Assembly (NCBI GenBank): GCA_041689615.1
Contig: JBDNFW010000039.1
Span: forward strand, 104,665-168,664
Direction of reading: 5' to 3'
Source: Gammaproteobacteria bacterium
Lineage (GTDB): Bacteria > Pseudomonadota > Gammaproteobacteria > Eutrophobiales > Eutrophobiaceae
Length of the DNA stretch: 64,000 nt
Shown here: positions 1 to 64,000 of the stretch, in pieces
How positions within the stretch are numbered: the stretch's first letter is position 1
How the letters are laid out: each line of letters starts with the position of its first letter
Made by a program: the position numbers and the translations under genes
The notes under the pieces: model-generated
The model's input: only the letters and a program-made list of their open reading frames with translations
The model's database searches: none
What the model was told of the DNA's origin: nothing

Positions 1-2228
1 TTTACAAGCTTATCCACTGTAGAATGAAGTTTTTCACGTAGAGTTTCTTCATGTAAGGATTTGTCTTGATCAAGCCACGACTGTATATCGACAGAGAGAT
101 CAAACTCATGTTGAAATGCGCCCTCTAAACCAGCGATATCCCACATTTCATCCATACTCCCTCGAGTAATATAGGTATCGATTATGCCTTCAACAACATC
201 AAAACGCATATCATTAACTTCTTCAGCAACGTTTTCTCCATCAAGCAAATCATTTCTTTGCTCGTAGACAACTTTTCTCTGATCATTAGCGACATCATCG
301 TAATCAAGTAAGTGTTTGCGAATATCAAAGTTATGCGCTTCAACTTTACGTTGCGCATTTTCAATCGCACGAGTAACTAATTTTGATTCAATAGCTTCGC
401 CCTCATCCATGCCCAGTTTTTGCATGATCGAAGAAATACGATCTGATGCAAAAATCCGCATCAAGTTATCTTCCAATGAAAGGTAGAAACGACTTGATCC
501 AGGATCACCTTGACGGCCTGAACGCCCGCGAAGTTGATTATCTATTCGTCTCGACTCATGTCGCTCGGTACCAACAATATGCAAACCACCACTATCTAAT
601 ACTTGTTGATGGCGTTTATCCCACTCTTCTTTAAGCTTATCAATTTTATTTTTCTCTGGATCTTTTAGAGATTTAATTTCCGCTTCAAAATTACCGCCCA
701 ATACTATATCCGTACCTCGGCCTGCCATATTTGTAGCAATAGTAATTGCACCTGTCTGACCTGCTTGTGCAATAATTTCAGCTTCTTTTTCATGAAACTT
801 AGCATTCAAGACTTGATGCTTAATATTTTCTTTATTAAGTAAATTGGATAAATATTCTGATACTTCAATAGATGCCGTGCCAACCAAGACAGGCTGACCT
901 TTAGACTGACAATGTTTTATATCCTCAATCATTGCCACGTATTTTTCTTTCGCCGTTAGAAAAATCAGATCACTCTGATCATCACGAACCATAATCATGT
1001 TAGTCGGAATAATAACAACTTCGAGACCGTATATTGACTGAAACTCAAATGCTTCTGTATCCGCAGTACCTGTCATACCGGATAACTTTGAGTATAAACG
1101 AAAGAAATTTTGATAGGTTATAGAGGCAAGCGTCTGGTTTTCATTTTGAATTGTTACGCCTTCTTTTGCTTCTATAGCTTGATGGAGGCCTTCCGACCAA
1201 CGACGACCTTGCATTGTTCGACCGGTAAATTCATCAACAATAACAATTTCATCATCCTTAACAATATAATCTACGTCTTTTTTAAATAAATGATGTGCTC
1301 TTAATGCGGCATTCAAATGATGTAAAATACTAATGTTAACCGGATCATATAAAGCCTGTCCTTCTTTTAGAACATTGTGCTCTATTAATAGTTGCTCAAT
1401 ATGATCATGCCCGTCTTCGGTGAAGTAAGTTTGTTTTGATTTTTCATCGAGAGTAAAGTCGCCTGGACCATCTTCTACTTTTTGCACGACTAACTTGGGA
1501 ATTAATGCATTTATCGTAATATATAATTCTGATTTATCATCCACCATTCCTGAAATAACTAATGGCGTTCTTGCTTCATCAATAAGAATCGAATCTACTT
1601 CATCGACAATCGCAAAATTTAAATCTCTTTGAACACGACTTTCTTTGCTAAAAGCCATATTGTCACGCAAGTAATCAAAACCAAACTCATTGTTTGTACC
1701 ATACGTGATGTCAGACTGATAAGCTGCTTTCCTTTCTTCCGTTGACAACCCGCTTACAATGACACCAGTCGTTAAACCCAAAAAACTGTATATCTGACCC
1801 ATCCATTCTGAATCACGTTTGGCCAAATAATCATTAACCGTAATGACATGAACACCTAGACCTGACAAAGCATTTAAATAAGCGGCTAAAGTTGCGACTA
1901 ATGTTTTACCTTCACCTGTTCGCATTTCGGCAATATTGCCGTGATGAAGTACCATCGCACCAATCAGCTGTACATCAAAATGACGCATGCTCAATACACG
2001 GAGCCCTGCTTCTCGAACTAGAGCAAATGCTTCTGGCAAAATATCATCCAGACTTTCACCCTGTTTCAGTCTTTCTTTTAACTGGTTTGTTCTATCTGGA
2101 AAATCTTGATCACTAAGTGACTTTAATTCATCTTCGAGAGGATTTATTTGACTTACTATTTTGTTTAATTTTTTGATTACCCGATCATTACGAGTACCAA
2201 ATATTTTTTTTGCTAATCCTATAATCAT
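1..2228 (-). CDS. secA: Preprotein translocase ATPase SecA (3' end runs off the window)
   Basis: Manual translation from ATG 2228: [16 protein letters not shown]..., MRTGEGKT Walker [34 protein letters not shown]; same frame at the spots checked down to position 1. Confidence 0.97.
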
Positions 2229-2322
2229 ACTAATTTATCTTTATTTTTTTATTACGTAACTTTTCACGTACAGTTACGTAAAATGAATTTAGAGAGGCAA
2301 GATAATCGGAGGAGAATTTATT

Positions 2323-3246
2323 TCAAGGAAATTTTTTTGGATCTACTGCTTTTCCATTGTTCACGACTTCGAAATGAACATGAGGCCCTGTTGATCTACC
2401 TGACGAGCCCATAAGTGCAATAATTTTACCTTGATCAACCTTTTGCCCTACAACAACAAGATTTTTCTTATTATGAGCATAACGCGTTTGGTAACCATTT
2501 CCATGATTAATTTCCACCATATTACCGTAACCATAACGAACACCTGACCAGGTAACAATACCGGAAGCAACCGCTTGTATGGGAGATCCCACTTTACCCG
2601 CATAATCAATACCATCATGAAACTCCATTTTTCCTGATATAGGATCGGCGCGAGAACCAAATAATGAAGAAATCCAGCCATCCGTCGTCGGACTACCCGT
2701 TGGAAGAGTCTGATTTTGCAATGTTCTATCAATCAACATCGATTCCATTGCTGTCAGTTTTTCTGAACGATCCTGTATTTTGGCATTTAATTCTTCCAAT
2801 GCAGTAATAAAATCACTAACTTCCATAGTACCTTGAGTATTCACAGGCTGTGGACCACCTAAGCCCGGAGTAGCATTAATATCAAACTCTATTTCATTAA
2901 GATCAGCCATATTAGCCAAACGAGAGCCTAGCGCATCCAAGCGCATGACATGAGACTGCAATTTACTTAATCTTGCTGCTAATGCATCAAGATTTTTTGT
3001 AGCATTTTCTTGCGCTTGATTTAGCATTTGTTGCTGAACATCAATTTCTTGACTCCAAATCGGGGCCGTTTGAGTGTATAAATCTTTAAACGAACTGCGC
3101 GTCAAATTCATCGCGTAATGACTACCTGCATGAAAAATCAACAACCCAACGGCAATACCTAATACCAAAAATACACTCAAGGCTGCAGGACCAAAGGTAA
3201 GTGTCTGACTCTTTTTTCTAGATTTTGATATTAAAAATAATTGCAT
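2323..3246 (-). CDS. M23 family metallopeptidase with N-terminal TM and coiled coil
   Basis: HDGID, YAHN and STGPHVHFE M23 motifs; usual position upstream of secA. Confidence 0.92.
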   Translation of the reverse strand: MQLFLISKSRKKSQTLTFGPAALSVFLVLGIAVGLLIFHAGSHYAMNLTRSSFKDLYTQTAPIWSQEIDVQQQMLNQAQENATKNLDALAARLSKLQSHVMRLDALGSRLANMADLNEIEFDINATPGLGGPQPVNTQGTMEVSDFITALEELNAKIQDRSEKLTAMESMLIDRTLQNQTLPTGSPTTDGWISSLFGSRADPISGKMEFHDGIDYAGKVGSPIQAVASGIVTWSGVRYGYGNMVEINHGNGYQTRYAHNKKNLVVVGQKVDQGKIIALMGSSGRSTGPHVHFEVVNNGKAVDPKKFP

Positions 3247-3287
3247 ATTTATTCTGCGCCAACTAAAACCTGTATATAATTCATATT

Positions 3288-3749
3288 ATGGATAACACCG
3301 ATAGAAAAAAACTAAGCTTGCCTATCAGCGAACTATTACAAGATAAGCGCTATCCTATTGCTAATCTTTGTAAAAAAGCTAATTCAATTCAGGAAATAGA
3401 TCACAAATTAAAAAAATGCCTAGATCCCTCTCTGCATGATCATTTTGAACTAGCTAATATAAAAACAGATTCTGTAATTTTACTCGTTAGTTCTTCTAAC
3501 TGGGCAACCCGCCTACGTTATAATATTCCTGCTATCCTTAATGCTTTAAACAATCAATTAAACTTTACTTCTGTAAAAACAATCAGGATTAAAGTTAAAA
3601 AAATAATTCCTGACAATGCTACTAAACCTAAAAAACCAATGTCCTTATCTAAAAATTCAGCTCAAGTCCTTATTAATGTTGCAAATAATTTTACCGATCC
3701 TCAATTACGTGAGTGCATTTTAAAATTATCAAAAAATTACCACAAGTAA
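3288..3749 (+). CDS. dciA: DciA/DUF721 family protein
   Basis: SSNWATRLRY motif; conserved position between lpxC and M23/secA on the opposite strand. Confidence 0.8.
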   Translation: MDNTDRKKLSLPISELLQDKRYPIANLCKKANSIQEIDHKLKKCLDPSLHDHFELANIKTDSVILLVSSSNWATRLRYNIPAILNALNNQLNFTSVKTIRIKVKKIIPDNATKPKKPMSLSKNSAQVLINVANNFTDPQLRECILKLSKNYHK

Positions 3750-3750
3750 A

Positions 3751-4662
3751 CTAGTCTGTAGGAATTACCTGCATAAAAGAAATGGGGGCTGTATGCCCAT
3801 CTTCAAAACTGACCAACTCCCATGCTTCTTCATTTGCTAGTAATGCTCGTAAAAGTGCATTATTTAATGCGTGTCCCGACTTAAATCCACTAAATGCTCC
3901 AATCAGGCTATGACCCAATAAATATAAATCACCAATCGCATCAAGAATTTTATGTTTCACACATTCATCTTCATAGCGAAGACCATCTTCATTAAGAACT
4001 CTGTAATCATCAACGACAACAGCATTATCCAGACTTCCACCTAATATCAAATTCTTTTCGCGCAATAATTCAACATCGCGCATAAAGCCAAAAGTACGGG
4101 CTCGACTCACTTCTTTAACAAACGAAGTCGTGGAAAAATCTATTTCTGCATGGCAATTATTTTCATTAAAAACGGGATGGTCAAATTCAATTGTAAAACC
4201 TACTTTAAAACCATCAAAAGGTTCAAACATAGCCCACTTTCCGTCTTCTTCCACGCGAACTTTTTCTTTTATTCTCAAAAATTTCTTTGGTGCAGACTGC
4301 TCTTCAATGCCGGCAGATTGTATTAAAAAGACAAATGGGCCGGCACTGCCATCCATAATAGGGACTTCATCAGCACTCAAATCTATATAGGCATTATCTA
4401 TTCCAAAACCTGCTAAAGCGGAAAGTAAATGTTCAACGGTGGAGATACGTACATTATCTTTAACTAATGTACTTGAAAGGCTGGTATCACCGACATATTC
4501 AGGGTTAGCCGGTATTTCTACTGCAGGATCCAAATCGACACGACGAAATGTAATTCCTGAATTAGCAGGCGCTGGCCTTAAGGTCAAAAAGACCTTTTTA
4601 CCCGTATGCAGGCCTACCCCAGTAGCCCGAATTACGTTTTTTAATGTACGCTGCCTTATCAT
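3751..4662 (-). CDS. lpxC: UDP-3-O-acyl-N-acetylglucosamine deacetylase
   Basis: [33 protein letters not shown] motifs. Confidence 0.98.
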
Positions 4663-4799
4663 TATGACTAACCAAACCTATTTTCAGTATGGAACTTTTA
4701 TTCTTATCTCTTTGTATTATAGGCAATTTTAGTGCCATTACAGCAACTAGTCCAGAATTCCCCAATTCCGAAGCTAACTATACCATGTAAAAACCAAAT

Positions 4800-5933
4800 C
4801 TAGTCTGCTTGCCTTCTTAAAAATGCTGGAATATCAAGATAATCAGCATCCCCTTTTACTATGCCTTTTTCTTTCTCAGGCGTCTTATTTCGCATCACTG
4901 TTGGCCGTTCAAGATCCCTATAATTGACGCTTATATCCTCATTTTGAACCAATTTGACGCGAGATGCATCTTCTTTAATGTTTCCAAGGCCAGTCGCGAC
5001 AATTGTAACCCGAATATCACCCGACATTTCAGGATCAATTACGGTTCCAACCACTACTGTCGCATTTTCAGAAGCAAACTCTTTAATTGTTGTCCCAACT
5101 TCGTCAAATTCACCAATAGACAGATCCATGCCTGCGGTAATATTCACCAAAATTCCTCTGGCACCAGAAAGATTAACATCTTCCAATAGAGGACTAGATA
5201 TCGCTGCTTCAGCAGCAATTTTTGCTCGCTCTTCACCCTGAGCTTTTCCTGAACCCATCATAGCCATACCCATCTCGGACATAACCGTTCGGACATCAGC
5301 GAAATCCACATTGATTAAACCAGGACAAGTTATTAATTCGGCTATACCTTGAACCGCTCCTAGTAATACATCATTCGCTGCACTGAATGCGTTTAGCAAA
5401 CTGACATCGCGACCAAGAACACTCAGGAGCTTTTCATTTGGAATGGTAATTAATGAATCAACAAACTGACTTAATTCAATAATACCTTCAGCAGCAACTG
5501 CACCACGCTTTTTTCCTTCGAAAGCAAAAGGGCGAGTCACAACAGCAACCGTCAAGATACCCATTTCTTTTGCGACTTGAGCAACAATAGGTGCCGCACC
5601 AGTACCAGTGCCACCTCCCATACCCGCAGTAATGAAGACCATGTCTGATCCATCAAGCACATCCATTAAACGGTCACGATCTTCCAAGGCAGCTTGACGA
5701 CCAACTTCCGGATCAGCACCAGCACCCAGGCCTTTGGTCATATTACTTCCTAATTGCAGAACCGTTTTCGCACCTGAATTTTTAAGTGCCTGCGAATCTG
5801 TGTTTGCACAAATAAATTCAACGCCTTCAATGTTTCCACTCAGCATATGCTGTACAGCATTGCCACCGCCACCACCAACGCCTATTACTTTAATAACAGC
5901 CGCCTGATTAGCTGCATCGACTAATTCAAACAT
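4800..5933 (-). CDS. ftsZ: Cell division protein FtsZ
   Basis: GGGTGTG tubulin signature; C-terminal [11 protein letters not shown]. Confidence 0.99.
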
Positions 5934-5968
5934 GTTGTAACCTCCTAAAAATAATTACATTTATAATT

Positions 5969-7204
5969 TTAAAAATTACCCTGAAACCAACTTTTCATTC
6001 TTTCTAAAACACCTTTCACACCATCATTAATGTGAATCTGTGTCATACCTTCCTGACTCTGCTTTTTTCCAAAAATTAACAAGCCCACTCCCGTTGCATA
6101 AATCGGACTTTTAACCACATCTGATAAACCTGAAACGTATTGCGGAATACCCAATCGAACCGGCATATGAAATATTTCTTCTGCCAGTTCAATCACGCCA
6201 TCCATTTTTGAACTACCACCTGTTAATACAATTCCGGCAGCAATTAAATTTTCAAAACCACTTCGTCTTAGTTCAGCCTGCACCAAACTAAATAATTCTT
6301 CATATCTGGGCTGAACAACTTCAGCCAAAGTTTGACGAGCGAGACGACGGGAAGGTCGATCACCCACTCCAGGGACTTCAATACTTTCGTCATGTTTCGC
6401 GAGTTGTGTCAGTGCACAAGCATATTGAACCTTGATATCTTCGGCATGTTGCGTTGGTGTACGTAGAGCAACCGCAATATCGTTAGTCACTTGATCACCT
6501 GCGATAGGAATAACAGCAGTATGATAAATAGCGCCATCAGTGAAGACAGCAATATCGGTTGTGCCGCCACCGATATCAATCATACAAACGCCAAGATCTT
6601 TTTCATCTTCGGTCAAAACAGCATAACTCGAAGCTAACTGCTCAAGAATGATATCGTCTACTTCCAAACCACAACGACGTACACACTTAACAATATTTTG
6701 CGCAGCACTGACCGCGCCGGTAACAATGTGTACTTTCGATTCGAGTCTAACGCCGGACATACCAATCGGTTCTTTAACGCCTTCCTGATTATCGATAATA
6801 AATTCCTGCGGCAATATATGTAGAATTTTTTGATCGGCCGGAATAGCAACAGCTTTTGCCGCATCGATCACTCGATCAACATCACTATAAGAAACTTCAC
6901 TATCGCGTATTGCAACAATGCCATGTGAATTCAAACTCCGGATATGACTGCCGGCAATGCCGGTAAAAACAGAATGAATTTCGCAACCTGCCATGAGTTC
7001 TGCTTCTTCAATCGCTCTTTGAATCGAATGCACTGTTGATTCGATATTAACCACCACCCCTTTTTTAAGGCCGCGTGACTGGTTTGAGCCAATACCTATT
7101 ATTTCAATCTCATCATCTACTGAAATCTCACCAACAATGGCAACCACTTTAGAGGTACCAATGTCCAAACCAACAATAAGATTTTTATCTGTTTTCTTAA
7201 CCAT
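5969..7204 (-). CDS. ftsA: Cell division protein FtsA
   Basis: GLDIGTSK, DIGGGTTD, C-terminal amphipathic WFQGNF. Confidence 0.99.
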   Translation of the reverse strand: MVKKTDKNLIVGLDIGTSKVVAIVGEISVDDEIEIIGIGSNQSRGLKKGVVVNIESTVHSIQRAIEEAELMAGCEIHSVFTGIAGSHIRSLNSHGIVAIRDSEVSYSDVDRVIDAAKAVAIPADQKILHILPQEFIIDNQEGVKEPIGMSGVRLESKVHIVTGAVSAAQNIVKCVRRCGLEVDDIILEQLASSYAVLTEDEKDLGVCMIDIGGGTTDIAVFTDGAIYHTAVIPIAGDQVTNDIAVALRTPTQHAEDIKVQYACALTQLAKHDESIEVPGVGDRPSRRLARQTLAEVVQPRYEELFSLVQAELRRSGFENLIAAGIVLTGGSSKMDGVIELAEEIFHMPVRLGIPQYVSGLSDVVKSPIYATGVGLLIFGKKQSQEGMTQIHINDGVKGVLERMKSWFQGNF

Positions 7205-7242
7205 TTTTTATCCGCCTGATCTCATGATGCAGAATTGTTTTG

Positions 7243-7995
7243 TTATTTTTTCCATCGGATGGAAAAACCATTTGTATAACGCATATCTACTGATTCAGTC
7301 TGTTCAATACGACCTGAAATTGTTGTTGGTATTAAAGTCAAAAATCGATTCAACCGTTCTTCAAAATCACGTCGCCCTAAAATAACCTTGATGCCATTTT
7401 CAAGTTGAAACGACCATGCTCGTCTTTCATTCAAGGTCATTGAAGCCACCTTAAAACCAATTAACTTAAATCGCTCTTGCATCGCATTAAACTGATTTAA
7501 TAAAACAACTTCCGAATCAACTGGACCTGATAGCAAAGGTAACTCAGTCGGTATCGTTTCAGGATCTGGTGCGAAATATTCTCCAGCAACATTTAACAAA
7601 CCTGACTCTTTCCAACGAACAACAGGCACCTGTTCAATAACAATAACTCGTAATGCATCCGGCCATACACGTTTTACAGTTACTTCTCTCACCCAGGGTT
7701 CATTCAATAGAGCAAGTCGGACGGCATCTACATCAAGATTAAAAAAGCCACCACGAACTTTATCAGTAACAAGCAATTGCAAATCAACCGGAGACAAACG
7801 AGTAAAGTCACCTTCAATTCGAACTTGTTTTATTGGTAATGTATCTGGATGAGATAGATATATTCCACTCCAAACTAATAAACTAATAAAAGTTAAAACA
7901 AATACCATTCCAAAAAATCGGGAGCCACGATCATGACTTCTATCAACACTATTAAATTGCAGTTTGTTAGGATCAATTACCATGTCGATACTCAT
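7243..7995 (-). CDS. ftsQ: Cell division protein FtsQ
   Basis: Single TM, POTRA region (PWV...KRVWPD), C-terminal DMRYTNGFSIRW; dcw position. Confidence 0.95.
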   Translation of the reverse strand: MSIDMVIDPNKLQFNSVDRSHDRGSRFFGMVFVLTFISLLVWSGIYLSHPDTLPIKQVRIEGDFTRLSPVDLQLLVTDKVRGGFFNLDVDAVRLALLNEPWVREVTVKRVWPDALRVIVIEQVPVVRWKESGLLNVAGEYFAPDPETIPTELPLLSGPVDSEVVLLNQFNAMQERFKLIGFKVASMTLNERRAWSFQLENGIKVILGRRDFEERLNRFLTLIPTTISGRIEQTESVDMRYTNGFSIRWKK

Positions 7996-8951
7996 TAGCT
8001 TTGTCTTTCCTTTGCAACAGGCATTACCAAACTAGTCGCTAGTATTTGAATGACTAACTGTTCAAAAGATAGTCCTGCTTGTTTAGCTGCCATCGGAACT
8101 AAACTATGACTGGTCATACCCGGAACGGTATTAACTTCAATTAACCACGGTTTTTTTGCTTTATCGATCATTAAATCAACTCGACTCCAGCCACTGACGC
8201 CTAACAACTTGCATGCTTGTAAAGCTAGTGCACCCAGTCTTCGTTCAACATCCTCATCAAGACCGCAGGGACAAATATATTTTGTATCATCATCTTCATA
8301 CTTTGCCTGATAATCATAAAACTCACGTTTTGTCTCAAGCTTAATCATAGGCAATACGGTTTCACCTAAAATAGAAATAGTATATTCATCTCCTTCAATC
8401 CAACTTTCAGCCATCACTCGTTCATCAAATTGATTTGCCTGTTTCCAGGCTGTAACTAAATCCTCAGCTTGTTTTACTTTACTTGCACCGACGCTTGATC
8501 CCTCTCTAACCGGTTTAACCATGATTGGTAATTTCAATTGTTCTATAATCTGCTTCCAATCACTTGTTTTATTTAATTCAACAGCATCTGGCGTAGGCAA
8601 ATCGGAATCACGCCAAATTGCCTTACTGCGAACCTTGTCCATTGCCAATGCTGAACTTAAAACATCGCTGCCGGCATAAGGTAATCCAATCGTTTCTAAT
8701 GCACCTTGAATTGTCCCGTCTTCACCACCCCGACCATGTAATGCAATAAAGACTCGCTCGAAGTTATTGCTCATTAACTGATGAAATTCATTTTTATTAA
8801 AGTCAATCGCGTGCGCATCGATACCCGCATTACAGAGTGCGGCGTATACAGCCTTTCCACTTTCTAAAGAAATCGCGCGCTCAGCTGACTCTCCACCCAT
8901 TAAAACAGCAACCTTGCCAAAATCAGAAGCTTGATATTCAGGTACGTGCAC
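7995..8951 (-). CDS. ddlB: D-alanine--D-alanine ligase
   Basis: GGESAER, LHGRGGEDG, EGSSVG, EVNTVPGMT. Confidence 0.97.
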   Translation of the reverse strand: MHVPEYQASDFGKVAVLMGGESAERAISLESGKAVYAALCNAGIDAHAIDFNKNEFHQLMSNNFERVFIALHGRGGEDGTIQGALETIGLPYAGSDVLSSALAMDKVRSKAIWRDSDLPTPDAVELNKTSDWKQIIEQLKLPIMVKPVREGSSVGASKVKQAEDLVTAWKQANQFDERVMAESWIEGDEYTISILGETVLPMIKLETKREFYDYQAKYEDDDTKYICPCGLDEDVERRLGALALQACKLLGVSGWSRVDLMIDKAKKPWLIEVNTVPGMTSHSLVPMAAKQAGLSFEQLVIQILATSLVMPVAKERQS

Positions 8952-9919
8952 TATTGCTCGCTCCTTTTTTTGCCCATGATCCTGACTTCAGGAATTAATT
9001 TAACTGCACACTTTTCAAACACAGTTGATTGAACCAATTCAATTAAACTTTCTATATCCAAAGATGTTGCATTACCTGCATTAATAATAAAATTGGCATG
9101 TTTTTCAGAGACAATCGCACCACCAAGCTGCTTTCCTTTTAATCCGCATGATTCAATCAATCTTGCAGCATGATCGTTTTCCGGATTTCTGAATACTGAA
9201 CCACAACTATGCTGTCCTAATGGTTGTGCTTCTGCTCTTTCGCTTAACATTTGTTTTATATTTTTTTCAATTTCTTCTTTGTTTGAAATTTCTAATTGCA
9301 AAGTACAAGCAACAAACCATTCATCAGCAGCAAGCGAAACACTACGATAACCAATTTCAAATTGATCACTTGAATAGATTCTACGTTCGCCATTTCGATT
9401 TATTGTTTCCACCTGTTTTACGTATTGCCAAATTTCACCATCATAAGCACCGGCATTCATAGCTAGCGCTCCTCCAATCGAACCTGGAATAGAAGCTAAA
9501 AATTCAATGCCAGCTAAAGCATGTTTTGCAGCGAAGCGCGCTGCTTTAGCGCAAGTAACACCTGCGCCTATTTTCAATTCATTTTTACTAATACACTCGA
9601 GTTCATTAAGCACACCAATAACAGACACAACAACACCAGATAAACCGCCATCACGCACTAATAAATTGCTACCCAGTCCTACCCAGGTAACTGGCATGTC
9701 ATTTGGCACGCTAGACAAAAACTCAGACAAATCATCACTATCAGTAGGCACATAAAAATATTCTGCTTCACCGCCCGTTTTCCATGACGTATGACGCGAC
9801 ATAGGCTCCTGCTCTCGCAATTCACCTCGAAATAATGTTCTGTCTAAATCAATAGTCATACTGTTATTAAAAACCACCTGCATTTTTTGCATTTCATTTT
9901 CTATACTCAACAAAATCAC
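8951..9919 (-). CDS. murB: UDP-N-acetylenolpyruvoylglucosamine reductase (start uncertain: GTG 9919 or ATG 9892/9883/9859)
   Basis: GLGSNLL, IPGSIGGALAMNAGAY, GSVFRNP, SEKHANF. Confidence 0.96.
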   Translation of the reverse strand: MILLSIENEMQKMQVVFNNSMTIDLDRTLFRGELREQEPMSRHTSWKTGGEAEYFYVPTDSDDLSEFLSSVPNDMPVTWVGLGSNLLVRDGGLSGVVVSVIGVLNELECISKNELKIGAGVTCAKAARFAAKHALAGIEFLASIPGSIGGALAMNAGAYDGEIWQYVKQVETINRNGERRIYSSDQFEIGYRSVSLAADEWFVACTLQLEISNKEEIEKNIKQMLSERAEAQPLGQHSCGSVFRNPENDHAARLIESCGLKGKQLGGAIVSEKHANFIINAGNATSLDIESLIELVQSTVFEKCAVKLIPEVRIMGKKRSEQ

Positions 9920-10074
9920 ATACCCATGATGCTTGGAAATGCGATATTCAGAGTGCGTCTGTTTTTATTCAGGGCTAGGCACGACGATGCCGCATGGCCG
10001 ATCCCTGCAAAGAGGAGCAACGACGCCATGGATGAAAACGGACGTGCTATGGATGTCGTATTTTCAGGTATCAT
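9916..10074 (-). CDS. Putative 52-aa bridging ORF encoded by the hairpin insert (MIPENTTSIARPFSSMASLLLFAGIGHAASSCLALNKNRRTLNIAFPSIMGM)
   Basis: GGAGG (10085-10081) lies 6 nt before ATG 10074; frame is open across the insert; TGA 9918-9916 overlaps the murB GTG at 9919. Translation is not demonstrated. Confidence 0.45.
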   Translation of the reverse strand: MIPENTTSIARPFSSMASLLLFAGIGHAASSCLALNKNRRTLNIAFPSIMGM

Positions 10075-10080
10075 GGGTAT
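9920..10080 (+). mobile_element. 161-bp ERIC-like palindromic miniature element between murC and murB
   Basis: 56-nt arms 9920-9975 and 10025-10080 are inverted repeats (43 WC pairs, 11 G-U, 2 mismatches); ends ATACCC...GGGTAT resemble ERIC termini; no transposase. Confidence 0.75.
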
Positions 10081-10085
10081 CCTCC

Positions 10086-11498
10086 TCAATGCACTGAGCT
10101 TGAATAAAGTTGTTTTGACAAAGTACCAATATCACCTGCACCTAAAGTCAGTAATAAATCATTTTCTTCGAGCAAACTTGAAAGAACTTCTGGAACAGTT
10201 TCTTTATCTTCTACAAACACGGGTTCTACTAATCCCCGTAATCTTATCGCGCGACATAAAGATCGAGCATCTGCACCGAGAATAGGTTCTTCTCCTGCTG
10301 GATAAACATCAAGAATTAATAAACAATCAACATTTGAAAGCACCCGACTAAAATCTTCGAAGAGATCGCGTAATCGTGTAAACCGATGAGGTTGGTACAC
10401 CACAACCAAACGTCGATTAGGCCATCCGCCTTTAATCGCATCTAAGATTGCTTCTATCTCGGTAGGGTGATGTGCATAGTCATCAATTAACGTGACATTA
10501 AAATCGTTTACCTTAATATCACCTCGTACATGACATCGACGAGAGATGCCCTGAAAATGACTCAACGCTTTAATAATGTTTTCATCGCTAACACCTAACT
10601 CATGTGCCACAGCTATGGAGGCCAATGCATTTAATAAGTTGTGTTTGCCGGGAAGATTAAGCTCAACTTCTAACCAATCTTTTTTATCTTTATGCGAAAC
10701 TTTAAACCAGGTTTTTGTATTTTCCTGTTTTATCAATTCGGCATTATAATCCGCTTCAAAATCCAGACCGTAAGTAACAATCGGCTTGGTTACTTCTGGT
10801 AAGATTTTACGAACGCCTTCATCATCAATACACAAAACAGCAAGACCATAAAAAGGTAATTGATGTAAGAATTCAACAAAGTTATGACGTAAGTTTGCAA
10901 AATCACCGGCATAAGTATCGAGATGATCTGCATCAATATTTGTTATGACAGCGATGACAGGATAAAGATGTAAAAAAGATGCATCACTTTCATCTGCTTC
11001 TGCAACAATATATTTTCCTGTACCAAGACGTGCGTGAGATCCTGAACTATTTAATAATCCACCTATGACATAGGTGGGATCGAGTCCACCTTCCGCGAGT
11101 ACACTAGCAACTAAACTTGTTGTTGTTGTTTTCCCATGCGTGCCTGCTATAGCAATACCCTGACTGAAACGCATCAATTCGGCTAACATTTCTGCCCGAC
11201 GTACAACAGGTATCCTATTATTTCGCGCAGCACACACTTCTTCATTGCTTTCATCAATTGCACTTGTCACAACAACAACATCAGTATTAGCAATGTTTGC
11301 AGCAGCGTGACCGATTGTCACCTTAACACCTAACGACTCCAGTCTTTTTGTAATTCCACTTTCTTTAATATCGGAACCGGTCACTTCGTAACCAACGTTC
11401 TTAAGCACTTCTGCTATACCACCCATACCGGCACCACCTATACCGACAAAATGGATATGCTTTACTCGACCCATCGCATGTAATTGCATATCACGCAT
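10086..11498 (-). CDS. murC: UDP-N-acetylmuramate--L-alanine ligase
   Basis: HFVGIGGAGMGG, GTHGKTTT, EADESD, DDYAHHPTE; start placed at ATG 11498 after GGAGG, overlapping the murG stop. Confidence 0.98.
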   Translation of the reverse strand: MRDMQLHAMGRVKHIHFVGIGGAGMGGIAEVLKNVGYEVTGSDIKESGITKRLESLGVKVTIGHAAANIANTDVVVVTSAIDESNEEVCAARNNRIPVVRRAEMLAELMRFSQGIAIAGTHGKTTTTSLVASVLAEGGLDPTYVIGGLLNSSGSHARLGTGKYIVAEADESDASFLHLYPVIAVITNIDADHLDTYAGDFANLRHNFVEFLHQLPFYGLAVLCIDDEGVRKILPEVTKPIVTYGLDFEADYNAELIKQENTKTWFKVSHKDKKDWLEVELNLPGKHNLLNALASIAVAHELGVSDENIIKALSHFQGISRRCHVRGDIKVNDFNVTLIDDYAHHPTEIEAILDAIKGGWPNRRLVVVYQPHRFTRLRDLFEDFSRVLSNVDCLLILDVYPAGEEPILGADARSLCRAIRLRGLVEPVFVEDKETVPEVLSSLLEENDLLLTLGAGDIGTLSKQLYSSSVH

Positions 11499-12576
11499 GA
11501 ATCGCCTCCATACATAATTTTGCAACATCATCTGTCGCAGTTGGTTTTGCAAGTGAACGTGCCTTAACTGCCATTTTTATTAATTGCTCAGGTGCTTGAC
11601 ATAACATTAATAAAAGTTCTTTTAATTTCTTAGTATTCAATTGAACTTCCTGAATTAGAATTGCGGCATCTTCATTTGCTAGATACTTTGCGTTTTCAGT
11701 TTGGTGGTCATCAACCGCATACGGAAATGGAATAAGTATTGAAGCTATACCTGTTGCTGCTAACTCAGCGATTGTTAAGGCACCTGCTCGACAAATAACA
11801 ATATCAGCCCAGGCATAAACCTCTGCCATATCATTGATAAATGGCAGCACTTCCACATTGACGTTGTATTCTTTATAAGCCGCTTCGGTATCAGAAAGAT
11901 GCCGTTCACCGCATTGGTGTTTAATTTCAAATTGATATTCATTGCCTAAAGCAGATAATGTTTGCGGTATCACTTCATTTAATTTCTTTGCACCAAGACT
12001 GCCACCAAGAACCAGTACTTTTAATAAATTTGAATCTCGATTTGCATATCGTTGGTTGGGTTCGGGTAAATTTACAATATCGTTGCGAACAGGATTTCCT
12101 GTGATAGTTAATTTTTTTGATTCTTTAAATGCGCCTGGGAAAGCCGCCATAATAGAAACAGCGAACGGCGCCAATAATCGATTGGTTAAACCTGCTATCG
12201 CATTTTGCTCATGAATAAGTAAAGGTATACGCATCAACCATGCAGCTATACCACCCGGCCCACTGGCAAAACCACCCATACCAAGTACGACGACCGGACG
12301 AACTTTAACCATAATCATTAATGCTTGAACCAAGGCAATTGCAAGCATGAAAGGCGTAAACAATAAACGTAAAATACCATTGCCTCTTACTCCAGCAACA
12401 TTGATTTTCAATAATGGATAACCATGATTTGGAACAACTCTGGCTTCCATTCCCTTGCTTGTTCCTAACCAGAACAATTGAAAACCTTTTTCTTTCAGAT
12501 GATCGGCAACAGCCAATGCTGGATAAACATGTCCGCCTGTACCACCTGCCATGATTAATATATTTTTATCACGCAT
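11491..12576 (-). CDS. murG: Undecaprenyl-PP-MurNAc-pentapeptide GlcNAc transferase
   Basis: MAGGTGGHVYP, HEQNA, GNPVR, GGSLGA, RAGALT; start placed at ATG 12576. Confidence 0.98.
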   Translation of the reverse strand: MRDKNILIMAGGTGGHVYPALAVADHLKEKGFQLFWLGTSKGMEARVVPNHGYPLLKINVAGVRGNGILRLLFTPFMLAIALVQALMIMVKVRPVVVLGMGGFASGPGGIAAWLMRIPLLIHEQNAIAGLTNRLLAPFAVSIMAAFPGAFKESKKLTITGNPVRNDIVNLPEPNQRYANRDSNLLKVLVLGGSLGAKKLNEVIPQTLSALGNEYQFEIKHQCGERHLSDTEAAYKEYNVNVEVLPFINDMAEVYAWADIVICRAGALTIAELAATGIASILIPFPYAVDDHQTENAKYLANEDAAILIQEVQLNTKKLKELLLMLCQAPEQLIKMAVKARSLAKPTATDDVAKLCMEAIHA

Positions 12577-13771
12577 AAATTGGCACCACTTTCGGTATAG
12601 CAAGACGCGTATCTTGTCGATTCTCATATTCAATACGTAACAAAATACCTAACAACATACAGTAAACAATTAAACTGTTACCGCCATAACTCATCAAAGG
12701 TAACGTCAGCCCTTTAGTTGGAAGCACGCCCATATTCACACCAATATTGATGTAAGCCTGTATTCCAATTATCAATCCGATACCATAAGCAAAATATGCA
12801 GCAAAATATTTTTCTACTCGTTCCGCAATATGGCCAATAACAAAGGCACGCCAAACAATAAATGAATATAAAAGTATCATTGTAATACTGCCGAAAAGAC
12901 CTAACTCTTCAGCAAGTACCGAGAAAACAAAATCAGTATGTGCTTCCGGTAAGTAAAATAATTTTTGTACGCTACTACCCAGACCGACACCAAACCAATC
13001 ACCACGACCAAAAGCAATCAAGGCTTGTGTCAATTGAAAACCACTATCATAAGGATCTTTCCACGGGTCAACAAAACTCATCAGACGTTGCATTCGATAA
13101 GGAGAAAGAATAGCCAAAGTAACCAATGCGCTCATAGCCACTGAACCCCAGGCACAAAAGCGGCTTAAAGGAACTCCCGCCATAAATAACATACCTAATG
13201 CGGTAGCAAACAAGACAACGCTTGCACCAAAATCAGGTTCGAGTAATAACAAACCAGAGATTAATGTCAAAACACCTATTGGCCTGATAAAACCTTTAAA
13301 GTCTGTTTGCACAGTTTCACCATGACGAACCAGATAACTGGCAAGATAAGCAATAATGCATAACTTTACCGGCTCTGATGCCTGCAATGAAAATGGCCCT
13401 AATTGTATCCAACGCATACTGCCATTCACTTCTTTACCAACGCCCGGGATTAGAATTAACACTAACAGAAGAATGGCTGCTATTAATAATGTCATACTGC
13501 CCATTTCCCATATGCGCATGGGAATTTTTAAAATAACTAACGCAAGAGACAAACCTATCGCCGCAGAAAAACCCTGCCGCCAGAAATAATGTAACGGGTC
13601 ATCAAATTCTCTGGCAGAAATTGAAATAGAAGCCGATGTCACCATAACCAGACCAATAAAAATGATGAGTAAAGAAATACCCATAAGCCAAAGGTCATAA
13701 CCCACAATCAACTTATTCTTAATATGATAATGTGAAGCTAAAGTTGCTTGTTGTTTATATCGTGCAGACAT
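12569..13771 (-). CDS. ftsW: SEDS peptidoglycan polymerase FtsW
   Basis: Polytopic membrane protein; QASEPVK, EPDFG, LPEAHTDF, PTKGLTLPLMSYGG. Confidence 0.97.
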   Translation of the reverse strand: MSARYKQQATLASHYHIKNKLIVGYDLWLMGISLLIIFIGLVMVTSASISISAREFDDPLHYFWRQGFSAAIGLSLALVILKIPMRIWEMGSMTLLIAAILLLVLILIPGVGKEVNGSMRWIQLGPFSLQASEPVKLCIIAYLASYLVRHGETVQTDFKGFIRPIGVLTLISGLLLLEPDFGASVVLFATALGMLFMAGVPLSRFCAWGSVAMSALVTLAILSPYRMQRLMSFVDPWKDPYDSGFQLTQALIAFGRGDWFGVGLGSSVQKLFYLPEAHTDFVFSVLAEELGLFGSITMILLYSFIVWRAFVIGHIAERVEKYFAAYFAYGIGLIIGIQAYINIGVNMGVLPTKGLTLPLMSYGGNSLIVYCMLLGILLRIEYENRQDTRLAIPKVVPIYA

Positions 13772-15162
13772 CAACAAGCCTCCAATGCGTTCACCGCAGA
13801 AACAAACACATCACCGCGATGCTGGTAATTTTTATACATATCGAGACTGGCGCAAGCAGGTGCAAGTAACACTATATCGCCTGACTCTGCTTGTTGATTA
13901 GCGCGACTAACTGCTTCGTCCATATCAACAACAAACTCATACGGAACTGCCGTTCCAAGAACATCGGCTAACTTATTAGCATCAACTCCAAGCAACAAAA
14001 CTTTCTTTACATGTTGTTTGGCGACAGAAGCTAAACTGGATAAATCAGCACCTTTACTATCACCACCAGCAATCAAAATAATATTGCCCGTGTCACACAA
14101 CCCTTTTATTGATGCGATAGAAGCACCGACATTGGTCGCTTTGGAATCGTTATACCAGCTAACATTATTTATTATTTTAACTAACTGACATCGGTGGTCT
14201 AAACCTTTAAAACTTTTCAATGTTTCAACCATCACACTGACTGGAACATTAACTGAGCTTGCCAGTGCCATTGCAGCCAAAGCATTAGCGACATTATGTT
14301 CGCCTTTAATACCAAGTTCTTTTTGACTGATAATTTTTTTGTCACCCTGACACAAGAAAACTGCACCATCTTCTTTAATAACACCAAAACCATTTCCTGC
14401 CGGTTTAGATAGAGAAAAACTAATGCTTTGTCTTGAATCATCATTCATCGCATTAACGACTTCATCATCTAGATTGATGACCATCAAACCTTGCCCTGAA
14501 TAAATTTTATTCTTGGCGTTAATATAATCATTAAGACTGCTATAACGATCCATATGATCAGGAGAAACATTCAATACCACGCTTGCATGTGCGTTCAGAG
14601 AAAAAGTTGTTTCCAATTGAAAGCTGGACAACTCTAAAACATATACATCAGGAGTGGGTTCGTCTAATAACTCAAGTGCGGGGGTACCCAGATTTCCACC
14701 GACACAGGTTTTCAACCCAGCATTGCGAGTCATCTCTGCGACTAATGTCGTCACTGTACTCTTTCCGTTAGAACCTGAGATCGCAATGATCGGCGCTTTT
14801 GCTTGCTGACAAAATAATTCAATATCGCCGACTACAGGAATACCTTGTTTTATAGCCTGCTTCACACTTTCGTTTTCAAGTGAAATTCCTGGACTTAATA
14901 CGATTTGATCTGATGACAACAAAACTTTCGCACTAATCTCACCAAGATAAACAGGAACTGATTCAAACCCGTTCTTTAATGCCGCTAATTCCGGTGGTTC
15001 ATCTCGACTATCTGTAACAGCAATATTCAGGCCTTGTTTACTTAAGTATCGGACACATGAAAGCCCGGTCTTACCTAGACCAACAATAACCATATCGAAA
15101 TGTAAGTTAGCTTCGTTCATCGTTACCTTTTTCGTCATCATCTTTTCGGCAATACAAAACAA
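13771..15162 (-). CDS. murD: UDP-MurNAc-L-Ala--D-Glu ligase (start may be ATG 15141 or 15120)
   Basis: GLGKTG, GSNGKSTV, ELSSFQL, DHMDRY, NDSKATN. Confidence 0.97.
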   Translation of the reverse strand: MFCIAEKMMTKKVTMNEANLHFDMVIVGLGKTGLSCVRYLSKQGLNIAVTDSRDEPPELAALKNGFESVPVYLGEISAKVLLSSDQIVLSPGISLENESVKQAIKQGIPVVGDIELFCQQAKAPIIAISGSNGKSTVTTLVAEMTRNAGLKTCVGGNLGTPALELLDEPTPDVYVLELSSFQLETTFSLNAHASVVLNVSPDHMDRYSSLNDYINAKNKIYSGQGLMVINLDDEVVNAMNDDSRQSISFSLSKPAGNGFGVIKEDGAVFLCQGDKKIISQKELGIKGEHNVANALAAMALASSVNVPVSVMVETLKSFKGLDHRCQLVKIINNVSWYNDSKATNVGASIASIKGLCDTGNIILIAGGDSKGADLSSLASVAKQHVKKVLLLGVDANKLADVLGTAVPYEFVVDMDEAVSRANQQAESGDIVLLAPACASLDMYKNYQHRGDVFVSAVNALEAC

Positions 15163-15172
15163 GTAATCTTCC

Positions 15173-16255
15173 TCAACGTATCTTTAGACTGGCAAGACCA
15201 ATCAAGACTAGAATCACCGTCACAATCCAGAACCGAACAATAACTCGGGGTTCCGGCCAACCTTTAAGTTCATAGTGATGATGTAACGGTGCCATTTTAA
15301 AAATTCTTTTTCCGGTTAACTTATAGGAGCCGACTTGTAAGATGACTGAAACTGTTTCCATTACAAAAACACCGCTCATAATAAAAAAAGCTAACTCTTG
15401 TCTAACTACAACAGCAATAACACCTAATGCAGCACCGAGTGCAAGAGCTCCGATGTCTCCCATAAAAACCTGTGCCGGATAAGTATTAAACCAAAGAAAA
15501 CCTAAACCTGCTCCGGCAATGGCCCCACAAAAAATAGCCACTTCACCAACACCTGGCACATAGGGAATACCAAGGTATTCTGCAAAACGAACATGGCCTG
15601 TTGCATAAGCAAAAATTGCCAATGCGCCAGCAATTAATACCGTGGGCAAAATAGCCAAACCATCAAGACCATCTGTTAAATTAACCGCATTACTTGAACC
15701 AACAATAACGAAGTAAGTCAACACGACATACAACCAACCCAAATCGAAAACAAACGCTTTAACAAATGGAATAATTAATTGTGTTTCAACTGGAAGCGTT
15801 GCCGTTTGATATAAATAAACTGCAGCACCTAATCCAACAATGGATTGCGCAGCATATTTATATTTTGCACTTAACCCTTTTGGATTGTTGTTAATGACTT
15901 TTTTATAATCATCAATTAATCCAATAATGCCAAACAACAACGTAACTATAGTGACGACTAAAACATAACGGTTGCTAATATCGGCCCAACATAAAGTACT
16001 AAACATAATTGAAATTAGAATTAACAACCCACCCATAGTAGGGGTACCTGATTTCTCAAGGTGCGTTAGTGGACCATCATCTCTGATACTTTGACCGATT
16101 TGATTACTTGTTAAACGTCGTATCAAATAAGGTCCAAAAAGAAATGAAATAAACAAAGAGGTCAACACTCCCAATATTATTCTTAACGTTAAATAACTGA
16201 ATACATTGAAACCACTATCAAACTGAGCAAGATATTCTGTAAGCCAAAGCAACAT
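15173..16255 (-). CDS. mraY: Phospho-MurNAc-pentapeptide transferase
   Basis: [34 protein letters not shown]. Confidence 0.98.
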
Positions 16256-17614
16256 TTATTCTTGTGCCTCCGTCAATGCATTAACTACGCGTTCCATCTG
16301 CATAGCACGCGAACCTTTAACCAACACGACGGAATCTTCATCAAGAAGATTCATCAAAGCTTCATTTAACTCATCATGAGATTCAAAATAAAAAGAATTA
16401 GAACCAAAACCTTGCAAAGTATTAATGCTTAATTTACCTAGCGTAAATAATTTATCGACACCTAACTCCTTGGCCAATTTGCCTGCATCTTTATGAAGCT
16501 GCGCTGCTGTTTCACCTAACTCACCCATGTCTCCAAGAACGAGATAACGATTTCCTTTATATTGACTTAATACTTTTAATGCTGCGTCAAGTGAGGTTGG
16601 GTTTGCATTATAGGTATCATCAATAATGCTAGCGCCTTGCTTCCCGGGTTTTATTTGTAGTCGACCTTTAACAGGTAACATGTTTTCAAGCCCATCTTTT
16701 ATCGTTGCCAAGGGCACGTCAAGATTTAAACAACAGGCAGTTGCAGCAAGTGCATTCATAACATTGTGTTCACCAGGAAGAGGTAATAAAATTTCAATAG
16801 AATTTTGAGCACAACACAATTCAAACTGAATCGAATTACGCCCAGTTAAAATCTTAATGTTTCTTGCAATAACATCTGCCGTATCATTTTTAATTCCGAA
16901 ACTAAACTGATTCAAATGCTCACAAGATTTTCGCCAGAAATCCGCATACTCATCATCGGCATTTATTATTGCTGTACCGGAAGACTGTAAACCTGAATAT
17001 ATTTCTGCTTTTGCTTTAGCAACGCCTTCAATGCTGCCAAAGCCTTCAAGATGAGCAGGCGCGCATTGTGTAATTACGGCAATGTTTGGTCTTGCAATTG
17101 CACTTAACCATTCAATTTCGCCAGGATGATTCGCGCCCATTTCAATAACGGCATATTGATGTTTCTTATCAAGACCAAATAAAGTTAATGGCACACCGAT
17201 GTCATTATTAAGATTGCCAGAGGTTGCGTGCACTTCAGAAATCCTGGATAAAATACTTGTTACCATTTCTTTTACAGTGGTCTTGCCATTGCTACCTGTA
17301 ATCGCCACTAATGGAATTGATAATTCATCACGCCATATTCTGGCAAGCAGCCCCATAGCCTTGCGTGTATTTTCAACTTGCAACAAAGGTTTTGTATGAC
17401 TCACTTCCCGTTCGAGCATTAAAGACGATGCACCATTATTTTCAGCTACTGACACATAATCATGACCATCATAGTTTTCGCCCATTAACGCAATAAATAA
17501 ATTCCCATCTTTAATAGTTCGACTATCTGTACTACAACCGGAAAAAATAATATCTTCACCAATAAAATTGGCATTAATTGCTGCAGCTGCTTTTGAAAGT
17601 GACATACTAATCAT
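16256..17614 (-). CDS. murF: UDP-MurNAc-tripeptide--D-Ala-D-Ala ligase
   Basis: ITGSNGKTTVK, EMGANHPGEI, DDTYNANP, LVKGSR. Confidence 0.98.
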   Translation of the reverse strand: MISMSLSKAAAAINANFIGEDIIFSGCSTDSRTIKDGNLFIALMGENYDGHDYVSVAENNGASSLMLEREVSHTKPLLQVENTRKAMGLLARIWRDELSIPLVAITGSNGKTTVKEMVTSILSRISEVHATSGNLNNDIGVPLTLFGLDKKHQYAVIEMGANHPGEIEWLSAIARPNIAVITQCAPAHLEGFGSIEGVAKAKAEIYSGLQSSGTAIINADDEYADFWRKSCEHLNQFSFGIKNDTADVIARNIKILTGRNSIQFELCCAQNSIEILLPLPGEHNVMNALAATACCLNLDVPLATIKDGLENMLPVKGRLQIKPGKQGASIIDDTYNANPTSLDAALKVLSQYKGNRYLVLGDMGELGETAAQLHKDAGKLAKELGVDKLFTLGKLSINTLQGFGSNSFYFESHDELNEALMNLLDEDSVVLVKGSRAMQMERVVNALTEAQE

Positions 17615-19143
17615 GAGTCACCTTCCGTCAGACGTCTTGCTAATTCACGATCGCTAAATGGCAATAATGTCGAACCAATTTGTTGCGTAGTTTCATGACC
17701 TTTACCGGCAATCAAAATCACATCATCTTTATTTGCATTCAGAAAAGTATTGATAATCGCATCAGAACGATCATATTTAATTATTACTCGATATTTTTCT
17801 TTAATACCTTGCAGAATATTTTCAATAATTTTTTCTTCTGCTTCAGTTCGAGGATTATCATTAGTTAAAACAATTTGATCAGACAATGATTCAGCAATAG
17901 CACCCATTTCTGCACGTTTACCAATATCACGATCTCCGCCGCAACCAAACACACAATATAATTTACCTGCACAGTAAGGACGTAATGAGCTTAAAGCTTT
18001 TTCAAGCGCATCCGGTGTATGCGCATAATCTACGACGAGTAATGGTTTAGGATTATTTATTGACTGGCAAGAAAAATATTCCATGCGTCCAGGAACACCT
18101 GAAAATTCAGATAATGCTTTCGCAACTTTTTCAGCCGACAAACCAGAGACACATAGCGAAGAAAAAGCAGCGAGAATATTTTCAATATTAAATGTGCCTA
18201 ATAAATTAGTTTGTATCGTTACTTGATCCCCAGAATGATTCCAGGGACTTTGTATCGTCAGCTTTGTTTTAAGCTGATCTTTTTCAATTTTTTCACAACA
18301 AACAAATGAAACATTTTTTCTTTTTATCTTTGCTTGAGTAGCTTTCGTTGAATATGCAATTACCTCTAAATTCTCCGGCAATAAATCGATAAGCTCAACA
18401 CCATAAGCATCATCAACATTAACAATGGCATGTTTAAGCCCAAAAGATTTAAACAACTGAAATTTCGCATCAGCATAGTCTTTAAACGTTTTATGATAAT
18501 CAAGATGATCTCGACTTAGATTAGTAAATACGCCAATATCAAATTCAGTACCAGCAACTCTACCTTGATCGAGTGCGTGAGAAGAAACTTCCATCACGAC
18601 AGAATCAACCTTGCCTATCCAACTTGAAAACAGAGAATGCAACTTAACTGGATCAGGCGTCGTTGTATTAGCCGATTCTACTTTTCCAAATGGACCATTG
18701 CCTATCGTTCCAATAACAGCAGATTGCTTACCAAGCATATACAAGACTTGCGCAACCATGTACGAAACTGTTGTCTTGCCATTGGTTCCGGTAACACCAA
18801 TGACTTGCATCTGTTTTGAAGGTTCGTCATAAAATCGACTGATGATGATGCCAGCTTGCTTACGTAAGTTAGCTACTTTTACAATTGGAACTAACATTGA
18901 TTCCAGATTAACTAATTCATCTTCGTCAATCAGAATGGCAATGGCACCAGCACGAATTGCATCATCAATATAATCAACACCGTTAACCACTGTTCCGCGA
19001 TAAGCCATAAACAAATCTCCCGGCTTAACTGTCCTGCTATCAATAGCAACACCCGTCACATTAATTGACGCATCAACATTAGCCGGTTCACTTAAAATTT
19101 CAGATAGTGATTTTGAAAAATTCATTTTTTCAGCCGTCATCAT
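17611..19143 (-). CDS. murE: UDP-MurNAc-dipeptide--meso-DAP ligase
   Basis: GTNGKTT, EVSSH, DYAHTPD, DNPR (meso-DAP specificity), AGKGHE. Confidence 0.98.
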   Translation of the reverse strand: MMTAEKMNFSKSLSEILSEPANVDASINVTGVAIDSRTVKPGDLFMAYRGTVVNGVDYIDDAIRAGAIAILIDEDELVNLESMLVPIVKVANLRKQAGIIISRFYDEPSKQMQVIGVTGTNGKTTVSYMVAQVLYMLGKQSAVIGTIGNGPFGKVESANTTTPDPVKLHSLFSSWIGKVDSVVMEVSSHALDQGRVAGTEFDIGVFTNLSRDHLDYHKTFKDYADAKFQLFKSFGLKHAIVNVDDAYGVELIDLLPENLEVIAYSTKATQAKIKRKNVSFVCCEKIEKDQLKTKLTIQSPWNHSGDQVTIQTNLLGTFNIENILAAFSSLCVSGLSAEKVAKALSEFSGVPGRMEYFSCQSINNPKPLLVVDYAHTPDALEKALSSLRPYCAGKLYCVFGCGGDRDIGKRAEMGAIAESLSDQIVLTNDNPRTEAEEKIIENILQGIKEKYRVIIKYDRSDAIINTFLNANKDDVILIAGKGHETTQQIGSTLLPFSDRELARRLTEGDS

Positions 19144-19394
19144 CCTGGAAATCTCGGTTGAATTCGTTTGAAGGTGCGTTTTTCAAGCTTAGTTGCGCCG
19201 ACTAAAAAGCCGCACATAGCCGTGCTATGTAAGGTTTTTGCTGTCAAGCAAATGAGTTTGAAAAATGTGCCTTTAAATGAATAGACAAATGCATCTAATG
19301 AATATGCTCCTAACACCGAATGACGCCCTAGTGTCATAGACACAGTAATAATTTTGAGTCGGTCAACTGAGAATTTCAGGATCATATTAGTCAT
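19140..19394 (-). CDS. Putative 84-aa bridging ORF reading through the 237-bp insert from the inferred ancestral murE start
   Basis: ATG 19394 overlaps the ftsI stop (ATGACTAA); stop TGA overlaps murE ATG 19143 (ATGA). No known protein family recognised; translation not demonstrated. Confidence 0.4.
   Translation of the reverse strand: MTNMILKFSVDRLKIITVSMTLGRHSVLGAYSLDAFVYSFKGTFFKLICLTAKTLHSTAMCGFLVGATKLEKRTFKRIQPRFPG
19144..19380 (+). mobile_element. 237-bp MITE-like element with 18-bp imperfect terminal inverted repeats, 5-bp flanking direct repeat ATCAT and a 121-nt internal hairpin
   Basis: TIRs CCTGGAAATCTCGGTTGA / TCAACTGAGAATTTCAGG; ATCAT at 19139-19143 and 19381-19385; internal arms 19162-19196 / 19248-19282 around ACATAGC-CGT-GCTATGT. 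Confidence 0.8.
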
Positions 19395-21120
19395 ACCCTA
19401 GTACTTGTTCGGGTTTATGACTGTTCGCCATGATTGGGCTGGTAATCGCCGGCAAATCATCAGGTGGGATATTTAAAATTCGAAATGCGCCTTCCATTAC
19501 TCGTGAAAAAACAGGCGCTGCAACAACACCGCCATAATGACTATCCCCTTTCGGCTCATCAATAAGTATCACCATTGCAAAACGTGGTTGACTTGCAGGT
19601 GCAATTCCGGCGAATACGGAAAGATAACGATCATCAGAATAGCCACCGCGAATATATTTATACACTGTGCCAGTCTTGCCTATAACCCGATAGCCTCTTA
19701 TAGCAGCACGCTTACCTGTACCTTCATCAGACACCACCGTCTCCATCATTTTTCTGACTTGTCTGGCAATGTTTTCCGGTAACACGCGCTTACCTGAAAC
19801 AGTGCCATTAACTTTGATAAATGAAATGGGTACCATCACTCCACCATTTGCCAAAACAGAATATGCCTGCGCAAGTTGTAAAGGTGTAACAGATAGACCG
19901 TAACCAAATGACATGGTTGCCATTTCAACATCCGACCAGGAATTATACGGACTTAAAACACCCGAAGACTCACCAGGAAAAGCGCTACCCGTAGATTGAC
20001 CGAATCCGAATCTGGATAAGGCATCCCAGAATTGTTCCGGTTCAAGTGATAGCGCAATTTTGCTCGCGCCAACATTACTCGACTTCGTAATTACAGTTGA
20101 AACATCAAGTTTGCCATAGTTACGCATATCCCGAATCGTGTGATCACCCACCTTATAAAATCCTGGTGAGGTATCTATTGCTGTATGCGGTTTATAAAGA
20201 CCCGACTCCAATCCTGCTGCCACAGTAAACGGTTTCATTGTTGAACCGGGTTCAAATACATCTGTAATAGCACGGTTGCGATAAAAAAGACTATTTAAGG
20301 TTTCGCGATTGTTTGGGTTGTAAGAGGGTTGACCAACCATCGCCATGACTTCACCGGTTCTAATATCAAGCATCACCAAAGAACCACTTTTCGCCCGGTG
20401 ATATTTAACCGCTGCTGCTAATTCGCGATAAGCTAAATACTGAACACGTCGATCAATACTTAACCTGAGTTCTTTTCCAGGTTCGGAAGACTCAATACTT
20501 TCTATGTTTTCAACAATTCGGTTTAAACGATCTTTCAATACGCGTTTCTTGCCGTTTTTACCACTGAGCCAATCGTTATAAGCCAGTTCTAAACCTTCCT
20601 GACCTTGATCATCAACATTAGTAAAACCGATGACATGAGAAGCAACTTCAGCAGCCGGATAATAACGTTTATATTCACGTTGTGTTGAAACCCCTCTTAT
20701 TCCTAGCTCCTGTACTTTCTTGACTATGTCCGGCGTTGCGTGACGTTTTAAATAAATAAAATCTCGGCTAATACGAGCACGCAAAGTTTCATGAAGATTT
20801 TCGACCGTCATACCCAGAGCTTCCGCCAACTCAGGAAAACGCCCGACATCTTCAAATACTTTTCGAGGCGTCACCCATATTGAATCAACCGGTGTACTCA
20901 TTGCCAGTTGTTCTCCGTTTCGATCAACAATGACTCCACGATGCGAAGGTATATCAACCACACGAATAGAACGGGCATCACCATGCTCTTTGAGAAAATC
21001 ATTATTTAATAATTGTAAATAAACAGCACGCGATGAAAGCACTGCCATGCCACAAAGAAAAAAACTTAACACCAGCCAACGGCGTACGGGATATTGTGTT
21101 TGTACTGTGCGTAATTTCAT
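19387..21120 (-). CDS. ftsI: Peptidoglycan transpeptidase FtsI (PBP3)
   Basis: EPGSTMK (SxxK), SSNVG (SxN), KTGT; N-terminal TM. Confidence 0.98.
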   Translation of the reverse strand: MKLRTVQTQYPVRRWLVLSFFLCGMAVLSSRAVYLQLLNNDFLKEHGDARSIRVVDIPSHRGVIVDRNGEQLAMSTPVDSIWVTPRKVFEDVGRFPELAEALGMTVENLHETLRARISRDFIYLKRHATPDIVKKVQELGIRGVSTQREYKRYYPAAEVASHVIGFTNVDDQGQEGLELAYNDWLSGKNGKKRVLKDRLNRIVENIESIESSEPGKELRLSIDRRVQYLAYRELAAAVKYHRAKSGSLVMLDIRTGEVMAMVGQPSYNPNNRETLNSLFYRNRAITDVFEPGSTMKPFTVAAGLESGLYKPHTAIDTSPGFYKVGDHTIRDMRNYGKLDVSTVITKSSNVGASKIALSLEPEQFWDALSRFGFGQSTGSAFPGESSGVLSPYNSWSDVEMATMSFGYGLSVTPLQLAQAYSVLANGGVMVPISFIKVNGTVSGKRVLPENIARQVRKMMETVVSDEGTGKRAAIRGYRVIGKTGTVYKYIRGGYSDDRYLSVFAGIAPASQPRFAMVILIDEPKGDSHYGGVVAAPVFSRVMEGAFRILNIPPDDLPAITSPIMANSHKPEQVLGYD

Positions 21121-21380
21121 TTCGCTAATAACACCACTGAGCTGTGTTCCGGCATTTTCATATCAAGCTTTGTTCGTGCAAATGATTCAATTCGGTCATT
21201 AATGGCCCAGGTACTTTGTTCAAGTTGCAAACGGCCCCACTCTTCGTTCAGTTGATCGCCTGTTCTTTCTAACGCTTGTAATTCTACAAATAAACGTCGT
21301 GTTTCATGGCGCGCAATGACAACTTGTAATGCCGACAAAAAGATGACGATGTAAAGTCCATAATTTAATATGAATTTCAT
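21117..21380 (-). CDS. ftsL: Cell division protein FtsL
   Basis: TM plus coiled coil, EWGRLQLEQSTW; between rsmH and ftsI. Confidence 0.95.
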   Translation of the reverse strand: MKFILNYGLYIVIFLSALQVVIARHETRRLFVELQALERTGDQLNEEWGRLQLEQSTWAINDRIESFARTKLDMKMPEHSSVVLLAK

Positions 21381-21381
21381 A

Positions 21382-22323
21382 TCAACAACGCTCCGCTACA
21401 CGCAACACAGCACTACGTGCTCGGGGGTTTTCATTAATTTCTTTTTCACCGGCTCGAATCTTTTTACCAATCTGCTTTAGCTTCACGTTGCTGTTATCGG
21501 GCATGATCGGTAATTCACGTGGATATTCTGTTGGCGTTGATTTATCACGTATAAAACGTTTAACAATGCGATCTTCCAATGAATGAAAACTAATCGCAGC
21601 AAGACGACCTCCCAAACACAAAGCATCAACCGCTTGCGGCAACACGTCTTGAATCTCATCGAGTTCGCGATTAATAAAAATACGCAAAGCTTGAAACGTT
21701 TTTGTCGCAGGATGGATGTCTTTACCCTTGTGTCGGGATTTCTTCGCTGGAACCGCTTTGCGAACAAGTTCCGCAAGTTGCGTTGTTGTTTCGATAGGAG
21801 CTTCAACACGAGCGTTAACAATAAATTTTGCAATACGTCTGGAAGCACGTTCCTCGCCATACTCATAGATCACGTTTGCAATTTCGGATTCATCAGCTTT
21901 GTTTAGCCACTTGGCAACACTTAATCCTTCCTCAGGATTCATGCGCATATCAAGTGGAGCATCAAAACGAAAACTAAAACCACGTTCAGCATCATCAAGT
22001 TGTGGCGAAGACACACCAAAATCAAACAGAATGCCAGCAAGCTGTGCCTGAAGATCACGTTGTTTAACATGCTGCGTTAACATGGTGAACGAACCTTTGA
22101 TAATTTCGAAACGTTGGTCTTGAACAAGATCGGTATTGACTGACTTAATAGCGTCGGGATCTTTATCGAAAGCGTGTAGTTTGCCTTCTGGGCCAAGTCG
22201 CTTAAGTATTTCGCGACTATGTCCTCCTCGACCAAACGTTGCGTCAATGTAGTATCCATCTGCACGTATATTGAGTGCTTCAATAACCTCGTCCAATAAG
22301 ACCGGTTTATGTCCATAGCTCAA
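21382..22323 (-). CDS. rsmH: 16S rRNA m4C1402 methyltransferase
   Basis: HKPVLL, DATFGRGGHS, GVSSPQLD, SFHSLEDR, NPRARSA. Confidence 0.98.
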   Translation of the reverse strand: MSYGHKPVLLDEVIEALNIRADGYYIDATFGRGGHSREILKRLGPEGKLHAFDKDPDAIKSVNTDLVQDQRFEIIKGSFTMLTQHVKQRDLQAQLAGILFDFGVSSPQLDDAERGFSFRFDAPLDMRMNPEEGLSVAKWLNKADESEIANVIYEYGEERASRRIAKFIVNARVEAPIETTTQLAELVRKAVPAKKSRHKGKDIHPATKTFQALRIFINRELDEIQDVLPQAVDALCLGGRLAAISFHSLEDRIVKRFIRDKSTPTEYPRELPIMPDNSNVKLKQIGKKIRAGEKEINENPRARSAVLRVAERC

Positions 22324-22336
22324 TGTTTCGAATCAC

Positions 22337-22795
22337 CTAAAGTGACAGCGACTGTAATGATTCAGGTGTGGGAACTGAATCATCACCGACTGTCTCCAGC
22401 CATTCATCACGTTGAGCCGCCCAAGCCTTTTCATTCCAGATTTCGAATTTATTACCTTGCCCGAGGATGACCGCCTGTTTGGATAACTCTGAATAGTCGC
22501 GTAATTCCTTGGGGATAAGGATACGACCTTGAGAATCAAGCTGGCAGTCCGAGGCATAACCACGCATCATTTGCTTGGTTCGTCGGCTTTGTTTATCGAA
22601 ATCAGAAAGAGAGGCTAATTTATCTTCGATCAAACTCCATTCCGGCAGGGGATACAGCCATAAAGAGCGATCTAGCGGGTTCAGGGTAATAACAAGGCTG
22701 TTTTCGGCTTGAACAGAAATAAGCTCGCGATAGCGGGAGGGAACCGCCAAACGACCCTTATTATCAATACTGATTTTACTAAAGCCTCGAAACAC
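22337..22795 (-). CDS. mraZ: Transcriptional regulator MraZ
   Basis: Two DxxGR motifs (DNKGRL, DSQGRI); start placed at GTG 22795 (VFRG) after GGGGA. Confidence 0.97.
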   Translation of the reverse strand: MFRGFSKISIDNKGRLAVPSRYRELISVQAENSLVITLNPLDRSLWLYPLPEWSLIEDKLASLSDFDKQSRRTKQMMRGYASDCQLDSQGRILIPKELRDYSELSKQAVILGQGNKFEIWNEKAWAAQRDEWLETVGDDSVPTPESLQSLSL

Positions 22796-22822
22796 AATGT
22801 TATCCCCGTTATGCTGGTAAAA

Positions 22823-22884
22823 TCCACTTTTACCCACAATTCCCCACTTCTTGAACTATAGGGATTTCGAGGCTTCACTGTCAA
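22823..22884 (-). promoter_or_regulatory. dcw operon promoter with MraZ-binding GTGG repeats
   Basis: TTGACA (22884-22879), 18 nt, TATAGT (22860-22855), then GTGGGG/GTGGGT/GTGGAT at exact 10-bp spacing (22847-22823). Confidence 0.85.
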
Positions 22885-23094
22885 GACTTCTTTGCGTTTT
22901 TTTTCATGAATTATGTCTGTTTTTACAATAACTTAGCTAACAAAAGTGGATTTATTCTGTCATATATTATTTAACTGTTTCAATAAGGCTTTTTAATTCA
23001 TTATCTTTGCTTCATAATCTAATAAGTTACTTTAAGTAGTGTCATGGTAAGTGCTTGAAAGTCTTTTTTTTGACATCACAAAACAATTTAGCCT

Positions 23095-23457
23095 TTATTT
23101 TTCGAAATTGGCTCCCATCTCGTTTGCCAGTTGAAAATAACGCTGACTAATCGCCATATCGACACCCACACCCTGCATACCATTTTGGTACAAAAGCCCC
23201 AAATTGTAGGCAGCAATTGAGTCACCCATATCGACCGCTTTTTCTAACAACTCAAGCGCTTTCTCAGCATTTACCTCAACACCCGCGCCCTTTTGATAGG
23301 CGACTCCCAACATACCAATTGCTTCAGCGATACCCTCATCAGCTAGCGGTTTCAGCAGAAGTAAGGCCTTACCAAATTCACCGTCAGAAAAAGCCTGACT
23401 GACGATTTGTATTGCGTCTTCTACGTTTTTGATTTCTTCCAAATCTTTGGCATCCAT
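23095..23457 (-). CDS. Sel1/TPR-repeat protein
   Basis: A..LG..Y..G.GV repeats (AIGMLGVAYQKGAGV; AAYNLGLLYQNGMQGV). Confidence 0.85.
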   Translation of the reverse strand: MDAKDLEEIKNVEDAIQIVSQAFSDGEFGKALLLLKPLADEGIAEAIGMLGVAYQKGAGVEVNAEKALELLEKAVDMGDSIAAYNLGLLYQNGMQGVGVDMAISQRYFQLANEMGANFEK

Positions 23458-23468
23458 AATCAGATTTC

Positions 23469-23912
23469 CTAACTGGCACTAATAACGTATTTCAGTGTTT
23501 CGACAACTTGCTCTGGCGTTTGCGCCCAGGCCATTGCTGCGCCATCTACTTCTTTCAACGGATGAATAATCGATTCATCATGCAAAGTAATATAAGGCTT
23601 ACTTAAAGCCGCACAACAGCCTGCATCAAACGCTGCATTCCATTGTTTGTATTTATCCCCAAACCGAACAATGGCGATATCACATTTCTCGATCAGATTT
23701 TTAGTACGAATACTGTTTACCTTCGACGACTTGTGATCACGCCAAAAATTGTTTTCGTCTTTACCCAAATGATCGCCTGCTGCATCGCTGGCATCATGAT
23801 CCGTAACCGCAGAAGTGTAAGTAATAGGAAGGCCTAGTGCCTCAGTTCCTTTTTTTATTTGCTCGCGCCAATCAGTATGTATCTCACCCGATAAATAAAC
23901 AGTCCAATTCAT
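23469..23912 (-). CDS. YtoQ family protein (nucleoside deoxyribosyltransferase-like fold)
   Basis: VYLSGEIHTDWR, FGDKYKQWNAAFDAG, HPLKEVD; AGAGGA RBS before ATG 23912. Confidence 0.88.
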   Translation of the reverse strand: MNWTVYLSGEIHTDWREQIKKGTEALGLPITYTSAVTDHDASDAAGDHLGKDENNFWRDHKSSKVNSIRTKNLIEKCDIAIVRFGDKYKQWNAAFDAGCCAALSKPYITLHDESIIHPLKEVDGAAMAWAQTPEQVVETLKYVISAS

Positions 23913-24094
23913 GCTCTGTCCTCTAAAAATTATTTTCAAATTAGAATAGTTGTTTAGTATTAAAAACGATACAAGTTTGTAATAAGTATCATATTTATTC
24001 TTTTTTTTAACCTATTTCTGTCATAATCTATTTTAATAACGGCAGACCAGTCTGTTTCTTTATAGCGCGTTTCGATCGCATAGGAAGACACATC

Positions 24095-25417
24095 ATGAAT
24101 ATGAAAACGCTGGAATCACACTTGGACCAATTCATGATCACTGTTATTGATTGGTCAACCAGTCCACAATTTTATGCGCAATGCGGTCTGATATTGCTCG
24201 CAATCATTTCTTCTTTAAGCTTCGCTTATATTTTAAAAAAATATTCTCCGGTTCTCAGAGAAGAACCCAAACCGGGCTACTTGTTTTTTCTAAGGAATAA
24301 AATTTATCAAGTCCGTGATTTTCTATTTCCGTTATTCAACATTATTGCTCTAAGTCTCGCGATTGAATTGAGTCAATATGCTGTACAACAAACCTGGCTA
24401 ATACGTATAGCTGAAAGTCTTGCCGTCGTATTCATGTTGTACTCCATCATAACGCGTTTTATTCCGAATGCGTTTATAAAAAGTCTAGTGAAATGGATCG
24501 CTATCCCGATTGCTGTATTACAAGTCTTTGGTTGGTTGGATGATGTCAGTGCTTATCTTGATACGGTTGATATGCAAGTTGGCAATATACGCATTTCAGC
24601 TTATGCATTAGCTCGAGTCGTTGTTGTTGGAATGATTCTATTCTGGCTAGGTCGCGTTTCAAACAATGCCGGTCAACAAATCATCCGAAATATTGATAGT
24701 TTGGAAATTGGTACGCGCGAGGTCTTTGCGAAACTGTTTCAAGTCGCACTAGTCGTTATCATCTTTATTCTGCTACTACAGTCCATGGGTATTAACCTGA
24801 CTGCACTTGCTGTCTTCGGTGGTGCATTAGGTGTTGGACTTGGTTTTGGATTACAAGCTATCGCGTCGAATTTTATCTCCGGCATTATTATTCTTATGGA
24901 TCGCTCCATTACCGTTGGCGATTACATTGAACTTGAAGATGGTCAAACCGGTATCATACGTGAATTGAAAATGCGTTCGACGACCCTGGAAACATTTGAT
25001 GGCAAAGACATCATGGTTCCAAACGAACGTTTTATAACAACCAATTTTATTAACTGGACACACAAAAATAAAAAGCAACGTTATGCCATTAATTTTCAAG
25101 TTGCCTATAAAACTGATCTACATGCATTATTTGATCTATTAAGAAAAGTGGTCGCTAGTCATCCACAAGTATTGAGTGGCCCGGAATTACCTATTGAAGA
25201 ACGACCCGATGCTGAAATTGCCGGCTTTGGTGAGTTCGGTGTCGATATCCTGATCGAATTCTGGATGGAAGGTATTGATGATGGCAAGAATCGTGTTGGC
25301 GCAGATCTATTACAAATGATCTGGGATGCGTTTAAAGAACACGATATCGAGATTCCATTCCCGCAACGTGAAGTAAGAATCTTAAACCCGTCAACTGATC
25401 AGGCTATCGTTAAATAA
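24095..25417 (+). CDS. Mechanosensitive ion channel (MscS family, extra N-terminal TMs)
   Basis: GGALGVGLGFGLQ, SNFISGII, VGDYIE, MVPN, IPFPQREV. Confidence 0.93.
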   Translation: MNMKTLESHLDQFMITVIDWSTSPQFYAQCGLILLAIISSLSFAYILKKYSPVLREEPKPGYLFFLRNKIYQVRDFLFPLFNIIALSLAIELSQYAVQQTWLIRIAESLAVVFMLYSIITRFIPNAFIKSLVKWIAIPIAVLQVFGWLDDVSAYLDTVDMQVGNIRISAYALARVVVVGMILFWLGRVSNNAGQQIIRNIDSLEIGTREVFAKLFQVALVVIIFILLLQSMGINLTALAVFGGALGVGLGFGLQAIASNFISGIIILMDRSITVGDYIELEDGQTGIIRELKMRSTTLETFDGKDIMVPNERFITTNFINWTHKNKKQRYAINFQVAYKTDLHALFDLLRKVVASHPQVLSGPELPIEERPDAEIAGFGEFGVDILIEFWMEGIDDGKNRVGADLLQMIWDAFKEHDIEIPFPQREVRILNPSTDQAIVK

Positions 25418-25420
25418 AAA

Positions 25421-25760
25421 AGAGTCGGCCGATAAGCCGGGTTCTGTCGAGGACAATCATTCATCTGGGATGCATATCGCTATGCACCTCAAGCAACCTA
25501 CCCGGAAACAGTGCGGGCCGCACCATCGTTTCCCTATTTGGTCTTGCTCCAAGTGGGGTTTACCCTGCCACTGCTATTGCTAACAGCGCGGTGCGCTCTT
25601 ACCGCACCATTTCACCCTTACCTATCGAAATAGGCGGTATATTTTCTGTGGCACTTTCCATCGGCTCACGCCGTCCAGACGTTATCTGGCACCTCGCCCT
25701 ATGGAGCCCGGACTTTCCTCTATTGAATCAAGTTCAACAGCGATTGCCTGGCCGACTCTC
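25421..25760 (-). ncRNA. rnpB: RNase P RNA (bacterial class A)
   Basis: Minus strand has GAGGAAAGTCCGGGCTCC, GAAAGTGCCACAGAAA and ACAGAACCCGGCTTA; ends GAGAGTCGGCC / GGCCGACTCT pair as P1. Confidence 0.97.
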
Positions 25761-25766
25761 GGGGAT

Positions 25767-25794
25767 AGTGTATGGGGAGAAGAATTTGATGCAA
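25767..25794 (-). promoter_or_regulatory. Putative sigma70 promoter of rnpB
   Basis: TTGCAT, 16 nt, TACACT, followed by a C-rich discriminator just upstream of the RNA 5' end. Confidence 0.6.
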
Positions 25795-25838
25795 GGAAAA
25801 AGAAGGTTTAATGAATAAATAAAACCACCCTGAACAAA

Positions 25839-26129
25839 CTAATGAACAATGACCCGCTCCATTTTCTGATACACCTGTTTATTTTTGTTCTCTAAATTCC
25901 AAAGGTTTAGATTAGTTTGCATACTTAACCAAAATCGTGGCGTACTACCCAACACACGGCTCAAACGAATGGCAATATCTTCGGTCACATCACCACGTTC
26001 ATTAACTACTTTCGATACTGTGTTTCTGGCAATACCACAGCGTCGAGCCAATTCGCTCACAGTAAGGCCCGTCTCGGGTAAAATGACATTGCGAATTAAC
26101 GCACCAGGATGAGAAGGTTTACGTACCAT
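25839..26129 (-). CDS. higA: HigA family antitoxin (XRE HTH)
   Basis: HPG motif, HTH (ELARRCGIARNTVSKVVN), TPRFWLSMQ. Confidence 0.92.
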   Translation of the reverse strand: MVRKPSHPGALIRNVILPETGLTVSELARRCGIARNTVSKVVNERGDVTEDIAIRLSRVLGSTPRFWLSMQTNLNLWNLENKNKQVYQKMERVIVH

Positions 26130-26416
26130 TAGTGATAATCCTCTAAATTAATATCGACAACATCGTTGCCATCCATAAGCCATGTAATTCGCCAGTTACC
26201 TGTCACGCGAACACTAAACTCGCCCTTACGCTGACCTTTTAATCCATGAAAATATAGACCTGAGATATCTATTTCTTCAGCAATTTCAATCGTATCTAGT
26301 GCATCCAGAATAACGATTAATCGATCTGCAATTTCTGCACGAATACCGCGTTTATCCGTATAACGCGGATCATCGAAGAAACGCTTCAATCCCTTGTGGC
26401 GAAACTTTTTGATCAT
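26129..26416 (-). CDS. higB: HigB (RelE/ParE superfamily) toxin
   Basis: MIKKFRHKGL, HGLKG, SVRVTGNWRIT, C-terminal EDYH; toxin-first order; TAATG overlap with higA. Confidence 0.92.
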   Translation of the reverse strand: MIKKFRHKGLKRFFDDPRYTDKRGIRAEIADRLIVILDALDTIEIAEEIDISGLYFHGLKGQRKGEFSVRVTGNWRITWLMDGNDVVDINLEDYH

Positions 26417-26422
26417 ATACGG

Positions 26423-26451
26423 AATGTAATCAATATGATTACATATTGCAA
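26423..26451 (-). promoter_or_regulatory. higBA promoter with palindromic operator
   Basis: TTGCAA, 17 nt, TACATT; perfect palindrome ATGTAATCA-ata-TGATTACAT (26424-26444) overlaps spacer and -10. Confidence 0.7.
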
Positions 26452-26481
26452 CCAAAATGCATGCAGAGACGACATAGTTCT

Positions 26482-27465
26482 TTATAGCTTACGAGATCGA
26501 CCTTTCTCGTATTGAGGTTTATCGCGAAGCTTTTGTTCGTTTTGTAATTTCTGAAAATTCTCCCAACGACGTTGGTCGAGTTCGCCTGATTCCAATGCGG
26601 CTTTTATTCCGCACTTGATTTCGGTTTGATGTTGGCAGTTATTAAATTTACATTGCGTCATAAATTCCATCACATCATCAAATGCATCTTCAATACCTGT
26701 CTCGCAATCACTTAACTGTAATTCTCTTATGCCCGGTGTATCAATTAATATGCCGCCGTCATTGAGTAAATGTAATGAACGTGACGTTGTTGTGTGTTGA
26801 CCTTTACCGTCTTCAGCACTTACGTCTGCGGTTAATTGTTCAGCGTCCGTTAAACTATTAATTAATGTCGATTTACCGACCCCGGATGAACCGACTAAGG
26901 CAATGGTATGACCTTCGTTACATAAATTATTGAGCGTCGTCAGACTTTTTTTATCTTTCGCATTAACACATTCAACACGCAGATCCTTTTGTAATGCTTG
27001 CACTTCTTGTTTAAATGAGTCCGCATCATCAATCAGATCAATCTTCGTTAGAATGACTACAGGTGTAATTCCTGCTTCAAAGGCCAAAGCCATGTAACGT
27101 TCAATACGCGAAACATTAAAATCCTGATCACAGGACATTACAATAAATAAGGTATCGACATTTGCAGCAATCGTTTGATCATTCGTTCGCTTACCGGCTG
27201 CCTTACGAATCAACACCGTTTCTCGTTCAAGAATGCGTAAAGGACGTTCGCCTTCATTTGGGATTAATATCCAATCACCCACCGCAAGATTTTTAGGTTC
27301 ACTGAAAACGCCAACCTCAAACGTTTCAATTCCCTTACTACTCCAAACAATGCAATGACTACGATGGATCTTTGAGATACGTGCGGGATAAGAAAGAGTT
27401 TCTTCTTCGGAGTTTAATTGTTCACCGAAAAATGTTTTCCAGCCTAATTGAGATAAATTAAAAAT
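26482..27465 (-). CDS. rsgA: Ribosome small subunit-dependent GTPase RsgA (probable ATT start)
   Basis: Circularly permuted GTPase TKID, GSSGVGKST, DTPG and Zn finger CKFNNCQH...C; frame stays open upstream of GTG 27282 through LSQLGWKTFF to TAG 27477. Confidence 0.9.
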   Translation of the reverse strand: MFNLSQLGWKTFFGEQLNSEEETLSYPARISKIHRSHCIVWSSKGIETFEVGVFSEPKNLAVGDWILIPNEGERPLRILERETVLIRKAAGKRTNDQTIAANVDTLFIVMSCDQDFNVSRIERYMALAFEAGITPVVILTKIDLIDDADSFKQEVQALQKDLRVECVNAKDKKSLTTLNNLCNEGHTIALVGSSGVGKSTLINSLTDAEQLTADVSAEDGKGQHTTTSRSLHLLNDGGILIDTPGIRELQLSDCETGIEDAFDDVMEFMTQCKFNNCQHQTEIKCGIKAALESGELDQRRWENFQKLQNEQKLRDKPQYEKGRSRKL

Positions 27466-27478
27466 AATGATTTCCTAA
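27391..27478. repeat. 88-bp direct repeat, copy 1 (rsgA RBS and 5' end)
   Basis: 76/88 identical to 29490-29577, no gaps. Confidence 0.9.
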
Positions 27479-27662
27479 GGTAAAGAGCATTTTATATTTT
27501 AAAAACAAATTATTTTATAGAGTTTAAATTATAAAGCTCACATTAATACCATATTCTAAAACAGTTCTTCCACTGCTATCTCAATTTATCCATCCAAACT
27601 GGATTCTCAAGAATCTGTGAAAATTGCCGCTAACTAATTTATCACTTACACAGTATAAAACC

Positions 27663-29461
27663 ATGAACCAAGCCAGTAGCACTATGATCGGCCGCTTTGA
27701 GGTAAGCAAACGCCTTGGCGAAGGACTCCAGGGTAAGGTTTATTTGGGCTGGGATCCAAGCCTGGAACGACAAGTTGCTTTAAAGGTCATCACCCCCGTT
27801 GGAGGTGATACGGCTTATTCTCAAGATGTCATTGAAGAAGCACGTATCGCTGCACGAATATCACACCCGAACGTAGTTCCCCTCTATGAAGTTGGCATGT
27901 ATCGAAATATGCCGTTACTGGTATTTGAATTTGTAGATGGCATGACTCTCAAGAATTATTTAAGTAAACATGGCCGTTTTAATGAAAAAGATGTCTTATC
28001 TATTATGGTTCGTATTGCCGTTGGATTAGCATGCGCGCACGAACAATGGATCGTCCATCTAGACTTATCACCAAACAACATCATGATAGACAAAGAAGGA
28101 CGGCCGCACATCATGGATTTCGGTTTGGCTCGCGTAGTCGCTGCTAACGATAAAATTAAAACTGAAAAAGATGTTGGCGGCACACCAAGATACATGACAC
28201 CTGAACATATTGCCGGCAAGGAGTTTAGTCCGGCAACAGATGTCTTCACACTAGGTCTGATGTTTTACGAATTACTAACCAATACGCCAGCAATTAACCA
28301 TCAAAACTTCGATGATATTATCGATGCCGTTGCACTAGCAGATATTGATTGGGGAAAGCTACAACATCAAGGAATCATGCCGGAGATCATCGCCGCCTTG
28401 CGTGAAATGTTACAAAAAGATCCGGCCAATCGTTATAAATCCACTACCGAATTGGTACCGGTTCTAGATGATGTGATTGCAATACAACGTAGTGAAGACA
28501 AAGGCACATTGTCACTTGATTTTTTATTACGCCGATTGCAACGTCGCCCCGAGTTTCTGGCTTGTTCACACAGCATCGCCGAAATTAACCGACTGACAGA
28601 CGAGAAAACCAACACCGACTTTAACCAACTGGGCGCCGTTATTGTTCGCGACTATAGCCTCACCAATCGCGTCATGAAAATTGCCAACTCGGTCATCTTT
28701 GATCGGAGCGGCGATGGCGTTAAAACGATATCTCAGGCTGTCTCGCGACTTGGCCTGAAACTGGTACGCATGATCTGTAATGGTCTATTATTATTTAATC
28801 AGGCCGATGATAAAGACAATGACTTAAAAGATATTCTCGTCGCCTCATTCGTTGCCGGACTCATAGCAAGACACATCACCGCTTCGATAAAACGTCGTAT
28901 TGCAGAAGAGGCATTTATTTGTGCACTGTTTCATAATCTGGGAAATCACTTACTCATTTTCTATTTGCCAGATGAGTATGAAGATATCAATGCACTTATT
29001 TTAAAAGGTGAAGAAGCACATAAAGCAGAACGCGCGATCTTGTCGACAACTACTTCTGCACTTGGCATGGCCGTCGCTGAAAAGTGGAACTTCCGCCGAG
29101 ACAATTATCAATTGCATGACACGCCTACCGCCAGAACAATTGGAACCACCTAAAAGTGATGAAGATATCCTGCGCCATGCAGCAAATTTTGCTAATGAGC
29201 TATGCACACTTGTCATGTCGAGTGCCGAAGGTATCGATCTGTTACTTGAGGTCAATCCCTTTATTGAACGTCATCAAGCCATTTTTAAATGGTGATATCA
29301 CCAAGCTGACACAACTGGTCACTTCAGCAGCAGATAAATTTTCGGACCTCGCACCCGGACTAGGTGTAAATTATAACGACAGCAGTTTCTGTAATCAGCT
29401 CAGTAATTTTTCTTTTGCAATTGAAGAAGCTCTATCACAAAAACAGATAGAAGCTGTCTAG
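27663..29461 (+). pseudogene. Hanks-type Ser/Thr kinase fused to HDOD domain, two apparent +1 frameshifts
   Basis: GEGLQG, VALK, HLDLSPNN, DFG, GTPRYMTPE; HDOD (RVMKIANS, EEAFICALFHNLG, AEKWNF). The reading frame switches near 29093 and 29287; could be sequencing error. Confidence 0.8.
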
Positions 29462-29489
29462 CAAAAGGCAAAACCTGACTCTGAAGTTC

Positions 29490-29577
29490 AGAAAGAGTTT
29501 CTTCTTCAGAGTTAAATTGTTTTCCGAAACCCGGTTTTCAACCTAATTGAGATAAATTAAAAATAATAGTTTCCTAA
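29490..29577. repeat. 88-bp direct repeat, copy 2 (degenerate rsgA 5' remnant with TGG to TGA)
   Basis: Minus strand reads AGGA...ATT ATT TTT AAT TTA TCT CAA TTA GGT TGA. Confidence 0.9.
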
Positions 29578-29606
29578 ATACTATATTTATACTTTAGAAA
29601 TTTAAT

Positions 29607-30794
29607 CTAGTAATCGTAAATATGTTCGAGTATCTGACCTTCCTCATCAAGTGCATTGATGAAATTTGCCAACCCGACCACTTTAATGGAATAAATCAGT
29701 CGTTGTTTGCCAGATGGAGAAATAATCATAGAGCTAAATAAAAATTGCGCGTCTGCAAATTTCGCTGGCCTGCTCTCGTTAGATATAACTGTTACGAGAA
29801 TGTTATCGTTGCCCGCTATTTCGACGAAATGAATTTCGTTTGACGATAGCTTTGGCATGATATCGGTGAATCCACCCCATCGAGGTATGGAAATAATCCA
29901 TTCGCTATCACTGAATTCATGTAATACAGATATGCGTTCATCAATCTCCTTAAAGCTGTTGAAATCCATTTCCCGTGGTGAAGATACATGCATCTTCACC
30001 TGACCATCTGAGAGATCATAGGCTGATTTTGCCCCAAAACCGATCAATTTTGCATAGAGTGTTTTAAAACCGAACTCCAAGGTAAAAAGAAATTTTCGTT
30101 CAATCTTGCGAATAAAATTTTTGTCGAAAAATGAAGTATCCGTCCAAATCTTTTTTAACCATTTCGAAAATGAAAACAAATACCATGGTTCATGATAGAT
30201 TAATTCACCATAAGCTGCATGTGCTTGCCGGATTAATAGATCCTCTGGTGTTGGTTCAGATGCTGTCCAGTAACTGAATCGTCCGATGGTAGTTTCGTAT
30301 AATCCCTTAATCAAAAATTCTGCGGTGGTGCTTACACCTATGACCAACAGCATAGTCTTATACTCGCTATTTGCGGGATATACATCTTTGGTAAGATGGA
30401 TAACACGATCATATAGTCGCCAATATTCATCAATACTTGCAAAGAATGGAAAATTACTGGGATTATTTCCACTACTCAAATAATGAGCATACTCGTTAGG
30501 GTTAAAGACCAAATACCATTCTGGTAATGTCAGATAGGTTTGTTCTTCACCCTTAATATACGCTGGAATATTAGAAACTATTTGCTGTTTAACTTTTGAT
30601 TCAATCTTACTAGTAGAAGTATAACTGCCAAGTGGATCGATGAGCTTGTCTTGGTAATATGGATCACCACTTGACCAAACAACAACAGTAAGAACAAAGA
30701 TAAAGAGCATTGTGACTACAAGCGCCAATAGCCCGGACTTGAATATCCACTTGGGAATTTTTTGCCACATGGATTTATAGAGTATCTGTACCAT
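29607..30794 (-). CDS. Hypothetical membrane-anchored protein
   Basis: 395-aa ORF with N-terminal TM; starts immediately after the stop of the upstream FAD-oxidoreductase gene. Confidence 0.8.
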   Translation of the reverse strand: MVQILYKSMWQKIPKWIFKSGLLALVVTMLFIFVLTVVVWSSGDPYYQDKLIDPLGSYTSTSKIESKVKQQIVSNIPAYIKGEEQTYLTLPEWYLVFNPNEYAHYLSSGNNPSNFPFFASIDEYWRLYDRVIHLTKDVYPANSEYKTMLLVIGVSTTAEFLIKGLYETTIGRFSYWTASEPTPEDLLIRQAHAAYGELIYHEPWYLFSFSKWLKKIWTDTSFFDKNFIRKIERKFLFTLEFGFKTLYAKLIGFGAKSAYDLSDGQVKMHVSSPREMDFNSFKEIDERISVLHEFSDSEWIISIPRWGGFTDIMPKLSSNEIHFVEIAGNDNILVTVISNESRPAKFADAQFLFSSMIISPSGKQRLIYSIKVVGLANFINALDEEGQILEHIYDY

Positions 30795-33074
30795 TTATCC
30801 GGCAGTTTTCACGAAAGCAAGCAAAGTATTATCTGATGGGTCGTGATCCTGTAATAACCGTTTTTCATCAGGCACAAATCCATGTTTTTGTAAGACGTTG
30901 ATCCAGTGATCTAGACTATTAAAAAAACGTTTCTCTTTATTGTTATGGTTCCAGCTTGCTCCCAGCCCAGCGTTAAATACAGCGTGAACCAGAGAAACAA
31001 ACACCTCCATGTCAGGATCAGCGGCATCATGATCGCGTAGAACAAAAACACCTTTGTCACGCAAAACCCGACTAATGGATGCGATGTATGCATCCAGATC
31101 TTCAGGAGAGCAATGATGCAAACCTATATAACAGGTGACTAAATCAAGACTGGCATCACCGATCAGTGTTTCACTAATAGGTTGATATTCGTTTAGATCG
31201 AAATATTTACCAATTTTTTTAAGTCCTCCGCGTTCCATGATTTCAGGAGGTGAGTTGTCAGGTGGAGTATAATTGGTCAAGTATACTGGGCCACTAAGAT
31301 CTAACGCCTTCAGTAAAGACTTCACATAACGACCTGTTGAACCGATCTCCAAATAGCCTTTGTAGCTCCGGTAGCCAATCAGATCACGAGTTTGCTCTGC
31401 TATGACTTTCTTTTGCTTGATGAGTGCTGGTAAGGAATAGCGAAGATCTCGCAATGCGGGTTTGATATCGGGTAGTAATGATTGAACGCGTTGATAGATT
31501 GATTCATCGTCATCAAATTCATTACACGCTTGCATAATCACTGCATGAAAGCGATCTTCCGGATACAGGTTGTAGATATTTTGCAAGAAAAGATAAAACC
31601 TATCGCGCCAGACAGTATTTCCATAGATGTGGCGAAACTCTGATGTTTTTTCCGCTGCACTTTCTGACTTAACTTCCAAGTTATCGTCTGGAGAGTAGTA
31701 CTTCTCCCACAAACAATTTCGGAACCGATAATCTGGATCATACTGACGCTTTTTTGCAAATAACTTATTTGCATACGGGTATGCTTGATGAAACTGCTCA
31801 GGCGTAGCGTGAGGTTGATAGGGAAGATAGTACGCACCGCCATGAGCAATCACTGCGTCAATTAGTTCGCGCGTCCAAACTGCTACCCGCTCACGGGCAT
31901 TAATTCGGGTACGTTGCTTGTAATATAGAACAAAGGCAAAAGTTTCATCCCGTGCCCAGGCCAACAAACTTCCCGGATCTTTATAGGCATGGCGTATAGA
32001 AATGTTAATAACATTAACTCGATGACGGTTCAGGATTTCACTCATTAATTGCAAAAATGGTAGAAAATTGTCTACTGGTACAAAGTACTCTTGTAAAACA
32101 TAAGTACGTTGATCACGGAACAATGGTTCCAGTTCATTGACATGGTATCCAGCCTCGAAATTGCGCCAATGCACAATAGGTTTACGAAACAGAATAGGAT
32201 CAATAATGTACTCTCGTCGCCATTTACCAAATGGCGTTTCGGTGATTGCCCATAAAAAATATTTCTCAAGTAGATACAGTCGTCGACCAGGATTGAGTCG
32301 ATCTGTCGTAGTTGCTGCATGATCCGTCTTAGACCAGGTCACCGCATTGGCACAGGTGTAATCAGGAGGATACAAATCCGCATTATGGAAAACAGCATCA
32401 GTATTATTACGCACATGATCCCGAAAATACTGCAGATAGTCAGCAGCGGACACCTTCCTTCGAGTTCGTTCTACCCGGTTGTTCTCGACCAGATCTAATT
32501 CTGCCTCGACGATAATACCAACAGCGCCGTAACAACCAACGATGCTATAGAATAATTCCGGCTTCTCATCGGGTGACGTTTCCACCAGCTCACCATCATG
32601 CAACATTACTAACAGACTGCGAATCGAGAACACAAGTGGACCCAAACCAATATAACGTCCGTGACAATTCACGCTAATCGATCCGCCAACAGTAAAGTCG
32701 GAATAGGTTTGCATGATCTTGATTGCCAGTTCATGTTGATCAATCACGTGCTGAATATCACGCCAGCGAATACCACTTTGCACACGGATAAAACGCTTTT
32801 CTACATCAAGAGAAAGCACACGATTTAAACCTCGCATATCAATATGAAGCGTCTCCGGTGCGGCGATCTGCCCACCCATGCTAAAACGACCGCCGCCTAT
32901 GGATATAGGATTATCCGTCTGTTTAATTAAAATTTGCAATTGTTTGACCGTACCAGGTGTGAATACCGCATCAACCTTAGTTGGATACAATCCGGTAACT
33001 TCTTCAACAATTAAAGGGTTTGCACTTACGCCGTCTATCGGTTGGCAATCTATTGCCTTGTTATCATTTTTCAT
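30795..33074 (-). CDS. FAD-linked oxidoreductase (VAO/DprE1-like) fused to a class I SAM-dependent methyltransferase domain
   Basis: IGGGRFSMGGQ, TVGGSISVNCHGR, YDPDYRF; C-terminal YLEIGSTG, DLVTCYIGLHH, RVLRDKGVFVLRDHD. Confidence 0.85.
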   Translation of the reverse strand: MKNDNKAIDCQPIDGVSANPLIVEEVTGLYPTKVDAVFTPGTVKQLQILIKQTDNPISIGGGRFSMGGQIAAPETLHIDMRGLNRVLSLDVEKRFIRVQSGIRWRDIQHVIDQHELAIKIMQTYSDFTVGGSISVNCHGRYIGLGPLVFSIRSLLVMLHDGELVETSPDEKPELFYSIVGCYGAVGIIVEAELDLVENNRVERTRRKVSAADYLQYFRDHVRNNTDAVFHNADLYPPDYTCANAVTWSKTDHAATTTDRLNPGRRLYLLEKYFLWAITETPFGKWRREYIIDPILFRKPIVHWRNFEAGYHVNELEPLFRDQRTYVLQEYFVPVDNFLPFLQLMSEILNRHRVNVINISIRHAYKDPGSLLAWARDETFAFVLYYKQRTRINARERVAVWTRELIDAVIAHGGAYYLPYQPHATPEQFHQAYPYANKLFAKKRQYDPDYRFRNCLWEKYYSPDDNLEVKSESAAEKTSEFRHIYGNTVWRDRFYLFLQNIYNLYPEDRFHAVIMQACNEFDDDESIYQRVQSLLPDIKPALRDLRYSLPALIKQKKVIAEQTRDLIGYRSYKGYLEIGSTGRYVKSLLKALDLSGPVYLTNYTPPDNSPPEIMERGGLKKIGKYFDLNEYQPISETLIGDASLDLVTCYIGLHHCSPEDLDAYIASISRVLRDKGVFVLRDHDAADPDMEVFVSLVHAVFNAGLGASWNHNNKEKRFFNSLDHWINVLQKHGFVPDEKRLLQDHDPSDNTLLAFVKTAG

Positions 33075-33109
33075 CCATTTTCTGCCTTTTTGATTTGAAA
33101 TTAATACGC

Positions 33110-33973
33110 TTACGGAGTCGAGTCTTGAATGTTCATATCTGAATCATTCATTTTTTCAAGTGCTAACTGATAAACTTCATTTTTTTTCTTACCCGTGATC
33201 TTTGCTGTTAATCCCGCGGCATCTTTGGGTGAACATTTTTCTGAAAGGATTTGATTGATGCGCAAGGCTTCTGCATCACTGACTGACGTCTCCTGAGCAC
33301 CTTCGACTACGACAACGAACTCGCCTTTTATTTTTATCTCGCCGCTTTCCAGTTTTTCATTTATTCCGGATAGCTTATCACGCACGATTTGTTCGAATTG
33401 TTTGGTGAGTTCTCTGGCAATGGTGACGCGTCTTTCTGCGCCGAAAATTTCCTGCATGATTTTTAATGATTCAACTATACGATGGGGGGCTTCGTAGAAA
33501 ACCAATGTTCGTGATTCGGACATTAATCCTTGTAAGTATTTTTTTCGCGCTTCGCTTTTTGCCGGCAGATAACCTTCAAAAGTAAATTTGTTCGTGGGTA
33601 ATCCGGAGACGGACAAAGCCGTAATAATGGCAGAAGGTCCGGGAATCGGGACGACTTTAATATTGTTGTCATGTGCTGCGACTACCAGTTTATAGCCCGG
33701 ATCATTAATTAGCGGTGTTCCAGCATCGGAGATTAGCGCAATCGATTCGCCATCAAGCATTTGTTGAACCAATTGCTGCGTAACTTTTTCTTCATTGTGT
33801 TCGTGGTAAGCACAGATTTTGGATTTAATGCCAAAGCGTTCGAGCAGAGTTTTGCTATGGCGCGTATCTTCGGCAGCGATTAAATCGACCTGCTTCAAGA
33901 TTTCAATGGCGCGTTCGCTGATATCGCCCAAATTGCCGATTGGCGTGGCTACTATATAGAGTGCTGCTTCCAT
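33110..33973 (-). CDS. rsmI: 16S rRNA Cm1402 2'-O-methyltransferase
   Basis: LYIVATPIGNL, AEDTR, SDAGTPLINDPG, YEAPHR, RELTK. Confidence 0.98.
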   Translation of the reverse strand: MEAALYIVATPIGNLGDISERAIEILKQVDLIAAEDTRHSKTLLERFGIKSKICAYHEHNEEKVTQQLVQQMLDGESIALISDAGTPLINDPGYKLVVAAHDNNIKVVPIPGPSAIITALSVSGLPTNKFTFEGYLPAKSEARKKYLQGLMSESRTLVFYEAPHRIVESLKIMQEIFGAERRVTIARELTKQFEQIVRDKLSGINEKLESGEIKIKGEFVVVVEGAQETSVSDAEALRINQILSEKCSPKDAAGLTAKITGKKKNEVYQLALEKMNDSDMNIQDSTP

Positions 33974-34024
33974 ACTTACAAATCTGAACCCTGCTTAAAA
34001 AGGAATGTCGTAATTATCACTGCA

Positions 34025-35875
34025 ATGTACAATAGTAGCATGCGACTTTTAATCATTTTTCTTTTATCACTATCTTTATTATCCGGCTGCGGACCTACGC
34101 GCCCGTCAAATCAACAGGCTCAGGTCGATCCTGAGGAAAATGCTCGCGTTTTGATGCAATCCGGCAACTACTCTGCTGCGGCTGTAGAGTATTTAACTTT
34201 GGCGGAAAATGACAAAAATAATTCTGCAGTTTATCGCTTAAAGGCCGCTGCGGCTTACGTCGAAGCCGGACAATATGCCGAAGCGGATAAAGTCATCAGT
34301 GAAACCGCCATTCCTGAAAATGATTCTGTACAGAAATTAAGAATGCGTATCCTAAGTGCACGTCTGCAACTGGAATTTGGACAGCCCGGTAATGCACTGA
34401 ACATGCTTACTGAAATAGCTCAGACCGAAATTCCATCAAGCTTGCAAAAAAGCTATTACGATATCTTAGCCCGCGCATATCTGGCGCACGGCGATTATCT
34501 TAAAGCGGCATCTGAGCGTTTAAAACTTTCGAAGTTGTTAGCCACGCCAATCGAGATAGATCAAAATAATCGTTCACTCTGGGAAGTATTTGAAACCATA
34601 CCTCAAGCCGAACTTGAGGAATTACGCCTGGTTGCACCGGATGAATTAAGCAGTTGGTTTGAATTGGCTTCAATCTATCAGGGTTATCGTTATGAGCCGT
34701 CAAAATTAAAGAATGCGATTGATGGCTGGATCCAACGTTATCCCGGACATCCAGCTTATTCCGCTATCGCACCACAGCTCATTAGTCGTAGCAGTGAATT
34801 TGTTCAGCGCCCTTCTAAAATAGGATTGCTATTACCGTTATCCGGACAGTATCAAAAGTCATCTACTGCTGTTCGTGATGGTTTTCTGGCTGCGTGGTAT
34901 ATGGACAATCAGGAAAAATCGGAAGTTATAATTTATGATGCAAACTCATTAAACATTCGGGATGTTTATCAACAAGCCGTTGCAGATGGTGTTGAATATG
35001 TTGTTGGTCCGTTGGAAAAAGAAGCTGTTGAACAATTGGCTAGTTATGGCGAACTTCCGGTACAGGTATTAGCACTAAATCGTCAGGATTTAATCAGTGA
35101 AGAAACCGTTAATAGCAAATTAATACAGTTTGCCTTGTCACCGGAAGATGAAGCGATGCAAGTAGCTGAAGCGGCCATGTCCGATGGTCATAGACTGGCA
35201 TTGGTTATCACACCGAATATTCCCTGGGGAGATAGAATTGCCGATGCGTTTAAAAAACGCTGGCTGGAATTGGGTGGTGGCATCTTGGAACAAACTCATT
35301 TCAACAGCAGCGAAAGAGATTTTGAAGCGCCTGTTAAAGAATTGTTAAACATTGACAGCAGTGAATATCGTGGCAAGGAACTTCGTAACAAACTTAATAT
35401 AAAAATAGATACTGTCGGTCGCCGCCGCGAAGATGCCGATTTTATTTTTACCGCCGCTGTGCCAACTGATGCTCGACAATTATTTCCACAATTTCGTTTC
35501 CATCGTGCCGGCGATTTACCGGTGTATTCAACCTCACATATTTATTCGGGCCTTGTTGATAGCGCCAAGGATACTGATCTGAATGGCATTATATTCCTCG
35601 ATATGCCATGGATACTGGAAACAACCCGACAACTCTCTATTATTCAGGACGCACTTAACCGAAACTGGTCGCAGGAAAAATCACAATACCGTCGCTTATA
35701 TGCATTGGGTATTGATGCCTATCGTTTAATTCCTGAGTTGGGTCGTCTTAGTGCAGAGAAAAACAGTTATTTAAATGGTGAGACGGGTGATCTAACCATT
35801 AGTTCGAATAACATTGTAAAACGTAAATTACGCCGCGCTAAATTCGTTGATGGAAAACCTGTTTTGCAGAATTAA
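34025..35875 (+). CDS. lpoA: PBP1A activator lipoprotein LpoA (start may be 34040)
   Basis: Lipobox LLSGC, WIQRYPGHPA, GLLLPLSG, VVGPLEK, RLYALGIDAY; divergent from rsmI. Confidence 0.93.
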   Translation: MYNSSMRLLIIFLLSLSLLSGCGPTRPSNQQAQVDPEENARVLMQSGNYSAAAVEYLTLAENDKNNSAVYRLKAAAAYVEAGQYAEADKVISETAIPENDSVQKLRMRILSARLQLEFGQPGNALNMLTEIAQTEIPSSLQKSYYDILARAYLAHGDYLKAASERLKLSKLLATPIEIDQNNRSLWEVFETIPQAELEELRLVAPDELSSWFELASIYQGYRYEPSKLKNAIDGWIQRYPGHPAYSAIAPQLISRSSEFVQRPSKIGLLLPLSGQYQKSSTAVRDGFLAAWYMDNQEKSEVIIYDANSLNIRDVYQQAVADGVEYVVGPLEKEAVEQLASYGELPVQVLALNRQDLISEETVNSKLIQFALSPEDEAMQVAEAAMSDGHRLALVITPNIPWGDRIADAFKKRWLELGGGILEQTHFNSSERDFEAPVKELLNIDSSEYRGKELRNKLNIKIDTVGRRREDADFIFTAAVPTDARQLFPQFRFHRAGDLPVYSTSHIYSGLVDSAKDTDLNGIIFLDMPWILETTRQLSIIQDALNRNWSQEKSQYRRLYALGIDAYRLIPELGRLSAEKNSYLNGETGDLTISSNNIVKRKLRRAKFVDGKPVLQN

Positions 35876-35909
35876 ATATTACACTAGCTAACAATAATAA
35901 TTATCAAGG

Positions 35910-36281
35910 ATGATGATCATAAAAACGACAAAACAGTCGGGCAAACAAGCAGAAGAACTTGCTGCAAACTATCTTAGAGAACAAAAGGTAAAACTCATCA
36001 CGCGTAACTTTCATTGTCGATTCGGTGAAATCGATTTGATTGGGCTGGACCAGGAAACCTTACTATTTATTGAAGTTCGCTATCGAAAAAACGAACATTA
36101 TCTGGCCGCTGTTGAAACAATTGATCGACACAAATGTAAAAAAATTATCATTACTAGCGAGTACTATTTGAACAAACATAGAAAATACCAATCTTACTTT
36201 TGTCGGTACGATGTTATTACCCTTACCGGCTCGCTTGATAAGCCTGTAATCGAGTGGATTAAAAATGCATTTCAGGCATAA
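35910..36281 (+). CDS. yraN: YraN family putative endonuclease (UPF0102)
   Basis: RNFHCRFGEIDLI, FIEVRYR, RYDVI, WIKNAF. Confidence 0.93.
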   Translation: MMIIKTTKQSGKQAEELAANYLREQKVKLITRNFHCRFGEIDLIGLDQETLLFIEVRYRKNEHYLAAVETIDRHKCKKIIITSEYYLNKHRKYQSYFCRYDVITLTGSLDKPVIEWIKNAFQA

Positions 36282-36307
36282 TAAAGACAGTTTTTTTATG
36301 GTACTAA

Positions 36308-36907
<600 letters not shown>

Positions 36908-36910
36908 TAC

Positions 36911-37495
36911 ATGACACTTTTTAAATTGTTACGTTGTTTGATATTACTTGGTTTATTAACTCAATTATTTGCTTGTGCCGCTGTCGCCGTTGGTGGCGTT
37001 GCTGCTGCAACAGGTGCCGCTGTTGTTGATAGAAGAACAACCGGCGCATTGATCGAAGACCAGACGATAGAAGTTAAAGCATTGAAAGCGTTTCGTGATG
37101 ATGCTGAATTAAACGAACAGGCTCATATGAATGTAACCAGTTACAACACCGTTGTTCTGCTTACCGGCGAAACACCTACTGATGCTATGCGTCAACGTGC
37201 TATGGAATTAGTTAAAAAAGTAGACAAAGTAACTCATGTTTATAATGAACTAACGATTGCTGCACCAAGCTCTTTAGTTTCAAGAAGCAGCGACTCCTAT
37301 ATTACTACTAAGGTTAAAACCCAGTTATTTGCTGATAAAAATGTAAGTGGCGTTCAATTTAAAGTTGTTACTGAAAAAGGTGTCGTTTACCTGATGGGTA
37401 TTGTTTCTCACGCAGAAGCAGAAGTAGCAACAGAAATTGCCAGACAAACAGGTGGCGTACAAAAAGTGGTTAAATTATTTCAGTACACTGATTAA
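36911..37495 (+). CDS. dolP: Dual BON-domain lipoprotein DolP/YraP
   Basis: Lipobox LFAC, DRRTTG, DSYITTKVK, VYLMG. Confidence 0.9.
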   Translation: MTLFKLLRCLILLGLLTQLFACAAVAVGGVAAATGAAVVDRRTTGALIEDQTIEVKALKAFRDDAELNEQAHMNVTSYNTVVLLTGETPTDAMRQRAMELVKKVDKVTHVYNELTIAAPSSLVSRSSDSYITTKVKTQLFADKNVSGVQFKVVTEKGVVYLMGIVSHAEAEVATEIARQTGGVQKVVKLFQYTD

Positions 37496-37563
37496 TTTTT
37501 TATCTCTTAATAGTTGTTAATATTTTCAGTATACGTACTGAAATAAAGAACTTTATCCATTCA

Positions 37564-37587
37564 AAAGGACAGAGTCATCTGTCCTTT
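37564..37587 (+). terminator. Hairpin, possible terminator after dolP
   Basis: AAAGGACAGA-gtca-TCTGTCCTTT perfect 10-bp stem; short T tract. A second stem TTTCAGTA-tacg-TACTGAAA at 37524-37543. Confidence 0.45.
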
Positions 37588-37613
37588 AACATTCTACAAA
37601 CGCAACAAATGAT

Positions 37614-39911
37614 ATGTTTGATTATTCAGAAGAACTAAAGCAAACCTTATTGTCAGCATTTGAAAACAAGGGCAATGCTTATCAAGCACGCACTCGTTAT
37701 CTCGATAATAATAAACAACCAAAGTATATCAATCGTTTAATACTCGAAGATTCTCCTTATCTTTTGCAACATGCGCATAACCCGGTCAACTGGCTTGCAT
37801 GGGGAGAAGAAGCATTTGAAATAGCAAAACAGGAAAACAAACCTGTATTTTTATCTATAGGCTATTCAACCTGTCATTGGTGTCATGTCATGGAAGAAGA
37901 AAGCTTCGATAATGAAGATGTCGCCAAGCATATGAATGAGTCTTTCATCTGCATTAAAGTTGATCGCGAATTACATCCTGATGTTGATACCTATTACATG
38001 ACTGCGGTAATGATGATGCAGGGACATGGTGGCTGGCCAATGAGTAGCTTTTTAACACCTGATAGAAAACCATTCTTTGGCGGCACTTATTTTCAGCCTG
38101 CACAATTTATCGCACTAATGAGTCGCGTTAATGATGTTTGGAAAAATCAAACCAACGATATTCTTGAACAATCCAATGCAATATCTCAACAAGTTTCCGG
38201 TGCTATGGAAGCGAGACAATCGCTAAATGAAATTGGCACTAATGTGATTGATCTGACTGCTCAAACTATCATGAATCATTATGATTCATATCATGGTGGA
38301 TTTGGGCAAGCACCAAAATTTCCAAATGAACCCTATCTCTATTTCTTGCTCGAGTATGCTGCTTATTCAGGAAAATCCGATGTTCTGGATGCTGTTGTTA
38401 ATACTTTACATATTCAAAGTTGCGGCGGCATTTATGATCAAATTGCTGGTGGTTTTCATCGTTATGCTACTGATCCGAATTGGTTGATTCCGCATTTTGA
38501 AAAAATGCTCTACAACCAGGCTAATTTATCCTGCGTCTTTGCTCAAGCCTATTCTCTTACACGTGCGCCTGATTTTAAACGTGTTACATGCGAAACGCTG
38601 GATTATGTTATTCGTGAAATGACAAATGACGAAGGCGGTTTTTATTCCGCTACCGACGCTGACAGTGAAGGTGAAGAAGGTCTTTTTTTCATATGGGATA
38701 AAAAAGAAATTAAAGCTTTACTAAGCGAAGAAGATGCAAAAGAATTTATAGAGTTATATCAAGTCACTGAAGCGGGAAATTTCGAAGGTAAAAATATTCT
38801 TAATTTAAGCCAACCTCTGGAAAATACAGCTAAAGAAAAGAATATCGAATACGACGAATTAATCGATCGTCTTGCTAGCAATAAACAAACGCTTTGGGAA
38901 TATAGAGAAAAAAGAATCCCGCCGATACGCGACGACAAAATTATTACTGCATGGAATGCAATGATGATCAAAACGTTTGCTTATGTGGGACAGGAATTTA
39001 ATCAGCAGCATTACATAGATGTTGCGATTAATGCTGCCAACTATATTTTAAAAAATAATATGACCAGTAACGGTCAACTAAGCCGCTCAAGCTTAACCGG
39101 ACAAGCTTCTATACCAGCATTACAGGAAGACTATGCTTATCTCGCAGAAGCGTTGTTACAAATCTACGATGCAACAATAGATAGGCACTGGTTAGACAAA
39201 GCTTCGACTTTAACTAATGAAATGCTAGAACAATTTTGGGATGAAGGAAATGGTGGTCTGTTTATGAGCAGCCAGGGTAAAGAGAACTTGCTTCCATCTT
39301 CACCTAAGGAAATTAATGATAATGCGACCTCGTCTGGTAATTCAGTTGCATTAAGAACTTTAGTTCGCTTGTTTAAACGGACTGGCAAACAACATTTTCA
39401 GACTTATGCACAACAATTGATTCGCGCTTATTCTGACGATATCACGCAGCGTCCTTATATCTGTAGCTATCTTATCTGCGGTCTACTTGAATTGTTTGTT
39501 GGCGAACAATCCGACAGGCAATGGTGTGCTGAAGGGAATATTCATATTTCTGCAACAAAGACTAAAGAAGATAATAAATTTAAAATAATACTATCTATAA
39601 AAACGAACAACGACTGGCACTTAAATCAGATCACTGATGAAGATAATGCTTCTATACCATTAAAAATTGACACAGAAACTGACTGGAATATTTCAAGTCT
39701 TCATTACCCTGATGCAATTACAAAGACATTGGGTTTTCAAACAGAAGCTGTTGATGTTTATGAAGGTAATATAAATATTGAATTTACTGTCTCTGCAAAC
39801 AATAAGACCCGTTTTCAAAACAATTTACTAAAGCTAAAACTCCAACTGCAAGCTTGCAATAATGAAAAGTGTTTATCTCCTGAAACCCTTACGCTAAATA
39901 TAGCTATTTAA
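37614..39911 (+). CDS. YyaL/SSP411 (DUF255) thioredoxin-domain protein with C-terminal DsbD-N-like domain
   Basis: NRL...[35 protein letters not shown]; C-terminal QACNNEKC. Confidence 0.9.
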
Positions 39912-39927
39912 GTTATTTTTAATATAT

Positions 39928-40707
39928 CTATACCGTTTCAAGCAGAACATTCAACCTATCAGGGATGTCTCTCAAATCGAGACCCGTTTTTTTAAATAAT
40001 GCATCTGCTCTCTTTTTCAATTCAGTAGAATTTGGCAACTTTTGGCATGATGCAAAAATAATCGCATTAGAAAATTCGGGAAATTCCAATAAATAGATAT
40101 AATCAAAATAATTTTTCATTGGTAACAACACATTGACTACATCTTCTTCGGACTCTGGCAATATATTAATGGCTAATACACCCTTTTTATCAATGCACTT
40201 ATTAATGTTGGCATAAAAATCATTTTTGTATAAACAAGAAGCATGTATATCAGCGCTAAAAATATCGCATAAAATAATATTATAGATGTCATCATGCTTT
40301 GATAAAAAATACTCTGCAGAATCGTGAATAACATCTATAGTTTTTGGCAAATGAAAATAATCTTTAGCCAACTGAATAATTTGCTCGTTTGATTCGACTG
40401 ATCTAATTTCAATTTCAGGCCATTTCGAATCCAGATAACGTTCAATCGATGCTCCGCCCAAACCAAGGTTGAGTAAGCGCTTTGAAGAAGGACAAAATAA
40501 AAGCACTGAGAGTAATGCCTGAATATTAGGCAACACAAGCTGATCAATAGCATCCATTCGCATTAATGTCTGAACAGAATTATCACCTATATGCAGCCAA
40601 CGATATTGTTGCCATTCTCGTACTTCAATGCTTTCATCGTCAATTAGACCAGAATAAAGCAATTGACTTTCATCGGTTTTGAGCTGAACTATTTTTTCTA
40701 GAGACAT
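39928..40707 (-). CDS. Spermidine synthase-like SAM-dependent methyltransferase
   Basis: LNLGLGGAS, VESNE, ILCDIF, GVLAINI. Confidence 0.8.
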   Translation of the reverse strand: MSLEKIVQLKTDESQLLYSGLIDDESIEVREWQQYRWLHIGDNSVQTLMRMDAIDQLVLPNIQALLSVLLFCPSSKRLLNLGLGGASIERYLDSKWPEIEIRSVESNEQIIQLAKDYFHLPKTIDVIHDSAEYFLSKHDDIYNIILCDIFSADIHASCLYKNDFYANINKCIDKKGVLAINILPESEEDVVNVLLPMKNYFDYIYLLEFPEFSNAIIFASCQKLPNSTELKKRADALFKKTGLDLRDIPDRLNVLLETV

Positions 40708-40802
40708 TATTTTAATTATATGTATTAAGAATACCCAAATACTGATCCGCCTGATAAAATCCGCAGCCTTTCAGCTATAAAATATTATATCAGGTATATC
40801 AC

Positions 40803-43616
40803 GTGTCAGAATTTGTTATTGGTCAACGCTGGGTGAGTCATACAGAGACGGAACTCGGATTAGGAATTATTGTTGGTGTAGAGGGACGTCGAGTAGAAAT
40901 CAGCTTTCCTGCGGCTGATGAGCAACGACTCTATGCCACGGATAGCGCACCTCTGACACGTATAGAACACAAGTTTGGAGAAACTATTCTAACTCAGGAT
41001 GAACAGGCATTTAAAATTATTCGTACGGAACAATTTGAAGGTCGGATAATTTATTATGCTACAGATAAAGAAGGCCAGGAACATCGAATTGATGAACTGG
41101 ATTTAAATTGTTTTATTGAACTGACCACACCAAAGCAACGCCTCATTAGCGGACAACTTGATAACTTAAAAGCTTATCGCTTACGTTGCGAAACACTTTT
41201 GCAATTACATCGCTTACAACAATCACCAGTAAAAGGTTTACTGGGTTCCAGAACAAATTTATTACCTCACCAGGTTTACATCGCTAATGAAGTAGCTAAA
41301 CGTTACGCACCGCGAGTTTTACTTGCTGATGAAGTTGGTTTGGGGAAGACCATCGAAGCCGGAATGATATTGCATTATCAATTACATAGTGGGTTAGCAA
41401 GTCGAATTTTAATTATTGTTCCCAATACACTGAGTCATCAATGGTTAGTTGAAATGCTACGTCGTTTTAATCTGCGTTTTTCATTATTCAATGAGGATAG
41501 AATACAAGCGCTTGGTGAAGAAGAAGGCAATCCATTTGAAAGTGAACAATTAATTATCTGCAGTCTGGATATGCTTACCAGTGATCCAGATTTATTTAAT
41601 CATTCTCTAAAAGCGGATTGGGATATGGTTGTTGTTGATGAAGCCCATCACCTACATTGGACTGAAGGCGATGAAGGACATGATTATCGTTGTATTGAAG
41701 CTCTCGCTAATAAATGCCGCGGCTTATTATTATTAACGGCAACACCAGAACAAGCTGGAGCGGGAAGTCACTTTGCCCGTTTGCGCTTACTTGACCCTGC
41801 TCGCTTTCATGATTTTGATAGCTTTCTAAACGAAGAAAAAGGTTATCAGAAACTCAGTGCAACGGTAAAAAGCTTACTGGACGAACCTGATGAACTGTTA
41901 ACAGATGAAATGCTGGCATTGCTAAAAACATATCTTGAAAATGAAGCGCCTGATAAGAATAACCCTGATATTTTAGAGCGTGAGGAAATTGTATCAAAAC
42001 TACTTGATCGACATGGTACTGGACGTGTGTTCTTACGAAATACCCGCGAAGCTATAAAAGGCTTTCCCGAAAGAAAATTACATAGCACCCCTCTCGAATG
42101 TCCAAAACTCTATTCGACACTTTCAGGAAAACAAACACTATTTCCGGAAATAGAAATTGATAACAACGACTGGTTAAAGCAAGACCCTCGAATTCAATAT
42201 TTAATCAGTTTAGTAAATGAATTAAAGACTGAAAAGATATTGGTGATTTGTGCCAATGCAAAAACAGCATACAATTTGGAAAGACACTTGCAATTGAAAA
42301 TGGGAATTCGTAGCGCTGCCTTTTATGAAGGACTTAGCATTATTGAACGTGATCGCGCTGCTGCCTATTTTTCTGACACAGAAATGGGAGCACAAGTATT
42401 AGTCTGCTCTGAAATCGGAAGTGAAGGACGTAACTTTCAGTTTGCCCATCATCTTGTTTTATTTGATTTACCTTTAAATCCCGATCTTTTAGAACAACGT
42501 ATCGGTCGGCTGGATCGCATTGGTCAAACAGAAGTCATTAACATTCATGTTCCTTATATTGAACATTCTGCACAGGCAGTGATGTTCAACTGGTATCACA
42601 AAGGACTTAACCTCTTTTTGCATAGCTGTGCTGCTGGCTATGCTATATACGAAAAATTTGAAGCACCGTTAAACGAGGCTTTAGTTGAACCACAAAAAGA
42701 TATTAGTTCGCTTATCGACGAAACGAATCAACACACCAATATCATTAAACAAAATATGCATGATGGCAGGGACAGATTAGTTGAATTAAATTCTTGCCGA
42801 AAAGATTTCGCAGAGGAAATTATAAATACCATCAACGATGAAGAAAAACCCAAGTTACTGATGGATTATATGGAGAGCATGTTTAATGCCTATGGCGTCG
42901 ATCATGAAGAACACTCTGAAAATACATGGATTATCCGAGCTAGCGATCATATGCGAACCGGTTATTTTCCTGGTGTTGGCGAAGAACCGGTTACCATTAC
43001 CTTTGATCGAAACAAGGCTCTCAGTCGTGAAGATATGCCTTTTGTTAGCTGGGAACATCCAATGGTGTCTGATGCAATTGAAATGGTATTAAAAAGCGAG
43101 ACTGGAAATACCTTTATTTCTACCATAGAAAAAGAGGGTATAGAGCCGGGAACAATATTACTAGAAACATTTTCCAGTATTCATACAATAGCCCCGAAAA
43201 GACTTCAAGTTGATCGTTACTTACCCATTACACCTTTGCGCACATTAATTAGTAAAGATCGTAAAGATTATTCAAAACTTTTAACACACGAAAAACTGAA
43301 TACCCTAAGCATGAAGATTGAGCGGCAGACAGCGCATGCCATCATTAAACAAATTAAACCTGAAATTGAAACAATGATTGATTTAGCAATCAAGTTTAGT
43401 CAATCAAAACTACCAAAGATAAAAGAAGAAGCTCAACAGCGCGTTGATACGTTACTAGGTTCTGAAATAAAACGTATGAAACAATTACAAAATAAAAATG
43501 CAACAATCAGAAAAGAAGAAATAGAGTTTTTGGAAGAACAACTGCATGCCTGCACCGAAATCATCAGCAATGCAAAATATGAGCTTCAAGCTGTACGACT
43601 GGTAATAGTTCAATAA
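40803..43616 (+). CDS. rapA: RNA polymerase-associated SWI/SNF ATPase RapA
   Basis: GQRWVSHTETELGLG, LADEVGLGKT, DEAHH, SEIGSEGRNFQF, EQRIGRLDRIGQ. Confidence 0.97.
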   Translation: MSEFVIGQRWVSHTETELGLGIIVGVEGRRVEISFPAADEQRLYATDSAPLTRIEHKFGETILTQDEQAFKIIRTEQFEGRIIYYATDKEGQEHRIDELDLNCFIELTTPKQRLISGQLDNLKAYRLRCETLLQLHRLQQSPVKGLLGSRTNLLPHQVYIANEVAKRYAPRVLLADEVGLGKTIEAGMILHYQLHSGLASRILIIVPNTLSHQWLVEMLRRFNLRFSLFNEDRIQALGEEEGNPFESEQLIICSLDMLTSDPDLFNHSLKADWDMVVVDEAHHLHWTEGDEGHDYRCIEALANKCRGLLLLTATPEQAGAGSHFARLRLLDPARFHDFDSFLNEEKGYQKLSATVKSLLDEPDELLTDEMLALLKTYLENEAPDKNNPDILEREEIVSKLLDRHGTGRVFLRNTREAIKGFPERKLHSTPLECPKLYSTLSGKQTLFPEIEIDNNDWLKQDPRIQYLISLVNELKTEKILVICANAKTAYNLERHLQLKMGIRSAAFYEGLSIIERDRAAAYFSDTEMGAQVLVCSEIGSEGRNFQFAHHLVLFDLPLNPDLLEQRIGRLDRIGQTEVINIHVPYIEHSAQAVMFNWYHKGLNLFLHSCAAGYAIYEKFEAPLNEALVEPQKDISSLIDETNQHTNIIKQNMHDGRDRLVELNSCRKDFAEEIINTINDEEKPKLLMDYMESMFNAYGVDHEEHSENTWIIRASDHMRTGYFPGVGEEPVTITFDRNKALSREDMPFVSWEHPMVSDAIEMVLKSETGNTFISTIEKEGIEPGTILLETFSSIHTIAPKRLQVDRYLPITPLRTLISKDRKDYSKLLTHEKLNTLSMKIERQTAHAIIKQIKPEIETMIDLAIKFSQSKLPKIKEEAQQRVDTLLGSEIKRMKQLQNKNATIRKEEIEFLEEQLHACTEIISNAKYELQAVRLVIVQ

Positions 43617-43625
43617 GGATATGAT

Positions 43626-45322
43626 CTAGATTTCCACAGATTCCTCTGTTTCGATTTCTTCCTGAAGTGGTTGAATAATATAACCGGATACGTAGTCCAC
43701 TCCAGCATCAATAGCTGCTGCAAGACCTTCACCTGTTTCCAGTTTGTCTGCAATAACCAGTGAATCATGTTCATGAGCAATAGAAACCACTTCTTTCATT
43801 TCCTTAAGACTCATTTCACTACCACCGAATGTAGGCGAAAATCGTGTGTACTCAAAATGCATATGTTTCATGCATTGTTCAAGAATGGAGTGATTAGGAA
43901 CATGAAGTAATGCTGCAGATATTCCATATTTTTCACGAAGTTGTTCAATAAGAGTTTCAGCTTCATTTCGAAAGGTTAGAAATTTTTTAACATCTATTTC
44001 TAAAATTAAGGAGTCCCCAATATCAGGAAAATCAGTGCCACCAATTAATTTATCAAACCACTTGAAAAACTTTCATCTGAATATGAGGACGATGTTAGAG
44101 TCATAAACAATGCTGTATCAATCGAGTTTCTACTGTATTCCTCAATTAATTTATTAATGCTAAATTGTATAACCCATCTATCCAGCGTATTGAGTTTATT
44201 TGTATCCTGAAGAATCGACATATATTGATCAGCTGAAAATTCATCTCCATCTTTGCCAATCAGATTCATTCGCGTTGTATAAAGACTTTCTTTGCGCATT
44301 AACGATTTCGCATCAGACACTTTAATAATATGCTGGAAGAATGGTTTTACCCTGTTTTTGATAAAAACATTTTCGAGTTGCGCTTTAATACTCTTGTTAT
44401 CTTTTTCTTCTTTTCTCGCATCACCATAGATAGCATATGAATTACCTGGTTCATCGCGTGCAATTCGGCATGACACATCAGCAGAAATAAATACTGTTTC
44501 TGCATCAATGTTATCTGTATCAATTACGGCTACACCAATACTAACGGTATAATTATAGGCTCTACTCTTTTCAGAATAGGGATGTTCAGATAATTCTTTA
44601 CACAGTTTCCTGGCAAATTTTTCAGCGACGTTAAAATCGATACGACTTTTTAGCAATACGGCGGTTGCTGCATCACCCGAACGAATAGCAACACCTTCAT
44701 ATTTCTTACCTTTTAATAATTTGGATGTTACTTTAGCTATGTGACTACAGATTTTATCCGTTGTTATTATGCCAAATTCATCATGTAAGCCCTGATAATC
44801 GTCAACTTCAATTACAAATACAACGTCATCTTTATTGGCTTCTTCTATTTTTCTCAAGAAACGACTTTTATTATAAATATGTGCACTTAAAGTAATAGTA
44901 TCCGACTTAACCCGTTCTTCCCGATACTGTTTTGTCGCACGTTGAATAGATTCAAAAAGAACAATTTTAGTTAACTCGTTTTTATGTAGAAAATCCTGAA
45001 CCCCATATCTGAACGCCTGAACAATCACTCTTTCGTCGCTTTTGCCCGTCAACATAATTGCTGCCGGAAAATCACTTGATGCGGCACTGGCTCTAATCCA
45101 TTCCAGTCCATTCTCACCATTACCTAAATCATAATCGACGATGACAAGTTGGTATTTTTCCCAGTTATATTCACTGCCCGGGCAACCATCTTCAATGTCG
45201 TACGTTACTACTTTTGCGGATGGCAATATGCTTTTGAAGTACTCAGTCAAAAGAGCACAATAATCTTTAGAATCATCGATTAGTAAAATTGATTTTATGT
45301 AGGAAGATGCTGAAGTACTCAT
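43626..45322 (-). pseudogene. Response regulator with REC, degenerate GGDEF and degenerate EAL domains, split by one frameshift near 44070
   Basis: REC (LIDDS, IVDYD, MLTG); SGDAA in place of GGDEF; frame of ORF 43626-43871 is open up to 44072 (KFFKWFDKL...LILEID...GVDYVSGY). Confidence 0.75.
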
Positions 45323-45607
45323 AACGCTCTACTATTATTCATAGCTTTATTTTTTATAATTTCCAAAGAGTACAAGAGTATTAGCTGAATCGCAAAACAA
45401 ACTATTAAGCTTGTCGGCTAATAGAGACACTTAAATAATGCTATTAAACTTACGATATATATTAGCGGTATATTCCGAAAAATAATTAAGGCATATCAAG
45501 TAGATCTCAAATTTAAGATATATTTGATATTGTTTGATGCACTGCAAAAAACATTTTTAAACCAATTTAGAATAAACGCGGAACTACTAGAGAGGCGATA
45601 CAAAAAC

Positions 45608-46015
45608 TTATTTGACTACTTTTAAATGCGAACCTTTTTTCTTCTTACTTTCTTTCTTATCTGATTCAGTATTTGAAACTGATTCTTTATTAGTTTGAAC
45701 TTCAGATTCTTCTTCCTGGAAGATCATACCGCGACCATTTTCATTCGCATAAATCGCCAACACTGCTCCTATTGGAAAATAAACATCCATACTTCTGCCA
45801 GAGAATCGTGCCTTGAAGTTTATAAAATCGTTACTTAGATCAAGATCACGAACAGCGCTCGGCGAAATATTTAAGACAATTTTATTATCTTCAACAAAAT
45901 TAAGGGGAATACTTAGATCGTCACCGCTTGCATCAACTAACAGATAAGGCGTTAAATGATTATCACAAATCCAGTCGTACAATGCGCGCAGCAAATAAGG
46001 TCGATTCGAATTCAT
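45608..46015 (-). CDS. sspB: ClpXP adaptor SspB
   Basis: RPYLLRALYDW, IVLNISP, ARFSG, C-terminal HLKVVK. Confidence 0.97.
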   Translation of the reverse strand: MNSNRPYLLRALYDWICDNHLTPYLLVDASGDDLSIPLNFVEDNKIVLNISPSAVRDLDLSNDFINFKARFSGRSMDVYFPIGAVLAIYANENGRGMIFQEEESEVQTNKESVSNTESDKKESKKKKGSHLKVVK

Positions 46016-46053
46016 AACTTTGTTACAGAGTTCAGGCGTGTAGCCGAATAAAC

Positions 46054-46686
46054 TCAGCCTTCGTTATATTCCTTTTCTACATTTGACATACTGGTTTGAA
46101 ATGCTTCGCGTTCAAATAGTCTATCTGCATATTCCTGTAATGGTTTAGCTGACATTGGTAACTTTATTCCATATTCATCCAAACGCCACATTAATGGTCC
46201 GACACAACAATCAATCAGTGAATACTCTTCTGACATAAAATAAGGCATTTGTGCAAACGCCGGTGCAATCGAAGTTAAGTTATCACGCAATACTTTCTTT
46301 GCATTTGCAGCAGCTATTTCATTTTCACTTTCGACCTCTTCAACAGCCGTATATAGATCGCGCATAACTCTGTAACGCAATTGGCGGTTTCTTGCTCTAT
46401 TGACAGGGTCAACCGGCATTAATGGCGGATGAGGAAAACGTTCGTCTAAATACTCCATCATAATATGTGCATCATACAGAACCAGATCACGATCAATCAG
46501 CGTCAGAATCGAGTTGTAAGGATTTAAATCATTCAGTTCTTCAGGTCTGGCATCATCATCATCAATGTAATTAATCTCAACATTGACATCTTTTTCTGCC
46601 AATACAATACGCACAGCATGTCCGATTGGACTAACACTGTCAGAATACAAAACCATTAATGAACGACGATTGGCGATACTTGCCAT
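46054..46686 (-). CDS. sspA: Stringent starvation protein A
   Basis: LNPY, EYLDERFPHPPLMPVDPV. Confidence 0.97.
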   Translation of the reverse strand: MASIANRRSLMVLYSDSVSPIGHAVRIVLAEKDVNVEINYIDDDDARPEELNDLNPYNSILTLIDRDLVLYDAHIMMEYLDERFPHPPLMPVDPVNRARNRQLRYRVMRDLYTAVEEVESENEIAAANAKKVLRDNLTSIAPAFAQMPYFMSEEYSLIDCCVGPLMWRLDEYGIKLPMSAKPLQEYADRLFEREAFQTSMSNVEKEYNEG

Positions 46687-46761
46687 TGTTTAAATCTCCA
46701 GCCTGTTAAGAAAGCGCGGGATTATACTACAGATTCTGAAATAAGGGGGTTTCGTGCAAAC

Positions 46762-47511
46762 TTAATGCACATCGCGCCAATATTCCTTTTTGAGCAGGTA
46801 AGTAATAATCATAAGAATAAAGAGATACAGCATTACCCAGACACCGATCTTGGTACGTTTAAGCTTGATTGGCTCGCCTAGATAGACCAGGAAATTGACT
46901 AAATCACGTACGGTTTGATCGTATTGTTCTGGTTTTTGAGAGCCCTCGCTAATTAATTCCAAATCCTCATAAGTAGAAGCGTGGTGTGCTCCATCATCAT
47001 GCTTTTGTTCAGTTAAGCGCTGAACACCTTGAAGCTCCCATAACACATTAGGCATACCCACATCTTTGAATGCCAAATTATTCACGCCAAAAGGACGAGA
47101 TTCATCAACATAAAATGTTTTGAAATAACTATAGAGCCAATCCGCACCACGAGAACGGGCAATAACAGATAAATCAGGTGGTGTAACACCAAAAAAACGA
47201 TCAGCATCAGATTCGCGCATCGCTATTTTCATTGTTTCACCAACTTTATCAGTACCAAACATAAAATTCTTTTTCAGCACATCTTCACTAATCCCTAGAT
47301 CCGTACCCATTCGGTTATAACGCATATAGGCAGCTGAGTGACAACTTAAACAATAATTAACAAATGTTTTCGCGCCGCGTTGTAATGAAGTCTGATTAGA
47401 AAGATCAACTTCCATATGCATTAATTTTGCACCGCCTGCAGCAGAAACACTGACAGAAACCATCATTAAAAGAATGAAGACTATGCCATGTAATTGTTTG
47501 TATCCTTTCAT
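46762..47511 (-). CDS. petC: Cytochrome c1
   Basis: Signal peptide, CLSCH heme motif, PPDLS, C-terminal TM then KKEYWRDVH. Confidence 0.97.
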   Translation of the reverse strand: MKGYKQLHGIVFILLMMVSVSVSAAGGAKLMHMEVDLSNQTSLQRGAKTFVNYCLSCHSAAYMRYNRMGTDLGISEDVLKKNFMFGTDKVGETMKIAMRESDADRFFGVTPPDLSVIARSRGADWLYSYFKTFYVDESRPFGVNNLAFKDVGMPNVLWELQGVQRLTEQKHDDGAHHASTYEDLELISEGSQKPEQYDQTVRDLVNFLVYLGEPIKLKRTKIGVWVMLYLFILMIITYLLKKEYWRDVH

Positions 47512-48755
47512 TTGTCTGTCACCCTGTCTGGTACAGCCTTATCATTATCCATCGCGGTATAAAACGGCATTAAGAAAAAGAAACTAAAATAAACAACCGA
47601 AAAAAATCGCGCCATCCATGTATAAAGAGGCGTTACACCTTGCATGCCTAACCAGCCTAATGAAACAAAACTGATAACAAATGCAGTTAAAGCAATACGA
47701 TAATTCATACCACGATAACGAATGGATTTAACCGGACTTCGATCTAACCAAGGCAATAACAAGAATATATTAACCGCCAATCCCATAGCGACGACGCCAC
47801 CTAACTTATCCGGTATTGCGCGTAAAATGGCGTAAAACGGCGTGAAATACCAAACTGGCGCTATATGTGCCGGTGTTGTAAATGGATCTGCCGGTGTGAA
47901 ATTGGCATGTTCAAGAAAATAACCTCCCATTTCTGGCGCAAAAAATACCACTGCAAAAAAGAAAATTAAAAATACCACTGCACCGAAAATATCTTTCACC
48001 GTGTAATACGGATGAAATGGAATACCGTCTAAAGGAATCCCTTCTGCATTTTTATTCTTTTTGATTTCAACGCCATCGGGATTATTCGATCCGACTTCGT
48101 GTAGGGCCAATATATGAAAGCCAACCAAACCAAGAATAAGTAAGGGAAAGGCAATGACGTGTAATGAGAAAAAGCGGTTTAAGGTGACACCGGAAACAAC
48201 GAAATCACCACGAATCCATTCTGCTAAATCTGGACCGATAAGTGGTATGGCACCGAACAGCGAAATAATGACTTTCGCTCCCCAATACGACATTTGCCCC
48301 CAAGGCAGGAGATAACCAAAAAAGGCTTCAGCCATAATCACCAGGTAAAGTGCCATCCCGGATAGCCATAGTAACTCGCGAGGCTTTTTATAAGAACCAT
48401 AAAGTAGCGTACGGAACATGTGCAAAAAGATAACAACGAAAAAGGCTGAAGCGCCGGTTGAATGCATATAACGAATAAACCAACCCCAGCTGACATCACG
48501 CATGATGTATTCAACTGAAGCAAAGGCACCTTCCTCTGATGGGTTGTAATTCATTGTCAGCCAAATACCGGTCAGTATCTGAATAACCAAAACCAACAGG
48601 GCTAAAGAACCAAAGAAATACCAGAAGTTAAAGTTTTTCGGCGCATAATATTTGGCCAGATGCTCATTCCAGCTTTTCACTAACGGGAAGCGAGCATCGA
48701 CCCAGTCCCGTAAGCCAGTTAATCCTTTAACAACTTGCTTTTCGATATCAGCCAT
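47508..48755 (-). CDS. petB: Cytochrome b
   Basis: RYMHSTGAS, GYLLPWGQMSYWG, PVWY (Qo site motif). Confidence 0.98.
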   Translation of the reverse strand: MADIEKQVVKGLTGLRDWVDARFPLVKSWNEHLAKYYAPKNFNFWYFFGSLALLVLVIQILTGIWLTMNYNPSEEGAFASVEYIMRDVSWGWFIRYMHSTGASAFFVVIFLHMFRTLLYGSYKKPRELLWLSGMALYLVIMAEAFFGYLLPWGQMSYWGAKVIISLFGAIPLIGPDLAEWIRGDFVVSGVTLNRFFSLHVIAFPLLILGLVGFHILALHEVGSNNPDGVEIKKNKNAEGIPLDGIPFHPYYTVKDIFGAVVFLIFFFAVVFFAPEMGGYFLEHANFTPADPFTTPAHIAPVWYFTPFYAILRAIPDKLGGVVAMGLAVNIFLLLPWLDRSPVKSIRYRGMNYRIALTAFVISFVSLGWLGMQGVTPLYTWMARFFSVVYFSFFFLMPFYTAMDNDKAVPDRVTDK

Positions 48756-49345
48756 TACACTGCCTCGCTATCATCGCCGATTAACAAACGGCTGGGTGAA
48801 AGAAATTTATAAGGAGGAACAACTAGATTAGTGGGTGCTGGCATACCTTTGAATACACGACCCGCCAAATCAAAACGAGAACCATGACAAGGACAAGCAA
48901 AACCACCTTTTCCAGCGGTAGGACTATCGTCCACCCCCTTTTGAATAAATTTAGGTGAGCAACCGAGATGTGTACACGCACCAATGACAACCAGAAACTC
49001 GTTTTCCCGAGCGCGATATTCATTTTTGGCATAGTCCGGTTGGGCACTGGCATCTGATGAAGGGTCACTGACTTCATTATCCTGAGCCGCTATATCATCC
49101 AGCATTTCCTGCGTGCGTCTTAGTATCCAGACAGGTCTCCCTTGCCACTTTTCAATGACCAGTTGACCTTTCTTTAAATTACTAATATCGACTTCAACCG
49201 GTGCACCAATCGCCTTGGTTTTTTCACTCGGCGCCATCGCTGCAATAAATGGTACTGCTCCGGCCACGACGCCTGCGCCACCCACTACTGTAGCAGCAGC
49301 AGTCAGGAATCGACGTCGACTCTTGTCAACATTACTATTATCCAT
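48755..49345 (-). CDS. petA: Ubiquinol-cytochrome c reductase Rieske Fe-S subunit
   Basis: Tat motif SRRRFL; CTHLGC and CPCHGS. Confidence 0.98.
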
Positions 49346-49486
49346 ATTATCCTCTGTAAGATAACTGATTGGTTAAATACCAGTATTATTATTTATGTAG
49401 TATATATTACGTTAAACTAATTATCGGATAAACAACACATCTATCATTAATTACTAAATAAGGGAATTAAAGTATTTTTAATCATT

Positions 49487-50614
49487 ATGCAATTGAAAAA
49501 GAATTTAGTCTTCATACTGAAATATTCTGCCTACGGATTAGCAATCGCATTCCTTTTTTTGTTATTAACATCCAGTAATTTATTGTCTAATATTTCGTTT
49601 TTATCATCGCACGAATCAAACCGCTATTCTTTCAATAACGCTGTAATGTCGACAGCTCCAGCCGTTGTGAATGTCTATGCCAGCACAGTTTATCAAGAAA
49701 GAAGCCATCCATTGTTTCAAGATCCCTTATTTCGACATTTTTTTGGAGATGCACCAACTATGCCAAAAAAACGCCGAGATAATTCAATTGGCTCTGGCGT
49801 CATTATGAATACAGCTGGTTATATCCTGACCAACGCGCATGTTATTCAAAACGCAAACGAAATCCGTATCACCCTCAATGACGGCCGGCAGGTGGAGGCA
49901 AAGTTAATCGGGCTGGATACCGATACTGATCTGGCAGTCGTCAACATTCAGCTAGAAAATTTACCGCAGATTCCAATTGGTGATTCTACCGAACTCAAGA
50001 TTGGTGATATCGTTTTGGCGATAGGTAATCCATACAATTTTGGTCAAACTGTTACGCAAGGTATTGTCAGTGCAACAAGTCGAAAACGTCGCGGCATTTC
50101 TTATTTCGATGATTTTATTCAAACTGATGCAGATATTAATCTAGGTAATTCCGGCGGCGCATTAGTTACTGCGGCAGGCGAATTGATTGGTATCAATACA
50201 GCCATTATCTCAAGTAGCGGCGGTTCAGAAGGAATCGGTCTTGCCACACCGATCAATCAGGCACTTGATGTCATGAATCAGATTATCGAAAACGGGAAAG
50301 TGGTTCGCGGCTGGTTAGGCATTGAAGCACAAACACTGGGAGCAGATGTCATTAAAATGCTCAATCTTGAAACGGGTGGTGTACTGGTTAACGCCATCAT
50401 GCGCAATAGCCCTGCCGAAAATGCCGGACTAATTCCGGGTGATATTATGATTAGTATCGATGACAAAAATGTTAGTTCACCTGACCAAGCCATTGAAACA
50501 ATTACCAGACTTGCTCCGGGTAGTGAAGTAAAACTAAATATCTTAAGGGGCTGGGAAAGACAAGAATTGATTACACGGATTGTACAGAGACCTGCAACGC
50601 AAATACCTAACTAA
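49487..50614 (+). CDS. degS: HtrA family serine protease DegS/AlgW (single PDZ)
   Basis: TNAHVI, DLAV, GNSGG triad; one PDZ; N-terminal TM. Confidence 0.88.
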   Translation: MQLKKNLVFILKYSAYGLAIAFLFLLLTSSNLLSNISFLSSHESNRYSFNNAVMSTAPAVVNVYASTVYQERSHPLFQDPLFRHFFGDAPTMPKKRRDNSIGSGVIMNTAGYILTNAHVIQNANEIRITLNDGRQVEAKLIGLDTDTDLAVVNIQLENLPQIPIGDSTELKIGDIVLAIGNPYNFGQTVTQGIVSATSRKRRGISYFDDFIQTDADINLGNSGGALVTAAGELIGINTAIISSSGGSEGIGLATPINQALDVMNQIIENGKVVRGWLGIEAQTLGADVIKMLNLETGGVLVNAIMRNSPAENAGLIPGDIMISIDDKNVSSPDQAIETITRLAPGSEVKLNILRGWERQELITRIVQRPATQIPN

Positions 50615-50627
50615 CGGCTACTCGACT

Positions 50628-51707
50628 TTAGTTCATTATCTCTTTCAGTTTTGAAAGAAAAGCATCATTCTCTTCTTTTGTACCAATGGTGACACGTAAA
50701 CAATTATCCAGTAATGGATGAACGCCATGTAGATTCTTGATCAAAATTTTATGCTTCAACAATTCAGCATGCACGAATTCAGCACCCTTTTCTGCTACTT
50801 TAAACAAAATAAAATTTGCTTCGCTTGGCCATGCTTCAATACCTTCAATATTCAAAAGTATATCAAAGACAAAACTTCTATCATTGCGAATTTGTTCGGC
50901 TTGCTGTTCTAATAAGCCAATATTCTGAAGAATAAAATTAGCACTAAGCTGATTCAATGTTCCAATATTGTATGGCAACCTCAATTTTTCAAATTCCGAA
51001 ATCCATTCATGTGCGCCAAACAATATACCTAATCTTAAACCTGCCAAGCCAAGTTTGGACAAAGTTCTCATTAACAAAACATTTGAGTATTTTTGCAAAC
51101 AAGACATCATGCTCTTTTGTGCAAAGACATGATAAGCCTCATCAATAACAACAAGACCCGCTGTCGCTTTTATAATTGTTTCAATAGATTCCTGATCAAA
51201 CATATTGCCGGTCGGGTTATTTGGCCAGGCAATAAATATAACGGCAGGTTGTTTCTCTTCTATCGATTTCAGCATCGCAGGAAGATCGAGTGAAAAGTCA
51301 TCGTTTAATGGCACACCGACATAATCAAGTTCTAACAATGAACTCAATAGACGATACATAACAAAGCCCGGCTCTGGTGCCATTATAACGTTAGATGATT
51401 TATTTAATGCCAGCATGATGATTTGAATCAATTCATCAGAGCCATTACCAAACATCATTGCTGTATCGTCAGGCAAATTAAGCGTTGAACTTAACTTCCT
51501 TCTTAACTCGCTGGCACTTGCATCGGGATAACGATTCAGTTCAGCTTGCTCCATATAGTTAGACCATGCTGTTTTAATTTCTTCCGGCCAGACGTATGGG
51601 TTTTCCATCGCATCCAACTTAATAAGGTTGCTGGAATCAGGAACGTGATAAGCCTTAGCTTCAAGAATAGACGGCTTGATGATCTTTTTAATTTGATCTT
51701 CGATCAT
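50628..51707 (-). CDS. hisC: Histidinol-phosphate aminotransferase
   Basis: NRYPD, GNGSDE, PNNPTG, DEAY, RTLSKLGLAGLR. Confidence 0.97.
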   Translation of the reverse strand: MIEDQIKKIIKPSILEAKAYHVPDSSNLIKLDAMENPYVWPEEIKTAWSNYMEQAELNRYPDASASELRRKLSSTLNLPDDTAMMFGNGSDELIQIIMLALNKSSNVIMAPEPGFVMYRLLSSLLELDYVGVPLNDDFSLDLPAMLKSIEEKQPAVIFIAWPNNPTGNMFDQESIETIIKATAGLVVIDEAYHVFAQKSMMSCLQKYSNVLLMRTLSKLGLAGLRLGILFGAHEWISEFEKLRLPYNIGTLNQLSANFILQNIGLLEQQAEQIRNDRSFVFDILLNIEGIEAWPSEANFILFKVAEKGAEFVHAELLKHKILIKNLHGVHPLLDNCLRVTIGTKEENDAFLSKLKEIMN

Positions 51708-51722
51708 CTTAAATGGGAAATA

Positions 51723-53018
51723 TTATTTTGAATTGATTCTGTATTCTGCTGACCGTGCGTGCGCAGTCAAACCTTCACCGCGCGCCAACACAGAAGCGGT
51801 CTCAGCAATTTTATTTACTGAATTTTTAACACACTTAATCAATGATGATTGTTTCTGAAAATCATAAACACCCAAGGGCGATGAAAATCGCGCTGTTCTT
51901 GCTGTTGGTAAAACATGATTTGGACCAGCGCAATAGTCACCTAAAGATTCCGCTGAATAATGTCCCATGAAAATCGCACCGGCATGTCTAATATCATTCA
52001 GTAAAGCTTCCGGATCAGAAACAGCAAGTTCGAGATGCTCTGGTGCAATAAGATTAACAACCTCTATTGCTTGTTTAAGATCATCTACTTTGATCATTGC
52101 GCTATTACCTGTTAATGCCGCTTTAATAATTTCAGCTCTTTCCATTTCTGGTAAAAGTTTTTCAATACTGTTTTCTACTTGCGAAATAAAATCAGCATCA
52201 GGCGAAATTAATATGGCACTGGCTTGTTCATCATGTTCCGCTTGAGCAAACATATCCATAGCCACCCAATCCGGGTTTGCACTGCTATCACCAACTATCA
52301 CCACTTCAGACGGACCAGCAATCATGTCAATACCGACAACACCAAACACTTGACGTTTAGCTGTTGCCACATAAATATTTCCCGGGCCAACAATCTTGTC
52401 TACTTTAGGCACCAAATCTGTTCCATACGCTAAAGCAGCAACAGCTTGGGCACCGCCAATTGAAAATACACGTGTTACACCTGCTATAGCCGCTGCAGCC
52501 AAAACCAAGTCGTTCCGATTGTCATCGGGCGTTGGCACAACCATAATAATTTCTTCAACACCGGCAACATGCGCGGGAATAACATTCATTAGAACTGATG
52601 AAGGATATGCCGCTTTGCCTCCAGGAACATAAACTCCAACGCGATCCAAAGGTGTAATTTTTTGACCCAACACATTTCCTTCTTCGTCTTCATAAGTCCA
52701 TGTTGTTTGCTTTTGTTTTTCATGAAATTCGCGAACGCGTTTTGCTGCATGCTCTAAACTATTACGTAATGCATCAGGTATTCGTTTTAATGCCGCATCC
52801 AAATCCTGTTTAGAAATTTCTAAAGCTTCTATATTTGCTGATCGTCGATCAAATTGATTTGTATATTCAAGTAAAGCTTCGTCGCCACGAGTACGAATGT
52901 CGGCTATAACTTTCGATACTGTTTCAACGATCGATTGATCCGGTTCATCAGTTGAAGATAGTAAAGACTGTAATGATGAATCAAAATTATCAGCGGATGT
53001 ATCGAGATGTTTTAACAT
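51723..53018 (-). CDS. hisD: Histidinol dehydrogenase
   Basis: [44 protein letters not shown]. Confidence 0.98.
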
Positions 53019-53034
53019 GACTAACTCTAACGAA

Positions 53035-53667
53035 CTATTTCCCGACTATCTCGGACAATTGATCCAAAATAGGTTTGATCGTCGCATTTTTCATCTTCAT
53101 TGCCGCCTTGTTCACAACTAGCCTGGAGCTGATGTCAGCAATGTGTTCAAGGGTTACTAATCCATTCGCTTTTAAAGTATTACCAGTATCAACAAGATCA
53201 ACAATCCAGTCTGATAGCCCTAACACAGGACCTAATTCCATTGAACCATAAAGTTTAATGATCTCTACTTGTTGGCCACGTTCAGCAAAATAATTTTTCG
53301 TGATATTTGTGTATTTAGTGACTACTCGAGGTCTATCCAAAATTGGTTTTGCATTCTTAAGGCCAGCTAACATCATTCGACACTTCGCAATACCTAGGTC
53401 AATTGGTTCGTAAAGACCATCACCGGAATATTCCATCAACACATCTTTGCCAGCAATCCCGAGTTCCGCAGCACCACGTTCAACATAAGTTGGCACATCG
53501 GTAGCACGAATAACAAGCAACTGAATATTAGCCTGATTTGTTTCCAGAACCAGTTTACGCGTTTTATTCGGATCATCTTTTGGCACGATATCCAGCTTAG
53601 CCAGCAACGGCATCGCCTCGTCGTAAATTCGACCTTTGGAAACAGCAATTGTGATCTTGTCCGGCAT
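53035..53667 (-). CDS. hisG: ATP phosphoribosyltransferase, short form (HisZ-dependent)
   Basis: [33 protein letters not shown]; 210 aa. Confidence 0.97.
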
Positions 53668-53774
53668 AATTTCAGTCTGCGTGTGTAAATTGATTATTTT
53701 AATTGGATCAGGATAAGACAGAATACAATAGAATCGGATTGACTGAAAAAGTTTCCTACCGTATTAACCTCTTC

Positions 53775-55040
<1,266 letters not shown>

Positions 55041-55077
55041 TTATCGTTACCTTTATGATGAATCACAATATCGAGAA

Positions 55078-55317
55078 TCAGTTTTGTTTATCCCATTCTT
55101 CCGGGGTATATGTCTGCATAGAGAGTGCATGAATATCTGTGCCCATTTTATCACCCAATGTTTTATAAACCATCTGATGTTGTTGCAGCATTGTCTTGCC
55201 AGCGAATAATTCACTAACAATACGCGCCTGAAAATGCGTGCCATCATCACCTTCCACTAGGATATCGGCACTGGGTAAACCTGTTTCTATGAGTTGTTTA
55301 ATTATTTCCGGGTTCAT
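55078..55317 (-). CDS. ibaG: BolA family protein (IbaG-like)
   Basis: GDDGTHF, FAGK, QQHQMVY, IHALS; directly upstream of murA. Confidence 0.9.
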   Translation of the reverse strand: MNPEIIKQLIETGLPSADILVEGDDGTHFQARIVSELFAGKTMLQQHQMVYKTLGDKMGTDIHALSMQTYTPEEWDKQN

Positions 55318-55445
55318 ATCTGCTGCTCTGTATATTAATTCACCATGATAAAGGAAAGTGGAGCGTTTAGTGATGATTTTTCAGGAAGCCTTAAAGTAAA
55401 CAACCGGGCAGTGCCCGGTTGTTATTGTCTTGTCTGTTATTCTTA

Positions 55446-56078
55446 TTATTTTGTCAGATTGTTTGCCAGATTTTGATTTTTTTTAACAAGTTTTTTAATC
55501 AGTGCGTCAAAGCCTTCTTTCTTTATTTGAGTCGCAAACGATCCTCGATATGTCGACACCAGACTGACACCATCAACAGCAACATCAACTACTTTCCATA
55601 CTTCATTCTTCTGATGCATGCGATAGGCAACAGGAAAAGGTCGAGAGTTTGATGCACTGGTCAACTCGGTCTTAACCACGGCAAGGTTCGAATTCGGATT
55701 TTGTTCCACAGGATGATATTTAACTTCCTGACCAGAATACTCTAATAATGCACGAGCATAAGTTCGGACGAGTAATGTCTTGAACTGTTCAACAAATTCG
55801 TTACGTTGCGTTTCAGTGGCATCTTTCCAGTTTTTGCCAAGCACCCATTTTGACATGCTGACAAAGTCAAAATGCGGAATCACGAGCTCATTCACTAGCT
55901 CATAAACCTGACTTGGATTTGCTTCAAGAGCCGAACGTTGGGTTTCTATTCGATTAATCACACCATTGGATGTTTCCTTAACGACCGCATCAGGTGATTG
56001 AGCTGCAACTGCAAACTGACTTGTGCCTACTAACAAGCATAAGACCAAAAACAGTGAATTTATGACTCTGCCTTCCAT
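55446..56078 (-). CDS. mlaC: Periplasmic lipid-binding protein MlaC/Ttg2D family
   Basis: Signal peptide, VLGKNW, LLVRTY, WKVVDV..DGVSLVSTYR. Confidence 0.9.
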   Translation of the reverse strand: MEGRVINSLFLVLCLLVGTSQFAVAAQSPDAVVKETSNGVINRIETQRSALEANPSQVYELVNELVIPHFDFVSMSKWVLGKNWKDATETQRNEFVEQFKTLLVRTYARALLEYSGQEVKYHPVEQNPNSNLAVVKTELTSASNSRPFPVAYRMHQKNEVWKVVDVAVDGVSLVSTYRGSFATQIKKEGFDALIKKLVKKNQNLANNLTK

Positions 56079-56350
56079 TTTTATACCTCTGAGAGTTTAT
56101 TTGTTTAATCGACCTAATACCGTGCTATGTAGTTCAAAATAAATGCTTATTTCATGCTTTTTCAGGCATTTTATTTTTATTTAATTAAGCAAAAAAGCCC
56201 AGTATTCTGGAGGTCGGTATTGTAATGACAATAGTTGCCAAGAGAAAGCACTTATCATGTGACTTCCTCAACAATTTTGAAATAATTTACCTGTCTTTAA
56301 TGATGGTTTTACTTGAATAATTAGTCACAAGATATTGTTTAGAAAAACTT

Positions 56351-58828
56351 TTAACCAAAAGGTTTCCAAATTAAAATCAATTTTGGCAATAAAGTCAGCG
56401 CCGCAAACAAGGCAATAAACATCGCTAATGCAGTCAATAAGCCAAAATAAATCGTAGGAATAAAATTGGATAGCACCAATATTGAGAAGCCAATAATAAT
56501 GGTAATGGCGGTATAGAAAACAGCCTTGCCAATATTGGCATGACAATAATACATGGTTCTGACGTAATCGTGCGTCTGCGAAAATTCTTCACGAAATCGA
56601 TAGATATAATGAATACTATTATCAACCGCGATACCGATTGTTATTGCTGCAATGGTAATCGTCATCATATCCAGAGGAATTCTTAAGAGTCCCATTAAAC
56701 CCAGAATAATGGCTGCCGCCAACACATTTGGCACAATACCAATGATGGCAAGAGGAATAGAGCGAAACAGAATCACTAGCATCAAGGCAATGCCAGCCAT
56801 AACCACTCCCAGAGTTAAGATTTGCGACTTAAACAAGCTCTGTAACATATTGTTATAGAGAACAAGAATACCCGTAATTTGAATCTTGTCCTCGGTCAGA
56901 TTAACTTTCTCAACCAGATCTTTCTTAATCTGCTCAAGTAACTCTTTTCTCCTTAAGTCTTTAAGCGAATCGAGAATGCGAATATTAATTCGCGCTTCAT
57001 TGTTCTCTTCAGAAATATAAGGCGTAATCATGCTTTCTTTTAATTCTTCAGGCATACGTTTACTAACAATAGCTAACTCAAACGCGTCAAATTCGCCTTC
57101 GTTTATCTCTTCACCAACACGAATAATGGAAGCAAGTGATAGCACTTTCCCGACTGCCGGTAGTGAATCAAGATAATCATGAACTTGTTTGATCGTGTCC
57201 ATGCGTTCAGGCGTATACCAACTATCTTGCTGTTCATCTCCAAAACCACCAAACAGAACATCCATATCTTCAAAATCATCTTCGTCCTCGCCTTCTTCTG
57301 CCAGCTCTTCTGGCGCCTCTTCAAGATTCAACACAATATCCAGAGGTGTTGTACCACCCAATTTTTCATCAATTAAGCGTAAGCCCTGATAAATCTCAGT
57401 ATCTTCGCTAAAGTAATTAATAAAACTGTTTTCAACTTCCAGACGAGTAATGCCATATGCACTGACTGCGGCAAGAATAAACGTCAATATCAAAACTTTA
57501 TTACCATGGTGCTCAGTTAGTTCCGCCAGTTTAGGTGTAAATTGGAACTCGTCTCTCGGGTTTACCTTTTCGGACGTTTTTGGCAGTAAAACTAACAGGG
57601 CTGGAAATAGAATAAACGAAGTCAGGAAAGTAACACTTAAACCTATGGTCATCATCCAACCAAAATCAATAACCGGTTTTATGCCACTCACCACTAAAGA
57701 GCTGAATGCCATAATGGTTGTTAATGCCGTATAAAAACAGGGCCAAACCATTTTGCAGGCAGTTGTTAATACCAACTCGTGCTGCGTGTAGGCAGGATAG
57801 TCATTACATAGTTGCCGATAACGAACGATTAGATGTACGTTCATAGACATGGTAATGATCAACATCAACGAAATAAAGTTTGAAGAAATGACGGTAACGT
57901 TCCAACCAACCAGACCGAGTAAACCAATCATTAATAAGCCCGCATAAAAACAACTTAATAAAGGCAGTAATACCCATCTAAGCTTTCGGAAAATAATGGT
58001 TAGCATGCCAACGAGAAAAAGAAAAACACCGACACCAAATATAATTAGATCATTTTTTATAAACGTGATCATATCGTCAGCAATCATCGGCACACCGCCT
58101 AAATATAAGGTCCCATATTGCTGATATCTCGAAATAATTTCTCGTATCGTTTTTATGTTCTGATGATTAATATGATCTATTTCTTTTTTCTGCGCTGTAT
58201 ATTCAACAATGATTGAATCAATCTTTGACTGTTCATCACTATTCAAGCCTTCAGTGTTAGCCTTAAACAGCAGATGATTTCTTTCTCGCTGTAAATCACG
58301 AAATGCTTTTTGATCTTTTATATTGACTTGTAATGCAGTGGTAGTGCCGTCTTCGCTAATAATTAATTCTTTATAGATAGGACTAGTTAATAACTCATGT
58401 CTGGCTTTATCTATATCTACCTCACCGCCTTCTATCGTTCGTACATTTTCAGCAACGTCTGAAAGGGAGCCTTCTACTTGCCTAACAAGAGGAACATCAA
58501 CCAGACTAATGACTGAATCGACAGGCTCCAATGCACGTAATTCATCACGAAGATTGGTAATTTGTGCGATTGAATTTTCAGAAAAAAGGTCTTCGTTGGG
58601 GGAAAAAGTAACGAACAGGAATTCTTTGGTGGCATATCGATCCTGCGTTTCTCGAAATATTTTAAGATCCGCATCATCATCCAGCAGCAATGAATCTGCT
58701 GAAGCGTCAAGTTTGAAATCCCGTGTGTGGACAGCAAAAAAAGCCAGAATAGCTGCCATTAATAAGCAAACCACTATGGGTTTCTTTAAAACTGTGGCTA
58801 CGTAAATTTTTTTTATTTGTTCTATCAC
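56351..58828 (-). CDS. MMPL/RND superfamily transporter
   Basis: Two TM bundles with large periplasmic loops; GGVPMIADDM, GIAVDNSIH, FIPTIYFG. Confidence 0.9.
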   Translation of the reverse strand: MIEQIKKIYVATVLKKPIVVCLLMAAILAFFAVHTRDFKLDASADSLLLDDDADLKIFRETQDRYATKEFLFVTFSPNEDLFSENSIAQITNLRDELRALEPVDSVISLVDVPLVRQVEGSLSDVAENVRTIEGGEVDIDKARHELLTSPIYKELIISEDGTTTALQVNIKDQKAFRDLQRERNHLLFKANTEGLNSDEQSKIDSIIVEYTAQKKEIDHINHQNIKTIREIISRYQQYGTLYLGGVPMIADDMITFIKNDLIIFGVGVFLFLVGMLTIIFRKLRWVLLPLLSCFYAGLLMIGLLGLVGWNVTVISSNFISLMLIITMSMNVHLIVRYRQLCNDYPAYTQHELVLTTACKMVWPCFYTALTTIMAFSSLVVSGIKPVIDFGWMMTIGLSVTFLTSFILFPALLVLLPKTSEKVNPRDEFQFTPKLAELTEHHGNKVLILTFILAAVSAYGITRLEVENSFINYFSEDTEIYQGLRLIDEKLGGTTPLDIVLNLEEAPEELAEEGEDEDDFEDMDVLFGGFGDEQQDSWYTPERMDTIKQVHDYLDSLPAVGKVLSLASIIRVGEEINEGEFDAFELAIVSKRMPEELKESMITPYISEENNEARINIRILDSLKDLRRKELLEQIKKDLVEKVNLTEDKIQITGILVLYNNMLQSLFKSQILTLGVVMAGIALMLVILFRSIPLAIIGIVPNVLAAAIILGLMGLLRIPLDMMTITIAAITIGIAVDNSIHYIYRFREEFSQTHDYVRTMYYCHANIGKAVFYTAITIIIGFSILVLSNFIPTIYFGLLTALAMFIALFAALTLLPKLILIWKPFG

Positions 58829-58940
58829 GTTTTATTGCACTTACAATTTATAGTCAAAAACCAGCAAGATGTCCTATAACGAGACAGCCGCATTAAATTT
58901 TTTAGGGAAAACGAATCGTGGTTAAGTAATTATTTTTAGA

Positions 58941-59324
58941 TCATTTGTCTTCCAATAACTCAACCTTGTAACCATCAGGATCTTCGACAAAGGCAAGAAT
59001 CAAATCACCGCCCTGCATAGGTCCTGCTTCTCTAACAACCTTACCGCCCATTTCTTTTATTTTGTCACAAGTCTTATATACATCGTCAACACCAATCGCG
59101 ATATGCCCATATCCGCTACCCAAATCATAAGATTCGGTGTCCCAATTGTGGGTTAATTCGATTACTGCGGTATCTGATTCATCACCATAACCGACAAACG
59201 CCAGTGTAAACTTATGTTCCGGGTAATCGTGCTTTCTTAACAATTTCATTCCCATAATATCTGTATAGAAATGTAATGATTTTTCCAGATTCCCTACTCT
59301 TAACATCGTGTGCAAAACTCGCAT
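58941..59324 (-). CDS. gloA: Lactoylglutathione lyase (glyoxalase I)
   Basis: [33 protein letters not shown]. Confidence 0.97.
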
Positions 59325-59342
59325 TTGATCCCCCTGATCCGA

Positions 59343-59945
59343 CTAATTCGCAGGCAATATAATACTGCTATCTATAATTTTTTGTATTGTTTCTGCAAAT
59401 AAAAGGTGTTCAACCTTCAAAACCTTTGCTGCCAACGATTCTGGTGTGTCCTCTGCCGAGACAGCAACAGTTCGTTGCGCCAATATAGCACCTTTATCGT
59501 ATTCTTCATCAACCAAATGGATGGTCACACCCGTCTCTTTTTCACCAGCCTCAATGACAGCTTTATGCACGTTCAAGCCAAACATGCCCTGACCGCCAAA
59601 TTTTGGCAATAACGACGGATGGATATTAATAATTCTTCCTTTATAAGCCGCTAATGTTTTTGGCCCTATCTTTTTCATAAAACCGGCTAACAAAACAAAA
59701 TCAATATTATAACTATCAAACAAGGCCATCATCGTAGTATCTAGAATATCAGCTTCAGGATGCATACGTGAACTCAAATGAGCCGTACTAATATTTTTTT
59801 CCTGGGCCAAGATCAAAGCCAGAGAATCAGCATTATTACTAATAACCAACTCAACACTAGCTACAATCTTTCCCTGCTCGCAGGCATCAATAATCGCTAT
59901 CATATTGCTACCGCGGCCGGATACCAGTATTGCCAGTTTTTTCAT
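59343..59945 (-). CDS. purN: Phosphoribosylglycinamide formyltransferase
   Basis: SGRGSN, LAGFM, INIHPSLLP, YDKG. Confidence 0.95.
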   Translation of the reverse strand: MKKLAILVSGRGSNMIAIIDACEQGKIVASVELVISNNADSLALILAQEKNISTAHLSSRMHPEADILDTTMMALFDSYNIDFVLLAGFMKKIGPKTLAAYKGRIINIHPSLLPKFGGQGMFGLNVHKAVIEAGEKETGVTIHLVDEEYDKGAILAQRTVAVSAEDTPESLAAKVLKVEHLLFAETIQKIIDSSIILPAN

Positions 59946-61075
59946 ATTACCTCTACTATGAAACCCAATTGCTTTAATTGTTGTTTGGACTCGCCACTCA
60001 TTCTGGTTGTTTGGATAATTCTGTTTGGAAATTCACGTCTTATTGGATAATTCTTTCTCAAACTATCGAAGTATGCCGCACGTTTTTCTACTTCCATGTC
60101 GGTTAAATTCGTCAATGAAATAGCGTCACTTCTGACATCATAACTCTGCAATACCGCAAGTTGAATGGCATCGTCATCAATAGTCACTGTTTCCTGCTCT
60201 GATTTTAATAAATCAGCCTTATGCAAGCCTTTGCTTAAATAACCATTAAGCGCATCAGATAACATCTGTGTCGCCTTGAGCTTGCCATCATAACTATATC
60301 CGGCAATATGTGGTGTCGCGATGAATGTTTTCTGTAATAAATTAATATTTATATCCGGCTCGTTACACCAGACATCGAGAATTAATGTTGCAGCGGAATT
60401 TGCTTGCTTGAATGCCAACAACGCAACTTCATCAACTACTCCTCCACGAGATGTATTCACAAAAATCACATCCGGCTTTAACTTATCCAGAAAAACCTTA
60501 TTCACTAACTTTCTCGTAGGAAACTCACCATCCGTTGTTAAAGGCACATGTAATGTAATGATGTCGGCTTGCAAAATTTCTTCGAATTCAACGTAAATAT
60601 GATCTGAAGTTCTACTGGCAAGCGGCGGATCATTTAATAAACATTTAACACCGAGTGCCTCCATAAAAAGTTTGACTCTGGAACCCACCTGGCCATAACC
60701 GATAATACCAATAGTTTTTTCTGCTAGATCAAAGTCCTGTTGTTCAGCCGTGACTAACAAACTACTTAAAACGTATTCGGCAACAGAACGCGCATTACTG
60801 CCCAAAGCATGAGAAAAAGTGATATTGGATTTTTGCAGATAGTCGATATCGATGTGGTCGATACCACTGGTAGCAGAACCGACAAACGCAATTTTGGAAT
60901 TTTTTAATAGCGATTCATTAACTTTCGTCACTGATCGAACTAAAAGAACATCTGCATCTTTGATCAGTTGATGATCAATAGAACGACCATCAACTAATTG
61001 AACTTCACCAAAGCTTGAAAATGTTTCCTTAGCTAAAAGGATTTGCTGATCTGCAACTATTGATAATGAAAACAC
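59942..61075 (-). CDS. pdxB: 4-phosphoerythronate dehydrogenase
   Basis: LVRSVTKV, GIIGYGQVG, LHVPL, TPHIAGYSYDGK, LRKNYPIRRE. Confidence 0.95.
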   Translation of the reverse strand: MFSLSIVADQQILLAKETFSSFGEVQLVDGRSIDHQLIKDADVLLVRSVTKVNESLLKNSKIAFVGSATSGIDHIDIDYLQKSNITFSHALGSNARSVAEYVLSSLLVTAEQQDFDLAEKTIGIIGYGQVGSRVKLFMEALGVKCLLNDPPLASRTSDHIYVEFEEILQADIITLHVPLTTDGEFPTRKLVNKVFLDKLKPDVIFVNTSRGGVVDEVALLAFKQANSAATLILDVWCNEPDININLLQKTFIATPHIAGYSYDGKLKATQMLSDALNGYLSKGLHKADLLKSEQETVTIDDDAIQLAVLQSYDVRSDAISLTNLTDMEVEKRAAYFDSLRKNYPIRREFPNRIIQTTRMSGESKQQLKQLGFIVEVI

Positions 61076-61102
61076 TATCCTGGTGCAGCATCAGCACATG
61101 CC

Positions 61103-62044
61103 TTAAGGCATGTTATCAAGCTCAGCACCTTCTTTCTGTACTGGCATCAAATCTTCTTTAGAAATTCCCAATGCAAGAGTTACTGGACTAGCCGTATAGA
61201 TTGACGAGTAAGTTCCAACGATGATGCCTGTAATTAAAGCTATCGCAAAACCAGTGATCGTTTCACCACCTAAAATAAGTAGTGCAACCAATACCAACAA
61301 GGTGGTTAAACCCGTCACAATAGTTCTACTTAATGTTTGGTTTAGTGAAATATTGAATACTTCAACTGGTGTTGTTTCACGTAGCTTATGAAAATTTTCA
61401 CGCACTCGGTCAAAAACAACGATGGTGTCGTTTAACGAGTAACCAACTACCGCCAGTAACGCAGCCAAAACCGACAGATCAAAATCATATTGTGTAATAG
61501 AAAAGAAGCCCAAAGTGATCAATACGTCATGAATCAACGCAACTATAGCGCCAATGGAGAAACGCATCTGAAATCGCATTGCCACATACAACATGATCAT
61601 GGCCAAAGCCACTAACATAGCAATGCCACCATCATTCTTTAATTCTTTACCGACTTGTGGTCCGACAAATTCTATACGACGCATCTCAATATTCTGACCG
61701 GTGTCAGAAAGTACACTTAAGATCTTGTTGCTGATATCAGCATTATTTAAACCTTCACTTGGCGGTATACGAATTAAAACATCATTGGCTGCACCAAAGT
61801 ATTGAACAACACCATTTTTGAACTCTGAATTAGTTAACGCATTACGGACCTGCGTAAGGTCTACTGACTCTGAATAACCAACTTCAACCAATGTCCCGCC
61901 GGTAAAATCAATACCTAAATTCAGACCCTGAATCGCTAATGAAGCGATAGAAGCAATAATAAGTAAACCGGAAAGAAGTGTGGCTATCTTCCGTTTTCCC
62001 ATAAAGTCGAAATTAAATCGTTTGTCTTGCGTTTCCATAATCAC
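61103..62044 (-). CDS. secF: Protein translocase subunit SecF
   Basis: GIDFTGG, EFVGPQVG, GYSLNDTIVVFDRVRE. Confidence 0.98.
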   Translation of the reverse strand: MIMETQDKRFNFDFMGKRKIATLLSGLLIIASIASLAIQGLNLGIDFTGGTLVEVGYSESVDLTQVRNALTNSEFKNGVVQYFGAANDVLIRIPPSEGLNNADISNKILSVLSDTGQNIEMRRIEFVGPQVGKELKNDGGIAMLVALAMIMLYVAMRFQMRFSIGAIVALIHDVLITLGFFSITQYDFDLSVLAALLAVVGYSLNDTIVVFDRVRENFHKLRETTPVEVFNISLNQTLSRTIVTGLTTLLVLVALLILGGETITGFAIALITGIIVGTYSSIYTASPVTLALGISKEDLMPVQKEGAELDNMP

Positions 62045-62063
62045 TATCTCTGTTTAGATCTTT

Positions 62064-63923
62064 TTATATTATTAATTTTTTGAGGCGACGTCCGCCATAA
62101 ATCAAATTAACCAATCCGCGTGTCACCATAATTGCTGTAAACATTGAAGAAATAATACCTAACGATAATGTCACAGCAAAACCCTTAATCGGGCCAGTAC
62201 CAAAACTGAATAAGACTAATCCAGCAATTAAAGTTGTAATATTTGCGTCAGCAATCGTTGAGAATGCTTTTTCATAACCAGCATGAATGCTTGCTTGCGG
62301 AGAATTACCGTTACGAATCTCTTCTCGTATACGTTCAAAAATCAATACGTTTGCATCAACTGCCATACCAACAGTTAACACGATACCGGCAATACCTGGC
62401 AAAGTTAACGTTGCTTGCAATAGTGATAACATCGCAACAATCAAAACAAGGTTTAATGCTAGTGCGACATTGGCAATCAAACCAAAGACCTTGTAGTAAA
62501 CTGCCATGAAAATAAGCACCAAGATGAAACCAATCTTCACTGAATCAAAACCTTTACTAATATTATCCTGACCGAGGCTTGGACCAACGGTACGTTCTTC
62601 AATAATGTAGATAGGTGCTGCTAAAGCACCGGCACGTAATAACAAAGCTAACGTACGCGCTTCTTTAGTTGAATCAAGACCGGTGATATGAAAACGTTTA
62701 CCCAGTTGTTCTTGAATCACTGCCGAATTAATCACTTCTTCAACAATTGTTTTTTCCTGAACCAACTTCCCATCTTTTTCAACGGTTTCTATTTTATTTT
62801 CGATAAAAACAACCGCGAGTCGTTTACCAACATTATCACGAGTACCGTGACTCATTCTTTTTGCACCGCGACCATCAAGCGTAATGGTAACATCAGGTCC
62901 GCCATTTAAAGAATCAATACCCGAAGCCGCATCAATAATAAAATCACCGGTTAACATCACTTCCTTATCTAACAAGATAGGAAAACCACTGCGTTCTTTA
63001 TAAAGCTTGGAACCCGCTGGCACACGACCATCAACTGCATCTTGCGCATCATGATCTTCATCAACCAATCTAAATTCCAGTGTTGCCGTTGCACCCAGAA
63101 TATTTTTTGCTTTCGCCGTATCCTGAACACCCGGTAATTGAACAACAACACGACTCAATCCTTGTTGTTGTATCACGGGTTCAGCTACACCTAATTCATT
63201 CACACGCTTTCTGAGCGTCGTAATGTTCTGTTGCAATGCCAGTTTTTGCGTATCTAGTACCACTTGTTCTTTCATGACCGCAGCTAACTGAGGTTCATCA
63301 CTACTCGAATCCGGAACAGTTACGTCCAGATCAGGAAAGTTTTTATCAATTAATTTTTCGCCGCTGTCACGTTCGTCTGCATCTTTAAAACGGATTAATA
63401 ATCCACCTTCTTTGTTAAGAGTAATAGTCTTATAGCGAATTTTATTTTCGCGCATCTGACTACGTAAATCAGACATATAGGCTTCGTTAGCCTTGGCTAC
63501 AGCCGCTTCCATATCGACTTCCATAAGGAAGTGAACACCACCTCGAAGATCAAGACCAAGAAACATCGGCTCAGCGCCAAACTTGGCTAGCCACTCAGGT
63601 GTTGCTGGAGCTAAGTTAATAGCAACAACATAATTATTACCCAACGATTTTTTGACAACCGATTGTGCTTTTAACTGAGTATCTTCATCATTAAATCTGA
63701 TAATCAGACTTTCATTAACAAGGGATGTTGATTTAAATGTTATCCCTGCTTCTTCCAGCGCATTACTGACTTGGAATTCGGTTAACTCACTAATTTCAAC
63801 TGAGCGAGCAGAAGAAACTTGTAATGCGGGATCTTTGCCATAGATATTTGGCAGTGCAAACAAAACACCCATACCTAACAGAAATAGAATTAGTATGTAT
63901 TTCCAGATGGAATAACGATTCAT
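62064..63923 (-). CDS. secD: Protein translocase subunit SecD
   Basis: LGLDLRGG, GVAEP, VGPSLG, GMAVDANVLIFERIREE. Confidence 0.98.
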   Translation of the reverse strand: MNRYSIWKYILILFLLGMGVLFALPNIYGKDPALQVSSARSVEISELTEFQVSNALEEAGITFKSTSLVNESLIIRFNDEDTQLKAQSVVKKSLGNNYVVAINLAPATPEWLAKFGAEPMFLGLDLRGGVHFLMEVDMEAAVAKANEAYMSDLRSQMRENKIRYKTITLNKEGGLLIRFKDADERDSGEKLIDKNFPDLDVTVPDSSSDEPQLAAVMKEQVVLDTQKLALQQNITTLRKRVNELGVAEPVIQQQGLSRVVVQLPGVQDTAKAKNILGATATLEFRLVDEDHDAQDAVDGRVPAGSKLYKERSGFPILLDKEVMLTGDFIIDAASGIDSLNGGPDVTITLDGRGAKRMSHGTRDNVGKRLAVVFIENKIETVEKDGKLVQEKTIVEEVINSAVIQEQLGKRFHITGLDSTKEARTLALLLRAGALAAPIYIIEERTVGPSLGQDNISKGFDSVKIGFILVLIFMAVYYKVFGLIANVALALNLVLIVAMLSLLQATLTLPGIAGIVLTVGMAVDANVLIFERIREEIRNGNSPQASIHAGYEKAFSTIADANITTLIAGLVLFSFGTGPIKGFAVTLSLGIISSMFTAIMVTRGLVNLIYGGRRLKKLII

Positions 63924-63964
63924 GACCTTAGCCTACTTATTTATTTGATTTATTATGTGTAACG

Positions 63965-64000
63965 TTAGAGTGTTTTCAATGTGCCTTTCGGCAATATCGC
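63965..64000 (-). CDS. yajC: YajC, C-terminal fragment at window edge
   Basis: Minus strand reads AILPKGTLKTL*; directly upstream of secD. Confidence 0.8.
   Translation of the reverse strand, partial: AILPKGTLKTL

Follow-up and report, generated by a model that had tools for sequence, protein, structure and literature searches.

Two unrelated non-autonomous MITEs of one genus, E1 between murC and murB and E2 between ftsI and murE, interrupt the essential dcw operon of an uncultured gammaproteobacterium, and they are likely to persist there because ribosomes can translate straight through them. The DNA analysed (the window) is a stretch of 64,000 nt of contig JBDNFW010000039.1 (assembly GCA_041689615.1, positions 104,665 to 168,664); all feature coordinates are on its minus strand and are collected in the table. 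Comparison of the copies of the two families gives good support to selection for translation through the inserts. Their stop-free frames would probably let ribosomes pass, so that the downstream gene is still made; from sequence, we infer that the bridging frames are translated and deliver ribosomes to murB and murE.

Table. Features of the murC/murB and ftsI/murE junctions, with positions in the window.
Feature	Position	Strand	Remarks
murB	8951..9919	-	longest ORF from GTG 9919; genus-conserved start TTG 9913-9911; NF010480, E 9e-113
Bridging ORF 1	9916..10074	-	ATG 10074-10072, 52 codons; TGA 9918-9916 overlaps GTG 9919-9917
E1 element	9920..10080	-	161 nt; terminal inverted repeat ATACCCATGATAC...; palindromic
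Shine-Dalgarno-like GAGGAGG	10081..10087	-	overlaps murC stop; immediately 5′ of E1; 6 nt before E1 ATG
murC	10086..11552	-	stop TGA 10088-10086; TIGR01082, E 5e-165
murE	17611..19143	-	start in right copy of E2 target duplication; TIGR01085, E 7e-157
Bridging ORF 2	19140..19385	-	ATG 19385, 81 codons; TGA 19142-19140 overlaps murE ATG 19143-19141
E2 element	19144..19385	-	242 nt; ATGAT 19385-19381 plus element proper of 237 nt, 19380-19144
E2 right terminal inverted repeat	19144..19161	-	TCAACCGAGATTTCCAGG; own copy GAGA
E2 inner long hairpin	19162..19282	-	120-nt module absent from G016 allele; T-run after tip
E2 left terminal inverted repeat	19363..19380	-	CCTGAAATTCTCAGTTGA; CTC within pairs with right-repeat GAG(G)
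ftsI (PBP3)	19387..21120	-	stop TAA 19389-19387; NCBIfam FtsI/PBP2 models, E 8e-169

The initial annotation had placed palindromic elements of different families at the two junctions, each crossed by a stop-free frame that opens with a start codon at the upstream edge. Both points held: E1 (161 nt) and E2 (242 nt) gave no cross hits with each other, and the frames comprise 52 codons in E1 (a 57-aa ORF if the in-frame TTG at 10089 is used) and 81 codons in E2, or 84 when read from the in-frame ATG at 19394. The other two forward frames of the window's E2 hold 8 and 5 stops. Rfam covariance models gave 0 matches at E ≤ 1 between 9700 and 19700 of the window. A Logan contig from run X1 covers the window from 9500 to 19700 with 0 differences; since X1 is probably the source sample of this DNA, the contig counts as an independent assembly, not as an independent sample.

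Judged by their sequences, E1 and E2 are copies of MITE families that are spread genus-wide in MAGs of uncultured Gammaproteobacteria; both have terminal inverted repeats, small size, dispersed copies and no transposase gene. Matches to E1 were found in 16 of 23 genus genomes, with 74 full-length copies of 157-184 nt in the DNA searched, and matches to E2 also in 16/23, with 79 copies, of which 69 are full length, mostly 240-243 nt. The window's own E2 matched the nhmmer profile of its family over model positions 2-242 (E 1.6e-61), and the terminal-repeat pattern of E2 occurred at only 3 places in its genome, all of them E2 copies. Both families showed filled and empty sites, and a target duplication was seen for E2. 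The ftsI/murE junction carried E2 at the identical nucleotide in 4/21 genomes and was tight, without an insert, in 17/21; when the filled site of G031 was compared with the empty site TAATGATGAC of G017, the difference was exactly the element plus a 5-bp ATGAT duplication. The E2 target duplication is 5 bp long with the pattern WTRAW, and other E2 copies are flanked by direct repeats that agree in 5 of 5 bases (e.g. TTAAA, ATAAT and ATTAT). E1 occupied murC/murB in 0/22 congeners and fills this site in its own genome only; its target duplication is possibly TA within ATA...TAT.

The arms of E1 (56 nt, 77% complementary) end in 11 bp that pair perfectly (ATACCCATGAT/ATCATGGGTAT), and its predicted fold (MFE -53.4 kcal/mol, z -2.17) was equalled by 3/200 shuffles. 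By position and sequence, GAGGAGG is the pre-insertion ribosome-binding site of murB: congeners carry AAGGA or GAGGG at the same place, 6-9 nt upstream of the murB TTG, and removal of the 161 nt of E1 leaves a spacing from the murC stop to TTGTTG that equals the congeners' 14 nt. The element would have landed between this site and the murB start codon, with its own ATG at the old 6-nt spacing. The former Shine-Dalgarno sequence (SD) now stands 167 nt upstream of the murB start, and the right end of E1 is without an SD. According to the initial annotation, each frame ends in a TGA that overlaps the next start. The overlaps GTGA (murB) and ATGA (murE) are indeed present, but the start of murB is a conserved TTG in most of the 22 congeners, and GTG 9919-9917 may not be the murB start in use; bridging ORF 1 stops 2 nt before the conserved TTG.

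At ftsI/murE, the right copy of the target duplication lies at 19143-19139, and the murE start ATGATG is kept across congeners. E2 has outer arms of 23 nt (83% complementary) and an inner palindrome of 35 nt with arms at 19162-19196 and 19248-19282; its predicted fold (MFE -65.9 kcal/mol, z -3.54) was equalled by 0/200 shuffles. Like the E1 ATG, the E2 ATG lies within a stable stem. Across the E2 family, 95.3% of cells were paired, and compensatory changes were found in 24/46 pairs (shuffles 9.2; 0/500); in the terminal stem (columns 6-22 with 230-246), 11/14 pairs carried them. In the inner hairpin, helices 3-5 showed covariation and conserved G-U pairs, which fit the sense strand only. In the family consensus, GAGG stands about 11 nt upstream of the next start, where the window's copy has GAGA instead.

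Gene contexts of the copies were taken from a crude set of stop-to-stop ORFs (80 codons or more); the copies, orthologous loci among them, are not independent of one another. A same-strand ORF started at most 46 nt from the 3′ end of E2 in 58/67 copies and at most 10 nt from it in 47/67, and in 34/67 copies a same-strand upstream ORF also stopped at the 5′ end. A scan of ten downstream ORFs, out of 51 listed, identified 10/10 as real genes, with Pfam matches beginning at profile positions 1-5; genes preceded by E2 include secY, hisD, ribF, trkH, moxR and a glmS-like gene. These sequence contexts mark E2 as a specialist of gene junctions. When reading began at model position 37, frame 0 reached the 3′ end in 43/67 copies, and the other frames did so in 0/67 and 2/67. 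Within the variable region, where the median pairwise identity is 0.54, frame 0 was stop-free in 46/48 copies and the other frames in 1/48 and 2/48; the stop-free fraction of shuffled regions was 0.167 (binomial p about 1e-33), and the avoidance of stops in frame 0 persisted after clustering at 80% identity (41/43 clusters). That 46/48 copies stay open at this divergence points to ongoing selection on translation. Column entropy at codon positions 1/2/3 was flat (1.15/1.26/1.25 bits), which argues that no amino-acid constraint applies. Furthermore, of 26 open copies followed by a gene, 22 had a stop-to-start spacing of -7 to +5 nt.

The frame is not unbroken in every copy. Codon 11 was a stop in 38/67 E2 copies (21/34 junction copies), often with a restart ATG after it, and codon 13 was ATG in only 25/67; an unbroken relay is thus not generally required. 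A 5′ start codon with an ORF reaching the 3′ end was found in only 5/64 copies outside the dcw operon. By contrast, the ftsI/murE alleles were open over the full element in 4/4 cases against 12/64 of the other copies (p 0.002; 0.04 if counted as two events). Their lengths of 122, 242, 242 and 275 nt are all 2 mod 3, and their frame has stayed open through 51-75 substitutions and through length changes (120 and 33 nt) that keep the reading frame. Substitutions between the window's allele and that of G006 fell on codon positions as 21/17/13, without bias. In simulations, the probability of staying stop-free by chance was 0.23-0.27 for this pair and 0.10 for the window's allele and that of G031, so that openness of the dcw E2 copies alone is not rare by chance.

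E1 is, by the sequence contexts of its copies, a general intergenic MITE, and only 24/74 copies are placed co-directionally. Tight co-directional copies were open in the direction of transcription in 8/10 cases, as compared to 22/126 orientation-frames elsewhere (p 8e-5), and several E1 copies meet the next start with a terminal ATGA, GTGA or TAAATG. Open E1 copies are mostly of the ATACCCATGAT subfamily, and subfamily and context are therefore confounded in this comparison. Two E1 copies, L109 and C32 (the latter in the window's own genome), run in frame into the next gene. The comparison of open frames with context across copies, which had been proposed from the window alone, came out positive in both families, for E2 through the frame-specific openness of its variable region. 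Taken together, the family data indicate that the open frame is partly a property of the family, not one of the two dcw loci. The claim that such inserts survive only when the coupling chain stays intact agrees with the four open dcw alleles; 'only' proved too strong, given the codon-11 stops at E2 junctions and the 2/10 tight E1 copies that are closed.

In our favoured reading, ribosomes ending ftsI or murC would melt the first hairpin arm and re-initiate at the element ATG, the hairpin would be unwound during translation, and termination on or beside the next start would be followed by re-initiation there, as in termination-reinitiation coupling. The same translation would shield the 160-240 nt from Rho-dependent polarity. 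For E2, insertion into WTRAW with a 5-bp duplication, the target here being the ATGAT of the murE start, would work as follows: the left copy would keep the upstream stop and, if the target is of the form NTGAN as it is here, supply a start codon, and the right copy would supply a stop and keep the downstream start. Because the element proper is 237 nt long (79 codons), the left NTG shares its frame with the right TRA, and one stop/start overlap would thereby become two in series, joined by a sequence-indifferent open frame.

Alternatively, the inserts might merely be tolerated, with murB and murE translated independently (from an SD-like right end or by another route) and the open frames inherited from an open family consensus. 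GAGG, AAGG or GGAG does occur in the last 16 nt of 44/67 E2 copies, and with such a motif in the right repeat downstream genes might initiate unaided. The 43/67 E2 copies that are open from position 37 are so whatever their context, including 3/6 copies without flanking genes; for E1, 20-28% of all copies have an open frame 0 irrespective of context (15/74 forward, 21/74 reverse), and by chance the dcw copies would stay open with a probability of 0.10-0.27 per pair. However, a consensus cannot keep itself open at 54% median identity (46/48 against 1-2/48 in the other frames), the window's E2 has lost GAGG, the right end of E1 lacks an SD while the former murB SD is 167 nt away, and open frames are enriched among tight E1 copies. 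We consider this explanation unlikely. Somewhat harder still to credit is the proposal that translation is selected mainly against transcriptional polarity (caused by Rho on 160-240 nt of ribosome-free RNA, or by the terminator-like tip of the E2 inner hairpin) and not for ribosome hand-over. Stop avoidance that is frame-specific yet indifferent to amino acids would suit it, as would the copies closed at codon 11 but open from codon 13, which should still be protected, and a terminator-like hairpin with a T-run lies on the sense strand of the window's E2 (19231..19213). That match is weak, however, with 3 G-C pairs and 13 such sites in the region against 7.6 expected. Moreover, polarity relief alone needs no stop at the next start, yet the frames end on or near it (22/26 within -7..+5), and in the E2 geometry the stop falls within the target duplication.

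For E1 only, the folded hairpin could bring GAGGAGG beside the TTG at the old 6-nt spacing, in which case murB would initiate directly from a bridged ribosome-binding site, and the ORF would play no part. The predicted stem closes at the exact element ends, with the SD unpaired on the 5′ side and GTGATTTTG unpaired on the 3′ side, removal of the element gives the congeners' spacing, and phage T4 gene 38 provides a precedent of a split ribosome-binding site bridged by a hairpin. Hairpins of the T4 type are about 20 nt long, as opposed to 161 nt here, and bridging leaves unexplained both the open frame of 8/10 tight E1 copies and the end of the frame on the next start; we find it very improbable. 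Hardly any weight can be given to the inserts being dedicated regulators that tie peptidoglycan synthesis to upstream translation, or to the bridging ORFs encoding functional small proteins. The location inside the dcw operon, the conserved and covarying structure of E2 and the identical ftsI/murE site filled in 4 genomes speak in favour. Against this, the sites are empty in 17/21 (E2) and 22/22 (E1) congeners, E2 precedes the unrelated secY, hisD, ribF, trkH and moxR, codon positions show no bias in conservation or substitutions, the bridging ORFs had no Pfam match below E 0.05, and E2 ORFs had relatives in only 4 other predicted proteins among 5.8 billion. The missing inserts and unrelated downstream genes also count against the initial annotation's proposal of a translation-dependent control point on peptidoglycan genes, which the data do not support.

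Beyond passage of ribosomes through the inserts, E2 could be an evolved 'translation relay cassette', its whole architecture adapted to coupled junctions, including those in essential operons (ftsI/murE and before secY, hisD and ribF). Its features would be the WTRAW duplication that copies a stop/start overlap, left-end stops in three frames with a restart ATG, a 79-codon unconstrained frame and a strand-specific covarying hairpin. We offer this joint reading tentatively, as a possibility on the doubtful side. If it is true, the hairpin with its terminator-like tip could tie downstream expression strictly to upstream translation, an extra layer of coupling that hosts might exploit.

A known precedent, by analogy, is given by the mycobacterial MIRUs. 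As summarised in the parts of PMC12548453 and PMC3184786 that treat them (Supply et al., 1997), MIRUs are small intra-operon repeats of 40-100 bp, often in tandem (VNTR), whose ORF ends overlap the flanking stop and start; they are thought to insert at start codons, which would couple their ORF (-4 nt) to the gene and disturb its expression little. E1 and E2 likewise lie within operons, with ORF ends that overlap the neighbouring stop and start or lie directly beside them: both window copies stand between co-directional genes and in gene orientation, with TAA-T-ATG ... ATGA at E2 and TGA-SD-ATG ... GTGA at E1. Unlike MIRUs as described there, they belong to another taxon and occur as single copies of 160-240 bp whose terminal inverted repeats are long; E2 adds stop-avoidance statistics across its family, an inner hairpin with covariation and a target duplication of 5 bp. 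The kinship would be one of working principle only, and descent is not claimed.

Rickettsia palindromic elements (RPEs; Ogata et al., 2000), in the section on them in PMC10969869, are palindromic, mobile and translatable repeats that interrupt protein genes in frame and code for a conserved peptide; by staying translatable they survive in coding DNA. E1 and E2 share palindromy, mobility and translatability with RPEs so described, but stand between genes, where they form ORFs of their own that run from the stop of one neighbour to the start of the next, without amino-acid conservation. An RPE-like in-frame coding repeat was ruled out for both by the intergenic position and, for E2, by the codon-position entropy given above. 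None of the terms 'start codon', 'ribosome' and 'polycistronic' occurs in the text of the 2024 MITE review PMC10969869. In the descriptions given in PMC2649163, Correia/CREE (NEMIS) elements of Neisseria and ERIC/IRU elements of enterobacteria are MITEs that are co-transcribed with their neighbours and have hairpins that act at the RNA level. E1 and E2 are also MITEs with hairpins, set apart, as far as those descriptions go, by the relay ORF and by the aim of E2 at stop/start junctions. In general, Correia elements act via promoters, IHF and RNase III. The frame of E1 and E2 would deliver a ribosome to an overlapping start, as do short leader ORFs and synthetic bicistronic designs, whose sole role, where PMC12548453 deals with them, is to carry a ribosome, helicase activity included, to a start overlapping the ORF stop; the device considered here would differ in that a transposable element bears it and spreads it over many junctions.

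If ribosomes do translate through E1 and E2, this would explain how selfish DNA can reside in tightly packed essential operons without polar damage, needing only a translatable frame, and the elements would be a natural, portable analogue of synthetic bicistronic designs. The E2 family offers unusually clean comparative evidence of selection on 'being translated' without selection on the product, which is rarely demonstrable. It also carries a warning for annotation: gene callers ignore bridging ORFs, and the E2-like predicted proteins among the 5.8 billion were just those 4 others.

The dcw genes lie on the minus strand in the order rsmH-ftsL-ftsI-murE-murF-mraY-murD-ftsW-murG-murC-murB-ddl; all six products scanned (FtsI, MurE, MurF, MurC, MurB and Ddl) matched NCBIfam models, and the remaining genes were named by position. 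Junctions in the cluster mostly overlap or abut, and the two exceptions are murC/murB, which holds the palindromic element E1, and ftsI/murE, which holds the element E2. Each element is crossed by a stop-free frame, here called the bridging ORF. The ATG of the first bridging ORF lies within the left arm of E1, 6 nt downstream of GAGGAGG, and the other two forward frames of E2 contain 8 and 5 stops. The initial annotation had described both inserts and their bridging frames, and its account was correct to the base. In addition, an independent Logan assembly of sequencing run X1, which is probably the source sample, covers positions 9500-19700 with 0 differences. The locus was present in one run only, a lake-water metagenome; no RNA runs with the locus were listed, and the contigs covering it were DNA only. 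The longest ORFs of murG (11491-12633) and murC (10086-11552) begin at upstream TTG codons and so extend 65 and 62 nt into the preceding genes, and the murC profile match begins at residue 32; the true starts of both genes probably lie later.

Features of the two filled dcw junctions
Feature	Position	Strand	Remarks
murC stop	TGA 10088-10086	minus	
SD-like GAGGAGG	10087-10081	minus	follows murC stop
E1	10080..9920	minus	161 nt, palindromic, terminal 11 bp perfectly paired
Bridging ORF 1	ATG 10074 to TGA 9918-9916	minus	52 codons; stop overlaps GTG 9919
ftsI stop	TAA 19389-19387	minus	ATG 19385 one nt further on
E2	19385..19144	minus	242 nt
Bridging ORF 2	ATG 19385 to TGA 19142-19140	minus	81 codons, 84 from in-frame ATG 19394; stop overlaps ATG 19143 of murE

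The ftsI/murE junction was compared in 21 congeners with both genes on one contig. It is tight in 17 of these (GAY-TGATGATGAC in 14, TAATGATGAC in 2 and TAGATGATG in 1) and filled at the identical nucleotide in four, namely the window's genome (242 nt) and the congener genomes G006 (242 nt), G016 (122 nt) and G031 (275 nt). The G031 allele consists of the TAATGATGAC empty site, the element and a second ATGAT, which is a clean 5-bp target-site duplication. A scan of genome contigs with a loose pattern returned 82 stretches, and E2 was found only in L165, L199 and L211, which look like the three known congener alleles. The metagenome contigs gave 7 stretches, including near-copies of the G031-type (L244, L248) and G016-type (L247) alleles, whose frames are open too, and a distant element (L249). 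In the G016 allele (L033; 122 vs 242 nt) precisely the 120-nt module of the inner hairpin is missing, and the G031-type alleles (L044, L244/L248) carry 33 nt extra compared with window 19144-19385; neither length change shifts the frame, and the inner module may itself be a nested element. In a local ftsI+murE tree, the window's genome, G006 and G016 are each sister to an empty-site genome and are not each other's closest relatives, and the history of the insert requires at least four changes. An extra AT to the left of the duplication (TAAT[ATGAT]; window 19381-19389, L037, L033) is common to these three genomes and occurs in none of the empty sites. Neither a single gain followed by losses nor independent gains of the allele accounts for this common dinucleotide.

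At murC/murB, no insert was found in any of the 22 congeners (18 plus 4) examined. In the congeners the murC stop overlaps AAGGA or GAGGG, and a conserved TTGTTRAGT follows 6-9 nt further on, which we take as the murB start because several species have no nearby ATG. When the 161 nt of E1 are subtracted from the window, TTGTTG comes to lie 14 nt from the murC stop, as in the congeners, and therefore E1 inserted between the SD and the start codon of murB. The conserved TTG (9913-9911) lies 2 nt past the bridging stop, and GTG 9919 may or may not be the murB start that is used. In the comparison of murB 5' ends (the window, L002-L019 and L290-L293), the first ~25 nt of the gene (TTGTTGAGTATAGAAAATGAAATG; 9885-9913, minus), which starts with TTG, show nucleotide-level conservation in most of the 22 congeners despite a MurB protein identity of only 66-83%, and may be under an RNA-level constraint.

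E1 and E2 are families of non-autonomous miniature elements (MITEs). DNA resembling each was found in 16 of the 23 genus genomes, and profile searches of the collected DNA recovered 74 full-length E1 copies and 79 E2 copies, 69 of them full length; after removal of two duplicates of own-genome copies, 67 full-length copies made up the E2 analysis set. No Rfam match was obtained at E <= 1, and no Pfam family was found for either bridging peptide, the best match being a chance-level one to prePAAR (E 0.055). A protein search with the 81-aa E2 ORF returned four other proteins of 67-90 aa, uninformative on distribution, and a search of the window's own genome for an autonomous IS by terminal inverted repeat pattern recovered MITE copies only.

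E2 is a junction specialist. When ORFs of at least 80 codons were considered, a same-strand ORF started within 46 nt of the E2 3' end in 58/67 copies and within 10 nt in 47/67, and an upstream same-strand ORF ended at -40 to +8 of the 5' end in 34/67; an opposite-strand ORF abutted the 5' end in 6 copies only. The orientation bias is strong although both terminal repeats carry the same outward GAGG. Of the 7 own-genome copies, 6 are on the G-rich strand, which leaves gene direction and replication direction inseparable there. Ten of the 51 listed downstream ORFs were scanned against Pfam, and all ten were real, unrelated genes with matches beginning at profile positions 1-5: SecY, histidinol dehydrogenase, FAD synthetase/riboflavin kinase, TrkH, a 2-oxoacid dehydrogenase acyltransferase, a MoxR-type AAA ATPase, an NAD-dependent epimerase, an HD phosphohydrolase, a glutamine amidotransferase with a SIS domain (glmS-like) and a SIS+CBS protein (kpsF/gutQ-like). 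Essential operons besides dcw have therefore been colonised too. At each of these ten congener loci (L126, L068, L069, L071, L123, L077, L128, L064, L067 and L122), E2 stands directly ahead of the gene, among them secY, hisD, ribF, trkH and moxR. Furthermore, many copies have direct repeats of five bases at both ends (TTAAA, ATAAT, ATTAT, ATGAT; consensus WTRAW), and the T-R-A of the repeat frequently serves as the stop of the gene upstream. Since the element proper is 237 nt, the left-repeat N-T-G and the right-repeat T-R-A share a frame, and insertion at an ATGA or TGATG junction converts a single stop/start overlap into two consecutive ones. A host SD preceded the left end in 15/67 copies, compared to 6.5% at random, and was rejected as a general feature on that count.

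The bridging frame (frame 0) was stop-free from model position 37 to the E2 3' end in 43/67 copies, while frames 1 and 2 were so in 0/67 and 2/67. In the variable part of the element (positions 37-105), measured in 48 indel-free copies with a median pairwise identity of 0.54, frame 0 was stop-free in 46 and the other frames in 1 and 2, against a fraction of 0.167 in composition-matched shuffles; after clustering at 80% identity, 41 of 43 clusters remained stop-free in frame 0 (binomial p ~1e-30 or lower for the stop avoidance). Conservation showed no third-position relief (1.15/1.26/1.25 bits), and the substitutions that separate the own dcw copy from that of G006 numbered 21/17/13 at codon positions 1/2/3. 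The bridging ORFs were thus rejected as small protein-coding genes for want of a codon-position signal. As far as these patterns tell, it is the frame of E2 that is selected and not the peptide, the signature expected of a translated ORF with an irrelevant product. The family consensus has a TAA at codon 11 (38/67 copies) followed by an ATG at codon 13 (25/67), and all three frames are stopped within the first 45 nt in 43/67 copies; the usual layout is therefore 'stop, restart, run to next start' and not one unbroken ORF. The codon-11 stop is missing from all four E2 alleles at ftsI/murE, and these are open over their full length, compared to 12/64 other copies (p 0.002, or 0.04 if the four are counted as two events). 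The dcw copies alone were set aside as proof of selection, being too weak for it: in a substitution simulation their chance of staying open was P 0.10-0.27 per pair.

E1 is a general intergenic MITE whose junction copies behave like E2. The 74 copies were found in 24 co-directional, 5 divergent, 1 convergent and 44 other contexts, and frame 0 (ATA CCC ATG ...) was stop-free in 15/74 in the forward and 21/74 in the reverse orientation, with 0-9/74 for the other frames. The initial annotation had called for a test of whether copies within operons are enriched for open frames with stop/start overlap relative to copies between convergent genes. Among 73 copies (the own-genome duplicate L108 was dropped), the 10 at tight co-directional junctions were indeed enriched, with frame 0 open along transcription in 8/10 compared to 22/126 orientation-frames of the other 63 (p 8e-5), or to 18/63 copies when openness in either orientation was counted (p 0.003), counts that come from crude ORF calls and small numbers, include one orthologous pair and draw their open copies mainly from one subfamily. 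For several of the tight-junction ORFs, the end falls on the next start as ATGA, GTGA or TAAATG, and two continue in frame into the next gene. In these two copies, at C32:23661-23841 (an own-genome contig) and L109, frame 0 extends more than 670 nt into the downstream gene, and the element there may form an N-terminal extension of the host protein.

The E2 terminal repeats and long inner hairpin form 46 pairs in 34 copies, with 95.3% of cells paired. Compensatory changes were found in 24 pairs, whereas shuffles gave 9.2 (0/500 as high) and slid controls 5-7. Several conserved G-U pairs would be C-A on the opposite strand, which assigns the structure to the sense strand, in the form of RNA or single-stranded DNA. 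The tip of the inner hairpin and the following CGGCTTTTTA (19213-19231, minus) weakly match an intrinsic-terminator pattern on the sense strand; the T-run is poorer in the family consensus than in the own copy.

We infer, as the most economical reading, termination-reinitiation coupling carried by the elements; their mobility, target duplication, position and orientation bias, frame-specific stop avoidance and structure are what the comparisons show. A ribosome ending ftsI or murC would halt 1 nt (E2) or 11 nt (E1) short of the element ATG and melt the first stem arm, re-initiate at that ATG and open the hairpin while translating, and then terminate on the murE ATG (ATGA) or 2 nt ahead of the murB TTG (GTGA) and re-initiate there. 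In E1, the old murB SD would now serve the element ATG at the former spacing. Alternatively, the downstream genes might initiate independently from the right repeat of E2, which places GAGG ~11 nt ahead of the next start; its complement CCTC is in the left repeat, and folding of the element pairs the RBS-like motif and part of the start codon. Translation through the inserts might also serve as protection against Rho or the weak internal terminator (19231..19213), and for E1 only, the hairpin might bridge an RBS. Coupling across the elements is nevertheless the reading we prefer. The initial annotation had gone further and proposed a translation-dependent control point on peptidoglycan genes. 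A dedicated regulatory role of this kind is unlikely, since most congeners lack the inserts and many unrelated genes have the same element ahead of them.

The relay principle is already in print for mycobacterial MIRUs, which, in the passages of PMC12548453 and PMC3184786 that describe Supply et al. 1997, insert at start codons, which couples an internal ORF to the gene at -4 nt. A combined-term search found no literature joining MITE or MIRU with translational coupling in operons or intergenic sites, and the terms 'start codon', 'ribosome' and 'polycistronic' are absent from the text of a 2024 review of prokaryotic MITEs (PMC10969869). What is new is a MITE family of Gammaproteobacteria that is junction-specialised, structured and defined by its TSD, together with strong comparative evidence that its relay frame is sequence-agnostic. 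The E2 family may reach beyond this genus, as suggested by weak, partial profile matches at three places (E 8e-11 to 4e-7) on the metagenome contig L249, which encodes no close MurE or FtsI; one of these matches precedes AGGATGATGAC and an 84-codon open stretch.
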